From Paraphysomonas bandaiensis (lineage: Eukaryota; Protista; Chrysophyceae): a stretch of DNA of 64,000 nucleotides. How positions within the stretch are numbered: the first letter of the stretch is position 1; every line of letters begins with the position of its first letter. The stretch lies in contig CBFFRP010000380.1 of assembly GCA_965644295.1 (NCBI GenBank), positions 124,001 through 188,000 of the forward strand. Reading direction: 5' to 3'. Positions 1 to 64,000 of the stretch are shown piece by piece. Under the pieces are notes generated by a model. The model was not told where the DNA came from. It saw nothing but the letters and a program-made list of their open reading frames with translations, and made no database searches. Position numbers and translations under genes: made by a program.

Positions 1-393
1 CTTCTGTCTAGCTGCCTCCTCTGCCTCAGCCTTCTGTCTAGCTGCCTCCTCTGCCTCAGCCTTCTGTCTAGCTGCCTCCTCTGCCTCAGCCTTCTGTCTA
101 GCTGCCTCCTCAGCCTTCTGTCTAGCTGCCTCCTCAGCCTCAGCCTTCTGTCTAGCTGCTTCCTCAGCCTCAGCCTTCTGTCTAGCTGCCTCCTCTGCCT
201 CAGCTTTCTGTCTAGCTACCTCCTCTGCCTCAGCCTTCTGTCTAGCTGCCTCCTCTGCCTCAGCCTTCTGTCTAGCTGCCTCCTCTGCCGCAGCCTTCTG
301 TCTAGCTGCCTCCTCAGCCTTCTGTCTAGCTGCCTCCTCAGCCGCAGCCTTCTGTCTAGCTGCCTCCTCAGCCGCAGCCTTCTGTCTAGCTAC
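1..393 (-). repeat. Coding tandem repeat, ~30 bp unit with 24 bp variants (CTTCTGTCTAGCTGCCTCCTCTGCCTCAGC)
   Basis: About 13 imperfect copies visible directly, encoding AEAEEAARQK / AAAEEAARQK / AEEAARQK. Confidence 0.95.
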
Positions 394-639
394 TTCGTTA
401 TTCTGAGTGGTCTCTTGCTGAGCTGATGCAGTGACTGTTTTTGTTAATTGTGTTTCTAAATTTTGTCCAGTAGAAGTTTTTGTATCAGTACGATCCGCAT
501 ATGTGACTTGCAAGTTAACTGCATCGGAATCAACATGCTGGTAGCTAGTAGCAGTAGGTGATGTGTGATCTCCATTCTCTACTAGTGGGGCTTCATCTGA
601 TGCATTACTTGAGTTCTCAGAACTAAAACAACATCCCAT
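1..639 (-). CDS. Putative N-myristoylated/palmitoylated protein with a charged (AEAEEAARQK)n helical repeat; 3' end runs off the window
   Basis: Open frame from ATG at 639: MGCCFSSENSSNASDEAPLVENG...NNEVARQKAAAEEAARQK... with no stop before base 1. MGCC is a dual-acylation motif. Absent from the ORF track because it is truncated. Confidence 0.75.
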   Translation of the reverse strand, partial: MGCCFSSENSSNASDEAPLVENGDHTSPTATSYQHVDSDAVNLQVTYADRTDTKTSTGQNLETQLTKTVTASAQQETTQNNEVARQKAAAEEAARQKAAAEEAARQKAEEAARQKAAAEEAARQKAEAEEAARQKAEAEEVARQKAEAEEAARQKAEAEEAARQKAEAEEAARQKAEEAARQKAEAEEAARQKAEAEEAARQKAEAEEAARQK

Positions 640-1180
640 ATTTTAATGTATATGATAATAAATCTTCTATTAATGATTGGAGTTTATTTATGGATTGAAT
701 GTCTATTTATGTGTGTATTGTTGTATGGTGATTGTTTATGATATGAGGATGAGGCTACATGCTGCTATCTCTGCACTCAACCCCACATATTGAGACATGT
801 ACTTTAGTACATATCTTTCTATACTATATAGAGTACAGCAGTACATAGTTTTTCAGTACCTTCCTGTACACTGCTGTGTACATACACTCTGCATACCTAC
901 GTACCCATGTACATGTACTGCTGTACGTGGGTAGATTTGTCAAATAGTCCTAAATTCCTGAAAATCAAGTCATCAAATATCCGGATATCTGGCTCTACAG
1001 GTACCATATCTTTCCCTATATACTCGTACGTCTATGTAGTATGGAGTATAGTGTAGTGCTGTATATTCTTCAGGTCATTGTCCCTCTACATATACACATA
1101 CATACATACATGCATCCTCTCCTCCCCACTCTCACTGTATCATCATATCTCAGTCCTATCAGTCATTACATCCCATCCCT

Positions 1181-1816
1181 ATGATACTATTCACAATCCC
1201 TCTCTTCATCTCTCTACTATCCACACATGCTTTATCTATACCTACAGACAAGACTATATCTACCCATATAGGCGACATCAGTATCCGTATAGTGGGAGAT
1301 GAGAACCATGATAAGATACCTGTCATCGCCATACCAGGAGCTAGCCCTCTATTACAAGATGAATGGATGCCTATCGCTCATATACTGAGTGAGAATGGAT
1401 ATGTTGTATATATACTGAACATACACTCTAATCATAATGCCAAAAAACAGATGGTTCGTATTATTCATGAGGCTGTACTGCATAACACGATAGGTGAAAG
1501 TAAAGCTATTATTATGGGAAAATCTTATGGAGGGGCTGTGGCACAAGCGTTTGCTGTGGCTCATCCAGAAGAAGTAATTAAGTTGTGTCTAGTTGCACCT
1601 GCGAGTTCGGATGAAAGTATGATCAGTGCCTTATATAGTGCTCACATAAAGGTGTTTTTGGCTTGGGCCCGTGACGACACTAATATTCCATTTTCTAACA
1701 CTGCCAAGTGGAGAGAATCTTATAAGAGTGGCTTAACCTTGCATTCGGTAGCTGTTGGGGGACACAGGGTACTAGAGGAGTACGCTAAGCCGATACTCGA
1801 ATTTCTTCAAAAATAA
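1181..1816 (+). CDS. Alpha/beta hydrolase (ABHD14-like) with N-terminal signal peptide
   Basis: Nucleophile elbow GKSYGG, LAWARDD acid region, GGH catalytic His near the C-terminus, hydrophobic N-terminus; intronless. Confidence 0.8.
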   Translation: MILFTIPLFISLLSTHALSIPTDKTISTHIGDISIRIVGDENHDKIPVIAIPGASPLLQDEWMPIAHILSENGYVVYILNIHSNHNAKKQMVRIIHEAVLHNTIGESKAIIMGKSYGGAVAQAFAVAHPEEVIKLCLVAPASSDESMISALYSAHIKVFLAWARDDTNIPFSNTAKWRESYKSGLTLHSVAVGGHRVLEEYAKPILEFLQK

Positions 1817-2470
1817 GGCTGTTGTGTAGGCGAACGACTGAATTAATGGTATTTTTATAGTTATTGGGCGGTATAAGCCGTCTTCAAATTGAATGAGCGG
1901 TAATTTCAAGGACTTTAAATATTCAATATAAATGGAACGATGTAATAAATTTACACGAATTAGAATTAGACACTTTTGCTCCCACAGATACCATTGTATT
2001 CATAATATGCAATTATTAAGTGTAGTCATTATTAGTTAATCTACAGTCACTGCTATTAATTAAAATACCCTTAGCAGTAATCACTGGAGAACCTAGGCTC
2101 GGGAACAATATATAATATATTATATTGTAGCTAGTTTGGCTATCATGCTATCATGTGTCATGTAGTGATAAGGGATAAAATTCTATAGATTGGCGCTTTG
2201 GGGACATCAGTATATGTTGTACTATCAATTTATCAATAAATCATACAACACAATATACAGTTCCCTAGTCCTGGGTCCTGGTGTATATCGACGCACAGGA
2301 GAACCGATCTTACGACCACCGTCACTCATGTGGCCAACGTTTAGTAATAAGTACAGCATACTGCACTCTTTCTGGCATAGTGCAAGAATCACATCGAACG
2401 ATAGGGTAAAATAAGGAGAACAATACGAAAAGAATCACATATATTAATAGTGTACGCGATTGTTGGAAAT

Positions 2471-5400
2471 TCACTCACTAACTATACAAACTGGACAATC
2501 TAGCGTCCACCAAATAGAATTTCCCATTTCACCATCAGCAATGTCCAGTTCTCGGACAAAAGTATATATGAAATATCCACGACAGCGAGTAAAACAAACG
2601 CTTATTTCATGATGAAATGACGAGTTCCCACTTTCATCTTTCACTGGCGCCTCCAATACAGCTCTTGGCCTGCCGGTAACCACAAAATCAGTAGATTCCC
2701 TGTTGTCGTTGTTAGACACAATCACTACAAGAACTTCTACGCGCCGCTTGTCTTCTTCTATCATCAATCCTGAGCTGGGATCATTGGGGAGTAATTTGAC
2801 GTCCACTCTGAACCTATGAAATTGTCTCGCCTGCACATATATAGTCGTATCTCCTGTGGATGCAGGACTTTTTGAAAAGTAAGAATTGAACTCAAACGTT
2901 GGGAGCATCAGGCTATCGACAACTGCATCAGAGGTAGTTGTACAATGAAATCTACCCTTTCTACTTAGGACATTGCCACCTCCAATACTAGAATGATTCA
3001 TGCTCCAGTTGAGACATAAAGAGGACATAGCCTGACGATGAGCTTCTCGCTGACTTATGTCATTCGTCAGCGTAGCACACTGAAAGTAGGTGCGCAAATC
3101 GTCTACAGACACGAGGGCAATGATATTTACAGAGGAGTGGGCTGCCACTTCGATGTAGTGAGCATCTGCCTCCAAATCGCCCGAGTGCCCCCTCGGATAC
3201 ACGCACTGCCATTTCAGTTGAGCACTCCCGGTCTCGCTACCTTTCAACAGCGAGGAAGTGCTGATAGAAATCGAACAGGGCGATTGATTGGTAATCTGAA
3301 GTATTGTTATTGCGTCAGTAAATTAATACCAAACCAGTACCTCGACAGCATATCGTCTAATCTTGCTGCAGCATGAAACTTCTGTGCCCTTCAATGTCCC
3401 GCCCTCCTCCCTGCACCGCCCCTCCGATGACTTTCCAAGAGCTTCTTTCACAGCTGCCAGAGCATTGGCAGAAACGACGCTGTCTCTGTGAGGGATGAAA
3501 GGACATCGCGAAACAATTTCAAATCCCGATAGAGTGTGGGTCTGGTACTTGTTCAGGTCCATTAATGCATCGTCAAGAGGAACTATAGCAGATACGCGGA
3601 TGTCGGATGACAGTTCCACAGCTACATCCAATATTGACCTATCGAAAAATTCCAATTAGGTTAATACTTTAGAAACACTCTACGCCCTATTGCTCACCGT
3701 CGGACATATACGGTGTCAGAGCCAGAGCCGACGGGCTGGGAGGGTTCCATAGATTTCTCTGAATCACTAACACATTGTAACAAATATCGATCCATCCCCG
3801 GGAACTCTGAAAATAATAAAGAATAAAGAGCACGGATTATCAGAAATAAAGACAAATAGGTATATATAGAAGGCACCTGATATGTATTCCACATCAATCC
3901 GTAGATCGAATTCAGCCGACTCACCAGTGCTACCACAGCACATGAAGTTCGAGAATTCCAGCCCCAAAGCTATACGATCACGGGGGGCTAGCGGTAAATT
4001 TACTCGCGGTACATCCTCACTTTCATCACAACCAACCAGGCGCACCAAAATAGGAAAAGCAAGTTCAGCATCGTCACCGGAAGAATGTGTACGCTTGAAC
4101 ACAGAAGCAGGAAGCATGGAAGGGTCGGTCTTAAGTCCAGCAACTAAAACTTGAGTGAAAGGAAGCAAGGTATACACCGCCTTCGCTTTGGATGGGCTCA
4201 CACCAAATATTTCCGCGTTTCGCCAGGTGCACACAACAGTTATTCGCAGGTCAACAACCTAAACTATTGATAAACAAAAATCAAACGCATACAAAAGCAA
4301 CTGACCTTTAAAGATGCGGATAGATTATTTAGTCGTATCGTCTCCCGCCTGACCTCGTTGTCGTAAAGTTTCATTGCCAGGCTTTCGCACCCTGTCACCA
4401 CTGAATCTGTACAAAACAAATAACACAAAAAGATGATCGACAATGGTATGCGCACCAGCTACAATAGTAGCATTCCCAGCTCTATACTTCTCTGAGCCCA
4501 TATTCTCAAGATCGCCAACGCCGGACTGTTGCTGACCGAGATCCGGCCCCCAAGAGGCCGACAGAGATAGAGCGGCACTCTCAGGCACTACGCTTACCTC
4601 AGTGGTGCGATAGTTGTTAGCTGAAGCGTCAGAGTTGCCAGTGCTGCAGGATGTGGCTTCTTCCGGGTCCGTGTCAAAGTGTGCTGGTGGGGTTTTGCTA
4701 TGAGACTTAACTACACTCCATGGGTACTTCCAAGGAAGGGCAAGCTCGCGCGACAATAATGTCAGGCCTTTACCAGTAGCCGAGTCTACATAGCTGCAGT
4801 GTACTGCATTATATATGGAATACCTAATTCCTTTTATTTGCACTGGGCCGGTAGCACGTGGGCACACAGCCAGATGAGTGGAAAATTCCTTAGTTTTAGG
4901 AGGTATGACGACGGATTTCGCAGGTCGGCAGGAGTGCTGCGGACCATCAATAAGAAGGTGGACGTCGTGCAGATGCATTGGGACAGCCAAAGGATTGCAA
5001 AGGGTTGCCTCCACTATTGCAACGGTCCCTACAGACCACAAAAGTGAAATAGTGCTCGAACGCGACTTGTCTTTCCTGCGCTTGGCTTCGAAAGGATCAT
5101 AGAAAAGAGCAGAAGCAGTCTCGGCAACCATCGGAGCAGTGGCCCCAGAGGCAGCTACCGAGCCTCTAGGAATGATGTTGATCGGCGTATAGGCCTGATC
5201 CTCAGTAGCCGGTATCGGTCTGAGGCGGATAAGAAAGGGAAGGCCATCTAAAACCAAGGGAGTCGCGGGAGGGATTTCAGCACAAACAGAAGATAGAGCG
5301 CTAAGAGACTGGCTTTGGGAGTCCAGGGGCACACCCAAGCGGTAAGAGGGGTCTGGGATTGAAGAGGGTACATACAGTACAGTACGTGTAGTAGAGGCTG

Positions 5401-8216
5401 GGGGAGTAGATGGAGTGACATCTAAGGGCGCATGCGATGGCGAAGTAGGTTCAGTGACTAGAGAACAATGTAGAGCTGCTGGGTCTGAAACAGATCCGTT
5501 TTGCTTAGCAAGGGCAACTGCAGCAGCACTACCGTTTAAAGAGAACGGCGAATTGCTCGTTGATGATCCTACTCCGACATTGGAGCGAGGTCCGAGTTTC
5601 TTCTTCTTTTTTAGTACAAGATTTTGCACAAATGGCGATATTTTTGGAACATTAATATGACCACGAACGTTCTTGAGAGCCTCTGGATTGAACCTAGCAC
5701 CCCAATTACTATTGCTGTGATCGGAGTGCTCGGAATGAGAGTCATCTTGCGAGACTGTGTCCTGCTGTGAGTGGTCCATACCAGTCATAGAATTTAAAGT
5801 CGCCTGGCCATTGTTGACGTACGAGGAACTCCTACCAGACCTAGATATGTCATGATAAGACATATTTGAAGCAATTGCAGAAACAGAAATAGAGCGCGGA
5901 TGGTCCGGCTCCGGTGCATGAGGTGACGCGGTATTCACGCTGCCTTCCTCTAAACCCCTAGGAGATGATTTGCCTTCGCTACCCATCGTCGACTGACCGG
6001 AAAATGAAAACTTGTGTACTGTGCTTTGCAAATATTGTTGCGGGGCACTATTCTCCCGCCACCGCTGCGCTTTTGGATCTGTGTCCAGCGGCGATTGATA
6101 GGCAGATCCCTTCCCACTACTGTCTTTCATATCTTCTAGCAATGAACTAGACCCTATCCATAGCCTGCGATTGCGGTGTCGATTCTCTTCCATTTCTCCT
6201 ACCAGTCGTAGTAACGCCGCAAGGCACCTTTACACATCCCGATTACATATTACAACTAAATTGTCATGCAAATCACACCTAGCAGTTGCAGATGTATCCC
6301 CAAACTCCTTCGCGAAATGAGCACTGTGGGCAAGTAGCATGCGACGCATTCCAGCCCAACTCCTCTCTGGATTCACCGTGACTATATCCTGCTCTTCCTC
6401 TTCAGCGAGCTGTATTCCATACTGCTGACAGGCACATCTCACCTGAAAACGCAGTTGAAGGAAAAATGCAGAACTGTGTTTTCGAGCACAAAGTGGTACA
6501 AGCAAGCTCATGTGCAGGTTATTTTCATTGCAATTGACTTACCAGAGAGTGAGCCACAGACACGTTCTCTGAGTCCGCGCTTAGCAGGGCGGCAACGTAG
6601 AGAAGGAAGGCATACTTCCGTTTCATATTCATGCGTAAGCATGTGAACGCACCCTCGATGGTGCACTCTATCTGCTGGGGGAGGTTCAACCCAGGTACTG
6701 CTGCTGCTCTCAACACAAAATCCATCACCTTTTGTTGCCTTTCTGGAGAAGGGCTCAACTGCTCATGCATGCGTGCCAAGCGAAGGGAACACTCCACCTC
6801 AAGACCGCACAGCGCAATATTCCTGGAGTAGAGGGACATCGCCTCCACGCAGCGCTCCTCCGCCACTCGTACCACTCCCCCAGTTACAGATCCTACCCCC
6901 CCGCTAGATACAAGACTTCTTATCTCCCGTACCATGCCCAGTAGTTCTTCTGACGCCCCACTACCAAGTCGCAACATCGTCAACATAACCAACACAGACC
7001 CTTCAAGAGAGCTCGCGAGCCACATAGAGTCATTCTGGCTGCGACAATCTGATATGGCGGCACTGTAGTGTTCCCAAGCATCTTGAGGGGAGCACACTTG
7101 CATACACAAGTCTCCCATCCACTTCCGGATCCTACCAGGAAGACGTCGCCTGACTCGCCTGCTAGCTTCACTCCCCCCACTGTTGTCCTCCATTTCCTCA
7201 TATGTGGTGGTGAGCGGTAGCCACGGGGGCATCGGAAAAGGAGCAGTGGAGAAAGCAGAAGTGTTCGCGAGTTTAACTCTCAACTCCTCACATGTGGCTA
7301 TCCGTTCCTCAGCGTCCTGGAATAGTCGCACTGCTACATTTCCCATAATCTCCTTGGTGTGAACGTCTATCATGCTGCCACCCTCGCACTCTCCATCCGG
7401 TGGAAATATAACCATGGCGTAGGGGTCTCGGGCTGGGGAGGAAGGGGAATTATTGTCAGCAAAAGGCAGCTGGGGGGGAGGCCGAGGAGTGCCGCCATCA
7501 GACATGGATGCCACTGCCGCGAAGTAATTAAAAACGAAGTATCTCTTAAGTACAACATGAGGGTGGCGTCTACAGTGGAAAGATAAGATGTCGACAAGAG
7601 TAGCTGCATTGCATCACCTAGAATAGTAGTCCATATCTTCAATCAACCGTGATGAAGTCGACGAATCCAACTCGGGATAGTTGATCACACCAATAACAAC
7701 CAAAATTCGGCGACAACACTTAAACAAACAACCGTCACTACCTATGAAACATTGCTAGTGATTAAAAATATACCTGAAAGTTGTCTAAATCACTTGGACC
7801 ATTTGCGACGCGGTCATATCGAAGATACTCGAACAAAATATTCGCTCCACCAGATAGCCAGTTGAAATTTCTGTTAGGGAATAAGTGCAATTAGTATGAC
7901 TATATAGAGCATATCATCCACTTCTCCCCACATACTTGAACATAGAGTTCTGATTTTTCCATTCGCTTGGACGGTTTAAGTCAAACACTGGCAGATTCCT
8001 GTATCTCATATGAGCCACTAGGATCACTGTGAATATATGTATGAGACAATACCTGGTGCGTGATACGATCTCAAAGTGTTTATCATACATGCTATTGTCA
8101 CCAATAGGTACAACTAAGACCTGTATCCTCTGTTAGTATGTGTATGTGTATATATATATGCATACGTGTACCTTTATAGCACGAGCTTCATCAAAAGTTT
8201 GATTGAAAGATATCAT
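2471..8216 (-). CDS. TRAPPC9: TRAPP II complex subunit TRAPPC9/Trs120, multi-exon
   Basis: Exon 1 MISFNQTFDEARAIK then VLVVPIG. Conserved GRIRKWMGDLCMQVCSPQDAWEHYSAAISDCRSQNDSMWLASSLEG and MKRKYAFLLY, followed by the Ig-like region FYDPF...LCNPLAVPMHLHDVHL. ORFs 6525-7514, 6230-6511, 4325-6193, 3767-4234, 3323-3655 and 2471-3247 are consecutive exons. Confidence 0.85.
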
Positions 8217-8339
8217 CACACTTCTTTCAATACACTTCTAATAACTGCTCAAGATACCCTCCAATTGAGGTAATAAATGATGGCTGGAGGGAATGTATTG
8301 ACTTCACAATTTGGTGAAAAATCCTGCATAGATGCCAGG

Positions 8340-8640
8340 TACATACATACATACATACATACATACATACATACATACATACATACCTACCTACCTACCT
8401 ACCTACCTACCTATACATACACATGCATACATGCATACATACATACATACATACATACATACATACATACATACATACATACATACATACATACATACAT
8501 ACATACATACATACAGCATACATACATACATACATACATACATACATACATACATACATACATACATACATACATACATACATACATACATACATACATA
8601 CATACATACATACATACATACATACATACATACATACATA
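8340..8640. repeat. (TACA)n microsatellite of ~300 bp with a short (TACC)n tract
   Basis: Directly visible. Occupies most of the ~520 bp between the divergent TRAPPC9 and MTHFR start codons. Confidence 0.98.
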
Positions 8641-8735
8641 GGCCTGAATGTAGCGGTGTATGGATGACACTCTAGACGTTAGTATTACCAGGCCAGTAAG
8701 CGAACACTGATATTAACTATTGCATTGAAGTGAAG

Positions 8736-10884
8736 ATGGTGAAGATAATCGAAAAAATCCAACAGTATGAGTCGGAGGGCACTTCGAATCCTTATTTTTC
8801 ATTCGAATACTTTCCACCGAAGACAGAAGCCGGTGTAGAGAACTTGTAAGTATACATCCATACATACATATGTACACATACATCTGTACATATACATACG
8901 TACATACGTACATTCCATTAATCATCTTACTCATATCTTCCACAGGTATCTCCGTATGGATAGAATGACAGCTATGCAACCTATATTTGTAGATGTACGT
9001 GTACTCTCATACCCCCCGCACTAACAGTCCTAATAGTCCTATAGATTACATGGGGAGCTGGTGCATCAACTAAATCTCTTACTATGGCAATAGCTGAATA
9101 TGCTCAGAAATATTTTGGTGTAGAAGTTTTAATGCACTTAACATGTACAGGACAGACACAAAATCAGATACGAGAGACTCTGAAACAAGCTAAAGAAATG
9201 GGTATACATAATATACTTGCTTTACGTGGCGATCCTCCGAAAGGAGCCCTTACATGGACGCCCTGTAATGATGGGTTTGATCGAGCTGTGGATTTGGTGC
9301 GATTTATCAAACAGGAGTTTGGGGATTACTTTGGAGTTGCAGTAGCTGCATTCCCTGAGGGCTACCCTCAAGTACCTCTTTCAGTCGGCGAGCAAATAGC
9401 GTACCTGAAGGATAAGGTGGACGCTGGGGCAGACTTTGTTCTAACACAGTTTTTCTACGACACATCTGTCTTCATTTCTTTTGTTGAAAAGTGTCGCGCA
9501 GCTGGCATATCGTGCCCAATCATACCAGGTGAAGATTATATCCATATTTCGTTTGTATTTTTATGATATCATTGATAGGGATGATGCCAATACAGAACTA
9601 TTCATCCTTTCAACGCATGACATCGTTCTGTCGTACCGCTGTCCCCCAGCGAGTATGGGAAGCAATCGCACCTATATCTGACAATGATGAGGCCGTGAAG
9701 GCATTTGGGGTTGAGCTGTGTGTGTCCATGTGCAACGACTTGCAAGCACATGGTGTGCGCGGCTTCCACTTTTATACCCTAAACCTAGAGCACAGTGTGC
9801 TCAGTGTGCTGCGGTCACTGCATGCGGACGATTCTCTGACAACGAGAAGGTACGTTCATTTTTGTATTGCCCCGTCTTCTCAAAGTACACTTCATGAAGA
9901 GGCTTACCGTGGCGCGGGTCGAGATCTAACCTCAGGGGTATGAACGAAGATGTGCGCCCAATCAATTGGGCGAACCGACCGAAGTCTTATATTGCTCGTA
10001 CCATGGAATGGGATGAGTTCCCCAACGGTAGATGGGGTGATAGTCGTTCTCCTGCTTTCGGAGAACTTTCTAACTCTCATTTTTTTGGGACAACGGTGTG
10101 CACCAAAGAAGACAGACTAGCGATGTGGGGGGAGGCCCCCTTGACTGATGAAGAGCTTGGGGATGTGTTTGCCAAGTACATAGAAGGGAAGATTCCAATA
10201 CTTCCCTGGTGCGAATCTGCACTGCAGGTGGAAACTGGTACTATTGCGCCCTTTCTGTTGGAGATAAACAGAAAGGGATTCTTCACGATAAATTCCCAGC
10301 CCTCTGTCAATGGGGCCCGCTCTGACCACAGCGTGTACGGTTGGGGGGGACCAGGAGGACGAGTGTACCAGAAATCTTATGTTGAGTTCTTTACCCGCCC
10401 GTCATATGTAGACCTTCTCATGGAGGCTATTCAAGATTTCCCTTCACTCACTCTGCACGCCATAAACTGCAACGGCGAGTCACGCTCGCATGCTTCGTCT
10501 AGCGGGAGCAGTAAGGGAGTGACCGCTCTGACTTGGGGAGTCTTCCCAGATAAAGAGATTCTGCAACCGACTATATTCGACCCGCATACTTTTGGGGTAT
10601 GGAGTAAGGAAGCATTTCAGCTGTGGCTAGAGGCATGGGCGGTACTCTACGACGATGAGACTGAGAGCTGTGCATTCATACATGATGTGAGTTTCCCATA
10701 GTGTGTTGCTGATTTTGAATAATAGTACCTTTTGCAGGTTCATGACACGTATTATCTTGTTGCCATTATCGACAATGAGTACATTGACTCAGACATGTAT
10801 GCCATATTTAGACGTGTGCTCAGCATGATCAAATCTACTAGTGATGAAGATGTGTTGGATGATTCCAGTGGGTTAGTTGTCTAG
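8736..10884 (+). CDS. MTHFR: Methylenetetrahydrofolate reductase, eukaryotic type with C-terminal regulatory domain, multi-exon
   Basis: MVKIIEKI...FSFEYFPPKT, ITWGAG, MHLTC, NILALRGDPP, GADFVLTQFFYD, HFYTLNLE, EDVRPINWANRPKSY, WDEFPNGRWGDSRSPAFG, TINSQP, VTWG-like LTWGVFP. The last exon ends with TAG at 10882-10884. Confidence 0.97.
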
Positions 10885-11587
10885 TGACAGCCAACATTTC
10901 GCAATATTCAACTAGTTATATTAATCTAAACTCAATGTGTCAATATTTCATGGACCACACCGACTCTACCGTTAGCTATTGAGAAAAGTAAGTGATTCTC
11001 GTGGTCTTAATAGTAAATAAAAGGTTACATTGGTTTACGACACTCATAGCTACGCAATGGTATTTTGAATTTTAAAAGGTTAAAGCCATTCGCACATGAA
11101 AATACACTACTATAGGTTAATAGCTACTCCTCTCGGCATATCCCAATTGTTGCAGGTGCAATATTATAGTTTTTCCTTGCAACATTTAGAACATCTAATT
11201 GGGGTTGATGAATATCCTATAAATAATACCTGTGTGTGTACTTTCAGCATGTCTATGATGTAGTATTATAATTTATTATGTATTCGTAGAGTTGTAAAAA
11301 GGGTAATATAATTGACAAGTTGAATTAAATACATAGAGCAGCCACGCGCGTCTACTAAGTCGAAAGCCAAAGAATTAGCCGACGACAGAGCTCTTAATCT
11401 TATTCAAAGTTTGAGTAATATTATCATTGTGGAGGTTAATTTATACTAGAAATAAATTGTATTCTTTCCATAGAACGGACATGCCACTGTAAGTTTGAAA
11501 TCTTTCATTTACACTAATAAATGTACACACTACCCAAACGAGAATATATTACACGGCAACATAAATTAATTTGTATATTTATAAGAC

Positions 11588-14024
11588 TCAAGATTTAACT
11601 TTCTTTCCTTTTTTCCCTTTCCTTCTCTTTGCTTTCTTCTCAGGCATTTTCCGCCAATATTCTTTTGGAAGAGGGTTTACCATTAACCCTTCGATGGGGT
11701 CTTTCATATTCTCCAAGCATATAGCCTATATGTAAGCGATTAACTATTACCATATTTCGTTTCACGGATAGCACTACCTCATTTCGATCTTGGGGTGTGA
11801 CAAGAGCCTTCTCAATGACAGTCATATCAACACCAGGACAATGTTTTTCCAGCGCTTCATATACCCTGTTGCATTCTTCTAGCTGATGACACCTAAAAAT
11901 ATCTGATCAGGACTGGAACGAAGAAACCCTTCCACTCACCGTAAAGTTCCCTGAGCATCTGGGTACTCCTCAGAATCAAAGCAAGGAAAGTGTTTCTGCA
12001 TGAATTCTGCCGCGCTTGCGTACTTCGGTGGCGGCGGTGGGACCTTTGGTTTAGTTACTGTCGCCTTAGCGGCCTTCGCGGTTTTGTTTTTACCGCCTTT
12101 CTTAGTTGACTTATTCTCAGGAGCGGCATTCATTTCAGTTAGCTTAGCTATATACTCCCTGTACTGCTGTGCCCTGTCATTCTCCCTACTTTGAAGCCAG
12201 GCCTGCTGCTCCTCTGTCATGGGAATTTTTCTAAATCGAGAAAACTGATAGTGGACCTGACAGTGTATTAGAAAGTCGCCGGTAAGCACAAGTACAAACC
12301 TGCAGCTCATTGTCCATATGTGAAATCTCAGCGAACAGCTTTGGCACGTTGGAATTTTTTACTTCAGTTTTGGGTGGTTTTCCTGTTGCTGGGGCGCTTG
12401 ATGACCGTTTAGTCGGTGGGACACTTGGGGGTGCAGGTATAGGAGGGGGGGTCTGAGTCTAAAATACTCAAATGGAGAACATAAGCTACATTTAGTATTG
12501 TTCACCTGCTGTTCGATTGGCTTTGAATTCTTTCGACTCTTAGGAAATCCTTCTGGTGCTTCTATCTTGAACCTCATTGGCACAACCTCCTTCTTTTCGG
12601 ATGTAGAGCGGGACCCTTTCGATTGTACCTACACAACACTTTACATATATCACAGAATCAACAGTCACTTACAGTGGCACCATCTCCTGTTGCTCTGAGG
12701 TTAGTGACGGAGTCAAGAGATTTCAAACTATCTTTTGTCGATTGAATATCCTCGTTATTTTCGGCATCCACGATTACGTTGGCAAAGTGTTTCCGTCCCG
12801 AAAGAGGTCTCCGCATAGGAGGAGCATATCTTTACTCACAGATATTGAATGCGATTACGCCACAATACCAGAGCGTCATACCTAGTACTTTCATCATAAT
12901 AATCTTTCTCAGATATATTCTCGGGATTCTGCTTTCCAGCCAGAAAACTAGACGACTCTTCCCTGGATAAATATAACACACCATGAGTTAACCTATCGGA
13001 AAGGATATCTTTTCGAACTCACCTTCTAAGGGTATCAGATTCCAGTCTGCTCTTGTGAAGTGCCCGACGGTCCATAATAAGCGCCACGTTCTGCTTTGCC
13101 TTCCACTCAAATGCCTAGATCAGCCGAAGCATACGTAAGCAAGAACCACAACAACAAGAGTATATCCAACCTCTTGTCTACGTCTCGCAATCCACAGCTC
13201 CTGCATGATCAGCTCCGCTTCCGTCTCAGGCTGATATCCCCCCGTACCCCCACCGGAAAGTGCCATATCGTCGGGTACAACTTCAGGGTATCCTTGCATG
13301 GGCATTTCCCCGCGGTTTAAGGGGGTAATTGGTGGACAGGTCAGTGTAATCTCCCCACCATCGTTACTCACTGCACTGCGAGGAGGAGATCCTGCCTGCA
13401 GACAATGTCATACACGAAGCAAAAATATTGCAATATATGCAATGGATAGTATTCACTTACACTAGTAATATCAAGCTGATCATTGCCACTCGAAGCTCTA
13501 AGTGAGTGGCTACCTCCCAACCTTTTTCCGTGTCTCTGTCGGCCTACAGTATCTACCAATGTGGAGTTTACATTATAGTATACAGGTCAAAACATCTGCA
13601 CTACCTTTGTTTGCATCTGGAAGACTTCTTCTCTCTATTAATTTGTCCGTGAACCACACATAAACCCTACTCACAAAACACTCTCGCTCTATGTCGTCTT
13701 TCACCACAGCACATTCAATAATCAACGTTTCCAATCCCTTCACAAAGTTTCTCTCCCAAATTGCAGGAAGAGAAAGTTTTTGATTCTTCACATATGATTT
13801 AACAAACTTAATCATCTCATAACCAAACTTATCAGAATTAAATACAGAAGTATCAATACGAGAAGATGAACGACCTTCAAGAGGAATAACTCCTATAAGC
13901 ATATGAGTAACATGACTCATCATATATAAGGAATATTACCATCGATTTGACCATTGTATATTAGAAGTAAGTTTCTGTTGATGACTTGTATAAGATGCTC
14001 AATTCTCTCTGCTTTAGCGTTCAT
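11588..14024 (-). CDS. Uncharacterised multi-exon protein with a Lys-rich C-terminus (possibly cilium-associated)
   Basis: Spliceable exons from MNAKAERIEHLIQVINRN through ORFs 13573-13923, 13120-13371 and 11936-12310 to ...VIEKALVTPQDRNE|AICLENMKDPIEGLMVNPLPKEYWRKMPEKKAKRRKGKKGKKVKS*. Function is a guess. Confidence 0.65.
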
Positions 14025-14189
14025 TCCACTGATAGATTATAAGGGACAGTTAATAGAGATTGATTAGATGACAGGCACGTGAATCATGCACAATATCTTG
14101 GTTATTATCAGTATTTCAGTAGCATGAAGTAGCTAGAGATTATAACTGTGTGCAGGTGCATGTACATGTACATGTCTATGTACAATAAG

Positions 14190-14292
14190 GGGACTCTCGT
14201 ATACATATATATGTATAGGAGTGGTATGGTATATGTATGTATGTATATGTATGTATATGTATGTATGTATATGTATGTATATGTATGTATGC
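14190..14292. repeat. (TATG)n-like microsatellite
   Basis: Directly visible between two divergent genes. Confidence 0.85.
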
Positions 14293-14711
14293 ATAGAGGC
14301 ACTACAGCAGTATATGAAACGTTTGTGATTTTAAACTACATTAAAATACGTTAATTTCTTCCACTGTAGTGCGGTATGATACACACCGGTATACAGCACG
14401 GATCCCTACAGTATACCTATGCACTGCTGTACTGTGTATGCAATTCTGTGTATGGTCCAACCTTTCGTACCTACATAGCAGTACCTACCTACAGATGCAT
14501 ATATATACAGCAGTACATACATACATATAATCACATACATACCACTGAATACACACTGCTACATACACAGGCTCTAGTCCACGACTATTCTCAGTAGAGT
14601 TCATCTGCAGCACTCACATACATCACATCAACACATATATATACCATAAAACATCAATCACATCACTCTAACAATCATCACCTACACCCATCACAACTAC
14701 TTACCCTAAAC

Positions 14712-15326
14712 ATGTCCTTCATACGCTACCTGATGAGATGTGACCCTCACATCCATACCCCTCACAGACACCTCACGTCATTAGCCTTCAGCCCTTATCA
14801 CTATACTAATACAATGATCTCTTCATCTCATAGTTGCATGGCATATACAACTAGCAGAAAACTTGCCAAGAAACGACAACGAAAGGATACTATGAAGAGG
14901 ATGACCCGGCAACCGCCATATGCAAAGAGGGATTCAGAGCCAGCTGTACAGACAACACAACAGAAGAGTGATGTGGATGATATGTCTATAAGTTCTGATC
15001 AATTTAGAAACTGTCGACTGTTTGTTTCGAATATCCCGCGCAATGTGGATTGGAAAGTGCTTAAAGATCACTTCAGACAAGTCGGTGACATAGTGTTTGC
15101 GAGCATATCGAAGGATATGGAAACAGGTGAAAGCAAAGGGTGTGGCCTGGTACAGTTTGCTAGCGTAGACGATGCAGCTCGATGTTTGGAAGTCATGAAT
15201 GGGTCTGACCTTGAAGGAAGCAAGTTATATGTTCGCAAAGACATGCAAGAGCGGAAAGGTTCTGGAGGTAGTGTGAAGAGTAAAGTCATCTATAAGTCAA
15301 AGAAACCGAAAATGGATAAGAAGTAG
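14712..15326 (+). CDS. Single-RRM RNA-binding protein (Gbp1/hnRNP M-like RRM)
   Basis: RNP2 RLFVSNIP, DWKVLKDHFRQVG, RNP1 SKGCGLVQF, MNGSDLEGSKLYVRKD. The true start is uncertain. Confidence 0.85.
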   Translation: MSFIRYLMRCDPHIHTPHRHLTSLAFSPYHYTNTMISSSHSCMAYTTSRKLAKKRQRKDTMKRMTRQPPYAKRDSEPAVQTTQQKSDVDDMSISSDQFRNCRLFVSNIPRNVDWKVLKDHFRQVGDIVFASISKDMETGESKGCGLVQFASVDDAARCLEVMNGSDLEGSKLYVRKDMQERKGSGGSVKSKVIYKSKKPKMDKK

Positions 15327-16069
15327 AATTATAAATACTTGTTATAATAATAAGATGCTATACTACAATCAAACCCGTATATCTTTTTCCTATATATATT
15401 AAGATTTCCTAATTCACATATACTTCTTAATATATATTATGCATGTGAATACAAAACAATACAATGAAATAACTATAGATTGGTTATTATATCTGTCTAT
15501 ATAAGATATGTGACTGCACAAGATGTAAACTTTTGGGAGTGCTATTGAAGTTCTGATCTCAGTTATTATTATTAGAATTATTATTATTAAGAGAAAAGTT
15601 AGAAAATTAACGCATGCATGTACTTACTCTCATTTCATATATTCAGCGTTTAGATATATTTGTATGCTCGCATATGTATCGAAGTTTGAGCTAACTATAT
15701 CATGTTACTACTTATGTAAACACAGCGCACTGTTTAATTGATAGTAACAGGCAGCGGTAGCGAGCACGCCTTGTTTCTATGACAGACTAATACCAGAAGT
15801 GTCGTAATAAGCACGTTAAAAAGGTATTACTGAATGAAAAGCATATACAATGTCACAAAAAAAATTTATAACTTTATTCCACAAGGGTATAGCTTTGTAA
15901 TATTACTATGACAACACTTTCATAAATATAAAATTACGACGCATAGAAAAAAACATGTAGTATGTATATGAGATATATATACCTCACATACGGTACTCCA
16001 ACGTTTCGAACTTTGATAACTACAAAATGGAAAGTTCGAATTAAAATAATAATAAATGAAAAATATGTA

Positions 16070-18745
16070 TTAAACAACAATTTCAGAGAGGTCAGCGCCT
16101 GCACTATCAGAAATATTGGAAAATTCGTTTCGTGCTGATTTATTCGTCGAAGAAGTATCAATACAGTTACTTATGTCCTGTGTCGCATTCGGAGAAATAT
16201 CATTTATAGTATTAAACTCTACGGTAAAAAACAATTAGAGAAATATATCCATCGCGGTTCAATTTGGACCAACCTTGCAAAGTAGCAACTAAAGTATCAA
16301 GCTTCATCGGTTTCCCCACTAGTTTATCTGCCCCTGCTGCCAGAAAGGCATTAACATCTTCTTCTACAACATTGCCAGTTACAGCGACAATTGGGCCTGT
16401 ATACCCCATATCTCGGATTATTCTGCACGCTTCTATCCCACTCATATTTGGCATAACTGAGTCCATAAAAATTATATCAATGCGGCCTTCCTCAATTGAT
16501 TCAGTGACAGCCTCTACTGCACCGACACCATCCTCTCTCTGCGTGAAGCGATGACAACACAAATATAAGCAAATAGCACTCCCACCTCAATGATTTCGTT
16601 CACAAAGGGTGACAACGCTCTCGACAGCATTCTTCTACACGTTTTGACATCATCCACTACGAGTGCTCTTTTAAATCTGACTATTTCAGCTTCTACATCG
16701 TCCACAGTGTTGAGGGGCATAATACTGCGACGCTTTTTGGTGTTATATCGGACAAACTCAGTAGAACTTTCAAGTCGAAACTTTGCAATGCTTGAGACCT
16801 CGGCTTGATTGCTCGGAGAAAAAGTATAACACTCAATAGCAGATACGTTTGAAGCCGAACTTGCTTCGCGGTTAAGCACGTACGACGATGCAGGAGACTC
16901 AAGTGATAACGTCACATCAGAGCATACGGGGAGATCTACATGAAAAGCACACCCCTCACCGGGAACACCGGACGATTCCAGAGTCAAAGCCCCTCCATGC
17001 TTGCTCACAATGCACCGCGCGACTACAATACGATGTATTGCTTTTAACATAGAATGCGTGGTTCATTTCTCATACCGTATAACCCAAGGCCTGTGCCCTT
17101 CCCATCACGAGCTTCCGTGACGCTAAATTGCACTCGGTTTTTAAGCACATTTGGTTGATTTTCCTAAATAGGGTGGCTTACTACAGAAGATATGTACAAA
17201 CACTAGACACACCGGAATGATTCCGCACCCCGTGTCTCGTATTGTAATCCTTACAAACACGTCCGTCTGACACACACAAAACTAAGTTAAAGTACACTTA
17301 TGTTACTCTACCTGATATTACCTCAAACTCGTCCTCTGGCGGTAGGAGATGCGCTGACACAGTAACTGACCCCCTAGTAGGAGTAAATTTGAGAGCATTG
17401 CTCAAAATTTTTCGAATTACTTGAGCGAATTTCAAATTATCAATTTTGATGAAGATATTGTTCATTCCGTCAGGAAAGCACTGATTTCCTTTGAATATCA
17501 AGTTAATACCTTCTTCTGACGCCTGGAAAAAACATTACAAATAACCCCATGTAAATTAATTACACACCTGGCTGACAAAAGGCTCTATCCAGCCTTCCAT
17601 TGCCTTAACAAGATTGTGGGGCTGTGGTCGCAACCTTAAGAGCCCGTCCTCTAACTTGTCGAAAAGCAGAAGGCTATTAAGCACATCCACGGCACCCTGA
17701 CATGAAGAGTACACACTGGATGCCGTTGACGTCATACTCACAACCAAGTCTGTCAAGTGTGGCAGATGTGATGTCTGTGTCAGTTCATACTCGAGCTCTC
17801 CTAAATTCCTGGAAACTAACTGTGTTCCCAGAAGCACATTATTCAGTGGTGTCCTCAGTTCATGTGATATGTAGCGAATGAAGTGCTTTGTCAGCTCTAG
17901 TTTATGCTGTGCTTATAGTTATACTTTCAAGATAACATTATCCACACATACCATGAGAACAGCAGACTCGTGACGCAGAAGTCTAGTGGGAACACAAATT
18001 GCCAATATTGCAAATACAATGTCGCACACAATATATGACATTAGCTCCCCAGTTGTCATTGTTGACCAGGTTTGGAATCCGAAGGAAGCCCATATAATGT
18101 GGCCATAGAGAAGGAAAAATACCAAACAACACATGTAAATGAAGTGACATTTCTTTGGGTTTGAAGAGAATGATTCTACGTTGGCCAAAATGGATTGAAT
18201 ATAGATACAGAAAAGCACCAACCACGCAATAATTGTGACTGAAATTACCACACCAGCACATATATTCAATACATGCCTATTTCCTAGAACAATTCCCAGA
18301 TGCCGCAATAGGACAGCAACGGCATATGTCCAGTAGCATACAACAAGACTTTTTTTCTGCCATAAGGAAGTACTGGAGTCTATGAGATAACTACATAGCG
18401 CACCAGAAAAGAGAAGATTCTTTACCCCAAAAGTAAATACAAAGCTAATCGGACACAGTGCATTCGAAACACTAAGTGTGGCTGGAAGCAAAATCCCCAC
18501 AACAATCAATAATCTGGGAAGCAGAGCACTGTGTTTTATGTTGTTGTAATCTAATAATATCTCAAACAGCAGTGGTATAGCGCAACCCAAACAAACAAGA
18601 AGAGTTGATGTGAAGGTACTGGATTGGAGAGATCGATTGAGTATATCACAATCCGCATACGCTCTTTGAAAGATAGCTAACGGCAGTAGAACGATCCCAC
18701 AGGCAACAATCACATGAATGCCAAGTAGTTTAGAGTTAAGATACT
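16070..18745 (-). CDS. Membrane-bound hybrid sensor histidine kinase (multi-TM input + HisKA + HATPase_c + receiver), multi-exon
   Basis: H-box FIRYISHELRTPLN (~17850-17885), N-box ILSNALKFTP, G1 IRDTGCGI, G2 GKGTGLGL, receiver LVVDD...IFMDSVMPNMSG...GKP, hydrophobic 17919-18713. Start exon not resolved. Confidence 0.9.
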
Positions 18746-19477
18746 ACTTCCCATTCTGACTCTTAAAGTGTTAAATGAATAGGCAGATGTTCATAATATG
18801 ACTTAGCAGGTGTATATATTCACCGTAACAGTGACAGTAATATCATTGTGATAGTAGATGTATATAAGTATAAGTGATGCAATGCAACAGGCAGATGCAA
18901 TAGTATAACGTTAATCTATATATACTAGTAGTATATGACTGGTTGCTTGATGTTGCAGTGAGCTCATCGCAAGTTGAGATTCATGAGGCGTACTGCAGCT
19001 ACCTTCATGCATAAATCTACAGCAATTGTATATACAGGTGGACACAAGTGGGCAAAAAAGTATCCCACTACATCGTATGTGCTGCTCGCTGACGCACAAT
19101 ACACAATACGGTAAATATAAAGTCTATATAAAAACAAAAAGTGGTATTATTGAAAAAAACTTGTTGATTTTTACAAATAACATTATAAAATGATTGGTTT
19201 TATATTGTTCGTGCCTACTATAGAGAGTGCTGTATATGAGCAGCAGTACACCTCAAAATACCCCACTTTTTATTAAATAAACCAGAATATACCAATATAC
19301 TATATGCAAAACCCTGATTATTTTGTATATATTAACCACAACCACCACACGGAATTGCAAATATGTATTTGGCTTGTGGGTGTTAAAGAAGAAGAATTGC
19401 ATAGATATCGTGATAGTTTTGTAATGTCGATCATTCAAATGCAATCATTGGCTTATGTCCTACCACTTTAACGGATT

Positions 19478-20347
19478 ATGGTAGAGTTTAGGAATAACAA
19501 GCTTACTGTCGCCCTGATATTTGTTGTATGTGTCACTGTGAGTACATCTTCTCTAACTCGAAATAATAACATTCATACGTTCTATGATATTGCAAGATCT
19601 ACATGTAACAAGGCTAGTGGTCAAGAGTGCACTGATAAAATAACTGGAGAGGAAGTTTTAACGGGGCATACATATCACGTTATGTATGGCATGTTCTTGG
19701 TGCCACTAGCTGAGCAATTACGAAAAGGCAAAATCGAGAATATAAAGCTTTTTGAATTAGGTCTAGGGTGTGCAATGCTGTACGGGACTGGAAGAAGTGT
19801 AGTCTTATGGCAGCGTTTATTTGGAGATAATTTTGAATTGTGGGAGGCTGATATCGACAAGCGTTGCGTTGAAAAGTGGGAGAACGAACACCAGCATGAT
19901 AACGTGCACGTGCTGCACGGAGATGCTTCAAGCACTTCTGATCTATCTCGGTGGCTTGAACTTTCTGGAGGAAATTTTGACGTCATTATCGATGACGCAA
20001 GTCATCAAAATCATCAAATGAAAGTGTCATTTGATTACTTGTTTGATAGAGGTTTGAATCCAGGTGGGCTATATTTTATCGAAGATATATCATTCTCGCG
20101 ATCAGATCCCTTGCCTTGGGGTATTTCTAACCGTGGCGAACCGTTTGCAGAAATAATTCAAACATGGATTGAACAGCTATTAGTACCGGAGTACTATATA
20201 TCCAACAATGATGTGATAATGGAACGACGAAAGAGACATCCTATCCCAAACAATGTGAAATGGATATTCTGTCAGCATGAGGCATGTGTGATTGCCAAGT
20301 GCGAAAAGATTGACTGCAGACCAGTTGTATTTTCGTCACAAAAGTAA
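19478..20347 (+). CDS. Class I SAM-dependent methyltransferase with N-terminal signal/anchor (resembles MycE/TylE-type sugar O-methyltransferases)
   Basis: TDK...HTYHVMY, LFELGLGC motif I, FDVIIDDASH, LNPGGLYFIED; intronless. Confidence 0.8.
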   Translation: MVEFRNNKLTVALIFVVCVTVSTSSLTRNNNIHTFYDIARSTCNKASGQECTDKITGEEVLTGHTYHVMYGMFLVPLAEQLRKGKIENIKLFELGLGCAMLYGTGRSVVLWQRLFGDNFELWEADIDKRCVEKWENEHQHDNVHVLHGDASSTSDLSRWLELSGGNFDVIIDDASHQNHQMKVSFDYLFDRGLNPGGLYFIEDISFSRSDPLPWGISNRGEPFAEIIQTWIEQLLVPEYYISNNDVIMERRKRHPIPNNVKWIFCQHEACVIAKCEKIDCRPVVFSSQK

Positions 20348-21800
20348 GTGAAGGCTAGAATGATTATGTACATATAATTCGTCGTTGTTCCATCGGTGCT
20401 TGTCGATGTGGACAGACACAGCAACGCATACTCAGCTATGTAAAAACTAAATTCTAGTATAAACCTGGATTAAGCCAGAATATGACTTTTCTGTCTTTGT
20501 TAGTATGTTTTAAAAATTATAGTTACTGTATTTTATACTATAGGTAATAATATATTTTTCTAACGTCATTTCATTCTTTTTATATGCTGCTGATAACTGA
20601 ACAACTGATAACTGATAATATACCATACGGAGGTACGTAGCATGACCGCATGAGCACAAGTCATCCAACGCGTGACAATACAATGCTTTCAATGTTTTTA
20701 TTATACTTGCTACATTCTTATAATTTGTAGATACAGGAAGCTTGAATGATTAATTCAGTATATCATCAAAAATATTTTACATCTATGACAGCTAGTATCA
20801 TCGCACACTAACAAACTTCGCGCGCAGAAATAGAAGTATCACCTGATAGTACTCTCTATTCAAGTTGTGGATCAAATGAAATGAGTTTAATCAAGAATCT
20901 CGCCGGTGGTGTCACTGTATTCATGCCAAATCAACGCGAGAATTACGAAATCAACTGGCTGGTTGAGGATTAGATGTTAATGGAGAGTGTGTAAGGAATG
21001 TTCAAAATGGAGGTGACGAGCGCCCAAATCTAAATGAATGTCTTTGCATGTTTGATGATGTTACCTCCTTGTTGGGTAACAAGAATTCTTTATCTCACTT
21101 ACAATGAAACTGCAGAACAAGCTTTAATATTAAGACTGTCAAAATGCGGATGACAAACGTACCACCCAGAAAGTTTTCTATAAAATTAATACAATAAGCT
21201 CAATAGTAGTACAAGAAAAGACTATGGAGAGCTGCTTTCATCTGCACTACTAATATATATAGTGGAGTAGTACTCAGCACTATCAAGGCATACAATATGA
21301 TATAACAATGACAGAACGAGGTGGAGTGATTGTAGATATGTATTATAGTGAGCTATGGCGTTTATCTCCGTTCATTCTGGTTCAGATATATGTAACAGTC
21401 AGCAGTATCTTACCTCATAGATATGTACGTACACTATGCCATATATATATACAGTACATAGATATCAGGCCGGTATCTTTGTACGTGAAATGGCATATGG
21501 ATTTTAGGATATGAGGATCTATACATACACCATATACAACAGACTACAGGTGCTGTAGTGTTGTTGTTAATACAGTGCATTCAATGAGCATGTATATGTA
21601 TGTATATATGTATGTATGTGTGTGTACATATAGATGGTGTGTGTACATATGGTCTCATACATACATATATACATATATCTAGACATCACTTAACACTCTA
21701 CAAATCACTCTATCGGTCCCCTTGACCTCTACCTTCTTCTTCCATCATTGCCCCTCTATTTCTTCTTTCATATCATCAATAAACAATTACAAAATACAGT

Positions 21801-24800
21801 ATGCAGGGCCTTATAGCAGGTCTCATCCTTCTACTCATACATACACATGCATCAGACGATTGTGGCTATCATCTCGATGGAATAGACGATTCTGTATCAT
21901 TTGATATATCGAATGAATTAGATTTGAGGAAATTTACTGCCATGTTGTGGTTTAGAAACAGCTGGAAGGATAAATATGGGCATATACCGCAGTGTATATT
22001 TTCACAGGAGTCGACTGGTATGAACAGAGGGTACAGTTAATTATATATTGTATTGTATCATTATAATGGAATATGATATTATAGTCACAATATGCGCTTG
22101 ATATGGACACCGGAATCAAAGCTTGTTCTTGAGATTCATGAGTATTCACTGACATGTGAACTTGATGTTACTCTTCAGAATGAGAGATGGTACCATTTAG
22201 CCTTTACTGGAGGTTACAAAACGAAGATGAACATATATCTCAATGGTCTTCTAATGAAACATGTGTGCTATCAAGATGTGAGTTATTTGCAATATGTTGG
22301 CTATGGAGTAAACTGTATTCTACACAGCGGGGGACAGTAACTGAAACCATTGTCGTCGTCGATAAACATCCAAGATTTCGACTTCTATCTGGATCAGCAG
22401 TGGTGATTGGATCCAGCCGTATTCACCCCTCTGGTGTGGAGGATAACATGTTCAAGGGCAGCGTGGCAGAGTTTAAGATATATTCTGAAGTGTTGTCTCC
22501 ATCTCAAATACACGAGGTGATGTTCCAGAGATCTGCCCCGCTGGCTGAATCCGCCGTGGTGAGAGTTATGTTTGTTGTTAATACCTCGATTTACCAATCT
22601 CCTTTAGAAGGGATCCGCTCATCGAGCTATATCTGTGGAGCAGTCGCTTATGTTTCCTTGTGATTCTACGACTGGCCCCTCTGCTACTACTCATTATGCG
22701 AGCCCTCCCATTAACCACCGACGCATCTTCCCCCAACGCACTGTTTCTCTGCAAACTGATAGCGAGTCTAAAGGGGATCATACTCTTGCTGGAATGGTAC
22801 ACGAGACCGGATCACCGAATCGGAAGCATCTCCACTTTGGCGATGCTTACCTATCTGCTATGCTCACTGTGGCGGAAGCTAAGCTGTCCTACATGAACCT
22901 TGAGAGTGCCGGGGCTGCAGGTTCTTAATAGTTTCACGCATATGATAATATATTAACCAGTCTTTGTGCAGAGCTACCAAATGACTTGTCCTCGTTTTTT
23001 ATGAGTGTCATGGGGTCAATCGCAGGCATAGTACCGGATGGCGAGGAGGCGCTCATGCATCTCAGCAACTCTCTTTCCAGACATTTTAAAGTACTAATGG
23101 AGGAAGAACATGTGTGGCGTAGCTATAACGAGTATGCCATCAGGTAGAATATTGAGATTTTATGTTGTGCATCGTCACATCACACCCGACAGACTGGAGA
23201 TGCTGGGACACTCTATCGCTTTGCTTTTAAAGCAACCACGGGCGGAAAAGACATCACTAACTGAGCCTAGAAGTAACAAGCGGCCTGTGGTTGCTATTGT
23301 AGCTCCTGTGACATCTAAAGGGGTTCATCCCAGTCGGCTACATCATCTTGCAATTTTTCTCTCTTTACTTCCATCTTTATACGAGACAAGATCAAGGTTC
23401 TCAAAGTGCATGTTCTCATCATTTCTGACGTAAATGTTTAGGGGGTATGAGTATCGTGTCTACATTGCGGCCAATGAGAACGATCCAGTATTTAGCAACG
23501 AGGTGCTGACAGCTGCCGTTTTTGACGGAGCATTCGCCGCTGCGAAAGAGAAATACTACAAAGTTGGTAGTTAATCATTATTTGTACGTTGATAGTAACC
23601 TTGGTTAGGATATGGAAAGTGCCGGGACACCTGTGGAGTCTCTAAACTTCGAGAAGATTCGACATAAGTACGATTTCATTGCCATACCAGTATTCTCTTG
23701 ACTTTGTATTCGTACATAGGTTAATAGTGGTTCCATCATCGATGGTACCTAAGCGTGCTCTATCTGCTCTATTCAACATTCCAACGTTAGTGGCCTACGA
23801 GGATGGGTGTGACTACTTTTACATCGTCAACGATGATCTTCAGTTTAAATCTATGGGTTGGACAGAGGCACTCGTTAACCCTATTAAGAACAATCCGGTG
23901 TATCCTGGACTTGGAGTATCTGGTGGAGTGGACATATCTGACTCAATCACTCCCCAGATCGAGTTCCCATTTTTTCATAGAACTCACGTAAGTATTGGAC
24001 TAGTATCAAAGCCTCAATAACTGACTCGACACAGGTAGAGTTGTTTCCTTGGTGCGGCACGAATCCTTGGGTATTTAAGAACTGGTAATATGGATATCTA
24101 TGGTAGTCTTTTACAGTACTGACAATATTCAGGTGGGAAGACAATTGGCTTACGGACATATATCTGCCTTTCGACTCGGTGTTCTACGAGAGAAGTGTAG
24201 TCGTCGAAAATTACGTTGGTATTGAATCTACTGATACCAATGTCATTGTCGCCGGTATGTAAGGATATCCTCATAAAATCCTGCAATGTGTGTAACCTTA
24301 CGTGTCTCTAATTTCCGCAGTCAAGTCAGCAGATCCTCGGTACGAGGTTACAGAAGGACGTCGAACACCGCCATTTTACGTGGAGGAGGTGGAGAAAGCT
24401 AGGGACAGAATACTGGACATGCTCACACACTCCTCGCATTCAGATGTGGACCGTACCTGTGGTAACTGCTTCTCATGTCGAAACACTGCTTTGTTTTAAA
24501 CAGTATTAATAGAAACTCGCGATTTTAACAATCAAGAATCGGCCAAATATTCTGGAATTGGTACATACAGTGGGGTTACCAATACGTCATACTGCTACAT
24601 GCCCCACCTGCGTGTACCAACTCTAGCCGCTATGCCAATACACTCTCACGGTACTGGTCGCGAGTCCTTGTCTTACATATAGTTCTAATATTCCGTGCTC
24701 ATGTTAGAGGATGCCTTGGATCCCTGTCACACAGGCATAGCAGAGGGCTCTTCACTGAAGAAGTATCAGTACTTAGTTCACGCCGAAGAAGTGCCACATG

Positions 24801-27150
24801 TACCCTACTCGACAATGGTTCCTTGTCGCGTGACGAACTCATCAGAAAAAGAACAAGGACTTGTGGATTATGAAAGTCACCGAAATGAAATTGTTTCGGT
24901 GTGCGCCAGATTTTTCTCGGCATCAGGTTCGCCTCCAGATGGCTACTTGGATGAGCTGGAGAACAAAAGAATTGAAGATATGAGTGATGAAAGCTACAAA
25001 CTCTGGCTTCACTGCATGGAGTATGTGCTTATATTATTATACCTGACACTGATACTGATTGTGTTCTCGTTTATAGGCGGATTGGAATGGGTTTTTTGTT
25101 CAAAACCAAAGCTCTTACCAGCGGTGAATTGTGTCGGCAGACGTCTGCATTAGGTAGCAGCAATGGTAATGGTGGGGATACATTTGCCAGCTGCCAAATG
25201 AGTTCCCCACTTAAGATTCTCATCTTACACAACCACTGCCCATTGTTTACAAGGTATATGTCACTAGCAGAGTGTTTCCGTAGTAATTTCTCGCATATAG
25301 GTATGGCTCGGATAAACGTCTGTACCACATTGCTGAAACTCTTGTGGGATTGGGGCATCAAGTTGCATTTGGTGGAACTTTTAAGTCTGGTCTTGAGTCA
25401 GGTTGTCTTGTCCCTTTTCGTTCTTTCCTTCTTACGTTGTTGCGATACTACAGATGATGACCACAATCGACTGAGAAATATTGGGGCAAAACTCTACAGG
25501 TTTGTAATAATTTGCGTTAGTTGCGTAAGTAATACTTCGCGTAGTCCGTTAGCAGAGAAGCACGATGATGGGACTGTGCACATCATTGAGAGTGCATATA
25601 GACATGTGGGTATATTTTGGACTACGTTAATGTCAAATAATATATTATTTAGTTATTGCAAACGATGAGACCGGACTTCGTACTTATGACGTTGTGGTAC
25701 TGGAATGTGCCCCCTACAACAGATATATTCTATGATTTAACGAGGTGTGATTATATGCAGCGTTCTGAGGGAATAGAAATCTTATGTTCTCTTTACAGAT
25801 CTTTGTTGCCTTCCTCTTCGCGTATCGGTGTACTTAGCGACGATGCCCATGCGTACAGAGAACATGTATGTTGTACTGGGTATCCTGTAAGCTGTGGTGA
25901 TGTTTGATGCGATTCAGCTTCTCCTTAAAGCAAAGCTCGCCGCTGCAAAGTCTTCCATTGTTAAAGGGGAGAGTAGCATCCAGAACGAGGGGGGGGCAGA
26001 TGTGAAGCAGGTATTGAGGTGACAGGTGGTGAGCTTAATCTGCTAACGCCAACTGTAGGTACAACGCATTTGGGCGAGCGAAGTGGTGGCGTATCAGAGA
26101 TCGGACGTTGTTGTCACTATTACTGATAACGACAAAGAGAACATTCTCAAAGGAATAACTACACTCAATTTCAAACGATCTCGTAAAGATAGCGGCAATA
26201 ATGACAATGTATTGTTGATTATAAGATTTGCTATTGTGTACTCACACACTGTGTAGGATATTGACCCTGATAAATTCCAAGTTGTGCGGTACGCATTGTC
26301 GCCTACTGAGATTGTGTCCGACTATGGCGTTCGATTGCGAGGGGAAGGAGGCGGAGTGATGGACGGAAGCAAGAGGGCCCATTTATCATTTGTGGGAAAT
26401 GGGGCAAACCCAACTAACCAAGCTGCAATGCGTTGGTTTTTTAGTGATATTTTTCAGTCTATACAAACAGTCTTTCCAGATATAAAAGTTATCATTATAG
26501 GTTTTAGTTGTTCCTTGGTCGTACTGTTTTCATGCCGTTAATTGATGTTACCAGGTGCAGACTGGGATTACCTTGCTGAGGACTACCCACATTTTAAGGA
26601 TGCACTTGTGATTCGAGGTATTTTGAACCAGGTGAGTACCGTCCATGCGTCTGCGGTCAGCAATATAGTCATCATATTCATCAGGAGGATATGACCTCAG
26701 CACTACTGACATCGAAAGTGTTTATATCTCCTATAGAGGCCTCTACAGGTCTCAACACGAAAAATCTTCTGGCACTTTCTCGGTACGTAGTTATCGAGTA
26801 CTGCATATCCCTTTGACAGATGTTGTTGCTTTAGGGGGCTGCCTATGGTTACTACTGCTGATGGTTCACATGGCCTTATGTACGATCAAGGAGCATATGA
26901 TGAAAATGATTACCCTGCACCTTTCTTTATTGCTGGGTCAGCGGAGGAGTTTTCGCACACTGTTATACGACTCTATAGTGATAACACTCTCTGGCGAAAG
27001 GTGAGTACGTGACATATTCTGAATGGTACTAAGGAATCTTTTCTATAGACTGCTCTGGCTGCCCTCAGGCATGCTAGGTCATCCTTTAGCCTTCAATCCC
27101 AGGCACATGAGCTTGAGCGCGCACTTCAAATTGCTTTTGAAAAAAAATAG
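21801..27150 (+). CDS. Large secretory-pathway glycosyltransferase: signal peptide + LamG/ConA-like + GT-A (GT2-like) + GT-B (GT4-like), many exons
   Basis: LamG: LDGIDDSVSF, FTAMLWF, ERWYHLAFT, IYLNG, FKGSVAEFKIYSEVLS. GT-A: VAIVAPVTSKG, DYFYIVNDDLQFKSMGW, FHRTHVELF, KNWWEDNWLTDIY. GT-B: ILILHNHCP..SGSDKRL, LSFVGNGANPTN..AMRWF, FISPIEASTGLNTKNLLALSRGLPMVTT. TAG at 27148-27150. Confidence 0.75.
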
Positions 27151-28433
27151 AATATTTTATAGAACTAGGTGTAGTTTTCCAACTATATGGCTTGTGTAAC
27201 TATCATTTGGTGTTTAGAGACTTTTACTGCATTGGAGGTTTCATGATAGTAAACTATTCAATGCAGCATATTAATTGCATAAGAAAGTGGAATGTTTTTG
27301 ATAGAGTATCCGCTGTGCATTTTCTTATATCACAAGTATTATAGGCATAAGCAAGTCCAATTCATTGTAGTTGACTACTTGTAAGTGCTTCTGTTGATAC
27401 GAGTACGGCACTCCAAGAAAGTGTTGTATAATCTGTGAAGGACAATACACGAAATATTAGTGCAGTCAATAGTCAATAGTACTGTGTGATTATGTAACTG
27501 TGAAACAGAAATATTGTGTTTGTTCAAGGGATTGAGTGGATTGATAAAATGACTATTGTGCTAGAATAACTAACTCAAAGAAACGATAAATCCTCAAATT
27601 TCAATTATCAATTATAGCTTCAACAAGTGTGCCCCTATCACAGAGAGGCTGAGGGAATAGCAACTGCGAGATATTGGAATACGTACATAGTGTGATTATA
27701 AATATGATAAATTGTAGTCACATGAGGCTTCTTGTTGTCGTTCGCATCGTCATATCATCATCATATTTATATACACACGCTTAACCTGTTGGTGCAATTG
27801 ACTCGAATGCTTAGTGTAAGATATGAGGCACACAATAAGCAGGACATGACCTAAACCCTGAAAAGACTGGGTGCCACACTGCTCCAAATTGCCTTCAGTA
27901 TCAGATGTGGCATAAGAACTTTCCGGTAATATTCTTGAAATTCCTGCAAAGCCCTTGTCATGAAGATAGATTTCTGGCATCACCATGAACTTATACAACA
28001 GACGAAGGATAGAATATAGCTTGAAGTGATTGTTTCTGTCGAACCGAATATTGAAGTTGAATGGCTATATTTTCCCGGTGCTAATATGCATTAGTGTTCT
28101 ATTGAACCTATATAAGCCAAAAAACACGTTTTTTAATATATATGCCGTAACTGTATATATATACGTCCAGTATAATAGAGATCATAGCATACTATCTACG
28201 AATATAGCCCACTTTATTCATAGTTATTTATAATGTGCATCTAGAACCTTACAAATTAGTAAACTTAGCACGTTCTAAATATGCTTAGGAATTCCGAACG
28301 AATTTAAAGAGCTGTGAAAACTGATGTGGCGAACCATATATGGCTATATGAAAGGCCCACATTTCTAGGGCAGTGCTACATCTGTATGAAACACTGAAAA
28401 TATATTTTCATTAGCATGAAATAGGTGTCTACA

Positions 28434-28911
28434 TCAGCCCTTTTTAACACTTGTGTTAAACTCACTGGCAAATTTCGAAATACCACCTTCTAGATTGAAG
28501 ACATCTGTGAAGCCGAGTCCACTGAGGTACTGTGCAAAACGCATACTGCGAACTCCAGCATGACACTATAAAATACATGTCATATATATCACATAAGTGT
28601 AGTGATCATACCATACATATAACCGGCTTCTCAGTAGTGAGTATATCTGATTGAGATAGTTTAGATTGCCATTCATTTGCTTTACTTAAAGGCAAATGAA
28701 TCAATCCTTTTGTATCTATTGACATTATACGAAGCTCATCTTCTTCTCTGACATCAACAATTTGATAGTTATTACTATGAATGTCATCGTTTAGTATCTC
28801 TGAGAATTGAGATGCTGTCATTTGCTGTATTGTAGATGAGAATCTTCTTATGGTAGTGGGATTCTTCCATAAGGAAGTATGAAGAATTGTTTGAATGTTT
28901 CTTGTTAGCAT
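28434..28911 (-). CDS. Single-domain rhodanese/sulfurtransferase, probable mitochondrial presequence, 2 exons
   Basis: IVDVREEDE, HLPL, PVICM|CHAGVRS active-site loop across the intron, VFNLEGGI. Arg/Ser-rich N-terminus. Confidence 0.88.
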
Positions 28912-28990
28912 TGTTGATATATGGAGATAGTTATGTGATGGTTCTTAATGTTGTGGAGGGGTCACTATGAGCGCTATAGACTATGCAGCA

Positions 28991-29129
28991 GCGTATCGGT
29001 AGTCAGCATCTTATTTTTCGGAAATAAATTGAAGCAAAATTTGTCTATAATTACTGTGATACAACTACGGATGAAATACAGATAATTGTTGTCTCAATAT
29101 TAGAGGCATCTTGGAACAAAAATATACTG
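28991..29129 (-). repeat. Dispersed ~135 bp repeat, copy 1 of 3
   Basis: Core ATTGTTGTCTCAATATTAGAGGCATCT shared with 37852-37965 and, reverse-complemented, with 53657-53794. Confidence 0.9.
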
Positions 29130-29540
29130 AGGACGCCGATACGAGTATACAGCAGCACAGGAGGGAGCATACATGTAGAGTAGATCTTTAATATATTGTG
29201 TTTTATGGTACGAATATTCCCTATTTTTACATAGAAATAGAAGTTTAATATTAAATTTTCACTAAAAACTAAACAAAACTGGGCATTTTTTGGACAACAG
29301 GGTCTTTTTTGTTCTGTTGTATGTGTGTCGTGTCAGTCGAGGAACCATTGCTTGATTACCAACATAGCGATATGATTGGCTGGGCCACAGAACTTCACAC
29401 TTCATTGAGAGGGCTATGCATCATCCCATAGTTTAAAGCCCATATATATACAATCCAACACTTAGCTTCACGGGTTACATTAAATAATCACATGTAGCCG
29501 GTGATTTCATTATTACCACAAACATACTTAATAAACACTC

Positions 29541-30815
29541 ATGCTATCTAAACACACTCTAGGGAGCTTGATATGTCTCATGGGTGTCCTGGCACTCACA
29601 CCTGATACCCTTTTATTAAGGAAAGTACAGTCTATTGATTCTCAAACTGTATTATTTTATCGTTATGGATTTCATGGATTTACAGTATTCATGTATTTCT
29701 TTTATAAACATAGAGAGAACACACTATCATGTCTATATAATGCTGGTTCAATTGGATTTATTGGTGGGATTTTATTAGGGGCATCAAACTATATGTTTAC
29801 AACTGCAATACATCTCACTGCAGTGGCTAATGTATTAGTAATAATAGCTACGAGCTCAATGTTTTCAGCTCTATTTAGTTGGATATTTGCAAGAGAAGTT
29901 CTCTTACTCAGAACTGCTGTTACTATCGGTGTATGTCTCGGTGCCATCGTGTTTATATTTTACGATCAACTCGGTGGTAGTGGATCTAGAAATGATGTGT
30001 TAGGGAATATATGTGCTGTATGTGCAGCTGTATCATTAGGGTCCTATCTGTCGCTCGTAAGCTACACAGAAGGAAAGCTCAAAGAACGGTATGTCTTTAA
30101 GTATTTGCAGGAAAATTTATGATATGGACGCAGGGAGATTGATATGGTTTCATGCAATGTGACAGCAGGTGCATTAATTGTTATTGGTACGTAAATTACG
30201 TCAGTAGGTAGCGACTCTCAATCTGTATATTCAGTGGCTATTGCAAGAGGAATCAGACCAGAGTCTGTTGTGCCAGATGGAAACTACAATCCACTCATTT
30301 TTCTGATGCTGCAAGGCATCCTAGTGATGCCTGTCAGCTTCACTCTCCTTACTATAGGACCTAAATATGTATCAGCCCCGGAAGTAGCCCTCTTCATGCT
30401 GATAGGTAGGTGTGCTCCGCACTGGACGCCGTGTTACGTAAATACATTCCTTTCTAGAGACTATATTGGGCCCTTTATTCGTGTGGTTGGGTGGATATGA
30501 GGCCCCGCCGATCAGAACTGTGTACGGAGGGGCTGTTATCGTATGCGCTCTAGCGTGTAACAGGTAAATAGTCTTCTCATTGAATCGGTATCTCACATAT
30601 TGTGTAGTGTGTACTCGATAAGACATCCACCCAGTGGGGTTGCTTCGTTAAATAGTTATGACCATGTGATATCCTCCTCACCCAGTGATGTGGCCAAAGA
30701 AAAAGAATATATAGATGCGAATATAGAGATCTTAGCTAATGGTGACACGTGCTCAGAATCAAAAATATATGACCTTTGTGATTCGAAAGTTCCCGAACTT
30801 GAAATGGCTCTATAG
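29541..30815 (+). CDS. EamA/DMT family membrane transporter, multi-exon
   Basis: Multiple TM segments, LTPDTLLLR, AIHLTAVANVLVI, MFSALFSWIFARE, LLTIGPKYVSAPEVALFMLI|ETILGPLFVWL. Confidence 0.88.
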
Positions 30816-31470
30816 TTCAGTGCGGCTCTATTCCACGGGGGAGTAAAATACCTTATATATATAAGCTGTAATACAGGGTGTGAAGTATATCGTGTATTCG
30901 TGCTAAGTTATAAGTTAGATTGTTTCCTTTGGGGCATATATTTGACGTGCGACATACCACGAAATATTTATATTTCTAAAATATACTACAAGTGAAAATT
31001 TTATATGTGTATATCGAATACACTACTCCATACACCGTGATACCGGTACCATATATTATTACACAGGTGTTGTGTAAAATAATACATTCAATATGTATTG
31101 TTCCGTACTAATGCACAACACACTGGCTCCCACTATTGAAAATTGCTCATTTTAAGCTAGATCACAGAGAGAATTTGTCGTAAGACTAGATAGATTTATA
31201 AATATCGTTTACACGAAGTTGTGATAACCAACACTAACTCATTATAATCCATGCCCACAATATATTATTGTAAATTGTAAGCACAACATTTCACTTGTCC
31301 TGACCGTTTCCAATCAGAGTTAAAGCTAGCACTCTGCAAATCTAATGTTTCAGCACTGCCAAAATTAAGCGTCGCTCACATATAACAAACACAAAATTCT
31401 ACTTGATATTATTATTTTCGTCACTCAATTGCGGACTACAGAGATTTCCAACAATATGAACAGAAAAGAT

Positions 31471-33054
31471 TTAGGTCTGGTAAACTCGCTGACTTAACGG
31501 CCTCGCAAGGTCTGAAAGGGGCCCGTGGGTCGCCGCAGTAGCATTATTTACACACGAAGGCTTTGTCCGTACAGCGTCTACAGCTTTGGATACTATATTT
31601 ACAACGGCGTCTACATCAATGACTGTCCCTGAGGATGTACTTGTTCCGTCCTCGGCCTGGTACCGATAGTAGTGCATACCATAGTGTCGAGCTAAGTTTC
31701 CAAATCCCCTAATCGTGTAGAAACCTTGAGATGTGTCAGGAAAAAGTTCCACAAGTGCACAGCAATTCGGTTCACCGACAGCAGCGTGGAACATATTAGC
31801 CGTTCCAGCACCGTGCATTGTCAGAAGCACACCCGCACTGTGTGAAAGAGCGACTTGCTCTTTGAACGGCAGTCTCGCAAAACTTTGAACAGTCAGCCGC
31901 ACACCTTTGATGCGCTTTAGTGCAGTAACTAACGGATCAAGGTTGGCAATAACACGAGCACTGTTTGAGCTACCTTTACGGTGATTAATTTCCCTAGTCT
32001 CCAGGACCACATGCACCTCATCAATAGGGGGAGGCGGAAGAGAGTCTTGGCCATATCGATCCCGCCACATCTCTCGGAGATGCAAGGAAAATGACTGATA
32101 CAACGGTGAAGGGCCTCGAAAGGAACACGGATTGTCGTTGGACCAGTCCGCCCAGAACCATGGATATCCAGGGAAATATTGAAAGTATAGCTCTGAGAAG
32201 CAAACTTTCTTATCTCCATAGTCTTTCCCCTTTGCTACCTCGTTAAACCAGCTCTCAAAATATGCAGAAAAGGGTCCGTGTTCGTCCGGGCGGCCAGGAA
32301 TCATCAGCCGGTGGGGCGTGCCCCCTCCTGGTCCTCCAGCTCTTATCCCATCCATATTTATCAGTAGGGAATCTCGCCCCAATCGACCAGTCAAAACCAG
32401 CATACTCCAGACCATTATAACGTCATTCATGTAATGGCTTAGGTTAAAGCAGTCGTCGTTAGATAGAACGAAAGTTGGTCGCGTCTCCCACACGTCACAC
32501 TCACCAAGTGCGGGTACGTGCTTGTATCCAGGTGCAGGGCTGACTGAAGTGCTTCTTGTACCATGACTCTGTACAAACCCGGATGCAAACTCTCTGTGGT
32601 CATTAAGAACACGAGAAAGTGCAAAATCAACTGTAGCATTCGTGAGTCTACATAAGGTATTCGCTTTGTTGCTCGTTATACACTCGATTCCATCAGTCGG
32701 TTGTGATCTCACTTTATAGCGTTGCTTTATCCAGTAATTGAAAAAATTCCAGCCATAGCGCTGATTACATGACATCACTTTGTTGAACTGTATCAGCTCC
32801 TCACAGTTGTTGATCGTCCACATATCTCGTAATTTCTTCGGCATTGGACCCCAACGCTTCCCTATAACAGTGCCATACTTCTTCATTGTTGCCATGCACC
32901 AGTCACGACCCACTTGTCCTTTGATTAACTCAACTGTGGAGTACTTTTCTCGTATAGAAGCATCACATTGAATATATTCTCTAGTGTTTGAGGCCACAGG
33001 CATCATACACATGAATAACACCACCACAAACACCTCTACTGCACAATACATCAT
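31471..33054 (-). CDS. Glycosyltransferase family 61 (EOGT/DUF563-like), secretory pathway
   Basis: Signal peptide, FNLSHYMND, LPFKEQVALSHSAGVLLTMHGAGTAN, LVELFP, FGNLARHYGMHY; intronless. Confidence 0.85.
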   Translation of the reverse strand: MMYCAVEVFVVVLFMCMMPVASNTREYIQCDASIREKYSTVELIKGQVGRDWCMATMKKYGTVIGKRWGPMPKKLRDMWTINNCEELIQFNKVMSCNQRYGWNFFNYWIKQRYKVRSQPTDGIECITSNKANTLCRLTNATVDFALSRVLNDHREFASGFVQSHGTRSTSVSPAPGYKHVPALGECDVWETRPTFVLSNDDCFNLSHYMNDVIMVWSMLVLTGRLGRDSLLINMDGIRAGGPGGGTPHRLMIPGRPDEHGPFSAYFESWFNEVAKGKDYGDKKVCFSELYFQYFPGYPWFWADWSNDNPCSFRGPSPLYQSFSLHLREMWRDRYGQDSLPPPPIDEVHVVLETREINHRKGSSNSARVIANLDPLVTALKRIKGVRLTVQSFARLPFKEQVALSHSAGVLLTMHGAGTANMFHAAVGEPNCCALVELFPDTSQGFYTIRGFGNLARHYGMHYYRYQAEDGTSTSSGTVIDVDAVVNIVSKAVDAVRTKPSCVNNATAATHGPLSDLARPLSQRVYQT

Positions 33055-33612
33055 ACTGAGCTATCAGATCTATACACAGGGACTCTCACAGATAATTGTT
33101 ACTTGTTAAACTTTCTTTAATATCATGGAAGCACTCCCATGAGCTGCAATATCCTTTAACGCACTCTTGGCTGCTCTGTGTATAGTGCTTGTTTATTAGT
33201 CACATCATTAAATAGCATATATTCTATACTAAAATGGGGGAATATGTCAAAAATGGGAGAAAAAGGCCGAATATTATGATTTTAGGATCTGAAAACAGGA
33301 GTATTTAGTACAGTAATAATAAAACTCTGTTCATACTATGCTGCACTACTGCACTAACTCAAGAGCTCATCCTGCTGTATGGTGGATCTCATACAGCAGA
33401 GTACATATGGCTAAAGTAAGTAAGTTATACGCTATGTACATGAAGGATTGTATATGTACATATTCAAATACGAATCTCTCTGTAGTGAATAAGGACCGCC
33501 ATAAGATCAGATGATGATATATATACCCATCCAGTGGACACAACTCATACATACACTTACTATTAATAACTTCAGATAATTCCTATCCAGTGTGTTAATC
33601 TCTGCGGCTTGT

Positions 33613-36600
33613 ATGAAGGAGATGATGACAAGAGATCCCTTCCAGTCCAGTTCGTCTTCTAATAAGAGTATGGAACCTAAAAAGAGGGGAAGACCACCTA
33701 AATCTTTTTCACATTCATCTGATCAGATTCCTCCTCCATTGAGAAAGAAAACACGTCAGATATCTGGGTCGATGTTAACTGGTGCTGCTAGTCCGAGTAG
33801 AGGACAAGTAATGGGGAAGACGGGATACACAGATGTAAATAAGGTATATATATATACATAGTTACATATATATAGTTACATATATACATTCATATACCTG
33901 TACATATATGTAGACATGTACACATACATATATATAGACATATTCCTGTAGATACGTTACGAGATGTAGAGAAGTAGAAACTAATAAATGTGGTGAGCTG
34001 CTGGGCCTGATGTTCACTGTCATTCAGAGACTACTTGCAGAAGGGTGGCAAATAGATACTGCATGTAGTAAGTGGATAGGAAAGAAAGTCCGACGGTTTT
34101 TCGTTGGTCATGGAGCTGTGGACGGTACTGTTGTAGGATACATGCCCTCCGACTCTGCTGAAGGTATATACACCGTCTTTTCATGTAACTGTTGTCTTTT
34201 CTTGGTACACATACTATTTTTCCTATTGACATAAGTACTTATTCTCTGCCTAGGTCATCCTCTGTGGCACGTATCTCACGAGGACGAAGACAGTGAGGAT
34301 ATGAGCGAAAGCGAGTTGGAGCTTTGTAGGCATGTCGTGTATATTTTGTGTGTTATAGTTTAACAGCGATTCTCATGTTTGCAGTAAGCTGTATGATTCA
34401 GAAGCAAAGTGCTTGAGCAATGAAGAATTTCAACGACTACATGAAAAATGCGCGACTATTTCTGATAGATATCCTGACAGCAAGGTGTTGGCACACTTTG
34501 CTCTGCGCACAGGGGTTACATGTTCAAGAGTGGGCTCGTCATACCAGGCAGATTTGAGCAATCTATCTCCACATGAGGCATTACCCGACAATTCAGGTTC
34601 AGTGATGACAGTGTGCACAGAGAGTGATAGCTATGAGCCTGTACTTCATAAGGAGTACCTATCTCGAGCGCACGTGGCGGCTCTATTACCAGGCATGGTG
34701 GTGCAGGCGCGGCTCCCTTCTCCTCATTCTTTGCTTATTCCAGTTTGTCTTGTCGCTCATCTGGCAAATGGGAAAGTTGTGGTTTTTGACGGCTCCTCAC
34801 ATCACACCTTGCTCATGACCGAGTGTGTACCGCCGAGTGTCGACGAGCTTGACATAGACGGGGCGTGGATGAATTCCGGTGGACGCATGGATGATGCGGT
34901 GTTACGAGTGCAACGGACCGCTCAGCTGATACTATCTTTGCAGCTGTCTGGATCAATTCTAGAGCTACTCCTTTTTGCTTGGAAGGAACACAAGAGTGAT
35001 CTGGAGACGGGTTGGAGGACTCACCTGAGAAATGTCCTTTCTTTCAAACAATTACTTGGTTTTTACCACACCCTTTGCCCAGTCCTACTTAGAGATAAAA
35101 GTAAACAGGGATGGGAAAATCTTAGGCGTGTGTATCAATGTGCTGATGCAATACGTGGCACTGAAATATCACCGCCTTCATCAGTCAGTAACAACATGAT
35201 CATGGAAGGGGACTGGGGGTCGGAGGCCGAGGATGAGGACGTTTTCTACCCAAGTGGCCCTAGTTTTATTCTAGAAAACCCTTCCCACGCTTCTTTTCCA
35301 TCGTCCCCACGTTCAGTTAAGCGTAGAGGCAGGGGCAGGCGAGAAGTCGAGCAGATCGACCTCGAAACAGGAAAAGTCATCGCGATATACCCTTCCGGAG
35401 TTGCTGCGGCCGCAAAGATTGGCGGCTCTCAATCGTCTGTCTCTGCCTGCTGTAGGGGTAAAACCAAACAGTACGGTGGGTACAGATGGCGGTTTGTGGA
35501 ACGGGATTGTGAGGATCTTTCATCGGTAGGTCATATCAGTACTCAAGATACGACGCATAGCCTCTTTGCTAGTACCAGCGATTACGACTCCTGGCAGTCT
35601 GATAATTCTGATGATGACTTTCGGGAAGCGAGTAAAGTGCATGTGCGAGAGCAACATATCGTGAAGTATGACACTGAAACTGGAGAAACAATAGCAGTTT
35701 ACGCAACTGTAGTGGCTGCTGCTCTCGCGCTGGGTGAAATGCGGACATGTAAGTCCGAAACAGCTATTTCTTCTTGCTGTCGAGGCACACGAAGGGCCTA
35801 TGCTGGATATGGGTGGCGATTCGCAAAAAAACATGAACTTATCCATAATGGTCTGTCTACTCACGGACAGCGAGCTGATGCAGATAGCAACAGTTCGTCT
35901 CGTAGTGACGTTGAGAGTAATGCAGTCAGCGATGATGACGTTGAGAAAAAGTTGGATGTCGGTGGTATGACGCGTCCGAGAAAGCAAGGCCGTAAGGTGG
36001 TTCAGTGCGACTATGACACGGGAGCGGTGATTGCAGTCTATCCAAGTGGAAAGGCGGCTGCAAATGCAGTAGGGGGAAGACAGTCTTCAATATCCAGCTG
36101 CTGTACAGGTAGATTTAAGTCTCATCTTGGGTTCAGGTGGAGGTTTGTATCAATCACTGATAACAATTCGTCAGAGGCCACTTTGCTGCATGAACACGCC
36201 AAGAAAAGACCTGGTCGTCCCTCTCGAGGAAGAAAGAAAAAAGCTGCTAGACAGATGCCTGCTAAGCGTATGAAAGCGAGTAATCTCCGTGGTTCCATTA
36301 GTAGCAGGAAGGGACGTGCGGTTGAGCAATATGACTTGGAAACGGGTGAAACTGTTGCAATACACCCATCTGGGGTTGCAGCCGCTAATGCAATTAATGG
36401 CACGCAGTCTGTTATATCCGCCTGCTGTAGGGGAGTAAAAGAGGAGCACCGTGGGTTTGGGTGGAGATTTGCAGATGGGAATTCTGACCTGGCAGATGTG
36501 AGTATGGCTGATGACGACGGTTACAATGAAGCAAATAGTGAAGAATTTACAGTTTTAAAGGATGATAAATGCGAGCTTCATGTTGATGCGGCCAATCGAC

Positions 36601-36851
36601 AAGGCGTTCAAGTTCATGACTCCAGCGACGTGCATCAGAGTTCTAATTATAGTACAGGTAGTGGTAGTAGTATGAAGAGTAGCGTCGACTTGGGGACAGG
36701 TGCAAGAAATGAAGCAGACGTTATTAGTGACGAAAATTTCGAAAACTACAGTTCGAAAGGTAGCCTAGATAGTGATGGCTCAGAAGACTGTAGTATTATT
36801 AGCGGCCTTAGTAGTAGTGACGAAGAGAATGATGAATCGTTGTATATCTAA
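33613..36851 (+). CDS. Nuclear DNA/chromatin-binding protein: AT-hook, Tudor-like domain, ELM2-like motif and four NUMOD1/IENR1-like DNA-binding repeats
   Basis: KKRGRPPK; WIGKKVRRFFVGHGAVDGTVVGY..|HPLWHVSHEDEDSEDM; RVGSSYQADL; four repeats of V-x-Q-x-D-x-E-T-G-x-x-I-A-x-Y-P-S-x-x-A-A-A...ISxCCxG...GxxWRF at ~35340-35498, 35655-35822, 35991-36146 and 36315-36470. Confidence 0.8.
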
Positions 36852-37851
36852 AATATCATAGTGTAGTGCGAATAGAAGTTTGTGTGGGTTTTGTGCTTAG
36901 TTAACCGAGATGTGGTGGATAACCAAGATGTTACTATAGCTAGTTATGGTGAAATGGTGAAGGTGCTTTTACCAGAATAGTTACATACAACAGCGGCATT
37001 TCAGAGAATTTATTTTACATCTCTTCTGTTGATTTCTATCGTATGTATATGTGAATAATGTATTATTGATGTCTAGTATTGTTGTACTACTTCGAAAATC
37101 GTAAGTTGAAACTGCTATATCAATAATTATATAAAATTCGAAAACTTCAATATTATTTTCCCATTAGATATAAGATTCATTCATTATATGTTTCTCGAGA
37201 AGAAACTTGTAAGACTAAATGAGTACATATTGCTATATAGTTCTGTAGTAATTGTTGGTCGCCACTCTCTCAAATGTACTTTCATATCATTCCAGTTGAT
37301 TAATTGTGGACGCTGCAATATATACAGAGAATTTTAATCTCATATAGTGTAGAAGTGCTTTAATAAGCTGCGTAATATAATAGAAAAAATGTCCCCATAA
37401 TCATTGTAGACATCAAAGCCTGATCAGTATATGTGTATGTGTTTTTCCACTATGAATGAACCGGCCACTCCACATATCCTCCCCATTAGATATATAGGAA
37501 TACACATTGAGACAATGACGTGGCAAGTATCCTCTGTGTCTCTGTGTGTCTGTGTATCTCCCCATTTGGATGTGTTCATTCTAATTAGTTTATTATGAGT
37601 GATAAGGGACGACAGCTCCATTGTACTGCTGGATATACTAGCAATACATGTCTACTTCTAAGGTACTGATAGAGGTGTTGATAGCCTATCTGCATGATCT
37701 TCTACTAATGGATATGTAGCTGCATCTGTGATTGGGCTGGATATGCCAGTGTACCTTTACATACACATAACTCAACACAGTGCGTATCTCGTATCTGTGC
37801 TATGGATCTTACTGTAGCTAGATCCTCCATGCGACTGGACATATATGGCCA

Positions 37852-37965
37852 TTTTTTCGGGAATAGATTGAAGCGAATATTCTCTATATTACTGCAATAC
37901 AACTACGGCTGGAATACAGAGAATTGTTGTCTCAATATTAGAGGCATCTCTGAACAAAAATACAC
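37852..37965 (-). repeat. Dispersed ~135 bp repeat, copy 2 of 3 (more diverged, shorter)
   Basis: TTTTTTCGGGAATAGATTGAAGC...ATACAACTACGGCTGGAATACAGAGAATTGTTGTCTCAATATTAGAGGCATCT. Confidence 0.88.
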
Positions 37966-39311
37966 AACAGGGTGATAAGTACTATACTCGCGATATATCG
38001 CGATTTCATGATGGGTAAAGTGGGTATACGTATACTACCACGTGCTTATGTCTATGCTATTTGCAACACCATCCTATCGCTCATACTTAATAACACACCT
38101 TTATATACTGCATTACCTTACTTGACTCATCTTACACAGGATAGTCGTTGATTTACACACAACGAGACCGCAATATTCCCATTTATGTTAGTTATCGCTG
38201 TTTCCCAATGAGTATTACTGTATGATCTGCTTCCTGTAAATTACTATTGATAATGACTAATATTTCATCCGTTAGTGGCCTTCTTTGCTGTATAGTTTTA
38301 TTCATATGCTCTTGTGTACATGTTCGTAGGGTCAAGGCTCTGAAACACCTTCTAACATTAGCAAAGGACTCTGGACCGCTGTCGATCTTTCACAAGGCAT
38401 CTGTTATTGGCATTAGACTACAATTACAAATTGGGATATTTTGTTTTATTCTAGCATTCTTTATTTTATTTAAGTGATAGTGTACTGGAGAATTAATAGT
38501 GCTATACTGCCTGATAAACCCTGTATATGTCATGTCGAGATTTGTTAGTATCAGGAGTGGTAGGGATAATAATATTACTCCATTTTCAGGACTACCAGTA
38601 ATGATATATGTTAACTTTCTAGGCGATATATATGCTACTTTCTCTGCATTATTAGATCATATTTCAGATGACATTTTAAAGTTACTATCACTCAATCACT
38701 CATAAGGTCAGTTCGGGCTCTTGTTATGTTGCATGTGAGATACAAGGGCATCCTGGCTGCCCTGTCTAACCAGTTAGCTAGTTATCACACTTACAACGGC
38801 TGAGCGATGTTATTATTTCTTGGCGATGTAAATAGTAGTGCAATAATAGATCTAGTTTTGACTTCCTAATAGAGCTAAATATAAGGGTCAGCGAATATTC
38901 CTAGATAGTTACGATAGCAATCATCAGTTCTAAAACTTTGGTATAAAAAGGAACAGTTGCAGTATTCTACTTTATTTGGAAGTTTCAACGTAGCCGACAT
39001 TACTGTTGTTAAACCTCTACGGTTACAACATAAAAGTTGCAATACTATTATATGATGACTTTTGTAGAAGGAAAGTGTAATTTTTGTATGTATATTCCAT
39101 CAATGATTTACTAATACTATCGAATATTGCCTTTGCTTGACTTCAAATTACGGACTTACATAGAAGTGTTACTGAGATGAAGAAATTCTTCTTTTGTTTT
39201 CAACATAAAATTCTTCAGGATAATTATTACCACAAAAGAATACGCTACAACTAATACTACATAAGACAAGAAACCACAAAGGTATTAGTCATTGTTATAT
39301 CATTGCTGCAT

Positions 39312-40162
39312 TTACTTCTTCTTGTTGCTCTCAGTAGTATCTCCTCTCATAATAGAGATATTGCCCCTGCCCCAGTGAACAATGAGAGTCTCTCTGATCA
39401 AGAAAAGCATGATAGAAATTTGAGCGATAGAAAAGAAGCACCAAATGGAAGCCTGCTCCATGAGGTTATCGGAAATCATGGCAGCGAGCACAGGGCCAAA
39501 GAAGAAAAGGAAGCACCCCTGAAGGACCATGCCCTTCTTTTCGTAGAGAGCGAAGAATGGAGCAAACATAAGGAAGCTATGGATACCAGCGCCCATCACA
39601 AAGTAAGAGGGATCGGCCATTGGGACAGACCAGCCAAGGTGAACCATGGTCTTGGTCTTAAAGGTGCAGAGAGTCTCACCACGGAGCCATTCAGTGGAAG
39701 CCATGCCTCCCTCACCAAGGTTCATGACGTTCAAATGGGGAACATAGGCAAGGAAATGTCTAATGAAAAGGAGGAAACCGCCGATAAGACATAAGCGCTT
39801 GATAACGACGTAACGATCACGGTACTTCTCGCTCTTGGTAAGAGAGGCATTGATGACGTGGCAAAAGTAAGGCTGAAGGCAGATATGCAAAAATCCTAGG
39901 AGAGTGAGGATGCGGTTGATAGGAGTATCACATGCTGGGTCATCCAGTCCAGTAGCAATAAAGATGTACTGGATAGCCTGCAGGAATTCCATTGTGAAGA
40001 AAAAGAAAATACCACTGGCGAGCTCAGTGTTGCTAGTTCTAGTATAAACCCACCTAAGACACATCTGTCAGACAAAAGTAAACCTATACTAAAAACTTAT
40101 TACCATGTAGCGAAAAGGCCAAGGGCTGCAAAGCCCGCAGACATCTCCCCAGTGAAACACAT
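39312..40162 (-). CDS. Multi-pass membrane protein of unknown function (DUF5765-like), 2 exons
   Basis: MCFTGEMSAGFAALGLFATW|WVYTRTSNTELASGIFFFFTMEFLQAIQY...CDTPINRILTLLGFLHICLQPYF...EQASIWCFFS. Family assignment is from recalled motif similarity. Confidence 0.75.
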
Positions 40163-40876
40163 TTTAAGTATCAACAGATGCTAAAATGTAAGTCTAACAA
40201 ATAATAATGAGTTAATCTAGGATTCGATTATAATACAGCACCAGTAAATTGCAAGCGTTTCTAGCCTTTCGTTTTCTTTTCAACACCACACACTAGTCTC
40301 ATCTATCGCTGTTGCAATATATGTTTATAATGGTGAGTACTTATGACGAGAGTCTACATATCTGACTGCGTCGACAAACTTCTAAACTTATAGCCAATCA
40401 AATGAAATTGTTTGGCTATAAATTCATAAACCAGTTGGTGGATTGTACGTGAGGGGGGATAGATTTGTCCATGGACAAAAAAACAAGCACATACTAGACA
40501 TCACGAGCAGCACTTTAGTTGTATGTTGAAGAGAATATCGTGTGTACAAAAAAAGATATCGTATGTGTACTATGTGTGTACCCCATACGTACATATCAGT
40601 ATTCAGAACATACATACATCAAACTCTATGGTACGGTATGGTATATATATGCATACATACTGTACAGATATGCATACATCCCTGTAGCTATCATTCGAGA
40701 CGTCTATCAATCTCTATATATGCAGTATGCAGCATATTATAAGACGGATACAATCTCAAGTTACTCGTCAGATACATTCTAATCATACTTCCTTTATTAA
40801 TAGAGTAAAGTTACTGTACATTATCACCCTGAACTACACATCCACAGCCACTGCCACTCAATCCATTCAATCCAAT

Positions 40877-42472
40877 ATGTCTTTCGGTCAATTTGCAGCA
40901 TCTACACAATTTTATTTATACGGGAAATCACACTGTACACAAACAGGATGGAAGAGTGCCAGTGATAAGTATCCTCAGCCTGATATCGTCCAAAGCGCAG
41001 ATCTTTCTCTTAACGATAAGGTATATATCATCACTGGTGCCAATTCAGGGATTGGTTTCGAGATATCATCATTTTTAGCTAAGAAAGGTGCGACACTCTA
41101 TTTAGTTTGCAGGAATGAAGAAAGAGCAAACGCAGCTAAGGAAAAAATAGTGTCCTCGTCTAATAACAACAATATTTTTGTCATTATATGTGACTGTTCA
41201 TTGCAGCGAGACGTTCGTCAGGCGTGGACCGAGTTTGAAGGCCATAGGAGCAGAAATGGCCTTCCATTGCAACTGGATGGTTTGTTGTGCAATGCGGGAG
41301 GGCTGTCCAATGAACTTACCCTGACTGCCGAGGGGCTGGAATCCACATTTGCAGCACACTTGTTGTTTGGAACCTACCTCCTAGTTAATCTCGCACTTCC
41401 TGTCCTTCTTGACACTCCTGGATCAAGAGTTGTGGTAGTTTCTAGCGGAGGCATGTACAATACTAAGTTTCCAGAATGGAATGTGGCAACTTCTCGAACA
41501 GGAAAGTACGATGGGCAGTTCGCTTATGCGTATGCCAAACGTGGACAGGTGCTGCTCTGCGAACGCTGGTCACGAACCATTCCAGGGGTTCGGTTTGTGA
41601 GTTGTCATCCGGGTTGGGTGGATACTCCAGGTGTTACTGCAGCATATGGGGACAAAAAAAAGTATCTGCAGCCCCTGCGCAACCTATGGGAAGGATCAGA
41701 GGGAATTATCTGGCTATTAATTGCCAATGTGGGAGAAATAGAGGGTGGCGGCTTTTATTTGGATCGGACCCCCCGTGTGAAGCACATATCTGGACCATTT
41801 TTCACAGAAGGCAGCTTCACCAAGAATTCTGAGCGTGAAGTAGACGGCATGATGGCAGGGCTTCGGGAATGGAGCACACTACCTACAGACCCATCTCCAA
41901 GTGATTTGGACCGCGGAGCTGCTGCCGCATCTGCCGGAAGTAGTGCTTGTGCTGAGTCAGAGGAGCCTCTTCGACCGATATCGAATGATCTAGATTTGCC
42001 AAGATTTATGGGTCGATGGTATGTGCAGGCCCACATTCCGACATTTTTCGACAAGGGCACAGTGAATAATACTGAAGACTACGTCTGGGATGAAGAGCGA
42101 CAGTTGGTACAAGTGTCTTTTCAGTACGCCGTTCCAGTGACTGATTCAACTGGAACACAACGAGCTGGTCCGATCAAGGAGATTAAGCAGCATGCGACCA
42201 TGCTTTCCAAAGCCTGCACAGAATGGTCTGTGGCTGTCAAATTCCTTGTATATTGGCCCATTGATGCTCGATCTCTGATCATAGGACTCGACGATGACTA
42301 CGAAACCTGCATGGTTGGCGTACCAGACCGCAGTGCTCTGTGGATAATGACGAGAAGCCGGAATGCTATGGACGAACAAGACCTCAGGAGATTTTCGGAG
42401 AAAGCAAGTAGTCAAGGATACGATGCAGGGAAGATCACTCGAGTACCCATACTGGATCCCCTGGACCCTTAA
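40877..42472 (+). CDS. DHRS12-like short-chain dehydrogenase/reductase fused to a C-terminal lipocalin (Blc/ApoD-like)
   Basis: TGANSGIG, LLCNAG, VVVVSSGGMY, catalytic YAYAK, HPGWVDTPGV; linker; lipocalin DLPRFMGRWYVQAHIP, DDDYETCMVGVPDRSALWIMTR. Probable start MSFGQF at 40877; single uninterrupted ORF. Confidence 0.9.
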   Translation: MSFGQFAASTQFYLYGKSHCTQTGWKSASDKYPQPDIVQSADLSLNDKVYIITGANSGIGFEISSFLAKKGATLYLVCRNEERANAAKEKIVSSSNNNNIFVIICDCSLQRDVRQAWTEFEGHRSRNGLPLQLDGLLCNAGGLSNELTLTAEGLESTFAAHLLFGTYLLVNLALPVLLDTPGSRVVVVSSGGMYNTKFPEWNVATSRTGKYDGQFAYAYAKRGQVLLCERWSRTIPGVRFVSCHPGWVDTPGVTAAYGDKKKYLQPLRNLWEGSEGIIWLLIANVGEIEGGGFYLDRTPRVKHISGPFFTEGSFTKNSEREVDGMMAGLREWSTLPTDPSPSDLDRGAAAASAGSSACAESEEPLRPISNDLDLPRFMGRWYVQAHIPTFFDKGTVNNTEDYVWDEERQLVQVSFQYAVPVTDSTGTQRAGPIKEIKQHATMLSKACTEWSVAVKFLVYWPIDARSLIIGLDDDYETCMVGVPDRSALWIMTRSRNAMDEQDLRRFSEKASSQGYDAGKITRVPILDPLDP

Positions 42473-43111
42473 GGTAGTGATTACTTTTCAAGTGTTTTTA
42501 GCCAGTTATTCATGACAATTTTGGTAGAAGCGTTTGTTTCACAACTTGAGGCTTTCTTATTTCTTATACATGTTAATATGTTAATAATAAAATGAGTTTC
42601 GAATGAATGTGCTTTACTATTTATTTTGTCCAGTTAATCATCGCACTTCGCCACAAGGCACTATTCCCAACAATATACAGAACGCTACTAAGTCATCAAT
42701 CAGACAATGGTTGAGGCGGTAAATCAATATCCCGCACTGGCTACTAATGCGAATAGTACAAGTAAGTTACAATCTTCGAGTCATATATATACCTATCGAG
42801 TTAATAAACAATCCAAATTGATTAATACTACCCACGTTTTCCAGTGAAATCAATCAACCACACAGTACTATGCAATTTGCTTCTTGCATGTCACTGTCAT
42901 CGTACAATGAAAGAAATATTTGGCGTAAGGGTTGAAAATTTTGATTCTTATAGGTCTTTAATATACATAATCAATAAAAGGGCTAGCTTACCCACTGCAC
43001 TCTATGCGTATCCTACTGAGCCCTCAACAGTCTACACACGTAGCAATAGTGCTATCACACGCACATATTCCCCTGACAGGAGCATAAAGTGCCAATTAGC
43101 GAGTGTCAGAA

Positions 43112-43813
43112 TTACACATATGGATCCGTATCCTCCTCAACAATGCGCTTAAATGCCTTTCTCATACTGACAACAAACTGTGATATGTTGTTGTCGGAGT
43201 TTAGCTTCTTTACATAACTGTCACACATCACCGAGTCTAGCCTCGGATTGGAGTCTACCAATCTGTACTCGTCATTGCTATCCACTAGCAATAGGAAATA
43301 AAACATCCTAGAAGGGTCTGCACGATCAATTTGGGTGAAGGAAAATTTCATGCAGTCGTTCTCAGCCTTCTCGAATTCCAACCCAAGAAACCTGTACAGA
43401 CGAAATCCCCGAGTCAGATCATTCATACTCTTTTGTCGCAGTCTCTGAGCTTCTTTCTCTTCTGTCTCTAATTCCTGCAATCGAGCAACTATATTAATTT
43501 TTTCTTGCTCTAATTTACTTAAACGAATTTCATGTGATGATATTTTCTGTTGACATGCAGCAATTTCTTCCTCAAATCGTAGTATTTCAGACTTCTGTGC
43601 ATCCTTTTTTTGTAACTCTTGACTTCGTAAATGTTCCAAATTTCTTTCATTTTCTTTTAATGCAGCAATAGTACATTCACATTCTTCAATACTTTGTGTA
43701 AATGCAGCATCTTTTGATTCTATATTATCAATCTGATGATCAGCCCATCGATTAAACTCTTGAGCTGATTTACTGACTTCGAGTAATAGATTCGCACTCA
43801 GTGATTCTGTCAT
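43112..43813 (-). CDS. SPC25: Kinetochore Ndc80 complex subunit Spc25
   Basis: N-terminal coiled coil, then RWD-type head FLGLEFEK...MKFSFTQIDRADPSRMFYF...FVVSMRKAFK. Confidence 0.88.
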   Translation of the reverse strand: MTESLSANLLLEVSKSAQEFNRWADHQIDNIESKDAAFTQSIEECECTIAALKENERNLEHLRSQELQKKDAQKSEILRFEEEIAACQQKISSHEIRLSKLEQEKINIVARLQELETEEKEAQRLRQKSMNDLTRGFRLYRFLGLEFEKAENDCMKFSFTQIDRADPSRMFYFLLLVDSNDEYRLVDSNPRLDSVMCDSYVKKLNSDNNISQFVVSMRKAFKRIVEEDTDPYV

Positions 43814-44391
43814 AGTTATATATAACAGATTTTAATGGAAATGAATCGTGATGCGTATATTTGTTGTATATAGTAGTGTATGGAGTGTGTTTATCTTAAG
43901 TGCTTATCTGATGCGTTGTTTCCATAACTAACAGCTGGAAAGTCTTTTCAAAATTGAATGAACTACTGTGTATACTGCACTTCATATGAAGTACTGTGTA
44001 GCTATAGTATATACTGTGGCTGTACATGACCACCTATACATATATATACTTGTACGTACGTCTAGACGTGTATGACAGTGCCATATCACCAACGTCTCTG
44101 TCAGGAAATACCGTCTGTATATGAGGAATACGGACCCTATGTACCGTTACAGTAGTTGTATGTGTGTATGTATGTACGGTGGTACGTATATGTCTATATG
44201 GTGTGTAAGTGTACAGAGTGTACAGCAGTATGGATGCGGGATGATAGTATAGAAAACACACACACAGATAGAGTAACCTCCCACCCACCTCTTAACATCA
44301 TAGTGAGGAAACCACACTAACAATATCACCCACAAGAGAGATGCAAAACATCTTATAAATACATCCTTATACACTCAATGTCAACATAATC

Positions 44392-46310
44392 ATGATATCT
44401 GGAGTGAGACTTTGCATATGCATCATTGCAATACACAGTTACGTTGTGGCTCAATATACTGAAGATTCAGCAAAGTATAAAGAAGTCATAGAAGATGCTA
44501 TTAAAGATCTAGAAGCAGTTATTGAAAGTCATGAAGATGTTGAATTACTCATTCATCCTGAAAGGGCTCTCATATACACAGATACGTATGTTTATGATGA
44601 GCCAGAGACTGAAGATTATAGAATAGGGATACTGATTGATCCGGTAAAGTTTATATTGAATGACTTATCTTTATTCATTTCTCTATAGTGTCGTACTTTG
44701 GCATATAATTGTTGTCTGAATGTATTCGGCTCTCCGGAATATATGTCTCTGAAAGACAGGAAGCTGGAACCGGAGCGTGTTGTCGTCAAGACTGTGCTTG
44801 CCCAAGAAGATGAAATTTCTGAGAATTATATACTTGTACAAGAAGATAGTCAAACTATCATTGATGACTACAGACGCAAAGCTGATGATGAGTCGTATTT
44901 AGATGATGATTGTTTAGCATATGGTATGTCTGTGACGTGGTTGCTTAGTGTATTCAATGCTGCGCTGTAAATGATCACTATACTGACTGTCAATGGATAA
45001 GGATTACTTGACACGCAATCTGTATACAGGTGTGCCACATACGTACTGTCTTGGTAAACGGTATGCTCAGAAAAAGTCGTCCTACATTCCTGCCTGCGTG
45101 GATAACAACTCCTCTTTGAACACACTTGAGGGTTGCTATGACAAGGACGGAAATTACGATGAGTATTGCATGCAAGTTGGGTACACTCAGAATGCATTCA
45201 TCGGCCTTTGTGGGTCGGAGTATGCTGATGACGATCACTGCGGTACATTTTTAGAAATACACATTGGGGGTGGTACTCCCTACAATGAACAGGAGGAGAT
45301 AATAGCAGATGTAAAGCTGGAAACGCGGGATGTGTCTGGGTATTATACTACCACGCTTCCACTGACATGGATGGGTGATCCCAATAGGGTACTTTGCGCG
45401 TACACGGAGTCCTTTGTGCGAGTAGGATCTACTGTGTTCATTAATTTTGAGGCACCCAAGTGTTGTTGTCCACCCCCTTACGCTTCCGCTACTCGCACAG
45501 GATCGTTCATGTGTCCGGTGGGAAGTAGCACGTACGGTCCATTTGCGAAGCACTTGAATAAAACGAAAGACTTCCTTCAAAATGATATTGATTCTTCGGA
45601 CTACCCATTTTGTCGTAGTGGGTTGGATCAAGGAGACAAGTACGATTTGATTATTCACTCGTGTTTAAACGTGAGCCGTGTGACTCTTATTTGCAGGGTG
45701 ATGTGTGCAGTACAGGACCCTTGGAGCAAGCGATATTATACGAGAGAGTGTGAACCAGTTATAAATGTAACAGAGACGGAGTATACTTCAGCCGATCTGA
45801 ACGGTACATACCCTGACGTCTGCCCCTACTTTCATAATTGTGGGCTTGCGAAAACAATCGATGGCGTGCCAAAGCAATGCGAAAATGATGACTTAGTGTG
45901 AGTGTACAACTGATTTCTTCTAAAATACATCTGTACGTAGTTGAATGTGCTGTAATTTGTGTAGATTCAGTTTTGTTGGTCGGGTAGGCCGGGTGGTCGC
46001 TTATGACCCGACACCTATCACTCCAGTTGTCACTGTCACTTTTAACGATGGCCGCACTGCATACGATATTGAAGAGGATGATCTGAATCTGGAGTACACG
46101 AAGAGCATGTACGAGATATGGTGGGTGCAACGTACTCGGTCAGAGTTTGTAGTCGAAAAGCGAAAGGGGTTTAATGTCACGGAGCCGATATGTACGTTTG
46201 ACACAGTCAATGACAGGTGAGTACCTTCATCAACTTTTCCGTGTTCCGATATCATTTTGGCTAGGTACTTCCCGTGGGCGGTACTCGAAGACGGCGTTCC
46301 TCAAGATTAA
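44392..46310 (+). CDS. Secreted cysteine-rich protein of unknown function, multi-exon
   Basis: Signal peptide MISGVRLCICIIAIHSYVVA; exons 44392-44643, ~44690-44922, ~45000-45638, ~45697-45896, ~45965-46216, 46265-46310 (...YFPWAVLEDGVPQD*); many Cys. Confidence 0.75.
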
Positions 46311-46467
46311 TCTTTGTTTATACTTTGAATTACAATTTCACAATAATATAATTTATCTAGAAATATTTAGCGTTGTGAGTAGTTGGCACAGTTATTCTAT
46401 TTCTTCCTTTTAAAATATATGAAATGTCTCCGCATGTGTATAGTCGTATATAGTCAACTATAAGAAC

Positions 46468-48218
46468 TATTAGCAATAGGGGTGTAAGAGTCAGAACTAA
46501 TGTAACGAAACAATTTAACTAACTAGTGTTTAACTATGATATCCTTCTATTAACGCTACGAAAGCTGCTTGTACGTCACCATAATCTATTAAATTGGGCT
46601 AGTAGTAGTGTAGTATTTACTTTACTGAATTATGTTAAGAGAAATATATGTTATGTTACTGAATTATGATGTTGTAGCACTGCGATTTAGAAACCACGTC
46701 AAACACCAACATCAACATTCTGTTCTACAAATCGTATCTTTAACAGCTACTATATTTTCAAATTCTTTGTATACTTGTAATAAAGTCGAGGTAATACGGT
46801 AATACCAAAACCTGGTTTTTGATGTAAAACCTGGTGAAATTTTTGATGATGGTTGGAAAAGGGTATAACTATGCACAATAAGTAACATTGAAGATAATAA
46901 CAGTATGAAAAGTATTATTTATAATATTTTTTACTAATTTCTTCCATATTACTTCAGTTTTACAGCAATAAAAGTCACCGACTACACATATATATTACAT
47001 ACAGTTCACAAGTATGAACTATAATAGCAGGGCCAACTTGTAACGCAATAAATACTGCTAATAACAACTATACTTGCGACGTTTTCTTTATCTTTAACCT
47101 CTCAGATACAAATTACAGTAAAATAATAACTCAATACTTATATATGAAACCTGGTGAAATTGCTTTACCAGGTTTTGGTATTACCTCGACTACTTATAGC
47201 TACTCCTATAGTATAGTCATGTATATTGTTTTCATTGCTACATAGAATACAGGATAGCTACTAGGGATCTAGCGATAGGCTCCACCAAGCTTCAAGTACG
47301 CACATAGGAGTTGGCTGTAGTTCAATACAAGCTCCAAGGTACAGCCACATATGCTCTCTGTTCTTAAGGTGAACAAGCCGGATGCATGACTTTAGCAGAC
47401 AGCCCAATACCTGTTTATTTGTCAATGCCCAAAGGCGCCTACACAAGTGACACTTATATTAGTGTCCCTTGTACCACACAAGCATTAGGCTGTGAGTGGG
47501 CAGAACAATATCTGCTGACTATATATGCGGTTCACGTTAATTTCCCGAAGAAATCACTCGGGTACTTATTCCCCAGAACACCACGGGAAAGTGCGAGTCT
47601 TCTGTTTTAGTGTTAAGACTACTATGGTATTAATAGGATGGTGTAACCGTGCAACCTAAATAACTGAACACTAAACTCATTCAGTAGTCGTTAAATTAGG
47701 AATTGCGTAAAACATTTCTCATCATTCAATCATTCAATGTCTGTTACTAAATACATATCATCATACTTCCTCAACATAGTCGGACTCGAACTTTCCTGTG
47801 GTGTTCTGGGGAATAAGTACCCGAGTGATTTCTCCGGGAAATTAACGTGAACTGCATATATAGTCAGCAGATATTGTTCTGCCCACTCACAGCCTAATGC
47901 TTGTGTGGTACAAGGGACACTAATATAAGTGTTACTTGTGCAGGCATCTTTGCGCCTTGACGAATAACCACGCATTCAGGAATGGGCCCACCTCAAGGGC
48001 ATATGGGGTATTGGGCTGCCAGACTAATATAAGTGTTACTTGGGCTGTTCACCATTCTGCTTGTTCGTTGCGTTTGCTTTGAGTGATAGAACAAAACTGG
48101 CTGCACCTTGGTGCAAGCAGTTTCTGTAACGATAAATAGTAGGATATCAGAGTTAAACACTGGCTAGTTAAATTGTTTTGCTACATTAGTTCTGACTCTT
48201 ACCCGCTTATTGCTAATA
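46468..48218. mobile_element. Non-autonomous foldback/long inverted-repeat element; left arm interrupted by an insertion
   Basis: 46468-46575 pairs with 48110-48218 (TATTAGCAATA..GTAAGAGTCAGAACTAATGTA). ~47335-47600 pairs with 47783-48110, with a near-identical core 47436-47600 vs 47783-47946. No transposase ORF seen. Confidence 0.75.
46784..47191. mobile_element. MITE of ~410 bp with ~25 bp TIRs and subterminal AAACCTGGT repeats (hAT-like)
   Basis: Left AGTCGAGGTAATAC(GGTAATAC)CAAAACCTGGT; right ACCAGGTTTTGGTATTACCTCGACT; AT-rich non-coding interior. No clean TSD found. Confidence 0.75.
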
Positions 48219-48511
48219 ACCAGACATTCACTACTAGCTATTGTGTCACAACTCTGTTGATAACAGTTATGTAATAGTTCTTTCTATCTGGTCCCCAAGA
48301 TCTGGACTTATCTAGGAAGCTCACTAATCAACACTCTATTTGTCGTCCCTACTATATATGTACTATAGCAATCACGTGTGGTGTTTACTCAAACATGACA
48401 CTGATAATTCATTTCGAGCTATAAAGGTGAACAATAAAATACCAATATCTATTATTTTATCTAATACTAATTATCGAATCATGCGCCACAAGAACAAAAT
48501 ATATTACCAAT

Positions 48512-49348
48512 CTATACATCAACTACAGGTTGAGAATCATCGGAACAGTCACTATCTGTACTCATTGCATCATCATCACGATCATCAACATCATCCTGTG
48601 TACAAGAAGTATAGTTTCGATGCGCTGGGTGAATCACATTCCTGACAATATCTGCCCACGAGTAAACACTTCGACAAACACTGCACGTGCCTGTGGAGGG
48701 TATGATGAGGTCACTACTGCATGATCTGGCGGTACATACTAGATGTGACATTGTGTGGCAACTACAACATCGCCATACGCTTCCTTCATGCTTGTCACAC
48801 ATTGAGCATGAAATATCACAGTCTGTAGAACCAATGTGATCAGAATTCTGTTCGATATTTACAACGGACGTCAAGGAAGCTTTAAGTAGATGATTACTCC
48901 TTTTCTGCATCACCCAATCATATGAAACAGAGTCTATAAAATTCACTGTCAAGTCCAATTGTTTCCATAGATTGTTATCCAGCATGGACAAGAGTATATC
49001 TATCTTCCCCTTCCATCCTCTTGTCTTCCAACTTTTCATGCTATGATTTCGTATAATTCTACTATCATATGGATGTTGAAATTGCCATTCAAATTGTAAT
49101 GCAGTTATTTTATTAGGAAATCCTGATATAATAAGGATATAAGCCCATGGTCGGTGCCGTGCTGTACGTCGAGCTCCACCTGCCTTTAAATCACCATTGT
49201 GTTGTCTGATTCGACGTGATGGATGAGTTGTAAATCCTATATATGTACGAGAAGAATTAAGAGATTCTTCTGATTTTAATAGATAACAGTAATATGGCAT
49301 GAGTTCATCGAACTTAAGAGTGGAACAGTGATGTACAGCTCTCTCCAT
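48512..49348 (-). CDS. SLX1: Structure-specific endonuclease subunit SLX1 (GIY-YIG + C-terminal RING/PHD-like zinc finger)
   Basis: YCYLLKS...TYIGFTTHPSRRIRQHNG..GGARRT..RPW...GFPNKITALQFEW; CSMC..CCSCHTMSHLVC..CSVC. Probable start MERAVHH. Confidence 0.92.
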   Translation of the reverse strand: MERAVHHCSTLKFDELMPYYCYLLKSEESLNSSRTYIGFTTHPSRRIRQHNGDLKAGGARRTARHRPWAYILIISGFPNKITALQFEWQFQHPYDSRIIRNHSMKSWKTRGWKGKIDILLSMLDNNLWKQLDLTVNFIDSVSYDWVMQKRSNHLLKASLTSVVNIEQNSDHIGSTDCDISCSMCDKHEGSVWRCCSCHTMSHLVCTARSCSSDLIIPSTGTCSVCRSVYSWADIVRNVIHPAHRNYTSCTQDDVDDRDDDAMSTDSDCSDDSQPVVDV

Positions 49349-49898
49349 ATGCTGCTGTCTGTACATGTATACATATACTGTGTACATATATATACATACA
49401 CATATACAGCAGTACAGTAGCCTGTAGCCTGTATATATGATACAGCCGTCCATCTAACGACTATAAAATGCCATAGTTTACTATCCCACAGGATTTTTAT
49501 CATCTTCTACCGTCTAAAAACCCTGTTTTTTTTTGAAGTTTGTGATATTTCCAAACACAAAACAGGATATTTTCTACCATAAAACCCTCCTACTGTTGTG
49601 TATATCTTAACGCTATGATGATATACAGAGGTGTCCATAACTTAACACTCATAGCTAACTATATCACCCTAACTCTAACCATACACTCTATATTGCTCAT
49701 GTCATTTTGCTGAAAGGTGTCGCACTATTGACCTGCTCTTGTCGTCATCTTTCAGCACAATGCTGTCGATTAGATATATATATATGTATATATCCACCCC
49801 TCCATACAAACATACATACACACACACATATATATACATATATACATATATAGACATATATAGAGATAGTAATCACATTGAACACATACTTACTATCA

Positions 49899-52507
49899 AT
49901 GGACGCAAGTGGTACATATACTTACATGATAACTGTGATTCTGATGTCCTCTATAGGTATATGGAAAGAGCACTGGTTGCCTCTAGACTCCACACTGGGC
50001 TTGTTTTTTGTTCAGGCAATAGCTGATCACTATCTGTGTATCCACTAATATCTTTAACTATAGAGTGCTCTTATTATTGTTGTTACCCGAACCCTTTCCC
50101 TTACAGCTAACATACTCAAGCAACCTAAAGTGATATTTGAGATCATTGGTGGAATATTCTTAGGCCCCTCTGTTCTAGGACATTATGAAGCTTATCTAAG
50201 GACACTATTTCCTGGTGAATCAATGGTGTACTTGGAATTTATCGCCGATATTGGTTTGGTGTTGTATCTCTTTCTTGTGGGGATCGAAATTGACGCTTCC
50301 AAGCTCATACGTCATCACAAGGTCATAGACACCTTAGTATATATCCATTATGCCTTTACAGTACTTTTTTAGAAAGCCTGGACAGTTGCCTTCAGTGGTA
50401 TTGTAGTTCCTTTTGGCGCCGCTTTAATTATATGTCCGTCTCTCTACACAACGTTTTTGGTGGCCGATGAAAACTATAGTCATGTGCAATACTGGACGTT
50501 TACTATGTTCATCGCAACCTCTATATCGGTCACGGCTTTTCCAGTGCTGGCTCGTATTCTTAAGGAGAAAGGGATCATGCAGACTGAAGTAGGTGTCATT
50601 TCTTTGGGGGCAGGTATGAATACATTTGTAGGAGTGCATGAAATCATGCATTATTATCAACAGCTGCGGTGGAGGAAGTGATATCATGGGTCCTTGTCAT
50701 TCTTGCTGTTTCGATTGCCAACGCTGGAAATATGTTATCTGCATTATTTGTTCTATTCCGCGTCCTCGTATTTTCGCTAATTTTACTCTATCCTATCAGA
50801 AGAGGATTTCAACGGTTGGTTGGGTATGTTGAAAATGGAGGATCTCTTCGGTCAGTGAAATATCGCGAACATCTCTTTGCTGCCACTGTAGTATTGGTTA
50901 TGTTGTCGTCATGGTTAACAGAGCTGCTTGGTGTACATGCAATATTCGGATCGTTTTTATTGGGTTTAGTTGTTCCCCGCAAGACACGGCTATGGCGGGA
51001 CTGCACGGACCGTATCGAAGGCGTTGTGCATGTTGTATTTCTTCCATTGTACTTCGCTATGTCTGGTCTGAAGACGGATATCGCTAAAATTGATAGTATG
51101 GATATGTTTCGATCCCTTTTAGTGGTGTGTGGAGTGGCATGTATGAGCAAATTAGTCGCTTGTGGTGTTCCAGCATGGTTGCATGGCCTATCACTCCGCC
51201 GGGCAGCTGTCGTTGGGGTGCTGATGAATACTCGCGGTCTTATGGAGCTCATTGTTCTTAACCTTGGGATAGAGTGCGGCGTGCTAAATGTGCGTGTATT
51301 TACTATCATGATATTTATGACCGTCTTCACCACCATACTTACATCACCGGCCGTGGAATGTCTATTCCCAGAGCGATCTCGGGGGCTATCTGCAGTGAGC
51401 ACCGATGATGGTGAGGATAGTGGTGATGAAACCACTGATGACCTGGAAATTCTGAGACCGAGTCACGGGATTGATTGGTCTTGCCGAATTAGTCGGATAT
51501 CTGTACTAGTGGAGAGCACGTTAGATTTGGTTGATTATTTAAATGTGCTTCTACTTTTGTCACCGACTGTGTCACCCTACGTCGCTCACATGACCGCCCT
51601 AAGTCCTCCAGAGCTCTTAGCAGGAGCTAGTGCCCGACCTGTAGACACTGGCTCCTTATCAGATGTGGAAGTGCACGCGACCACCGTATCTTCGGTGTGC
51701 GAGGTGATCCCTGAGCAGACACCACGCTCGGAGTCACGAGAGCTACATGCAGTTCTCAGTGCTGTCGGAACTAAGCTCAAAATACTTTCTGCAGATTTAA
51801 CCAGCCGAGCACTTAGTAACAGTGCCAACCTCTTCGCAGCATTCAATATGCCGCAGCTTGTTCTCATTCCCTGGAACACCATTGCAGCATCTCAGAGTTA
51901 CTTTCACAGTGTGTTGTTGACTTCTCCGGCCCCAACGGCCTTCATCTGTCAGAATGGTGCACTAACCCCTAGTGGTCGTAACACGAATTCTATTCGCGAG
52001 GCTTTAGTGTTCATATGCGGCTCATCAAGTGATGCGTTTGTCCTCAGTGTGGTGCAGTACATTGCGTTTCATCATCCGACACTTGTTGTAAGCATATCTG
52101 TTTACCGTTACTGTGTAGGGACTGTTTTTGATGACAGAGTAGAGATGCTACTGGAGCGCTTGCATGGTATGATACAGGCCGGTCTTTTACCGCGAGTGTT
52201 CTTGCGGGAGTCTTCGAGGATAGGAACAGTGGCTGGCGTATGTGCGCTGGAGATGCGCCGCAGTTCACACGATTTGGTTATTTGTGGATATGCTCCTCCT
52301 CCAATTCTAAATCGAATTTCTAATCCTCTTAGGGGAGATAACAAAACCGTTAAAGCTGAAAGTGATACTTCCGAATCCCAGCCGCAATGTTCACTGCTTG
52401 GGTCAGCTGGGGATACGTTACATGATTCCGGCGCTTCCTGCCTAATGGTTGTCCATAGACCATTCAGTCTTCATAGTGTTCGTCAGAGAAATGGTGATAG
52501 TAAATAG
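49899..52507 (+). CDS. Cation/H+ antiporter, CPA2 family (KHA1/CHX-like), multi-exon
   Basis: LFFVQ, KQPKVIFEIIGGIFLGPSVLG, LYLFLVGIEID, SVTAFPVLARIL, GVHAIFGSFLLGL, FLPLYFAMSGLKTD, GVLMNTRGLMELIVLNLG. Confidence 0.92.
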
Positions 52508-53656
52508 GATGATGTACTAGAATCATGTTTTTGTAGAGAATAGTACTGTGCTTAAATCATTTATATGTGTACTCAGATTCTGATTCAATACACGTAGGTT
52601 TCTTTTATACCTTGTACTATGTAGCCATATCGATGTTATATGTAAAATCCAAAAGTCATATTGTTACTATAACTTCGCTGCTATTACTGAAATATTACCA
52701 AGCGCTATTAGCTCCCACAATAGAAAAGTAGACAATCTTTAAGAACTATTGAGGTATACTACGTGTTTCCGACACTAGGTGTAATTGAAACGGCGTGGAT
52801 GATTAATGCTAAGAAATTTCTTTATATAATCTTTACTTTTAGTAATATTTATAGTTAAAATTGCACAGATTATAATTGCATAGATTTTTTAAACTTGAAT
52901 TGTATTTTACCACTGGCTAGAAAACACGGTCTACAGTTCATTTCCGCTGTGGCTATTGGTTGTATCTCACCCTTTAAGTGACATTACAGAAACAGCAAGC
53001 TAATAAACTTGGTTCGGTTGAACAGTTTCTCAACGGCACTTGGCAGAGATTCTATACAATACGTACTGCATTTTTTCGGTTCATACTTATTCAGTCTTCC
53101 TTTTTATTTGAAATATGCTCCCTCAGAATAACACAACAGCATATACAGACCCCTTTAAGCTAAATCATAATTATGTTGGAGGATTTCAAGTGTGCTGCTG
53201 GTAACCTGAAGTGAACTGAAGTGTTGTGATGTCTGTTAGATCATCTTTGACATCTAGAGTGGGATGTGTATTGTAAACATTGATCGGGTTGATGAACTTG
53301 TGGATCATATTTAGACAGATACATTAAACTAGAGGTGTGTGAGAGTTATGGTGGATGGGATGTGTCTCCGGAGGTATGTAGTACGCCACTGTACCGCATG
53401 TGCAGTGTAGGGATAGAGGAGAGTATGTGATAGACTCTGTTGCAATGTCCAGTGCATATATCTACATGTACAGTATGGTACAGTGGATATGCAGTATGTA
53501 TATAGTGTGAAGTGGTACTGTGTGCATGCATGTCCTGCCCTGCTGCATTGGAATGATACCCACCCAGGATACGCATCTGTGTATATACAGCAGTGTCATA
53601 CACATGCATACCATACTACAGTCTAATGCAGTATACCCTGTATATATATGGTATAG

Positions 53657-53794
53657 CAGTATTTTTTTGTTCCAAGATGCCTCTAATATTGAGACAACAA
53701 TTATCTGTATTCCAGCCGTAGTTGTATATCAGTAATATAGATTAAATTTACTTCAATTTATTTCCGAAAACGAAGATGCTGACTGCCGATATGC
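53657..53794 (+). repeat. Dispersed ~135 bp repeat, copy 3 of 3
   Basis: Reverse complement of 28991-29129 with scattered substitutions. Confidence 0.9.
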
Positions 53795-53892
53795 CTACAA
53801 CACGAGACGATCTTGCTCTCTACATGTGCATATATATACATATATATTAGCCCTAGTAATCATCTGCTCTCCAAACTATTAACCTTTAAAAA

Positions 53893-54809
53893 ATGAGGAG
53901 AAGAAATGTCGGTGTTGGTGCAATAAAGAGACGACAAGATGAAGCAAAGGCATTCTCTGCAGTGGGTAAGACAATGGAAGCACAGCATATCAGTCATGTA
54001 AAAAACATGATCGATAGCTTTAAAACATCTCTATTGGTGAGGTTACTCGATGAGACTGATCCAGTATGTATGAATGATGTATTGATATACAGGAATTTGC
54101 AAGTAAACACAGAGATCGTATCAATGCGGATCCAGAGTTCAGACATCAGTTTCATGTGATGTGTACCAGTACTGGAGTTGATCCTCTTGCATCGAATAAG
54201 GGATTCTGGTCTGACCTGTTGGGGGTTGGGGACTTTTACTATGAACTTGGTGTTCAGATTATTCAGATATGCTTACAGACTCGTTCTACTAATGGTGGTA
54301 TTATATCGATTAAAGAGCTATTTGATACTATCCGCGCTTCCCCGGGTCGAAGTAAACAGCATTTATCAAAAGAAGATATCAAGCGCGCTATTGAACGTAT
54401 ATCTATTCTAGGAAATGGTCTCAAGATGATCGAGGTGCATCTGCATGTTATTTGTTTGGTTTGAGTTGCCTTATGACTTTGTTTATACTAGGTATCCGGC
54501 CGAACCATGGTAGTGTCAACACCTATGGAGCTCAATAATGACCACGAGCATGTATTTACAATAGCCAGTGAGCAAGGATACGTATCTGAAGAAATGTTAG
54601 TCAGTCAGTATGGGTGGTCGCGGGAGCGGTTCTACGGTGTCATAAACGTTCTAGCTCAGGAAGGTGTGGTGTGGATAGATGCCCATGGTAGAAAAGGTAA
54701 ATGCATGTCTTTGAATCAATTTCTGTAGTCATTTTGGTTGTCGTATACAGCGCAGCATAGATATTACTTCCCGAGTATATGGAAAGATTCATGTGCAGAC
54801 CCATTCTAG
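53893..54809 (+). CDS. SNF8: ESCRT-II subunit VPS22/SNF8 (EAP30), 4 exons
   Basis: MRRRNVGVGAI, EFASKHRDRINADPEFRHQFHVMC..GVDPLASNKGFWSDLLGVGDFYYELGVQI, STPMELNNDH, EGVVWID, YYFPS. Confidence 0.96.
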
Positions 54810-55371
54810 ACAGTTAGGTGCATGTGTATAGAATGTGCTTCGGTGGAATTCAATTATTTATGTATCCCCATCATACTGTTGCAATGTACTACTATTATTA
54901 TTATAAAATTATGCGACACTGTGTAGTAATTAGTAATAGAGAAGAAGTAGTAGTAATGAGAAATAAGAACTGCACATAAGAAATAATTGCTGTTACGCAC
55001 TTCTCAGCTTCTCAGAACTTGACAGGTAGATAGCAGGTAGCAGCGAGTGCTTGTCTAAAAGTCGCGCATGTAAATGTTGGCTGAATATTACTGGATTAAT
55101 ACATTGCAGAAGTAATATTTAAGTCAGAAAACTGCCAAAATTTGGAAGAAAAAAATCCAACCAGATGTTCATCCTGTGCAGTATGTGTACAATGTAAAGC
55201 GCTTGGTATAATTACAACTATTTAAGGAAGACTATATCCGAGAATAAATCTAAATTTCAGTGTGGCAAAGTTTAAAGTTTTCGTAGTAAAGGTGATGTCG
55301 AGAGTGGCATATGAACAACAAGGGAAGCATATGCGCCACCACGAAACCGGAATATCGGAATATATAAACAC

Positions 55372-56611
55372 TTATTGAGTTTTGGTATCAGCGTAGTACT
55401 CAACTTCCGATGGTGTGATAAGTCTAATTGACCAACCAAAAATTTTTTCGAAGAGGCAGAGAGATGGGCCAAAGAGATTACGTGTCATAGACAGGAGTCT
55501 ATTGTCTTCGAACACATAAGGTTCATGGATATCTGTGTTATTTAAATTCCTTATTTTGATTCCTTTTTTCGATACGTTTCGCCTTTTTGACCGGGCCAGT
55601 TCGGTATCATTCTGAACAAATGTAAAGTTGTCTGAGTCCACGGGGCTTGACACTTTGATCATTGTGTTCACGGACGTCCCGAGTAGCACATCTACAGGGA
55701 AATCGTAATGTGGAAGCTGTAGAAAGTCTTCTACTCGACGCATTGTGATGTTCGGGAAGTGCTCCAAATCATAGTGGTCCAGCACAAGTAGATTATTACG
55801 AAATGCATTTTTCCAATGCAGCAGCACTTCACCATACATGAACCCATTCATCGGGAACAGAGAAGTCACGTGTGCAATGGAGCGCTCAGAAAATCTCTTC
55901 CTAGAAACTGGGGTATCTTTACTTAACATTTCCCGCCAGTTTGCCATTACTTTGGGAAATCTCTCCTTTCTCTCCGATCTCTTTGCCATGGTCAGCCAAG
56001 AACCCATTCTCTGCCACGGGTCACGCACCAAAAATATGACTTTAGTGGAGGGGCTATAATGCAGCAAGTTTGCCACGGCGCCCAAATCTCGGTACGCACC
56101 TGATGTACAGTCAATCATCAACTTTCCAGTATCATTCTCATGATTGTCCAGAATTCGTCGTTCAAATGATTGCAACGACAACTTTTCTGGTATTTTTGCA
56201 AACAAATTCATCTCCTTGTGGCGATATGGCTTTATGTCAGGGTGAGCCACCAGCTTGCTGTGATATATAATTGTACTGAATTAGTGCATGGTATCGTTCA
56301 TACCTGCAAAATGATGTTGTCCCACATTTAGAAAACCCACCAACAAACACATAAGGAAAGCACCAGTTACATACTTTCCCTTTTGTTCCTACACAGTTCC
56401 ACTTATAGCACGGCATCTTGGAATCAGTCGACAGTGTAGCCACGGAAAACATAGAAGAAAAGAGACGTGCAAGCGTACTATTTCCATTGAACTGTGGGGG
56501 ATCAACTTTTGGGACCATTTTCCTATTTAATGTGGGATGCTTTGGGCATATATGAGTGAGAATATACATGTGGATAAGTGACATAAATAGAACAGTTCTA
56601 AATAGAATCAT
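55372..56611 (-). CDS. Membrane-anchored sulfotransferase (heparan-sulfate 3-O-/N-sulfotransferase-like P-loop family), 2 exons
   Basis: 5'-PSB motif FVGGFSKCGTTSF, HPDI...KEMNLF, 3'-PB motif KVIFLVRDPWQRMGSW, MRRVEDFLQLP, N-terminal TM anchor. Confidence 0.85.
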
Positions 56612-56950
56612 TGTGATGGTTTCTTACGGTAATTAGTTTGAAGATATGATATAAGATGGGCACATACTTACACAACACATGCATAAGCAAGCTGTCCACA
56701 TGCATCCAGCGGTGATACTCACTGCTGCATGTTTTTACTATAATGAATTTTTATGTACAGGAATTTTTGTACTCCAGCAGGAATATTAAAATAGTAGGAT
56801 TTTAAGAAAAAACAGTCTAATATTAAGAATATATTTCCCAAAATCCTGAAATCAGATAATATTTATAGTATGAAACTCCTCTATAGAAAACAAGGATTGA
56901 ATAAATTCAGGATTTTAGGACATATGTACATATTGTGTCGTAGATTATCA

Positions 56951-57484
56951 TGAGCAAGGATTCGTATCTGAAGAAATGTTAGTCAGTCAGTATGGGTGGT
57001 CGCGGGAGCGGTTCTATGGTTGTCATAAACGTTCTAGTTCAGGAAGGTGTGGTGTGGATAGATGCCCATGGTAGAAAAGGTAAATGCATGTCTTTGAATC
57101 GATTTCTGTAATCGTATACAGCGCAGCATAGATATTACTTCCCGAGTATATGGAAAGATTCTTGTGCAGACCCATTCTAGGCAGTTAGGTGTGGTGTGAT
57201 ATATACGTCGTACTATCGATCGGCAACTACATCTATGCTGTGTTTGGTTATTTTAGTTTCGAGTTTCGATTATAACTCAATGTTGTGCATGTGTATAGAA
57301 TGTGCTTTGGTGGAATTCAATTATTTGTATAGCCCCATCATACTGTTGCAATGTACTACTATTATAAAATTATGCGTTATGCGACACTGTGTAGTAATAG
57401 AGAAGAAGTAGTAGTAATGAGAAATAAGGACTGCACATAAAACGATTGCTGTTACGCACTTCTCAGCTTCTCAGAACTTGACAG
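56951..57484 (+). pseudogene. Duplicated 3' fragment of SNF8 (partial exon, intron, last exon, 3' UTR)
   Basis: Near-identical to 54569-55025. It has a +1 frameshift (CTATGGTTGTC vs CTACGGTGTC), a shortened intron and about 100 extra bases in the UTR, and lacks the 5' part of the gene. Confidence 0.9.
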
Positions 57485-57534
57485 CATACACACTACGCAA
57501 AAAGTATATATTGTCTATTATCTAAATTACTTTA

Positions 57535-59511
57535 TTATAATGCAACCTTCTTCAGTCTATAGTCCAGAAACATAGCAACTACAAACCCAACTACGCATAT
57601 AAATGATGACACAAAAAATATTGATTGAAAACATTTGGAACCTATACATTGATTGCCACTGTTCACATTAGATGGGTGAAAAATTTCCACTAGCCCATAT
57701 GCAATAACATAGGAGCCAACGGCACCTGATAAGCCAAAGAAACCATTATTTGTGGCGACGTGAGTTACGCCGTACATGTCCACCGCATACGCAGCAGCCA
57801 AAACTTTAATAGCCCCATACAAGGCGCCAATACAAAATACTAATATGTAAAAAACTGCCTCAACAGGTATATACAGCGCAAAGCAGAAGTTCACCACTGC
57901 CACAAATAAATTTCCGCATCCAAGCATTTGAACCAACGACAATGTTCCTTTGAAGTATTCCGAGACGTGCCCTATTGATATTCTTCCCAGCGACGAAGAT
58001 ATATTGAGTATAAAAACCAATACTGGGGCGCTAGCGGACACACGTTGGGAAACAGATATAGGTTCGATCAAGTTGATCACTAAAAGGGTGCTCCCATAAA
58101 TGGACGAAAGAATCAGAAACACCACCCAGCATTGATATGTTTGCAACATCTCTACCAACTGCAGAAGCGATTAAAGAAATCCGCAATATATATATCATAA
58201 CGCACGAGTTGTTACCCATGTAGAATGTGTTTGAGGGATATTATCAATTAAATACATTGTATGCATACATCACAAATCAGATATGTATGTCGTAAATGAG
58301 ACGCACCGTAAGGTCTCTTTCGCCTGCCAAGCAGGGATTTTGGCCACTTGGGACATTGCAAGTCTCAGAATTAGCTGACTTATTCTGTGGTTCATTCGAA
58401 ACATCATCGAAAGGCTTAGTGGTAGTGGCGCAGTGTTGGCTATCATTTCCTGTCTCTATTTGAGGTAGTAGCGGCTGTGAAAAACCTTGCTGTGCTTTTT
58501 TAATTCCTTTCTGTCCACATGTAGTACCACTTTTATAGTTGCTATTCTCGTCATTATATCCTATTGACGAGGACTCCTTGTGAATATTACTTTGCCCTTG
58601 GGAACATATCCCTTCCATTCGAATACTGTTACGCTGGTCATCTTCACCTACAATTGACTGGCGGAAACTTCGAGTGTATGCAGAGAAATAAAACGAATAC
58701 GGCAAAAGAGTTATGGTGAACATTGCTGCAATGACCGCGACTCCAACAGTTATCATGGCAGACCTGTTCTTAACTGTTAGAGAGAGCATAACAGCAACTG
58801 TAATGACTGATATGAGAAAATAGAAGTGGGAAAAATAAGGAGAAAGTGATGTCAGTATTCCATTCCTTTGTTCGTAAGCGAAAGATTTCATATCAGTAGG
58901 GAGTTGGTTAATGAATACGCTTGCGCATAACGCACACATCGATATAAAAATAGACGCAAATAGCACAAATCCGGTGTCACGATCATCGTATATAGTTGCT
59001 GCGACTGCTGATAATAGTGCACCGGCAATACCATAGTACGCTTTCGCAAGACTGGCGATCCTTCCCCGTGATTCTGATGGAAACGAATTTAAACTACAGC
59101 TCAGAGTACCTTGTGATATCAACGATCCCCCGACTAGAGCTATAAATATAAACAAACACAAAACTCCAACTGAAGTAGGCATAGCATCATCAACTGATAA
59201 CCACATACAAAATAAACCAATAAATATTAATATAGCAGCAGATTGTATGGCAATACGAGGACCATATGTGTTCACAATATAACCAGTGAATATCCCTGAA
59301 TATGATCCAAGATTACCAAATGATCCAATAAGTGCAATTTCACTAGCAGAATAATTTAATTTATCTTGAAGGACTTTAGAAAATAAACCAAACGATGTCG
59401 CTAGTCCTGTTAGTGTATGCGGTTAGACATCAGTGTGGTTATGTTATGAGGTTTACCAGTAACACCCGCTACAAATAAACATGATGTAAGTATACTCCAT
59501 CTTTCAGACAT
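57535..59511 (-). CDS. MFS transporter, Nodulin-like/NFD4/Mch1 family, 3 exons
   Basis: LQDKLNYSASEIALIGSFGNLG, FPSESRGRIASLAKAYYGIAGA, large central loop, SSLGRISIGHVSE, DMYGVTHVATNNG, CIGSKCFQSIF. Confidence 0.88.
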
Positions 59512-59932
59512 ATCCTTATATGATTAACAGTCTTTATTGTTAAGTTAATTACTGATCATTTGATATGATAGATGAGGAGTGATCTCCCTTAATATACATA
59601 TACATGTACTGCACACTGCACACTGCACACTGCTGCTGTCTGTATCTATAGTATACTCTACAGTACATGTATCTATAATCTATACAGAAATAAGGATATG
59701 ATTTGAAAATCTACCGATATTTCCTCCTAATAATATGAAATTATACTGTTATTGTTACAAAATGCCTGATTTCTATACCCTAAAGTACATATACACATAA
59801 ACTCTACCTTAGACAGTGTATGTATGTATATGTACAGGCCGCAGTCACTCACGTCTATGACACCATACCATAACTAACTCTACCACCTCAATACTATACA
59901 TATACATTCATAGAGTACTTCATCACTATATA

Positions 59933-62900
59933 ATGGGCTTAGCACGCAAAGCCACTATATTTGCAGTGGCATGGTTCTTCATATACGTGACTGTGTACTT
60001 TGTATTTATAGCTCCTAGTTTTCTACCCAAATCTACTAAATACACAGCAGAGTTGCAAATATCTCCACCAAAAATTACAAAACAACAATCAATTAAAGAG
60101 ATTATTACTTTAACTGATCCATTTATACCTGATGCTTGTCCAGATACTGATGTAACTGTTGTGAATGTTGGTGTGATTGTTGTATGTCATGATGAATCTC
60201 CCTCATCCATCATACAAACCGTAAGAGTACACTGAATACAAAAGATAATATTGATTGATGTTATTTTATAGGTGAAGTCTATTTTGGAAAATTCTGGAGC
60301 ATTATCTCCGCAGATAGTAATTGTGGATGATCATTCCACCGTACATGTCAGGTAAGCAGAAGCTTCTAGCTCCAGCATCAGTAAAACATGGTATGTACAG
60401 GGATTGGAGTGAGTGGGGACGTATGGATAAGAATGTGGTAGTAGTTCGTACTTCCCGTCATATAGGGATATCAGAATCAAGAAATGCTGGGCTGAAGACT
60501 CTCGCTGGCAAGGTAGATAGGGCACTGTTATGTATTCGTTGGTTCCATGCCCTTCTTCAATTATATGATCGTGTAGATGAGACGTAGTGTTTATATTACT
60601 TTACAGACTGATGTGGTTGTATTTCTTGATCCTGGAGCTATTGTGAGTAAGGATTGGCTCAGCCCTCTACTGGACACCCTGCAAAGACACCCAAGAGCTG
60701 GTGAGTGTTGTGATGTACCATTTGATTTATGAATTCGTTTACCTGTTTTTTCTAAGTATTCGATTGTTTTATTGTTTTCCGATTTTGTTGTGCTCAATAC
60801 TAGTTGCGTTCACGTAATGTACTAATTGTGTGGTTGTAGTTGTGTACCCTGTAATAGACATCCTTGAAGATCAGTCCGGTACTGTATTGCAAGCTGGAAA
60901 TGTGCTTGCAACATTAGACTGGTCAATGAAGCTTAAATGGGAGGTATTGCGATATACGCTGAATTATTGGCTTTAAATTGAATACTTTGATATAACTTTC
61001 ACTGTCTTGCTGCAATAGGATCTTGACAGTGTAGGGGGTGTCATCAATGACCGTTATCCGCTTCTTCCCGCACATCCCTCGGCATCAGATGAACTTATAT
61101 CGCCCGCTGCGCCCACCGTATTTGCAGTAAATAGCAAGTTTTTGGATGGTGTGTATATCTGATAACTATGGGATTGGTCTGTGATTGGTCGTCGTGAACG
61201 CAGATATCGGAGGACTGCCGACCTCGTCCTTGCTCTCCGCTTGGGGCCCTGATAACATTGAACTTTCACTCCGGTGTGATAAAACTTGTAATTCTATTAT
61301 ATGCTATTGTTGATTTTGTCATATGCTTTATATTGTGTTACTTGTGTGTTGAAACGCAAACTTACCCTGAATTAAAATTGGCAGTGAGTGTTTGTTGTTA
61401 ATGGATATATACATAGTTCTAGCCTCTGTCTTACACTGCCACTAATCAAACTTGTGTTCTCATGTTACAGGGTGTGGTTGTGTACTGATGCCCTTATTAT
61501 ACGCCAGCCGTGTTCCCGTGTTGCCGTTAGACGGTGTATGATCCGGAGTGAGTTACCGGATGGATCACTTGGTGAACATCTTGGTATTTGTCCGGACAGT
61601 GGAACTTTGATGGGCTACACACAGTTTGAGGTACGTATTGCATTTATTGGACGTTAATATCTTCGTTACAGCAATGAGATACGTATATTTTATTTGGGTA
61701 GAATAATTTGTGTATGCGTTTGTTTTCAGGGAGACCGAGATGCTATGTCTATCGCGGAGCTTTGGCTTGGAAAAGACTACAGGCGGCTGGTGTGGCAGCA
61801 GCGCATGCTGAAGCGGTTCCCGTACGAGGTGACACCCAGAGATGACGTTAGACATCCAGACTATATCAGCAAAGCACCTGGAATAGATGTGAATAAGTGT
61901 AATGACTTCAGCTGGTATTTGCAAAAGGTATGTACATGTGTGGTACTTAGGGTTTGTCAATATTCTTTCAGGTGTATCCTGGCCTCTCTGCAGATAGAAT
62001 AGTTGTGAAAGAGCAGTTTGAGAAAAGTGATACACCGGATAACATGAAGCGAGTGTGTAAAAATTCTTCTTTACGTCTGCCTCTTGATGTGTGCTGTAGA
62101 TGCTACTTCCTCTCATCGAGCAATACCGAAAATCTTCTCCGCTGTTGAGAGCTGAAGAAAGTGGCTCGCGAAAGGTCTTTCTAAATTGCGTTGATCGATT
62201 TTTTCGTAAGTTGCTTTGTTAATACAGTTGGTTAAAGCTCCTAGAGTTGTTCCAACCGCACTTGAACTGGTGAGTACTTTGTACGCTCTGACTGTCGAGA
62301 ATTATATGGGCGTATATTTTATTTTTTAACGTGCAGCAAATGGAGGAGGCTGCCAAGAAAGAAGAGAAGCTAAAAGAAAAGATTCGTGATGAGCAACTGT
62401 GTATGAACGTCGATGACAGTGTATGTTATCAGTTTTAGTATTATCGTAGTTACCAGTAACCCATGTCAATCAGAAATGCGAAGATGCAAGAGTCAAAGGA
62501 GAGTGTACTTCAAACCTTGGTATGTTCCTCGCTGAACTCTGAATTAAACTTCTGTGATATTGTTTGTAAAATACATCAGCGAAAACACTCTTTGGTTGCC
62601 CGAAGGCATGTGGATTCTGTTCGGATGATAACAAACTTTGCACCGATTTCTTCCTTGGGAAATGTACGATATCCGTTGTCTATATTTCTCTTATGGAGCA
62701 GTCATATCTGTCTTAGGCCCAAAGTATGCCTCTGAAGGACAGTGCACGGACCCGGAGTCTAAAGAATGGATGGAAATTAATTGTCGCCGATCGTGTAAAT
62801 TCTGCAGGTAGATATACACCACTCTTATATCTGCATCGATTCTATTTTTACGTGAATTTGATGTACTGCCATTGTAAAATCTATACTTTTGAGCTATGCT

Positions 62901-64000
62901 TCGCCAATACTTATTTTTGTGATGTATGTCAGACGCCCGGACGATCCTCCTATCAACAACGTGAATTCAAAGGAGAAAAACCCCGATGCTAATTCGGTAG
63001 ATTCTGTTGCCGATAAACCGAGCAAGGAAGATGAAGCATCGGAGCTCTTGAAGGTATATCAACGTATGTCACAAAACGTTACGTCATGTATCGGCATTCA
63101 GAATGCGGTGAGGATTAATCCCTACACAGCTCAAGAGCTATGGGAAAGTTCGAAGCTTGAAGATGACATTGGTACGTCTTTTTGTGATATTGGTATTCAT
63201 TTTTGCATGAGGCCGTCGCATTGTTCTATAAATATCTTGTGATTTCCTTCTAGATGTATCTAATGTACGTTGATTGACTGTTTTGGCAGGGAGCGAACCG
63301 TGTGCATTGGCGAACACGAATCATGCAAAGCTGTTGGACTATATCCATGTTCATCCTGCGCCGAAGGGTGGACACTTCGGGTTAGTAGCTGATATGTTTT
63401 CTTAGCTGTGTTAAATTTCGATTTTGATTCAGGGAAGGAAGTGTAGCAGATAGAACTACCAATCTAGGAAATCGTATATTTTGTGCGACATACACCATGG
63501 AATCCAAGCACGCTTCCAATGTTGCGGTAGGCCCTTTGAGCGCAGAATTTTCGGTCGTGTTATGTAATGGGCGTATTGTTCTCTCATGTAGACTCTGCGC
63601 AACACGTGGGGTAAACGCTGTGATGGGTGGGTTGCATTCAGTACTGTTACTGATCCAACTATACCAGGTGATTTCATCTGCTTTGCTGTGGTTCATATTA
63701 TCATGAGGATTCTTAGCATCATTTAATGCTGTGCAATTGCTTAATGCTATAGCTTATGCTGTATATTTGTATTAGCTATCCAGATCCATCATGAGGGACC
63801 AGAGAGCTATAATAACATGTGGCAGAAGGTGATTATTATATAAATGTTATTCTGAGTTGTAATCCTGCGCAGTCCCGGAGCATATGGAAGTACATTGCTC
63901 AGCATTATATGGACGAGTTTGACTGGTTTTTGATTGGCGGTGATGATATGTACTACATTATTGAGAACCTGAGGGAGTATTTAAGGTCAGAAATTTTTGT
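59933..64000 (+). CDS. Type II Golgi fusion glycosyltransferase: GALNT-like (GT27, degenerate) + 2x ShKT + core-1 beta-1,3-galactosyltransferase-like (GT31); runs off the window
   Basis: TM anchor; VIVVCHDE...IVIVDDHS, GISESRNAG, VVVFLDPG, WLSPLL, VVYPVIDI, WGPDNIELSLR|VWLC, PCSRVAV, CNDFSWYLQK|VYP; two six-Cys ShKT units; RIFCATYT...TWGKRCDG...EGPESYNNMWQK|SRSIWKYI...FDWFLIGGDDMY. Confidence 0.82.

Follow-up and report, generated by a model that had tools for sequence, protein, structure and literature searches.

We conclude that the gene at positions 33613 to 36851 (+ strand) of the window, the 64,000-nucleotide stretch of DNA analyzed here, encodes a nuclease-free protein of 969 residues in which four NUMOD1-type modules, of the kind used by homing endonucleases to grip DNA, are joined to a chromatin-type N-terminal half. 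It is a bona fide nuclear host gene that is spliced, polyadenylated, and conserved. The product is probably a multivalent chromatin-targeting protein that works in the nucleus, as a chromatin adaptor or as a regulator of transcription, and would read DNA via its array. Apparently, a mobile-element DNA reader has been recruited into host chromatin proteins.

The gene comprises four exons. The original prediction that 5' exons are spliced to the open reading frame at 34413 to 36851 was borne out by transcript contigs from two studies (X1 and X3), which lack 33844 to 34027, 34164 to 34253, and 34330 to 34384, and by P0001, a 969-residue protein from an MMETSP transcriptome whose ORF is marked "complete". 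A DNA contig (X15) retains all three introns. P0001 served as a stand-in for the gene product in whole-protein work, and the exons of the window were compared with it singly, each translated by reference; the agreement extends over every exon except for two substitutions, P40L and N418S. The predicted start codon at 33613 holds, and residues 1 to 77 of P0001 match the translation of exon 1 save for P40L. The introns are of the GT-AG, GT-AG, and GC-AG classes, in that order, and the third was placed as GC..AG because only that placement gives the codon AGT for Ser148 of P0001. The parts of the transcript are as follows.

33509..33612, + strand: 5' UTR, minimum extent (the X1 transcript contig starts at 33509)
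33613..33843, + strand: exon 1, coding part from the ATG, residues 1 to 77 (equal to P0001 1 to 77 save P40L; joint 33843/34028)
33844..34027, + strand: intron 1, 184 nt, GT-AG (absent from X1 and X3, present in X15; dinucleotides checked)
34028..34163, + strand: exon 2, residues 78 to 122 and the first base of codon 123 (transcript joints; P0001 match)
34164..34253, + strand: intron 2, 90 nt, GT-AG (absent from X1 and X3, present in X15)
34254..34329, + strand: exon 3, residues 123 to 148, codons split at both ends (transcript joints; P0001 match)
34330..34384, + strand: intron 3, 55 nt, GC-AG, a minor splice class (X1/X3 joint, with a 2-nt ambiguity)
34385..36851, + strand: exon 4, residues 148 to 969 and the TAA stop (ORF, transcript joints, and P0001 match)
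36852..36997, + strand: 3' UTR, minimum extent (transcript contigs end at 36965 to 36997)

Transcriptomes of cultures contain the locus, and so do poly-A metatranscriptomes of marine origin; for the exon 4 pieces in the latter, no differences from the gene are listed. It lies between host genes of an ordinary kind: upstream is one for a GT61 glycosyltransferase and downstream is SLX1. Together, the transcriptomes and this setting dispose of the concern that the locus might be an unexpressed viral insertion. A GIY-YIG match 12 kb downstream (48512 to 49453, minus strand) was considered as a partner nuclease and rejected, since it is SLX1, an ordinary repair nuclease. The domains and motifs of the protein are listed below.

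33676..33699, + strand: AT-hook 1, KKRGRPPK (Pfam AT_hook E value 0.0065, 16.6 bits against a cut-off of 17.4; GRP core, basic flanks)
34079..34321, + strand: Tudor domain 1 (PTM/DIR17-like), residues ~95 to 145, split by intron 2 (PF21743, AF2, and Foldseek)
34527..34580, + strand: ELM2-like motif RVGSSYQADL..., residues 196 to 213 (Pfam ELM2 below cut-off)
34656..34838, + strand: predicted second Tudor/SH3-like beta-barrel, residues ~239 to 299 (AF2 pLDDT 80 to 96)
34839..35159, + strand: predicted helical domain, residues ~300 to 406, including a three-helix unit of the SANT/Myb-like type (AF2 pLDDT ~85 to 94)
35337..35501, + strand: NUMOD1 repeat 1, residues 466 to 520, after KRRGRGRR (Pfam; 99.7 bits against the family-repeat profile, own genome; AF2 fold)
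35649..35828, + strand: NUMOD1 repeat 2, residues 570 to 629, not preceded by a basic patch, its turn enlarged by an insertion of 5 residues (Pfam; 82.1 bits against the family-repeat profile)
35988..36152, + strand: NUMOD1 repeat 3, residues 683 to 737, after RPRKQGRK (Pfam; 95.0 bits; likeness to phage Mater)
36201..36242, + strand: AT-hook 2 or basic NLS-like patch (KKRPGRPSRGRKKK) in linker 3 (GRP core in sequence)
36312..36476, + strand: NUMOD1 repeat 4, residues 791 to 845, after SRKGR (Pfam; 95.3 bits against the family-repeat profile)
36483..36848, + strand: acidic, Ser-rich C-terminal tail, residues 848 to 969 (D 15%, E 9%, S 20%)

The four repeats, originally put at about 52 residues, are about 55 residues each, with pairwise identities of 44 to 58%, and all of them score 82 to 100 bits against a profile of family repeats. 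No DNA-level repeat is common to the four copies; thus, the duplications are old. The proposed NUMOD1/IENR1 identity is confirmed by Pfam matches above cut-off, both to NUMOD1 (PF07453; E value 4.7e-12, 46.2 bits against 22.8) and to I-HmuI_NUMOD-like (PF22083; E value 4.5e-9, 36.2 bits against 27), and by fold. The AF2 model of repeat 1, the sole repeat modeled, has a pLDDT of 85 to 92 and E-E-H-H-E topology (a b-b-a-a-b fold, with a beta-hairpin and a helix-turn-helix that packs on the three-stranded sheet). It matches the HTH domain of I-HmuI (1u3e_M) at Z 8.6 and Paulinella sCTP-23166 (8b6e_B) at Z 7.6 (rmsd 1.5 Å, 51/52 residues, 29% identity); Foldseek gave an rmsd of 1.6 Å over 53 residues for the match to 1u3e. 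The link to solved structures rests on Pfam and this fold comparison because the repeat profile, when run against PDB sequences, gave only I-HmuI, at an E value of 0.7. A putative recognition helix, S-x-I-S-x-C-C-x-G, is near-identical in the four repeats and across the family.

Pfam found no HNH or GIY-YIG domain in the 812-residue ORF or in P0001, consistent with the earlier failure to see such motifs. Therefore, the protein is not an endonuclease, though the family of its repeats is the one with which such endonucleases bind DNA. The three basic patches noted originally precede repeats 1, 3, and 4 and are absent before repeat 2, and of the acidic, Ser-rich spacers, the first two linkers are indeed rich in Asp and Ser. 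The same composition is seen in the C-terminal tail, which has no match in Pfam. For the AT-hook at KKRGRPPK, the GRP core and basic flanks are present, but the Pfam score falls just under the cut-off. A second GRP core, in linker 3 (15% K and 15% R), is an addition to the earlier description.

In models of good local confidence, the N-terminal half is predicted to contain a pair of Tudor-type barrels together with a helical domain that is SANT-like. The Tudor-like domain of the original prediction appears as a five-stranded beta-barrel in the AF2 model (pLDDT ~80 to 88) that Foldseek matches to the PHF1 Tudor (TM 0.77, rmsd 1.8 Å over 55 residues), but its sequence score for PF21743 (E value 0.0011, 19.1 bits) is below the cut-off of 27.2; the paralogue on contig C369 reaches 27.0 bits. 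PTM/DIR17-like Tudor proteins, which include DDT/WSD-type chromatin proteins, are nonetheless its best family match, and they differ from the protein studied here in that neither a DDT nor a PHD domain is present in the latter. The ELM2-like RVGSSYQADL stands as a motif-level resemblance, with its G and Q invariant in 9 to 10 family members, but not as a profile match: Pfam ELM2 gives E values of 0.013 to 0.079 (14.3 to 16.9 bits against a cut-off of 21.7) over model positions 2 to 20 of 53 only. The second barrel and the helical domain were absent from the original prediction. The former matches the TDRD3 Tudor (Z 7.3, rmsd 1.4 Å over 57 residues), and the latter matches the CoREST SANT at a middling Z of 6.4 (rmsd 1.8 Å over 48 residues). 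Matches of the middle region to the MTA1 ELM2-SANT (Z 6.4 to 7.8, rmsd 3.6 to 4.3 Å, 113 to 117 residues) are within the chance range of the tool, and a family profile of the middle domain retrieved no ELM2 or SANT chain from PDB sequences at an E value of ≤10.

That the gene belongs to a family, as had been suggested, is strengthened by further members. The family search returned 346 representatives at an E value of ≤1e-10, with members drawn from MMETSP, JGI/IMG, Logan, and ENA clusters. The architecture is common to at least 7 proteins that are <50% identical, and orthologues at 24 to 32% identity keep the Tudor domain, RVGxxYQ, the barrel, the helical domain, and NUMOD1. Within the same genome, the C369 paralogue has the same N-terminal module followed by about eight NUMOD1 copies, and a WHIM/WSD-type protein (C28) carries one terminal NUMOD1. 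Further Tudor-plus-NUMOD1 proteins exist, among them a Tudor-RING-NUMOD1 protein from another MMETSP transcriptome, and several matches reached via the Tudor domain contain WSD and DDT domains. When the ORF or the family alignment was used in a word-indexed search for homologues, nothing came back beyond the protein itself or a single orthologue that was already known. ESM Atlas feature searches gave no usable match for the N-terminal half; for the array, the NUMOD1 clusters retrieved were all from phages, bacteria, or giant viruses, scored <0.8, and included no eukaryotic one. A search of the literature on NUMOD1 together with diatom terms found no paper describing the architecture; a plant "ClNUM1" paper proved unrelated, as its subject is NUMOD3.

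We infer that NUMOD1 was probably captured from a mobile nuclease. This reading of the sequence relationships is well founded because 56 of the best 150 relatives carry a nuclease (27 GIY-YIG linked and 29 HNH linked) and because repeat 3 is 56% identical over 48 residues to an HNH homing endonuclease of Bacillus phage Mater. That phage was the single significant one in a tblastn search of phage genomes, and a scan of viral contigs with repeat 3 found no relative. The NUMOD1 consensus is near-identical between nuclease-linked and Tudor-linked copies. C-C-x-G was considered as a eukaryote-specific signature and rejected, as it occurs in 44% of GIY-YIG-linked copies, including one (P0024) on a phage-like contig. 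In a short-domain tree, Tudor-linked copies cluster (10 label changes versus about 42 in shuffles), and the four repeats of this protein fall outside the pure Tudor-linked clades. The donor would have been a phage-type or giant-virus-type GIY-YIG or HNH endonuclease, and the captured module may then have been duplicated and shuffled among host chromatin proteins.

Compared with the NUMOD1/IENR1 modules of homing endonucleases (PF07453 and PF22083; I-HmuI, 1U3E; I-TevI, 1I3J), the repeats share the sequence family, the b-b-a-a-b fold, and the frequent C-C-x-G in helix 2, and tandem arrays occur in both, including the nuclease-linked relatives. In contrast to those enzymes, the protein studied here is nuclease free and is encoded by a spliced nuclear gene, its repeats share the polypeptide with Tudor-type barrels, a SANT-like domain, and AT-hooks, and its conservation is that of a family of host genes, not that of a mobile element. 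In I-HmuI and I-TevI, helix 2 of the module binds double-stranded DNA in the major groove. The nearest known parallel is found in Paulinella chromatophora, whose standalone NUMOD1-like proteins (DB-sCTPs) provide experimental evidence that this fold binds double-stranded DNA without a nuclease; according to the same paper, the examples known from other organisms are bacterial and viral proteins in which the domain accompanies further domains (PMC10319021). Like the product of the gene at 33613 to 36851, the DB-sCTPs (sCTP-23166, 8B6E) are eukaryotic, nucleus encoded, and nuclease free and have the same HTH fold, but they come from a rhizarian amoeba, are short, consist of a single domain, and are targeted to an organelle, whereas ours carries a four-copy array within a 969-residue chromatin-type protein.

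Under the chromatin-adaptor reading, each NUMOD1 would place its second helix in the major groove over about 6 to 8 bp, like the homologous domains of I-HmuI and I-TevI, while the basic arms before repeats 1, 3, and 4 and the two AT-hooks could add minor-groove and backbone contacts. Flexible acidic linkers would allow the four modules to read a long composite or reiterated site. However, a long heterogeneous site would explain the near-identical putative recognition helices no better than would generic binding or binding to a uniform motif. The DNA address may be coupled by the Tudor barrels and SANT-like domain to histone marks or tails, and perhaps to a modifying complex, so that DNA sequence would direct the protein in its role as chromatin adaptor or regulator of transcription. 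We lean towards a repressive, corepressor-like role.

A sub-case of the chromatin-adaptor reading, which we regard as rather unlikely, is that the protein recruits a histone deacetylase. The ELM2-SANT regions of MTA1, MIER, CoREST, and MiDAC bind and activate class I histone deacetylases; RVGxxYQ and the helical domain would be a divergent ELM2-SANT doing the same, with the NUMOD1 array as the DNA address. As in those scaffolds (4BKX, 7AO8, 9R4I), RVGxxYQ comes first and the SANT-like three-helix unit lies downstream. Of 9 family members, 3 have a Pfam ELM2 match at this motif (best E value 0.0011), the invariance of its G and Q is family-wide, and the best multielement structural matches are MTA1 ELM2-SANT/HDAC1 chains (4bkx_A, Z 7.8 over 113 residues; 7ao8_D, Z 7.5), with MiDAC at Z 6.6 (9r4i_E) and ELM2-SANT chains recurring with a domain-only model (Z 6.4 to 6.6). 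However, these Z values are inside the stated chance range of the tool, every ELM2 score is below the curated cut-off and covers about 19 of 53 model positions, the family profile found no such chain in the PDB, and a Tudor-like barrel is inserted between motif and helices, where MTA1 has its dimerization helices. The HDAC loci with long open frames (L009 and L014) look class II-like; the remaining HDAC matches are stop interrupted and probably spliced.

Three other readings were considered. Mobile elements are numerous in this genome, including Copia elements and at least 26 NUMOD4-HNH_3-AP2 ORFs, and a nuclease-free array could occupy the target or own-DNA sites of NUMOD-bearing nucleases while the Tudor and SANT-like parts recruit repressive chromatin; a reader domain plus a DNA address is what such a silencer would need. 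However, the multicopy HNH elements bind DNA by NUMOD4 and AP2, not NUMOD1, and no NUMOD1-linked nuclease was found in this genome, where the GIY-YIG matches are only SLX1 in the window and one locus on the C77 contig. We consider this defensive role very unlikely. It is highly improbable that the array is imported into a plastid or mitochondrion to bind organellar DNA, even though experiments on eukaryotic NUMOD1-like proteins without a nuclease exist only for ones that are organelle targeted and bind organelle DNA fragments (PMC10319021) and the repeat 1 model is close to the sCTP-23166 structure. The Tudor barrels, AT-hooks, and SANT-like domain are nuclear chromatin modules, and the basic KKRPGRPSRGRKKK patch is NLS-like. 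Moreover, diatom plastid import needs a hydrophobic signal peptide, whereas the N terminus here is hydrophilic (MKEMMTRDPFQSSSSS...) and lacks such a peptide. Hardly credible, and already largely refuted, is the idea that the array is the decaying leftover of a homing endonuclease or giant-virus gene without a host function. The abundance of mobile elements is in its favor, and the nearest NUMOD1 structural and sequence clusters are overwhelmingly from phages, bacteria, or giant viruses. Against it, the 969-codon frame is intact, its three introns are correctly spliced, and it is expressed in cultures and in the sea; conservation is domain specific in orthologues of <35% identity; no terminal repeat, DNA-level repeat, or nuclease was seen near the gene; and the base composition of the locus is that of the surrounding window.

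Diatoms are major primary producers whose DNA-binding regulators are only partly catalogued and most of whose chromatin-targeting mechanisms are unknown. With a nuclease-free NUMOD1 array joined to histone readers, the chromatin proteins of eukaryotes would gain a new class of domain for reading DNA. AP2/ERF and ApiAP2 factors derive from HNH-AP2 endonucleases, and ours would be the second such case, and an independent one, in which the DNA-binding module of a homing endonuclease, often in tandem, has become a host regulator. The AP2 fold is a three-stranded sheet with a helix, and its transcription factor role is experimentally established; NUMOD1, in contrast, is a different fold and family, with a putative regulator role. 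More tentatively, and somewhat short of likely, NUMOD1 may be an unrecognized, lineage-specific class of DNA-binding domain, one with sequence specificity, at work in the nuclear machinery for chromatin and transcription in the host lineage and perhaps in further protists. Homing endonucleases of phages or giant viruses would have been its source, and domain shuffling would have carried it onto scaffolds of the Tudor, ELM2/SANT-like, WHIM/WSD, and RING types, much as in the AP2 case, with array length (1, 3, 4, or about 8) tuning the length of the DNA address. The gene at 33613 to 36851, the C369 paralogue, and the C28 WHIM-type protein are concrete candidates offered by the family. If binding is sequence specific, small tandem modules on flexible linkers could be of interest as programmable DNA-reading units. 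The genome also encodes at least 7 silicon transporters, and its NUMOD4-HNH_3-AP2 ORFs are of the presumed AP2 source type.

We conclude that the NUMOD1-array gene (window 33613-36851, forward strand, four exons) is a spliced, expressed and conserved nuclear gene whose product carries four NUMOD1 modules and no nuclease. Its long open reading frame (ORF), at window 34413-36851 on the forward strand, holds four repeats of ~55 residues and corresponds along its entire length to P0001, a 969-residue MMETSP transcriptome protein, tagged "complete" and found by word-indexed protein search, which adds 157 N-terminal residues. Contigs from public sequencing runs were aligned to window 33400-37200 for exon joints. 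Three stretches are missing from an X1 contig (3160 nt) and from a contig of X3, a run of another study (1506 nt); a DNA contig from X15 retains all three. The 2-nt ambiguities at the joints were settled by comparison with P0001, giving these introns:

33844-34027, forward strand: intron 1, GT-AG (contigs compared with P0001)
34164-34253, forward strand: intron 2, GT-AG (contigs compared with P0001)
34330-34384, forward strand: intron 3, GC-AG, just 55 nt (contigs compared with P0001)

Whole-protein analyses were run on P0001, and the window's exons were translated and compared with it singly. The sole differences were two non-synonymous ones, P40L (window 33731) and N418S (35194). X1, X3 and X15 have several silent or UTR differences from the window in common; all of these differences are allelic or strain variation. 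The transcript spans at least 33509-36997, and pieces of exon 4, with no differences listed, occur in the poly-A-selected marine metatranscriptomes X5-X9. The gene is flanked by ordinary host genes:

31471-33054, reverse strand: Glyco_transf_61 (GT61) glycosyltransferase ORF, 527 residues, by domain match; divergent from the NUMOD1-array gene
48512-49453, reverse strand: intronless SLX1 ORF, 313 residues, matching GIY-YIG (55 bits) and the SLX1 C-terminal zinc finger

The original prediction placed the four repeats in a spliced gene whose 5' exons join the long ORF, as the intron-skipping X1 and X3 contigs and the exon match to P0001 bear out. It also named two alternatives, unspliced exons and an unexpressed viral insertion. 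Both are refuted, because the X1 and X3 contigs are spliced, the metatranscriptomes also show expression, and the neighbours are ordinary host genes. The ~450 bp separating the GT61 ORF from the transcript start (at or before 33509) would serve both genes as promoter region. The other neighbour, 12 kb downstream, encodes the structure-specific endonuclease subunit SLX1 and has no relation to the NUMOD1-array gene. In the genome itself, searched as 62.6 Mb in 669 contigs, silicon-transporter genes number at least seven, which was our ground for taking it for a diatom's.

The repeats are NUMOD1 in Pfam (PF07453; E 4.7e-12, scoring 46.2 bits where the curated cut-off is 22.8) and also match the Pfam I-HmuI NUMOD-like family (PF22083, E 4.5e-9). 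Together with the b-b-a-a-b topology of repeat 1, this upholds their predicted NUMOD1/IENR1 identity.

35337-35501, forward strand: NUMOD1 repeat 1 (Pfam), basic patch in front
35649-35828, forward strand: NUMOD1 repeat 2 (Pfam), no basic patch in front
35988-36152, forward strand: NUMOD1 repeat 3 (Pfam), basic patch in front
36312-36476, forward strand: NUMOD1 repeat 4 (Pfam), basic patch in front

Three basic patches had been predicted, as had the lack of a nuclease motif, and Pfam finds neither HNH nor GIY-YIG in the protein. The acidic, Ser-rich spacers fared less evenly: linkers 1 and 2 are Asp/Ser-rich, as is the 122-residue C-terminal tail, but linker 3 is basic and contains a second GRP-core AT-hook. 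Pairwise protein identity among the repeats is 44-58%, and the internal duplications are old, since no DNA-level repeat is detectable among the four copies. The AlphaFold model of repeat 1 superposes on the I-HmuI HTH domain (Z 8.6) and on Paulinella sCTP-23166 (8b6e_B) over 51 of 52 residues (Z 7.6, rmsd 1.5 A, 29% identity).

The N-terminal half begins with an exon 1 AT-hook, KKRGRPPK, at 16.6 bits against the Pfam cut-off of 17.4. An AlphaFold model built from a ten-member family alignment (A3) has three confident parts, namely the Tudor barrel, the middle module and repeat 1, which were compared with solved structures; by this modelling, the half comprises a pair of Tudor-type barrels plus a SANT-like helical domain. 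The predicted Tudor-like domain, encoded by exons 2-3, stands as a fold, its modelled barrel matching the PHF1 Tudor (Foldseek TM 0.77, rmsd 1.8 A) and many further Tudor and PWWP chains, but not as a profile assignment: the best match, PTM/DIR17-like Tudor (PF21743), scores 19.1 bits, under the cut-off of 27.2 (27.0 in the paralogue). Refolded alone, the middle module (pLDDT 80.8, pTM 0.71) runs from a long helix through a second Tudor/SH3-like barrel, close to the TDRD3 Tudor (Z 7.3, rmsd 1.4 A, 57 residues), to a helical domain that includes a SANT/Myb-like three-helix unit (CoREST SANT, Z 6.4). Its best multi-element structural matches are the ELM2-SANT scaffolds of MTA1 (with HDAC1) and MiDAC, with Z values in a range that may be chance (7.8 for MTA1 4bkx_A with the larger model, 6.4-6.6 with the domain model). 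As for the predicted ELM2-like motif, RVGSSYQADL, Pfam ELM2 does match there in three of nine family members, but always under threshold and over the first 19 model positions only. A family profile search of the PDB found no ELM2 or SANT chain. Because the matches are partial and sub-threshold, with chance-range Z values and no PDB chain, we treat "ELM2-SANT-like" as a lead suggested by the models, not as membership.

The original prediction raised a possible gene family, and relatives are plentiful. Searched exhaustively with HMMER, 1.84 billion cluster representatives yielded 2980 proteins at E <= 1e-3, 346 of them at E <= 1e-10. Seven among the best hits (P0003, P0006, P0007, P0010, P0011, P0012 and P0047) are co-linear with P0001 from Tudor through barrel and helical domain to the first NUMOD1, P0007 being without its N-terminus, so that its alignment starts at the ELM2-like motif. 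They share 24-32% identity with P0001, with the motif's G and Q invariant and core positions conserved, and carry one to three NUMOD1 copies. These relatives and a paralogue in the same genome (G000) argue for a family. NUMOD1 of this type occurs at five places in that genome, the NUMOD1-array gene included; the others are as follows:

L001:4227-8806 (G000:C369:82226-86805), reverse strand: paralogue sharing the array gene's Tudor, RVGxxYQ, barrel and helical N-terminus, with about eight NUMOD1
L002:7084-9969 (G000:C28:69083-71968), reverse strand: large WSD/WHIM + NUMOD1 protein, WSD/WHIM at 23.4 bits, just below cut-off
L003:3691-4218 (C68), forward strand: 175-residue single-NUMOD1 protein with a basic N-terminus, 84.6 bits against the family profile
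L004:4006-4194 (C210), reverse strand: truncated NUMOD1 copy, 84% identical to the C68 protein

The N-terminal module of the C369 paralogue is the ORF L001:7676-8806 (reverse strand), and introns are likely in this gene because stops separate its ORFs, one of which is P0073. Part of its NUMOD1 copies lie in ORFs (L001:4227-5252, 5291-6133 and 6172-7014) that start 881 bp apart and are near-identical for most of their length, which suggests that the array expanded recently in tandem or that the assembly produced the pattern. The C28 protein also has an FYRC-like match, and the family profile gives its single C-terminal NUMOD1 92 bits; beside its gene is an ORF for a full-length Copia-type polyprotein (L002:19-5013, forward strand). 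A Pfam scan gives the C68 protein no NUMOD1 score, the family profile alone detecting the domain; a long microsatellite of the (ATGTATGT...) type lies just upstream of the gene. Elsewhere, P0055, a protein of a different MMETSP transcriptome, has Tudor, RING and NUMOD1 together, and P0076 joins several Tudor/Agenet domains to NUMOD1. P0079 (954 residues) joins I-HmuI NUMOD-like repeats to complete sigma-70 regions 2, 3 and 4.

The domestication of mobile-element DNA-binding domains is an already known kind of event, and NUMOD1 tags on such proteins are already in automated databases. The Tudor/NUMOD1-array architecture and its family appear undescribed: our search found no literature description, nor any literature on NUMOD1 or IENR1 concerning diatoms or chromatin proteins. 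The nearest precedent is the DNA-binding short chromatophore-targeted protein (DB-sCTP) family of Paulinella, which includes sCTP-23166 (8b6e) and has the fold of the I-HmuI and I-TevI HTH domains; outside Paulinella the domain is known in bacterial and viral proteins, typically endonucleases (PMC10319021). We infer that the four-repeat array binds DNA because dsDNA binding has been shown by EMSA, pull-down and BLI for the standalone Paulinella proteins, which have the same fold (PMC10319021). The I-HmuI domain makes seven base contacts across eight base pairs (PMC10319021). Helix 2 of each module would read about 6-8 bp, and basic arms and AT-hooks may add minor-groove contacts. Acidic linkers could hold the modules as beads on a string, jointly addressing a long or reiterated site, and the barrels and SANT-like domain might link this DNA address to histone marks, possibly to a deacetylase. 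Repeats and orthologues hardly differ in the putative recognition helix. This speaks against a long site of varied sequence and would suit a short motif that recurs, or binding directed mostly at the backbone.

The module has close counterparts in mobile nucleases. Among the 150 best hits, whose Pfam tallies include some WSD, DDT, PHD and HMG domains from NUMOD1-free proteins matched via Tudor, 27 have GIY-YIG and 29 NUMOD4/HNH_3. The NUMOD1 consensus is nearly the same in Tudor-linked and own-genome copies as in nuclease-linked ones, and C-C-x-G in helix 2 is frequent in both groups (44% of GIY-YIG-linked copies). Five C-C-x-G-type repeats occur in P0024, a GIY-YIG protein whose contig is densely packed and phage-like. 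Over 48 residues, repeat 3 shares 56% identity with an HNH homing endonuclease from Bacillus phage Mater, and the array's neighbours in the Atlas are NUMOD1 proteins from phages, bacteria and giant viruses. A FastTree was computed from 344 labelled NUMOD1 copies; on it, the Tudor-linked and own-genome copies require 10 label changes against ~42 in shuffles, for a short domain in which relatedness alone inflates clustering. They form clades of 14, 8, 5 and 4, and P0001's four repeats stand singly among nuclease-linked copies. This clustering of short domains would fit a small number of captures, after which the module was duplicated and shuffled. Searches of the own genome turned up no NUMOD1-linked nuclease. 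The nearest analogy is AP2, HNH-AP2 endonucleases being the presumed origin of the AP2 transcription factors. A multi-copy element of that endonuclease type is present here as a 168-residue NUMOD4 + HNH_3 + AP2 ORF (L008:1632-2138, forward strand; G000:C510:15631-16137) adjoining an integrase (rve) and chromodomain ORF (254-1267, reverse strand); such ORFs, of about 136-186 residues each, occur in at least 26 places genome-wide.

Follow-up and report, generated by a model that had tools for sequence, protein, structure and literature searches.

Can one protist gene encode two enzymes that build the same sugar chain, and do both halves of such a protein still work? GALNT and C1GalT1 are the animal enzyme pair that starts mucin-type sugar chains. 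In Paraphysomonas bandaiensis, a chrysophyte that is likely marine, GALNT-like and C1GalT1-like domains are joined in one protein, a real fusion encoded at 59933..64000 on the forward strand of a 64,000-nucleotide stretch of contig CBFFRP010000380.1 (positions 124,001 to 188,000; here the window). Its start ATG lies at 59933, and the gene extends beyond the window end. By-eye splicing in a preliminary description had given a single polypeptide in one continuous frame with GT-AG introns, and spliced transcript contigs from four studies bear this out. They define 23 exons and 22 distinct, complete GT-AG introns of 44-197 nt (15 joints seen in one set and 11 in a second), seven of them first derived from contig coordinates and later directly confirmed in record X12; a 23rd intron begins at 63986. 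The spliced product has 785 codons and no stops, compared to 43 and 70 stops in the other two cDNA frames and 58-79 in the unspliced frames. A single 3030-nt contig in X11 covers the whole fusion and extends roughly 640 nt beyond the window's last exon, with the cDNA and the record's coordinates agreeing at 8 of 8 checked positions; X9, X10, and X8 cover the stretch partially. Judging from relatives, the complete protein would be about 945 aa long. Comparison of strains yielded 23 differences, the exonic ones being 5 synonymous and 5 nonsynonymous, too few for a selection test.

The protein begins with a single signal anchor at about aa 8-30 (59954..60022; all features lie on the forward strand), where hydrophobic 19-residue windows start at aa 6-14. 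No other such segment appeared in a hydropathy scan of the window protein, in agreement with the earlier remark that a second anchor is missing, and the topology would be that of a type II membrane protein. A GT-A domain derived from GT27 (ppGalNAc-T) spans aa 74-420 (60152..61995; family GT27 profile, 316 bits) and is followed by a helical linker at aa 421-499 (61996..62399; helices at 398-474 in the model of the relative P0005). Two ShKT units come next, at aa 500-535 (62400..62620, three exons) and aa 542-579 (62639..62805), and then a low-complexity spacer at aa 580-645 (62806..63294), predicted to be mostly disordered (pLDDT <50 at 589-633 in the P0005 model). The C1GalT1-like GT31 part occupies aa 646-785 (63295..63985; family GT31 profile, 180 bits); of the full GT31 region the window includes just the initial ~140 residues, the xED base and C-terminal His falling beyond it. 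In the Pfam, PDB, and folding analyses, P0005 (35% identical to the window protein over 839 columns) and P0004 (51%) stood in for the spliced protein; the full-length P0005 model has a pTM of 0.48 and fixes no domain arrangement.

The N-terminal domain was assigned to GT27 in the preliminary description, and its nearest kin in both sequence and fold are indeed the GALNTs: exon 4 matches Pfam PF00535 (E 7.8e-4), and P0005 matches GALNTs in the PDB (E 9e-40) and by Foldseek (E 1e-25). A GT60 identity was rejected, as PF11397 had no match in the fused GT27-type members scanned and matched only P0086. Exon 9 returned no relatives among proteins or metagenome contigs and exon 8 no PDB match, both exons being short and divergent. 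The ricin lectin domain is missing, as had been noticed: ShKT and GT31 follow the GT27 domain instead, and no Pfam match to ricin was found in the full-length relatives scanned (P0005 and the named chrysophyte members).

Is this domain still an enzyme? The DxH metal motif is absent and reads D168-P-G170 (60628..60636), and Val312 (61526..61528) stands where GalNAc-T2 has its C-terminal metal-binding His, His359. The DxH codons have the same letters in X12, X10, X8, and X5, and the Val312 codon is invariant in X5, X11, X13, X12, and X8. The preliminary description was silent on the loss of both histidines. In GalNAc-T2 the DxH His and the C-terminal His bind Mn2+ (excerpt of PMC13071866); because both are missing here, the GT27 domain of this copy is likely a catalytically dead pseudoenzyme, and the proposed two-step activity, GalNAc transfer plus extension, is not supported for this copy. 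The donor motif equivalent to Trp331-Gly332-x-Glu334 reads W283-G-P-D286, keeping Trp and Gly with Glu changed to Asp, and the copy retains VDD, the Arg208 equivalent, Trp, and an acidic residue at Glu334. Loss of metal ligands with retained activity is described for some GT-A families (GT14 and bacterial GT6; excerpt of PMC7185993).

The C-terminal domain is nearest to C1GalT1, consistent with the GT31 class named earlier: the last window exon matches Drosophila C1GalT1 (7q4i) at E 1.1e-5, and P0005 matches C1GalT1 in the PDB at E 3e-38. Next in the PDB ranking come chondroitin synthase and B3GLCT. C1GalT1 itself is an obligate homodimer. The equivalent of Asp181-x-Asp183 is G771-D772-D773 in the window copy, with Asp181 changed to Gly; the G-G-D-D motif of the GT31 clade lies at 63936-63947. 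Gly occupies this position in 51/51 fused members, while Asp does in 10/10 animal-type domains. Tyr218 is Phe in all 51 fused members, and the Arg152 and Tyr213 equivalents also differ from C1GalT1 (R152Y, Y213P). According to an excerpt of PMC9065035, our source for residue roles, the metal of DmC1GalT1 has three ligands, Asp181 among them, and Y218A is inactive. Since the Asp181 and Tyr218 equivalents are missing, GalNAc and core 1 are unproven as products, and the four changes together mean that donor and acceptor may differ. Mapped onto the relatives, the equivalents of E150, K158, D182, D183, S220, E254, and D255 are each kept in 51/51 fused members, W300 in 50/51, and Y304, H324, and Y325 in 48/51. 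This set includes the xED catalytic base (Asp255) and the C-terminal His (His324), both of which the window copy would, from its relatives, also carry. The acceptor contacts S220 and Y304 are rarer in other non-animal GT31 domains (51/88 and 50/88); this comparison of fused with other domains is phylogenetically non-independent. Mean identity is 60-66% for GT31 versus 33-47% for GT27. Atlas gave generic glycosyltransferase leads only, the best at 0.89 and 0.91.

Both ShKT units read as first written, with six Cys each, and have the domain's usual size of about 36 residues. Unit 1 is recognized by its Cys positions and a local family profile (28 bits), its exon fragment reaching only E 0.24 in Pfam; unit 2 matches Pfam PF01549 at E 1.6e-7, and P0005 has two such stretches. 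The suggestion that they replace the lectin is unlikely and was rejected: Pfam ShK adjoins the same GT31 type in P0127 and P0130, which lack GT27, it occurs in the GT60-GT31 fusion P0086, and diatom-type fusions are without it. ShKT thus appears to travel with GT31.

How widespread is the fusion? The GT27-ShKT-GT31 architecture, put forward early on as something to look for in other protists, belongs to a family of orthologues; those that carry names are chrysophytes (Mallomonas, Chromulina, Dinobryon, Pedospumella, and Chlorochromonas); a decayed form without ShKT is present in the diatoms Thalassiosira oceanica and Pseudo-nitzschia multiseries. Local profiles found both domains in 83/228 fetched proteins, a count that takes in fragments and near-identical cluster members, and 10/80 fetched loci carry both in a single uninterrupted ORF. 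Our literature searches returned no description of this fusion family, and no neighbor in the window matches ORFs of the 80 fetched loci (E 1e-5), so no synteny was seen. The fusion is conserved, and the view that it signals O-HexNAc glycosylation of proteins in protists other than apicomplexans, and outside animals, is supported for this group.

Within the family, both metal-binding histidines are kept in 18/41 aligned members, 14 of which also have the Trp331 equivalent; 22 are degenerate, and 1 is truncated at the His sites. The nearest GT27-bearing relative, P0091 (39% identical to the window copy), is also degenerate. The intact-His relatives have Lys and Pro at what we take to be positions Arg208 and Gly308 of GalNAc-T2. 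Residues at these positions are tied to donor specificity (excerpt of PMC13071866). The degenerate domains retain about 350 residues without frame breaks, with identity down to 33%, and the whole GT27 fold is retained from chrysophytes to centric and pennate diatoms. Pfam finds nothing for the GT27 region in two diatom members; a profile of the diatom group, made with no GALNT sequences, reaches GALNTs in the PDB at E 1e-11, and the fold of the diatom-group model resembles that of GALNTs at E 1e-13. P0086 has two GT60 domains, each with D-A-H, followed by ShKT and a GT31 domain with the same residue set. Among related GT31 proteins, many gave no GT27 match, some of these being fragments. Chrysophyte and diatom fusions do not form one exclusive clade in the GT31 tree, so a single origin is not demonstrated. 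A Dollo count gives 12 losses of the His pair; as it includes the truncated P0039 and the tree has a weak backbone and long branches, we claim only that the pair was lost several times. Fisher tests disregard relatedness, and their values are not taken here as probabilities. The GT27 tree holds 10 ricin-type domains, one of them named (Anopheles) and none apicomplexan, and cannot test lateral transfer.

Compared to known systems, the first half is homologous over its full length to the GT-A domain of GT27 GALNTs (human GalNAc-T2/T4/T10/T12 and Toxoplasma GalNAc-T3; P0005 E 9e-40 to 1e-31) and shares their signal anchor and, in the intact members, DxH and the C-terminal His. It differs in being joined to ShKT and GT31 rather than to a ricin lectin, in the loss of both histidines in the window copy, and in having Lys and Pro in place of Arg208 and Gly308, also where the histidines are intact. 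Likewise, Drosophila C1GalT1 is the best PDB match of the C-terminal domain (7q4i, E 1e-37; TM 0.75 by target for a diatom model), and fused relatives keep its xED base, C-terminal His, and S220, W300, Y304, and Y325 equivalents, whereas the family has G-D-D for D181-D182-D183 plus R152Y, Y213P, and Y218F and places GT31 after GT27 and the two ShKT units. A stripped GT-A domain beside an active GT31 recalls Cosmc (C1GALT1C1) and CHPF, which are, however, separate polypeptides and paralogues of their partners (excerpts of PMC9065035, PMC13389171, and PMC7185993). In the fusion the dead domain shares its partner's chain and derives from the family of the upstream enzyme, and any chaperone role is putative. 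CHSY (GT31+GT7) and Skp1 PgtA (GT2+GT74) also combine in a single chain two GT domains acting in successive steps, but from other families and in another order, and neither links peptide priming to extension. GT60 alpha-GlcNAc-transferases (PF11397) are lectin-less peptide HexNAc transferases of diatoms, oomycetes, and algae (PMC8724618), and in P0086 two such domains join ShKT and the same GT31 type; the N-terminal domain of the fused GT27-type members is GT27-like instead.

The explanation we somewhat favor is an anchored protein, with a likely inactive GALNT-derived domain, two ShKT units, and a likely active C1GalT1-like domain, descended from a two-step ochrophyte ancestor. Since the first half is likely inactive, sugar transfer likely falls to the second half: secreted proteins carrying alpha-HexNAc on Ser/Thr would there receive a further sugar, probably beta-1,3-galactose, presumably in the Golgi. 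The ancestral protein would have transferred HexNAc to peptide and then extended it, and intact-His members may still do both; for those such as Mallomonas P0007, GalNAc-then-Gal activity is plausible, with the chances slightly against it. The first half would have repeatedly lost catalysis yet been retained, possibly for folding, scaffolding, or acceptor binding, with another enzyme, for which GT60 is a candidate, priming the protein where the GT27 site died. A related and more tentative version is an inherited one-chain enzyme with both halves active in many chrysophytes; in diatoms and several chrysophyte lines, the GALNT half would be a Cosmc-like module, a built-in folding or acceptor-presenting part, with GT60 priming and the G-G-D-D GT31 domain acting as a general extender of alpha-HexNAc-Ser/Thr.

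Several rival readings were weighed against this. That two adjacent genes were joined by mis-splicing or an assembly artefact was rejected and is scarcely credible: contigs are not single molecules, and that of X13 is split in two near 62226, but contigs of X11 and X16 bridge the GT27/GT31 join, where cDNA was called for from the start, with no stop and no frame change, the window protein has no second signal anchor, and relatives encode both domains in single ORFs. It is also quite improbable that the protein alone makes Tn antigen and extends it to core 1, with ShKT as a glycopeptide-binding lectin. GALNTs and C1GalT1 are the best PDB matches, 18/41 relatives keep both histidines, and in the window copy the Arg208 and Trp331 equivalents persist, as does an acidic one for Glu334; against this, both histidines are missing in all strains compared, intact relatives carry Lys and Pro at the donor-specificity positions (excerpt of PMC13071866), Tyr218 is Phe throughout the fused members, and ShK occurs with GT31 alone and in the GT60 fusion.

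Might the likeness to the animal pair reflect ancestry only, the protein making a different glycan from other donors or on a nonprotein acceptor? Acceptors under that reading would be a cell-surface polysaccharide, scale matrix, or glycolipid. The clade-wide G-G-D-D, R152Y, and Y218F changes and the many activities within GT31 are in its favor, with chondroitin synthase and B3GLCT next in the PDB and Atlas features putting chondroitin-synthase clusters at or near the top (leads only). Against it, 48-51 of 51 fused members retain the peptide contacts W300, Y304, and Y325 together with S220, which contacts the acetamide group, and both partners seen, GT27 and GT60, are peptide HexNAc transferase families (PMC8724618; excerpt of PMC7185993); we regard it as doubtful. 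A dead GT27 domain with no role of its own, decaying baggage serving only as a long stem for GT31, would fit the 33% identity among degenerate members, the missing Pfam matches in two diatoms, and the GT31 proteins without GT27. Decay of that kind sits poorly with a whole fold of ~350 residues kept without frame breaks from chrysophytes to both diatom groups and with a window copy still 39% identical to degenerate P0091, making this reading unlikely as well.

In chrysophytes the family supplies GT27 domains whose metal ligands are intact, and it offers, from intact to dead, a natural series of how a glycosyltransferase becomes a pseudoenzyme. It also singles out one gene whose disruption in a diatom should bring the O-glycan pathway to light, and an intact member, which would prime and extend O-glycans in a single chain, may be useful for glycoengineering. 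If the inherited initiate-and-extend reading is true, GT27 would be old in SAR protists, which would weaken the case for animal-to-apicomplexan lateral transfer of GT27.

Public sequencing-run contigs aligned to 56000-64000 of the window support a single polypeptide for the fusion gene at 59933-64000 (+). One spliced contig from run X11 (3,030 nt) spans 59901 to 63988 and continues further, and a 1,735-nt contig from X16, a polyA marine metatranscriptome, links the end of the GT27 region, via both ShKT units, to GT31; X13 contributes a pair of contigs meeting near 62226, and X5 covers the whole stretch unspliced. The X11, X12, and X13 contigs are without introns that X5, X8, X9, and X10 retain, and we can only guess that these three runs are RNA. 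The four spliced runs belong to four separate studies, and the organism's sequences are present in marine samples. Fifteen splice joints are shown directly in the first contig alignment; the other 7 were solved from record coordinates and then seen directly in X12. From the ATG at 59933, removing 22 introns leaves 785 codons with no stop, in agreement with X11 coordinates at all 8 positions checked. The 30-letter loose contig end beyond 63988, read by eye, keeps the frame open without a stop, and ~640 nt of the X11 contig remain, room enough for the ~160 further residues found there in relatives. The preliminary description of one continuous polypeptide without a second signal anchor is thus upheld by these contigs, by single-ORF relatives, and by the one hydrophobic anchor in the spliced protein.

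The last in-window exon matches Drosophila C1GalT1 (E = 1.1e-5) and retrieved six proteins, including a full-length relative, P0005 (956 aa; 35% identity with the spliced protein across 839 columns). Residues ~60-400 of P0005 match human, fly, and Toxoplasma GALNTs (E = 9e-40 to 1e-31), residues 696-948 match C1GalT1 (E = 3e-38), and two ShK stretches are present, with no match to ricin or PF11397 in a scan of this protein. In its structural model (pLDDT 83, pTM 0.48) the domains are confident, the linker forms a long helix, and the spacer is disordered; Foldseek returned GALNTs throughout the top matches listed. These matches confirm the GT27-like and C1GALT1-like GT31 domains first proposed by eye, and the lack of a ricin lectin domain holds in P0005.

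A P0005 search gave 61 proteins at E<=1e-20 of 7,993 scored candidates, and a full HMMER search contributed the best 150 of 7,385. By local profiles, both domains are present in 83 of the 228 collected proteins, a count that takes in fragments and cluster members. The fused members with names are chrysophytes, coming from Mallomonas annulata, Chromulina nebulosa, Dinobryon divergens, Pedospumella encystans, Chlorochromonas danica, and a Chrysophyte H1 assembly. On this basis the organism of the window is itself likely a chrysophyte. In 10 of 80 metagenome loci, both domains lie within one uninterrupted ORF, evidence of fusion independent of splicing; an artefact is highly improbable. A distant group without ShKT and with a decayed N-terminal domain includes Thalassiosira oceanica and Pseudo-nitzschia multiseries (JGI code Psemu1). 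In diatom-type proteins (P0115/P0246, P0123, P0112, P0109, P0106, P0088, and P0101; 700-970 aa), several without a match in a Pfam scan, the N-terminal half carries no annotation and is a stripped GALNT fold. A profile built from 13 proteins of this group matches C1GalT1 (8.5e-42) and GALNTs (up to 1e-11) and aligns with the chrysophyte profile along both domains; its model gives GALNT (1e-13) and C1GalT1 (4e-13) fold matches. The GT27 tree places chrysophyte and diatom domains together and separates them from 10 domains of ricin type (support 0.98, with long branches); in the GT31 tree the two sets of fusions do not form one exclusive clade. One ancient fusion likely lies behind both forms.

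Divergent from the fusion gene and ~500 bp away lies a Nodulin-like/NFD4 MFS transporter gene (57535-59422, -; Pfam E = 7e-25), not found next to fusion relatives in the 80 metagenome loci. An imperfect direct repeat of ~460 bp (54569-55025 and 56951-57484; six blocks, 93-98% identical) flanks a sulfotransferase-like gene (55372-56623, -; Sulfotransfer_3, E = 3e-5). An 830-codon frame (34359-36851, +) carries several NUMOD1-like repeats (PF07453, E = 5e-12; PF22083, E = 4e-9) in an otherwise cellular-looking protein. A GT61 glycosyltransferase occupies a 529-codon uninterrupted frame (31471-33060, -; PF04577, E = 8e-10), and a frame that extends past the start of the window (1-642, -) has MGCC at its N-terminus and numerous repeats rich in Ala, Glu, Arg, and Lys.

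The metal ligands of GalNAc-T2 are Asp224, His226, and His359 (PMC13071866 and PMC6994419, available portions). This copy has D168-P-G170 at the DxH position and Val312 at the C-His position, with no difference at these codons among aligned strains, and P0091, its nearest GT27-bearing relative, is degenerate too. Both His are kept in 18 of 41 aligned proteins (14 of the 18 also keep the Trp331 equivalent) and not kept in 22, with one truncated at the site. Degenerate members (e.g., P0019; also P0017, P0023, and P0067) fall within supported clades beside intact ones, so the loss occurred several times. Judged from its residues, the GT27 half of this copy is likely catalytically dead; against this reading, it retains VDD, the Arg208 equivalent, Trp283, and Asp286, and some GT-A families are active without metal (PMC7185993, in part).

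The GT31 half is conserved but not a plain T-synthase. With residue roles of fly C1GalT1 (PMC9065035, available text) hand-mapped onto the alignment, the equivalents of E150, K158, D182, D183, S220, E254, and D255 are invariant in 51/51 fused members, and W300 (50/51), Y304, H324, and Y325 (48/51 each) are nearly so. All 51 differ from T-synthase by Asp181 to Gly, Arg152 to Tyr, and Tyr218 to Phe. In the fly enzyme, Tyr218 bonds GalNAc O4, and Y218A is inactive (same source). The retained acetamide and peptide contacts, together with the loss of Tyr218, point to an alpha-HexNAc-peptide acceptor that may be either C4 epimer; other sugars or acceptors are a less probable, though real, alternative. 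The preliminary description read the protein as two consecutive mucin-type enzymes joined, for the Tn antigen and then core 1. The joining of a GT27-derived domain to GT31 stands, but priming is probably dead here and T-synthase identity is altered; with both metal-binding His replaced here and Tyr218 changed in all 51 fused members, full Tn-to-core-1 activity in this copy is unlikely. We consider it equally unlikely that the GT27 domain is mere baggage.

Outside the window, P0086 (1,909 aa, single ORF; cluster of six including P0229-P0233) is a parallel primer-extender fusion: two GT60 (PF11397) domains, both D-A-H, precede ShKT and a G-G-D-D GT31 with the same residue set as GT27-fused members. 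Both known families of peptide HexNAc-transferase therefore have members fused to this GT31 type. In P0127 and P0130, ShK accompanies this GT31 type alone, which argues that ShK belongs with GT31 rather than replacing the lectin as proposed earlier.

According to the available text of PMC8724618, apicomplexans are the only protists with pp-GalNAc-Ts, and mucin-type O-glycans of the diatom, oomycete, and algal group are uncharacterised. The accessible parts of PMC7773692 mention no GT27, C1GALT, or T-synthase, and those of PMC3797821 no GT27. Among the open-literature matches listed, mostly abstracts, we found no description of this architecture or of GT27 in these algae; supplementary gene lists could name such proteins. 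The novelty has limits: existing JGI annotation calls some family members core 1 galactosyltransferase, and a paper on a dinoflagellate transcriptome (PMC5601461, in part) contains three mentions of polypeptide GalNAc-transferase. Both domains belong to known families.

The closest working analogies for this copy are two catalytically dead GT-A proteins that partner active GT31 enzymes, Cosmc and CHPF (PMC9065035, PMC13389171, and PMC7185993, available portions), and the two-domain enzymes CHSY and PgtA (PMC13389171 and PMC8724618, likewise). On balance, we favor a type II membrane protein of the Golgi whose GT31 domain would extend alpha-HexNAc-Ser/Thr, probably with beta-1,3-Gal, the GT27 domain in P. 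bandaiensis being a retained pseudoenzyme, while the ancestral protein and intact relatives would both prime and extend.
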